Source: an archaeon
GTDB lineage: Archaea > Asgardarchaeota > Thorarchaeia > Thorarchaeales > Thorarchaeaceae
DNA: 11,269 nt
Reading direction: 5' to 3'
NCBI GenBank assembly: GCA_024275415.1
Contig: JAJRZD010000044.1
Location: 1-11,269, forward strand
The notes below the pieces were generated by a model. That model did no database searches. It saw only the letters and a program-made list of their open reading frames with translations, and had not been told where the DNA came from. Each line of letters starts with the position of its first letter. The stretch's first letter is position 1. A program made the translations under genes and the position numbers. Positions 1 to 11,269 of the stretch are shown here, piece after piece.

Positions 1-125
1 CAGGGCATCCGGATAATCCTCGAACTTATGTCGTACTGCAACTTCATAGTACCGGCTAGGTCGGATGCTGCGTACATACATTGCATACAACCAAAGACGA
101 TGATGTTCATATCTTTTGGGGGCAT
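1..125 (-). CDS. mvhD: Methyl-viologen-reducing hydrogenase delta subunit MvhD/FlpD family ([2Fe-2S] protein), 5' part only; runs off the window start
   Basis: Manual translation from ATG at 125: MPPKDMNIIVFGCMQCMYAASDLAGTMKLQYDISSRIIRMP+TG.. This matches the MvhD N-terminal pattern IxxFxCxxCxYxxxDxAGxxxxQYxxxxRxIRxxC. SD-like GGTGA at 139-135 on the minus strand. Not in the ORF track because it is truncated. Confidence 0.85.
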   Translation of the reverse strand, partial: MPPKDMNIIVFGCMQCMYAASDLAGTMKLQYDISSRIIRMP

Positions 126-465
126 AGTCAACAATCACCGCGAGAGGACGATACAAGGGAAAACATCCACGTACCATATAATCTTTGAGGATTGCTCCAT
201 CGAATGAATTCGACTGCATGCACCGACCCGTTTTGTCCATCTTAAGATCAATGCCCTGACCGTAGAAGACTTTCCAGCAGAAGCAACAGTGGGTGTTGGA
301 CATGTTGGTGGAACGCCTCTGGTTGGGATCGTCTTTGATTCTTTCGAGCAACTCGTCAGAACTCATCGAGCCAAGATGTGCTGTGGTCTTGAGATATCTC
401 CGCTCCTCATCATACTCGGAAATCTCATCGATTTCCTCCTCTGTGAATCCATACTGGCTCCCCAC
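1..465 (-). CDS. Hypothetical protein with acidic N-terminus and a Cys cluster (HCCFCW...RC...GC); open to the window edge and overlapping mvhD in another frame
   Basis: Read codon by codon from GTG at 465 to base 1, 155 codons with no stop: MGSQYGFTEEEIDEISEYDEERRYLKTTAHLGSMSSDELLERIKDDPNQRRSTNMSNTHCCFCWKVFYGQGIDLKMDKTGRCMQSNSFDGAILKDYMVRGCFPLYRPLAV... The first ~110 codons look protein-like. No family recognised. Confidence 0.45.
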   Translation of the reverse strand, partial: MGSQYGFTEEEIDEISEYDEERRYLKTTAHLGSMSSDELLERIKDDPNQRRSTNMSNTHCCFCWKVFYGQGIDLKMDKTGRCMQSNSFDGAILKDYMVRGCFPLYRPLAVIVDYAPKRYEHHRLWLYAMYVRSIRPSRYYEVAVRHKFEDYPDAL

Positions 466-588
466 GGCAGTCGCCTACCATATCAAATGAATTCCCAGAT
501 AGTACTGCTTCTTGCAGGAAACAAGAGAAACAAATCTGACCAAATCCTGTTACCCGGTTGAAACCTGCTCACCAAAGTGAAACAGATG

Positions 589-604
589 TATTTATTATAG
601 TTAA
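589..604. promoter_or_regulatory. AT-rich TATA-like element in the divergent gap between the mvhD-side ORF and fprA
   Basis: TATTTATTATAGTTAA lies about 30-40 nt upstream of the fprA ATG at 630, and reads TATAATAAA on the minus strand. The position fits an archaeal TATA box. No TSS data. Confidence 0.45.
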
Positions 605-629
605 GCACCTATTGTAACTTGTGATAAAA

Positions 630-1823
630 ATGCAGCCTGTCGAGATTGTCAAGGATGTATACTGGGTTGGAGCGATTGACTACAATGTGCGGCACTTCCA
701 CGGGTACAGCTACTCGGTGCACAACGGCACGACATTCAACGCGTACCTCATCGTTGGTGAGAAAATCGCACTTGTTGATGCTGTTCATGAGCCGTTCACA
801 GAGGAGATGTTCAGCAGGATATCTGCGATAATCGACCCTAAGAGGATCGACTACGTGATATCTAATCATGCAGAGATGGATCATTCTGGTGCCATACCCT
901 CTGTGTTGGAACGGGTTCCGAATGCCACACTTGTATGTACCAAAAAGGCAGTGGAGATACTAAAGAAGCACTACCCTGATGGTTGGAACATACAGACTGT
1001 AGGAACAGGCGATGAGATCGACCTGGGCGGCAAGACGCTCAGCTTTCTTGAAGCCCCGATGTTGCACTGGCCAGAAACTATGTTCACCTACTATGTCGAG
1101 GAAGAAGTCCTGTTGCCAAACGATGCCTTTGGACAACACTATGCCACGGAATCCCGCTTTGCAGACGAGGTTGACCAACACACACTATGGCGGGAGGCTG
1201 AGAAATACTATGCCAACATCCTGTGGCCGTTAAGCCGAATGGTTCAGCGGAAGATTGAGGAAGTGATAGAGTCAGGCTTGCCCATCAAGGTCATAGCCCC
1301 ATCTCACGGTCTGATTTGGCGAAAGAACCCGCTCGAAATAGTGACTAGGTACTTGGAATGGGCAAAGGGAGAGCGCACATCCGACAAGGTGGTAATCACA
1401 TGGGATACCATGTGGAATAGTACCACAAAGATTGCAAGAGCCATGGCAGAAGGGATCCGGGACGCTGGGATGACCCCGCTGCTACGTCTGATTCCCCACA
1501 GTGACAAGAGTGACATAATCGGAGACCTTCTTGAAGCAAAGGGGGTACTTGTAGGGAGTCCGACACTCCATAATGAAGCCCTGCCCACGGTGGCTCCAAT
1601 CCTTGCTGACTTTGAAGCATTGAAGCCTGCCGGGAAGAAGGCAGCAGCATTTGGGTCATATGGCTGGGCTGGCGGAGCTGTGAAGAAGATTGAAGAGTCC
1701 ATGAAGAAAGGGAAGATGGAAGTTATTCTGGAGCCATTTACGGTCAAGTGGGTTCCCACTGATGAAGATTTGAAAGCCGCATATGAATATGGAAAGACAT
1801 TCGCAGAGAAACTGAATGGATGA
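630..1823 (+). CDS. fprA: Flavodiiron protein (FprA/A-type flavoprotein; metallo-beta-lactamase fold plus flavodoxin domain), likely O2/NO reductase
   Basis: Diiron ligand motifs NHAEMDHSG, HWPE, NDAFGQH and SHG. Flavodoxin motifs WDTMWNSTTKIA, VGSPTLHN and AFGSYGWAGG. I prefer ATG 630 (MQPVEIVKDVYWVGAID) over the GTG at 621. Confidence 0.93.
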   Translation: MQPVEIVKDVYWVGAIDYNVRHFHGYSYSVHNGTTFNAYLIVGEKIALVDAVHEPFTEEMFSRISAIIDPKRIDYVISNHAEMDHSGAIPSVLERVPNATLVCTKKAVEILKKHYPDGWNIQTVGTGDEIDLGGKTLSFLEAPMLHWPETMFTYYVEEEVLLPNDAFGQHYATESRFADEVDQHTLWREAEKYYANILWPLSRMVQRKIEEVIESGLPIKVIAPSHGLIWRKNPLEIVTRYLEWAKGERTSDKVVITWDTMWNSTTKIARAMAEGIRDAGMTPLLRLIPHSDKSDIIGDLLEAKGVLVGSPTLHNEALPTVAPILADFEALKPAGKKAAAFGSYGWAGGAVKKIEESMKKGKMEVILEPFTVKWVPTDEDLKAAYEYGKTFAEKLNG

Positions 1824-1834
1824 GGTACGGCCCC

Positions 1835-2746
1835 TCAAGAAGAGGACACGATATATGCTAGCGTACCGATGCTAGCAAGGATTCCGAGTCCATAGACTAC
1901 ATCAAAGAGCACCCTCAATGATGGCACGCCCAAGGTCAGTAGGACAAATGCACCAAATAGCGCCACCACCGCTGCAGACAATACAAGGATGGCTCTCTCA
2001 AAGGTCGTCAATGGTCGCCTGTCTAAAGTGAAGGATCGTAGCCAAAGTACGATTAATGGAAATGCAATTGGAGGGATTGCAAATAGCGCGATTCCCATCG
2101 GGAGCAGAAGGACTCCACTCAACTGTTCCCTGGTTCTGTCCAATCTCTCACTATATCGCTCGAACTCCTTTGCGTATGCCTTCCCATAGTCCTTTCGTAT
2201 TCCCGTTTGATATCCCTTCCAGAGCGAGAACCTTACCTCGCCAAATCGTTTCATTAATCGATTGGTTCTCGATTCGGCATACTTTGGCTGATACTCCCCT
2301 CGGATGGCGGGGATGATATATACCGACATCATCAATGAGAATACACCATAGATTGTGATCACAATATCCAGAGGGGACTCTGTAATGGTCAGGAAACCTC
2401 CCAGTATCTTATAAGAACCATAACCCCCAATGATAAAGACAGGGAATAAGAGTGCAATTTTGACTTTTTTGGCACGATTGGGATTTCCTTTCATCCCTCC
2501 AGAGAAGGTTTTGAAAACCCCTGTACAAAATGAAGCGTAAGACAGCATTATTCCAATACCACTGAGAGTCTTCAGCAGGATTCCTGCAACTAAGATGAAG
2601 AAGAGCATGTATTCTGTAGATAAGAGTGTAGCAATGTCCCATGCATTCACAAATAGGACGATAACAAACAACCCACCCCCAATCATACCTGAGATACCAT
2701 ACAACTCTTGATATTTGTTAGCTATGATATCCCTGAACAACTGCAT
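1835..2746 (-). CDS. Hypothetical polytopic membrane protein (~7 predicted TM segments, basic central loop)
   Basis: 303-aa ORF with repeated 20-25 aa hydrophobic stretches (e.g. GMIGGGLFVIVLFVNAW, VLLLPMGIALFAIPPIAFPLIVLWL). GAGAGG upstream of the ATG. Convergent with fprA across an 11-nt gap. Confidence 0.8.
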   Translation of the reverse strand: MQLFRDIIANKYQELYGISGMIGGGLFVIVLFVNAWDIATLLSTEYMLFFILVAGILLKTLSGIGIMLSYASFCTGVFKTFSGGMKGNPNRAKKVKIALLFPVFIIGGYGSYKILGGFLTITESPLDIVITIYGVFSLMMSVYIIPAIRGEYQPKYAESRTNRLMKRFGEVRFSLWKGYQTGIRKDYGKAYAKEFERYSERLDRTREQLSGVLLLPMGIALFAIPPIAFPLIVLWLRSFTLDRRPLTTFERAILVLSAAVVALFGAFVLLTLGVPSLRVLFDVVYGLGILASIGTLAYIVSSS

Positions 2747-2814
2747 AAACCTCTCACATGGTGACTATTCTTGAGCATGATAAGTCCTTTGTCTGATATC
2801 TTATGCGTGATGTT

Positions 2815-3186
2815 CTACACTAACTCCTCCGCGTCAGGCTCCCACTCTGGATACACGATGCAAAGAAACTCAAGGCTCTCAGCCCCTACAGACTCAATAT
2901 ACTGTACCGCCTGTGGCGGGATGTATATCGTATCGCCCGGATTGACTTCCGCAGTTTCATTATCGATATGCATGACCCCTTTACCTCGGATGATATAATA
3001 TACCTCAGATGCCTCTTTGAATCGATGGGGAAGTGATGACTTGCCTGACTCTAATGACGCATGAGCAAGACTATACCCAAGAACCAACCCCTTCTCATCA
3101 TGCTTTGGATTCAGGAACTCCCTGACCTTGGTATTGTCGAGAGCAACTATCTCCTGCATATCCTCAAATCTTTTGATTAGCACCAT
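2815..3186 (-). CDS. Cupin-domain protein (Cupin_2-like)
   Basis: 123 aa with cupin motif 1 (SLPHRFKEASEVYYIIRGKG) and motif 2 (VNPGDTIYIPPQAVQYI). GAGAGGGA upstream of the ATG. Confidence 0.88.
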   Translation of the reverse strand: MVLIKRFEDMQEIVALDNTKVREFLNPKHDEKGLVLGYSLAHASLESGKSSLPHRFKEASEVYYIIRGKGVMHIDNETAEVNPGDTIYIPPQAVQYIESVGAESLEFLCIVYPEWEPDAEELV

Positions 3187-3414
3187 TTATCCCTCTCACA
3201 GACTTGGTACTTTGGACAAATATATCTTGTATTTGAACCAATATGCACTCACTCGATGCACTAGAGTTCTTTGGACATCTATCGCCTTTAAGGCAACCTG
3301 CCGCACTTAGCACTTATCGCCGATTTATCTAAAGAATGATAAAGGTTCGACAGTGGAATGGATGCATACACTTCATCGACAGCAGACCTGCTCTAGCGGA
3401 AGGTGACCTATGAA

Positions 3415-5781
3415 ATGTTTTCTGAACGGGTGCGCCATCTTAGAAACCAGAGTGTCAATATCGAGCCCTATATCTCCACAGAACGTGCTTAACTCATTAC
3501 GGATTTCTATCAGAGTGGTGCAGCTGATGCCAAGTCCACGCCTGTTGCCCGTGCACTTGCATTCAAATTCATCATGGAAAACAAGGAAATTTTCATTGGC
3601 GAAGGAGAGCTTATTGTGGGAGAAAGAGACCCTGCGCCAAGAGCCACTCCAACATATCCTGAACTCTGTTGCCACAGTATTTCTGACTTTGAGATTTGTA
3701 ATAGTCGTGTGCGCTCGCGGTTCAAAGTCGATGAGGAAGCAAAAGAAGTGTATCGAGAGGAAATTATCCCTTTCTGGCAAGGAAGGACAATGCGGGACAG
3801 GGTCTTTGAAGAGATGTCAGAAGAATGGATGGCTGCGTTTCAGGCTGGTGTCTTCACAGAGTTCATGGAACAGCGGGCACCCGGTCATGCAATTCTTGAC
3901 GACAAGATATACAATCGGGGGCTTCACGACTTCATTCAGGATATCCGTCACCGTATTGATGACATCGACTTTTTCAATGATCCTGATGCCTACTATAAGG
4001 AACAAGACCTCAAGGCAATGGCTATCGCAGCCGAAGCAGTGATCACATATGCCAAACGACACGCTGACAAGGCAAAGGAATTGGCTGTAGAGGAACCTGA
4101 TCTTCAACGTAAGAAGGAGCTTGAGAAGATTGCCGAAGTGTGTTATAACGTTCCTGCCAACGCACCCCGTGATTTCTGGGAGGCAATCCAATCCTACTGG
4201 TTCGTTCATCTAGGTGTCATAACCGAACTCAACGTGTGGGACAGTTTCAATCCAGGACGTTTGGATCAGCATCTACAATCATTCTATGAACAAGGACTGG
4301 AATCGGGAACGTTGACTCGGGAGTTTGCGAAGGAGCTGTTGCAGTGTTTCTGGGTCAAGATCCATAACCAGCCGGCACCACCTAAGGTAGGAATCACAGA
4401 AGAGGCAAGTGGGACCTATCAAGACTTCTCCCTTTTCAACACAGGTGGAGTGACTGTAGATGGCGAGAATGCAGTCAACGATCTTTCCTATCTCATCCTT
4501 GAGGTCTGCAAGGAGATGAAGCTCATCATGCCGAGCGTTTGCATCCAGCTCAGCACCAAGAATCCTGACACTTTCCTCCTAAAAGCGATTGATGTGGTCA
4601 ACGAAGGATTCGGCCAGCCGTCCATGTTCAACACCGATATCATCATCAAGGAGTTCCTTCGGGTAGGCAAATCGCTAGAGGATGCTCGGAATGGTGGTCC
4701 TAGTGGTTGTGTTACCATCGGCGCCTTCGGCAAGGAATCAGTCATACTGACAGGCTACATCAACTGGCCCAAGATACTTGAGATCACGCTTCACAATGGC
4801 AATGATCCAAGGACTGGGAAGCAGGTCGGGCTGAAGACCGGCGATCCTCGCAGCTTTGAGTCCTATGACCAGCTATTCGATGCCTTCAGGAAACAGCTGG
4901 GATACTTTGTTGATTTGAAGATACAGGGAAACAACATCATTGAGCGTCTGTACGCAGAGCATATGCCCTCTCCCTTCATGTCGGTCTTAATGGATGATTG
5001 CATTAAGAATGCGAAGGACTACCATAGAGGAGGGTCTCGGTACAACAGCACATACATCCAAGGTGTAGGCATGGGCACAGTCACCGACTCTCTTACAGCA
5101 TTAAAGCATCAGGTCTTTGATACGAAACGGTTCACGATGGGCGAAGTCCTTGATGGGCTTGCTACTAATTTCGAAGATAATGACGTTCTCAGACAGACTT
5201 TGATAAACAAGTCCCCCAAGTATGGGAATGACGATGACTATGCAGATACGATAGCTCAGGATGTATTCAACTCGTACTTCGAGATGCTGGACGGGCGTCC
5301 CAATACCAAGGGCGGGCACTATAGAGTAAATCTTCTCCCAACCACTGTCCACATCTACTTTGGAAAAGTGACGGGAGCCACCCCCAACGGTCGTGTAGCA
5401 GGTGCTCCCCTTTCCGATGGCATCTCACCTAGTCACGGCATGGATCTGCAGGGCCCGACGGCTGTGATCAAGTCTGCCGCAAAGATAGACCACTCGAAGA
5501 CTGGTGGCACACTCCTCAATCAGAAGTTCCTGCCAGAGATCCTTGCAACTGAAGAGGGCCGGCAGAAGCTAGCAAGCCTAATTCGTTCTTATTTCGAGCT
5601 TGGTGGACATCATATCCAGTTCAACGTCGTAAGTTCAGACAAACTCCGAGAGGCACAGACCCATCCAGAATTGCATAAGGACTTGATTGTCCGTGTTGCA
5701 GGATACAGCGATCATTTCTGTAACATCGGCAAGGAGTTACAAGATGAGATCATCGCACGTACTGCACATCGTGGGTTCTAA
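3415..5781 (+). pseudogene. Glycyl radical enzyme of the trans-4-hydroxy-L-proline dehydratase (HypD)-like / PFL2 family, interrupted by one in-frame TAA (3490-3492); recent pseudogene or sequence error
   Basis: SD AGGTGA at 3401-3406, ATG at 3415. The frame reads MFSERVRHLRNQSVNIEPYISTERA*LITDFYQSGAADAKSTPVARALAFKFI and continues into the 735-aa ORF at 3574, 788 codons in total. Glycyl loop LIVRVAGYSDHF (Gly codon 5701) and Cys loop SGCVT (Cys codon 4708). Long HypD-like motifs FTEFMEQRAPGH, ELNVWDSF, NQPAPPKVGIT and LPTTVHIYFG. The GRE family call is firm. The functional status is uncertain. Confidence 0.8.
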
Positions 5782-5800
5782 ATTTTGGTCGAGTGGCAAG

Positions 5801-5913
5801 TTTTAAAAACACACCCTGTCCCGTGGCGGCCTGCAGTAAGAATAGCCTAGGCACCACGCCATTCGACGATAATGCCACCACCGCCTAGAGCTGCAAAACT
5901 GCAGGATGATTAT
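5801..5913 (+). promoter_or_regulatory. Putative promoter (TTTTAAAA) and structured 5' leader of the rpl3 operon
   Basis: TTTTAAAA at 5801-5808 is preceded by purine-rich GGCAAG. Nested helices: CCTGCAGT (5830-5837) with ACTGCAGG (5898-5905), and AGCCTAGGC (5844-5852) with GCCTAG-A-GCT (5883-5892). SD-like AGGATGA at 5903-5909. Confidence 0.55.
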
Positions 5914-6921
5914 ATGGCTCATAGAAAGAAACACGCCCCACGTAGGGGCAGCCTAGCCTATCTTCCACGAGGTAAAGCCTCGAAGTTCGTTCCCCGTATC
6001 AAGAATTGGGGCGAGTACAAAGGAGATAGCCCTAAACTGCTTGGTTTTGTCGGCTACAAGGCCGGAATGACTCACGCAGTGGTCACTGTAGACAATCCGG
6101 ATAGCCCATTCAAAGGGCAGGAAACTGTTATCCCCGTAACGATCATCGATACTCCGCCTATCCGGCCATTCTCGATTCGTGGATACACCGCGACTCCCTA
6201 CGGGAAGAAGCTGGTCACTGAGGTGCTGGCGACGAACCTGTCCGATGACCTGCGGAGAGCAATGCCTCTTCCCAAAGACTACGATCAGGAAGCCAAGATG
6301 AAGGAATTCGAGGAAACCCTCGACAAGATTACCGAGGTCAGGATGCTCATCCATACACAGCCTCGGCTTGCTGGGGTTCCCAAGAAGAAGCCTGACATCA
6401 TGGAGTACAAGGTCGGTGCGTCCAGCGTCCAAGAAGCCTTCGAGTACGCTAAGGATATCCTTGGGACTGACATCCGAATCGCTGATATAATCGATGAGGG
6501 GATGCTTGTAGACACCATCGCCGTGACAAAGGGACATGGGTTCCAGGGTCCTGTCCGCAGATGGGGCATCAGGATACTGCAGCACAAGTCTCGCAAGACA
6601 AAGCGAGGCGTGGGTTGCATCGGTCCGTGGACTCCCACGAACATCAGGTACACAGTCCCTCGTCCCGGACAGACAGGGTTCCACACACGCACTAGTTTCA
6701 ACAACGTTGTAGTGAAGCTGGGGGAGCGTGGTGAGGAGATTACTCCCGCAGGCGGTTTTGTCAATTACGGGGTGATACGTGGTGACTACATAATGCTAAA
6801 GGGTTCGGTTCCAGGTCCTGTCAAGAGGCCTATCCGCATGAGATACGCTATCCGCCCGACGAAGGGGCACAGGGGCGAACCCGTGCCGGTGAGCTACATC
6901 AGCACCAGCTCGAAGCAATGA
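5914..6921 (+). CDS. rpl3: 50S ribosomal protein uL3 (archaeal L3)
   Basis: MAHRKKHAPRRGSLAYLPR N-terminus, GYKAGMTH, TKGHGFQGPVRRWG, GQTGFHTRT. Start placed at ATG 5914, 4 nt after AGGATGA. Confidence 0.97.
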   Translation: MAHRKKHAPRRGSLAYLPRGKASKFVPRIKNWGEYKGDSPKLLGFVGYKAGMTHAVVTVDNPDSPFKGQETVIPVTIIDTPPIRPFSIRGYTATPYGKKLVTEVLATNLSDDLRRAMPLPKDYDQEAKMKEFEETLDKITEVRMLIHTQPRLAGVPKKKPDIMEYKVGASSVQEAFEYAKDILGTDIRIADIIDEGMLVDTIAVTKGHGFQGPVRRWGIRILQHKSRKTKRGVGCIGPWTPTNIRYTVPRPGQTGFHTRTSFNNVVVKLGERGEEITPAGGFVNYGVIRGDYIMLKGSVPGPVKRPIRMRYAIRPTKGHRGEPVPVSYISTSSKQ

Positions 6922-6937
6922 TGGAGGATGAAATGAC

Positions 6938-7726
6938 ATGGCAAAGATCAAGACATATTCGTTGAAGGGCAAGGCTGGCTCAGCAATCAACTTACCCCCC
7001 CATTTCGACACTCCCTATCGACCAGACCTCATCAAAAGAGCGGTGCTCGCGTTACAATCGCGTAGATACCAACCTCATGGTGTTGATGAGATGGCAGGGA
7101 AGCGCAATACAGCAGAAAGCTGGCAGACCGGACACGGAAGGTCACGAATGCCCCGCGTCAAGGGAAGCGGGACATCAGCAGCGAACAAAGCAGCGTTCGC
7201 CCCTGGTACTGTCGGTGGACGGGTCGCTCACCCTCCCGAAGCACGAAAGGTTCTCGTGGAGCGCATTAACAAGAAAGAGAATCGACTTGCTATCCGCTCA
7301 GCCATCGCGGCCACTGCCAACAAGGACAGAGTCAGTGAGCGAGGGCACCGGATAGACGACCTTCCCAGCATTCCCCTGGTGGTCGATAACTCTCTAGAAA
7401 CCCTGATCACAACAAAGGAAGTCATTAAAGTTATCGAGAAACTCGGACTGTCCGCTGACCTGCAACGTGCCATCAACGGCCGAGGTATCAGAGCCGGCAA
7501 GGGCAAAATGCGTGGAAGGAAACGAAAGACCCCCAAGTCTTTCCTGATCGTTGTCGGGGAAGACCAGGGCATCGGCCTTGCCGCACGGAATCTCCCAGGC
7601 GTCGATGTAGTCGAGGTACATGGGCTCAACGCAGAACTTCTAGCCCCAGGCACCCATCCAGGTCGCCTAGTGGTGTGGACAGTGTCCGCACTGGAGAGGC
7701 TAGACAAAGAGAACCTGTTCAATTGA
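6938..7726 (+). CDS. rpl4: 50S ribosomal protein uL4 (archaeal L4)
   Basis: YRPDLIKRAV, AESWQTGHGRSRMPRV, GTVGGRVAHPP, AGKGKMRGR, LLAPGTHPGRL. SD GGAGG upstream. Confidence 0.97.
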   Translation: MAKIKTYSLKGKAGSAINLPPHFDTPYRPDLIKRAVLALQSRRYQPHGVDEMAGKRNTAESWQTGHGRSRMPRVKGSGTSAANKAAFAPGTVGGRVAHPPEARKVLVERINKKENRLAIRSAIAATANKDRVSERGHRIDDLPSIPLVVDNSLETLITTKEVIKVIEKLGLSADLQRAINGRGIRAGKGKMRGRKRKTPKSFLIVVGEDQGIGLAARNLPGVDVVEVHGLNAELLAPGTHPGRLVVWTVSALERLDKENLFN

Positions 7727-7736
7727 GGTGAAGACG

Positions 7737-8000
7737 ATGCGTGATCCAAACGAAGTTATCATCAGACCCGTTGTCACAGAGGCTAGCCTCGAAGGTGTGG
7801 ACAGTGAGAACAAACTCGCATTCTATGTCATACGGACCGCAAACAAGAACACTATCAAGTGGGCCGTCGAATCCCTATATGACGTAGTCGTCGAAAAGGT
7901 CAATACCCTCATTATGCCTGACGGTAAGAAGAAGGCATTCGTGCGACTGGCACCGGAGTACAGTGCCGCGGAGGTCGCTACCAACCTTGGTATCTTCTAA
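7737..8000 (+). CDS. rpl23: 50S ribosomal protein uL23
   Basis: IIRPVVTEAS, NKLAFYV, KVNTLI, KKAFVRL, A..VAT.LGIF. SD GAGGTGA at 7725-7731 favours ATG 7737 over GTG 7728. Confidence 0.95.
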   Translation: MRDPNEVIIRPVVTEASLEGVDSENKLAFYVIRTANKNTIKWAVESLYDVVVEKVNTLIMPDGKKKAFVRLAPEYSAAEVATNLGIF

Positions 8001-8012
8001 GGAGGAGTTCAT

Positions 8013-8735
8013 ATGGGTCGTCGGATTTTGGTGCAAAGAAAGGGGCGTGGCACAACGCAGTGGCGTAGCCCCAGTCACAAGAAGATAGCACCCGCGAGGC
8101 ATCCAAAATGGTCACCTGACAAGACTTACATCGGGTCGATCACTAGACTCCTTCACGAATCTGGTAGGGGCGCGCCCCTGGCAGAGATCAAATACGAAGG
8201 TGAAGACAAGCTCCACTATATGGTCGCGCCAGAAGGGGCATACGTCGGTCAGGTCATCGAATGTGGTGAGGACGCGACCCTTGCCAACGGGAACACATTG
8301 ATGCTCATGCACATCCCAGAGGGTACGCCGATATATAATATTGAAGGCAGCCCAGGTGATGGAGGCAAATACGTGAGGTCATCCGGTCTTACTGCGACGA
8401 TCATCTCAACGGACAAGACCAAGTCCATGATTAGGCTGCCCAGTGGCACACAGAAGGCATTCAGTCCACGATGCAGGGCGACTATTGGCATAGTGGCAGG
8501 TGGTGGTCGGGCTGAGAAGCCATTCCTGAAGGCAGGAGCAGTCTGGCATCACACCCGAGGCAAGGCACGGAAGTGGCCTGTGGTTCGTGGTGCAGCCATG
8601 AATGCAGCATCGCACCCGCACGGTGGAGGTTCCCATCAGTCACCCGGAAGGCCGACCACTGTCAGTAGGCATGCGCCTCCAGGGCGTAAGGTCGGCAACA
8701 TAGCAGCACGACGGACTGGTCGCAAGAACAAGTAA
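8013..8735 (+). CDS. rpl2: 50S ribosomal protein uL2 (archaeal L2)
   Basis: MGRRILVQRKGRG, PGDGGKYVRSSG, VRGAAMNAASHPHGGGSHQSPG, PPGRKVGNIAARRTGR. SD AGGAGG upstream. 240 aa is typical. Confidence 0.97.
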   Translation: MGRRILVQRKGRGTTQWRSPSHKKIAPARHPKWSPDKTYIGSITRLLHESGRGAPLAEIKYEGEDKLHYMVAPEGAYVGQVIECGEDATLANGNTLMLMHIPEGTPIYNIEGSPGDGGKYVRSSGLTATIISTDKTKSMIRLPSGTQKAFSPRCRATIGIVAGGGRAEKPFLKAGAVWHHTRGKARKWPVVRGAAMNAASHPHGGGSHQSPGRPTTVSRHAPPGRKVGNIAARRTGRKNK

Positions 8736-8743
8736 AACAGACA

Positions 8744-8781
8744 GAGAAGAGACTCTGCCCTCTTCTCCCCCCTCTCTTTTT
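8744..8781 (+). terminator. Hairpin plus pyrimidine/T-tract immediately after rpl2 (likely operon terminator)
   Basis: GAGAAGAG (8744-8751), 8-nt loop, CTCTTCTC (8760-8767): a perfect 8-bp stem. Followed by a C/T tract ending TTTTT (8777-8781). Confidence 0.6.
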
Positions 8782-9101
8782 CATTGTGGAGTTCATCATA
8801 CGCAGAGGAGTCCAGCAGAGTCACCATGAACAAAGTACCAAATCCAAATGTAGGCGGTTCTAACATCACAAAGAGTGAATCTTCTACTGCGGTTCGGTTG
8901 GTTATTAGCGGCTGTTTCCAACTTGGACATTCATTTGTAGAAATCAAACGGCTGCAGGACTCTGATGCACTCGGTAATCTTTCGCAAAATGAAATCGATT
9001 AGATGTTGGGACTCTGCAAGTCTAGTGTGTATCTATTTTGCCTGAGAGTAAATGTCAAGCTATTTTCTTGCTGAAAACACACGAAAGAGTCCGGCTACTG
9101 C

Positions 9102-9580
9102 GTGAGGAGTCGACTGTTGCTAGCAGAACGTAAAAAACTTGCCAATCTTGTCATCAGGCATGTTAGTCAGGACAGGAATTATGGCAAGACGTCTTGGGGT
9201 AGGTCACGGTTTGGATACCCAACATCATATGCTCAGTCTTTGGTACACATCACGGATATACCGACTACCACTACGTTGAAGTGGAATGAGGTGCTTCCTC
9301 CTAATCCTCTGACCGACCCTAGTCAACCGTCTTACGAATGGTATCCCACTGGGATGACGCCCCCTCTATCTATATCTCACAACTTCTTCAGGTCAACAGA
9401 AACGCACTTTTTCGCAATAGTTCGTCATCAGCGTTTGAATTTGGATGGTGGTTAAACACTTATGTTCGCTACGACGATAATTTCCATTGGGTTTTTCCAG
9501 TGTTTGTAGGTTGGACAATATGGGAATGCAATATCTATGCCTATGATGATAGCGATTTTTATCTTGCTAATGGGGGATGA
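9102..9580 (+). pseudogene. Probable frameshifted remnant of a Trp/Tyr-rich hypothetical protein
   Basis: ORFs 9102-9455 and 9338-9580 overlap. Adding one C in the C5 run at 9360-9364 joins them as ...SYEWYPTGMTPPSIYISQLLQVNRNALF...FEFGWWLNTYVRYDDNFHWVFPVFVGWTIWECNIYAYDDSDFYLANGG*. The stop is directly followed by a terminator-like repeat. The 5' end is unclear. Confidence 0.4.
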
Positions 9581-9584
9581 AAAG

Positions 9585-9622
9585 ATGGAGAAGAGAGTCT
9601 ACTCTCTTTCCCGTTCTTTTTT
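9585..9622 (+). terminator. Hairpin plus T6 tract upstream of cdrS
   Basis: GAAGAGAG (9590-9597), loop TCTA, CTCTCTTT (9602-9609): 7 Watson-Crick pairs plus 1 G-U, extendable past one mismatch. TTTTTT at 9617-9622. Confidence 0.5.
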
Positions 9623-9699
9623 CAATCCCTACCTTATCCTATCCCTGTATTACTTACAGCCATATCCCTCTATGACTCCAGATTCGTAGAGGCTTACCT

Positions 9700-9879
9700 A
9701 TGCGTCTAATAGCTGTGCATTTACCTGACAAACTGGTTGAAGACATCCAAGAGCTGATTGACAAGGGTCTCTACCCGAACCGTTCTGAGGCTATCCGGAT
9801 TGCTATTCGGGATCTTCTGAAGCAGGAACTATGGGGACGCAATGCCGCATTCAACAAGGTGAGTGAAGTCATAAGATGA
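9700..9879 (+). CDS. cdrS: Small CopG/ribbon-helix-helix transcription regulator, CdrS-like (59 aa)
   Basis: Manual translation: MRLIAVHLPDKLVEDIQELIDKGLYPNRSEAIRIAIRDLLKQELWGRNAAFNKVSEVIR*. It has an alternating N-terminal beta strand and the G.YPNRSEAIR.A.RDLL motif. Its stop overlaps the ftsZ start (ATGA, 9876-9879). Just under the ORF-track length cutoff. Confidence 0.88.
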   Translation: MRLIAVHLPDKLVEDIQELIDKGLYPNRSEAIRIAIRDLLKQELWGRNAAFNKVSEVIR

Positions 9880-11141
9880 AAACGCTGATAGATTCCGCAC
9901 GAGAGCATACACGCAGGGAGCGGTCAGTTGCTCCGTCCCTTGATCTGGGGCAGGCTCGGATCGTGGTCATCGGCTGTGGTGGTGCAGGGAATAACACCAT
10001 CAAAAGGCTCATGTCAATAGGGGTTCAGGGAGCTGAATGCATAGCGATAAACACAGACAGACAGCATCTTGCAGTCACAACGGCACATAGGAAGCTCCTC
10101 ATCGGTGAGAAGATTACCCGCGGACTTGGGGCTGGTGGATACCCCCATGTCGGTCAGGCTGCCGCAGAGGAGTCCGCCCATCAGCTGTCAGAACTCCTTC
10201 GTGACGCTGACCTTGTGTTCATCGCAGCTGGTATGGGTGGCGGGACAGGTACTGGTAGCGCGCCTATAGTGGCTGAGATTGCCAAGCGAAATGATGCCAT
10301 CGTTGTTGGCGTCGTCACTATGCCCTTCAAGCTTGAGCGTATGCGAATCGACAAGGCGAAAGCCGGACTTGCTCGGCTTCAAGAGTATGCGGACACGGTC
10401 GTGGTGATTGACAATCAGAAGCTCATGGAACTCGTCCCAGACCTCCCTCTGGAAGAGGCATTCGGTGTGGCTGACGAGGTTCTTGCCGCAATGACGAAGG
10501 GCATCACCGAGACCATCACGATGCCTAGCCTCATCAATCTCGATTATGCGGATGTCCGTTCTATCATCTGCAACGGGGGAGTCGCACTGGTCGGCCTGGG
10601 CGAGGCAACAGGAACCGACCGAGCGGACGAAGCGATCAAGAACGCTCTGAACAGCCCCTTATTGGAAGTGGAGTGGAAGGGAGCTACTGGAGCTCTCATT
10701 CACATCACAGGAGGCCCAGACATGTCGCTTGCCGAAGCGAACGGTGTCGGAGAGAAGATCTCTGAGAAAATGAGCTCGGATGCCAATGTCATCTGGGGCG
10801 CACGGGTCGATCCTCGCCTCACCGGAACCCTTCGCGTCATGCTGATCCTGACTGGTGTCAAGAGCCCACAATTGCTTGCGCGCTCCACAGATGAACGAGA
10901 GGTTCCTAAGAGCAGACGACGACTTGCAGACCTCGGGCTGGTGGGCTCGGCAGGCTCGCTCGACCCCCGGAAGATCAAATCTGAGTTCCGGTCAGTGGGG
11001 AAGATTCCTCCAGTAACCCGCAGGTCATGGGAGGATCGGCTGAAGCCTCTGGAGAAACGGCTCGATGGACAGACTGTTGCAACTAAACGTGAGGAACGAA
11101 GGAGGAACCTAGACGACCTCGGACTGAGAAGACTTTTGTGA
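9876..11141 (+). CDS. ftsZ: Cell division GTPase FtsZ (archaeal FtsZ2-like) with long basic C-terminal tail
   Basis: RIVVIGCGGAGNNT, AINTD, tubulin signature GMGGGTGTG, T7 loop NLDYADV. SD AGGTGA upstream. The FtsZ2 assignment is inferred from cdrS adjacency and N-terminal style. Confidence 0.96.
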   Translation: MKTLIDSAREHTRRERSVAPSLDLGQARIVVIGCGGAGNNTIKRLMSIGVQGAECIAINTDRQHLAVTTAHRKLLIGEKITRGLGAGGYPHVGQAAAEESAHQLSELLRDADLVFIAAGMGGGTGTGSAPIVAEIAKRNDAIVVGVVTMPFKLERMRIDKAKAGLARLQEYADTVVVIDNQKLMELVPDLPLEEAFGVADEVLAAMTKGITETITMPSLINLDYADVRSIICNGGVALVGLGEATGTDRADEAIKNALNSPLLEVEWKGATGALIHITGGPDMSLAEANGVGEKISEKMSSDANVIWGARVDPRLTGTLRVMLILTGVKSPQLLARSTDEREVPKSRRRLADLGLVGSAGSLDPRKIKSEFRSVGKIPPVTRRSWEDRLKPLEKRLDGQTVATKREERRRNLDDLGLRRLL

Positions 11142-11269
11142 CCTCCTCGGTGAAGTCAATCAGTTGTCGCAGACGCTTCACAAACACGGATATGATATGT
11201 GCCTTCTAACCACTAGTTAGTGGAGTGTAATAGGTTATCTAATCCATGATACTACTCTAACAACCCGCG

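Follow-up and report, generated by a model that had tools for sequence, protein, structure and literature searches.

In the Thorarchaeota branch of the oxygen-sensitive glycyl radical enzymes (GREs) of the HypD family (HypD, trans-4-hydroxy-L-proline dehydratase), the glutamate of the cysteine loop (Glu436 of C. difficile HypD) is, judging from sequence comparison, replaced by a fixed and selected threonine. The enzyme studied here is encoded in the window, the stretch of 11,269 nucleotides of a Thorarchaeaceae contig that was analysed at full length, and its thiyl loop reads GCVTIG, with Cys432 (TGT) and Thr434 (ACC). Thr two residues after the cysteine (Cys+2) was found in 143 of the 148 cluster representatives of a monophyletic Thorarchaeota clade. 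The explanation we favour, and to which we give an even chance, is that the Thr-type enzyme is still a 4-hydroxyproline-type dehydratase, in which Asp276 would be the acid/base and Thr434 and His158 would hold the leaving hydroxyl.

The start Met of the gene is homologous to the start of its relatives, and the database entry for this protein (P0001) corresponds to the truncated 735-aa product beginning at Met54 (coordinates in the table). By direct reading, codon 427 begins at 4693 and positions 4693-4746 encode GGPSGCVTIGAFGKES, which bears out the loop as given in a preliminary description of this DNA (Cys codon at 4708, ACC for Thr at 4714).

Features of the HypD-like gene and its surroundings, in window coordinates
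Feature	Position	Strand	Remarks
HypD-family glycyl radical enzyme gene	3415..5781	+	788 codons; in translation, the sole break is a stop at codon 26
Shine-Dalgarno-like AAGGTGA	3400..3406	+	8 nt 5' of ATG 3415 (direct reading)
In-frame TAA, codon 26	3490..3492	+	stands for the conserved Glu in ERAEL
Downstream ATG, Met54	3574..3576	+	start chosen by gene callers, giving the truncated 735-aa product
His158 codon (HypD His160)	3886..3888	+	invariant in 118 Thr-type and 118 Glu-type relatives
Asp276 codon (HypD Asp278, proposed acid/base)	4240..4242	+	invariant in Thr and Glu types
Ile409 codon (HypD position 411)	4639..4641	+	the one position co-varying with residue 436
Thiyl (Cys) loop PSGCVTIGAFGKESVILT	4699..4758	+	Cys432 at 4708-4710, Thr434 at 4714-4716
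Gly763 codon in RVAGYS, glycyl radical site	5701..5703	+	Gly_radical domain; residue invariant

The window protein possesses both hallmarks of the GRE superfamily, a PFL-like barrel (Pfam PF02901, 1.3e-217) and the C-terminal RVxG domain (Gly_radical PF01228, 2e-37), the latter in the form RVAGYS with Gly763. It passes the HypD equivalog model NF043068 of NCBIfam (1240.8 bits for a cut-off of 1100), and databases consequently label these proteins hydroxyproline dehydratase, a public name that raises an annotation issue since they lack a residue that the reference enzyme cannot do without. Its best solved relative in phmmer is HypD (6vxc), with 1002 bits versus 519 for the next, and the AF2 model superimposes on this structure in Foldseek with a TM of 0.98, an rmsd of 1.3 Å and 55% identity (TM 0.88-0.98 with solved GREs).

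The window protein and HypD of Clostridioides difficile (PDB 6vxc/6vxe) share about 55% identity over the full length and align without indels in their active-site segments; they have in common the fold, the glycyl and thiyl sites and every described substrate contact except Glu436, so that the CXE motif of HypD is replaced by Cys-Val-Thr. The phmmer alignment is gap-free across the loop (sgcvtigafgke in the window, sgcvetgcfgke in HypD). The binding and acid/base residues H160, D278, S334, D339, F340, Y450 and T645 are all identical, and the constant offset of -2 previously listed for F150, H158, D276, S332, D337, F338, C432, Y448, L641, T643 and G763 holds throughout. Among 118 Thr-type and 118 Glu-type relatives, HypD residues F152, R156, H160, D278, K326, S334, D339, F340, C434, Y450, L643, T645 and G765 are invariant or nearly so. 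The proposal that the enzyme binds a proline-like substrate is thus borne out as far as the predicted pocket is HypD-like. The statement that only E436 is swapped is right for the described substrate contacts and too strong beyond them: T437 to I/V and Y445 to C/V are also consistent changes in the loop, A411 is V/I, and some 25 other positions set the Thorarchaeota clade apart. The difference noticed in a neighbouring loop was also recovered, giteeasgtyqdf of the window being aligned with gitlkesstytdf of C. difficile HypD. The two genes differ as well in their host, archaeal in the present case, and in their surroundings, the window gene having neither activase nor proC adjoining and lying upstream of the rpl3 operon.

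The role of the glutamate in the reference enzyme is central to the interpretation of this change. In HypD, Glu436 is the hydrogen-bond partner of the leaving hydroxyl and not a general base, Asp278 being the proposed acid/base (PMC7077986). Its loss is therefore less drastic than assumed in the preliminary description, which considered it the conserved catalytic residue of GRE eliminases. The E436Q substitution kills the activity of C. difficile HypD (PMC7077986). By comparison, glycerol and propanediol dehydratases, CutC, IslA/IseG and HpsG/HpfG, which share with the window protein (32-36% identity) the PFL2-type fold, the single Cys loop and radical elimination chemistry, have a Glu proposed to be the general base on the substrate hydroxyl (PMC13450708, PMC7077986). 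Unlike in these eliminases, the leaving group in HypD and in the window enzyme faces the position of Glu436. According to a 2026 review, all characterised GRE eliminases and isomerases retain CXE, and none of the archaeal PFL-like GREs has an assigned function (PMC13450708); our literature search found no paper characterising the Thr-type clade. Across the superfamily, Glu at Cys+2 is absent in about 39 of the 131 full-length GRE cluster representatives of a 50% library, its loss being thus unusual only within the HypD family. The entire HypD family falls into one cluster of that library (P0122), which made it of no use for a fine tree.

Whether the GCVT genes are intact and form a coherent clade, a check put forward in the preliminary description, could be answered positively: the 143 Thr-type representatives lie in a monophyletic group, their Thr is encoded by one of three synonymous codons (ACC, ACA or ACG in 143/143), and all of the genes are unbroken and subject to strong purifying selection, with saturated synonymous sites (pS 0.77-0.88) and a pN of 0.09-0.22. 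These conservation data effectively refute the reading of Thr as a sign of decay, in which the entire clade would consist of inactive or non-catalytic GRE relics. The loss of a residue essential in C. difficile HypD and the lack of an adjacent activase would fit such a decay, but the invariance of the radical Gly, of the Cys and of the whole pocket, together with the upkeep of an activase in a genome where the Thr type is the only PFL-like GRE found (see below), leaves it hardly credible.

The distribution of Thr and Glu inside the clade reflects a single Glu-to-Thr change on the Thorarchaeota stem, followed by two independent Thr-to-Glu reversions. Monophyly of the Thr types was rejected by the AU test (p 4e-46), as was a single Glu clade (p 6.5e-6). 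HypD position 411, an Ala in canonical HypD, is Val (135), Ile (6) or Thr (2) in the Thorarchaeota Thr types and Met in all five Glu types, which belong to two separate clades; each reversion was accompanied by a Val-to-Met change at this position. Gene conversion was considered as the origin of the Glu and Met pairs and left no signal, third-position identity over a 40-codon segment being 0.475 between the two Glu lineages and 0.375-0.45 with their Thr-type relatives. An apparent coupling of Arg428 with Glu436, seen with two sequences, failed once three more Glu types were added. The stem itself carries about 29 diagnostic substitutions, several of them beside active-site residues (T161A, V162I, E333Q, T338Q, Y445C/V).

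The Thr and Glu forms are orthologues. None of the 41 genomes searched contains two HypD-like genes, and the two types were never found together. In all 11 loci examined besides the window, the Thr-type gene is directly upstream of rpl3, and one Glu-type locus, from one of the two Glu lineages, has the same position. Other Asgard HypDs (Atabeyarchaeia, Njord-, Heimdall-, Hod- and Odinarchaeia; e.g. P0272-P0314) have 58-61% identity with the window protein and the same length and pocket, and differ from it in keeping GCVE[TVA]G and in having the activase directly upstream of the GRE in two of the three loci checked.

The usual context of hypD, an adjacent activase and often proC, is not strictly defining, proC being missing beside many bacterial hypD genes (PMC6219649). 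Neither gene was found near the enzyme in the window or in three further loci (L012, L013 and L049). The genome of the window (G000) contains one match (C30) to the activase model TIGR02494 above cut-off (323.9 bits), which adjoins another GRE. One orthologous activase occurs in each of five relatives' genomes, the activases of the six genomes being mutual orthologues, and in a 93% complete genome (G020), where no PFL-like GRE other than the Thr-type enzyme was found, one PFL-type activase has been kept. We infer that the Thr-type enzyme is activated by this activase of the genome, encoded away from the window. A cupin gene (2815-3186) was dismissed as a conserved partner: of the loci checked, just the two from the same genus have its orthologue close to the GRE, G018 has a cupin there that shows no relationship to it at E 1e-3, and none occurs in L013 or L049.

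In the mechanism that we favour, the activase would place the radical on Gly763 in the intact relatives, from where it would move to Cys432, and the resulting thiyl radical would take a hydrogen from C5 of a 4-hydroxyproline-type substrate. In the unchanged HypD pocket, the carboxylate of this substrate would be bound by Ser332, Tyr448 and Thr643, its amine by Asp276 and Asp337 together with a water, and its ring by Phe338. Asp276 would serve as both base and acid, with loss of water from C4, and the hydrogen-bonding role of the missing Glu would be assumed by Thr434 and His158, the latter corresponding to HypD His160, the partner of the loop Glu in that enzyme. The presence of one gene per genome, the shared locus upstream of rpl3 and the two reversions argue for one role of the Thr and Glu forms, and a Thr/Glu switch compensated within one physiological role would fit these sequences no less well than a new reaction.

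Several observations count against this dehydratase reading and speak for a functionally shifted subfamily, which would bind a proline-like compound and differ from HypD in substrate, leaving group or radical reaction. Examples could be another stereoisomer or regioisomer of hydroxyproline, or a proline substituted at C4 with a leaving group ill-suited to a neighbouring carboxylate. The sole changed substrate-contact residue is the one touching the leaving group, and the inactivity of E436Q HypD indicates that the carboxylate matters at least in the C. difficile background. Thr is strictly conserved in the 143 representatives and coupled to position 411, so that the change is not neutral and could mark a shift of specificity. 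A long stem branch includes diagnostic changes beside H160, S334 and D339, and the gene, parted from its activase, occupies a new locus, in contrast to the side-by-side arrangement of activase and GRE in canonical Asgard HypDs. No sink was recognised for P5C, the product expected from the dehydratase: proC was above cut-off in none of 31 genomes of the family, and neither an ornithine cyclodeaminase nor a P5C dehydrogenase equivalog was found in the genome of the window, where four aminotransferases of class III would remain as possible users of glutamate semialdehyde.

Other data weigh in the opposite direction and make such a shift unlikely, though well worth consideration. The enzyme returned to Glu twice within the clade, once at the same locus, and no genome combines both types; together with the orthology of the two forms, this goes against the different chemistry or bulkier substrate formerly suggested. 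The carboxylate, amine and ring contacts are all unchanged. Nearly all stem substitutions are common to the Thorarchaeota Glu types and thus are not tied to Thr, and the neighbours of the loci examined include no pathway or transporter genes hinting at another substrate. N-methylated hydroxyprolines, the speculative example given initially, lose appeal as they are already served by the distant CXE enzymes HpyG and HpzG (31-32% identical). These N-methyl-cis-4-hydroxyproline dehydratases (8id1, 8iof) and the trans-4-hydroxy-D-proline C-N lyase HplG (7vua) are GREs whose substrates are hydroxyproline derivatives; their overall fold is that of the window protein (TM 0.94-0.95), with which they share only 30-32% identity, and all three retain the Glu of CXE (PMC13450708). 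HpyG and HpzG are not its close relatives, with 442 and 439.5 bits (8id1 and 8iof) versus 1002 for HypD.

A bolder form of this proposal, which we consider rather unlikely, is that Thr combined with Val or Ile at position 411 defines an undescribed Thorarchaeota GRE activity, in which a HypD-like pocket would accept a different 4-substituted or isomeric proline, or His158 and Asp276 alone would handle the leaving-group chemistry. If it were true, the Glu and Met reversions would be switches back to ordinary hydroxyproline dehydration, and the Thr types would constitute the first functional class of GRE eliminases to lack the CXE glutamate, as well as the first archaeal PFL-like GRE with an assigned function.

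The in-frame stop alluded to in the preliminary description is the TAA at codon 26. This codon is GAA or GAG in 10 of 11 orthologous loci and AAG in the other, so one G-to-T change suffices to create the stop, and none of the other orthologues searched has an internal stop. Reassignment of TAA was rejected, this codon being the ordinary terminator of the GRE gene, rpl23 and rpl2. Relaxed selection, earlier named together with GCVE in all close relatives as an observation that would speak against a distinct subfamily, left no trace in the window copy apart from the stop: 762 codons are free of any other lesion, only 1 of 326 near-invariant columns deviates, and dN on the window lineage is about 0.057, near the value of about 0.045 for its sister. 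This good state, and the origin of the contig from a metagenome-type assembly of 127 contigs, would agree with an assembly or consensus error in an intact, working Thr-type gene, a possibility that we regard as real but somewhat doubtful since consensus assemblies seldom carry single-base substitution errors. Gene loss is, moreover, frequent: the orthologue went undetected in 3 of the 7 genomes of this genus and in 13 of 25 in the family. The window copy is probably not a working gene but a pseudogene of very recent origin or a variant allele.

The clade provides a large, naturally selected set of HypD orthologues that lack the Glu, along with two reversions and one coupled second site (411), and as such represents a natural experiment on the role of this residue in HypD-type chemistry. 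It may also have a bearing on the use of hydroxyproline-rich material by Thorarchaeota, the enzyme being present in roughly half the genomes sampled from a family of these sediment archaea.

The window is the entire contig C23 of a 3.5-Mb assembly (G000; 127 contigs, 92.9% complete), and the nearest protein relatives retrieved by database search carry the label Candidatus Thorarchaeota. A domain search identified PFL-like and glycyl radical domains in the 788-codon frame of its HypD-like glycyl radical enzyme (GRE), whose best solved relative is Clostridioides difficile HypD (6vxc; 1002 bits), followed by glycerol dehydratase (519). The AlphaFold2 model (pLDDT 90.8) matches 6vxc with a TM of 0.98, an rmsd of 1.3 Å and 55% identity, the score against the NCBIfam HypD equivalog model (1240.8 bits) lies above its cut-off of 1100, and public records call its relatives hydroxyproline dehydratase. 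It nevertheless lacks one defining feature of characterised HypD, the CXE motif's Glu, which is kept by all characterised GRE eliminases and isomerases (2026 review, PMC13450708). Direct reading bore out the Cys and Thr codons of the preliminary description, and the alignment with HypD (counterpart sgcvetgcfgke) has no gaps around the loop. Residues are hereafter numbered as in HypD (window number plus 2) unless stated otherwise.

Features of the HypD-like gene, its locus and the further GREs of G000
Feature	Position	Strand	Remarks
HypD-like GRE frame	ATG 3415 to TAA 5779-5781	+	788 codons, read by translation
Shine-Dalgarno-like AAGGTGA	ahead of ATG 3415	+	read directly
In-frame TAA, codon 26	3490-3492	+	translation
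Window residue 409 (HypD position 411)	codon 4639-4641	+	covariation with 436
Cys loop GGPSGCVTIGAFGKES	codon 427 begins 4693	+	direct reading
Cys432 (window number), TGT	4708	+	direct reading
Thr434 (window number), ACC	4714	+	direct reading
GRE-rpl cluster layout	window 3415-8735; among loci L012, L013, L017, L018, L020-L024, L049
Second GRE of G000 (L002)	C21:22743-25064		781 aa, GCVEP loop
Third GRE of G000 (L003, L004)	C30:79421-82332		808 aa, GCLEN loop

The closest 120 representatives (90%-identity clusters; 71-84% identity, nearly all 787-788 aa) comprise 118 with GCVT[IV][GS] and two with GCVEIS, and a wider search extended the clade to 148, of which 143 carry Thr and five Glu; GCVT thus marks a coherent clade of intact genes. 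The Thr codon is ACC, ACA or ACG across orthologous loci, pairwise pS is saturated (0.77-0.88) and pN is 0.09-0.22, and all 118 HypD homologues from other Asgard lineages and bacteria have Glu. By these comparisons, the Thr at Cys+2 is both real and selected.

The in-frame TAA falls where 26 of 28 relatives read ERAEL, Lys replacing the Glu in the other two; as the codon is GAA or GAG in 10 of 11 orthologous loci and AAG in one, a single G-to-T change accounts for it. Reassignment of TAA was ruled out, this codon ordinarily ending the GRE gene, rpl23 and rpl2 in the window. Internal stops are absent from all other orthologues found across 41 related genomes. The stop aside, the gene is without decay: it deviates at only one (G72D) of 326 nearly invariant clade columns, a level usual for intact members, and its lineage-specific dN (~0.057) resembles its sister's (~0.045), so that the relaxed selection that would have spoken against the preliminary description is not seen. 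The stop must then be either a very recent lesion or an assembly error. No orthologue turned up in 3 of 7 same-genus and 13 of 25 same-family genomes; its loss therefore seems common, and we lean towards a real allele.

The residues to which the HypD structure paper assigned substrate-binding and acid/base roles (PMC7077986) are, Glu436 apart, all kept: F152, R156, H160, D278, K326, S334, D339, F340, C434, Y450, L643, T645 and G765 are invariant or nearly so in both Thr-type and Glu-type groups. Within the loop, E436T is accompanied by T437 to I or V and Y445 to C or V, and about 25 additional positions set the Thorarchaeota clade apart, including T161A, V162I, E333Q and T338Q, which adjoin active-site residues. 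Almost all of these changes are common to the Glu-type Thorarchaeota sequences too, and therefore mark the clade and not the Thr state.

This clade is monophyletic in both a FastTree phylogeny of 245 sequences (support 0.965) and an IQ-TREE phylogeny of 51 (LG+C20; support 100). Thr is found in its basal lineages, the five Glu-type sequences being nested at two separate places (P0113/P0393/P0406 and P0098/P0392), and well-supported branches require three changes at residue 436. With groups defined by trait after inspection of a first tree, AU tests rejected both the union of all Thr-type sequences (delta lnL 139, p 4e-46) and that of the five Glu-type ones (delta lnL 76, p 6.5e-6). The simplest history is one Glu-to-Thr change on the stem followed by two reversions; an ancestral Glu would call for about ten parallel two-base changes. 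The two Glu lineages show no evidence of sequence exchange by recent gene conversion. In the whole protein, position 411 is the sole other column to change together with residue 436 in each of the two reversions. Canonical HypD has Ala here, and all five Thorarchaeota Glu-type sequences have Met; the Thr-type ones show Val (135), Ile (6) or Thr (2). This covariation points to a putative epistatic pair.

Tuned by His160, the Glu of HypD is not a general base: the leaving 4-hydroxyl donates a hydrogen bond to it. Asp278 is the proposed base for the amine and the proposed proton donor for the leaving group (PMC7077986). Because the whole pocket is kept and the Thr and Glu forms are interchangeable orthologues, we consider it the likeliest reading, at about an even chance, that the Thr-type enzyme still dehydrates a 4-hydroxyproline-type substrate, whose hydroxyl would be held by Thr434 and His158 (window numbers). 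A shift of the substrate or leaving group is rather unlikely, yet remains a serious rival, as HypD E436Q is inactive (PMC7077986), the strictly conserved Thr covaries with a second site, and searches found no recognised sink for P5C, the expected product: proC (TIGR00112) exceeds its cut-off in none of 31 genomes of the GTDB family (controls 14/14), and neither ornithine cyclodeaminase (PF02423) nor the P5C dehydrogenase equivalog was found in G000. The aldehyde dehydrogenase family is represented in this genome by only two genes; its four class-III aminotransferases could possibly use glutamate semialdehyde. The N-methylated hydroxyprolines suggested earlier as substrates are not favoured, this chemistry being covered by HpyG and HpzG, which retain the Glu and share only 31-32% identity with the window protein.

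The two further GREs of G000 are unrelated to the HypD-like one, uncharacterised and below every NCBIfam equivalog cut-off. That on C21 is flanked by aminotransferase-like and PfkB-type kinase-like genes, and that on C30 adjoins the only PFL-type activase of the genome. Among PFL2-like GREs (P0122-P0271), Glu is missing at Cys+2 in about 39 of the 131 full-length representatives of 50% clusters, and Thr occupies this position in two unrelated clusters (GCVTM and GCVTP); most of the diversity without this Glu is uncharacterised. According to the 2026 review (PMC13450708), functions have yet to be assigned to PFL-like GREs of archaea, and a literature search on the Thr-type Thorarchaeota clade found nothing. 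The unusual point is the loss of the Glu within an otherwise complete HypD active site, whereas its absence is itself common among uncharacterised GREs.

All 11 Thr-type loci examined in addition to the window, and the Glu-type L049, have the GRE gene directly upstream of rpl3-rpl4-rpl23-rpl2 and no activase nearby; the rpl cluster is followed by cdrS and ftsZ in the window as well as in L012 and L013, the two long loci. The activase is immediately upstream in two of three canonical Asgard HypD loci (L026, L027), and the P0098-type (Glu) locus of genome G018 occupies a different site with an activase ~1.7 kb away. The GRE gene seems to have parted from its activase at about the time of the Glu loss. 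None of 41 genomes searched has two HypD-like genes, and five relatives each encode exactly one activase orthologue (52-68% identity). One genome (G020, 93% complete) yielded no PFL-like GRE besides the Thr-type enzyme, which its activase presumably serves; this argues that the Thr-type enzyme is an active radical enzyme.

A 123-aa cupin is the divergent neighbour of the GRE gene (2815-3186, minus strand); only the two loci checked from the same genus (L012, L016) have orthologues (72-80% identity) close to the GRE, and an unrelated cupin lies between GRE and activase in G018. ATG 5872 opens the longest rpl3 frame (349 aa); as the products of relatives have 335-336 aa, ATG 5914 (MAHRKKHAPRRGS...; window 5872-5916) is the likelier start. 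The rpl2-ftsZ gap is ~1.1 kb in the window (8736-9875), and only ~130 nt separate rpl2 from a small RHH gene (cdrS-like) before ftsZ in L012 and L013; some 0.85 kb of additional DNA, poor in genes, seems to lie between rpl2 and ftsZ in the window.
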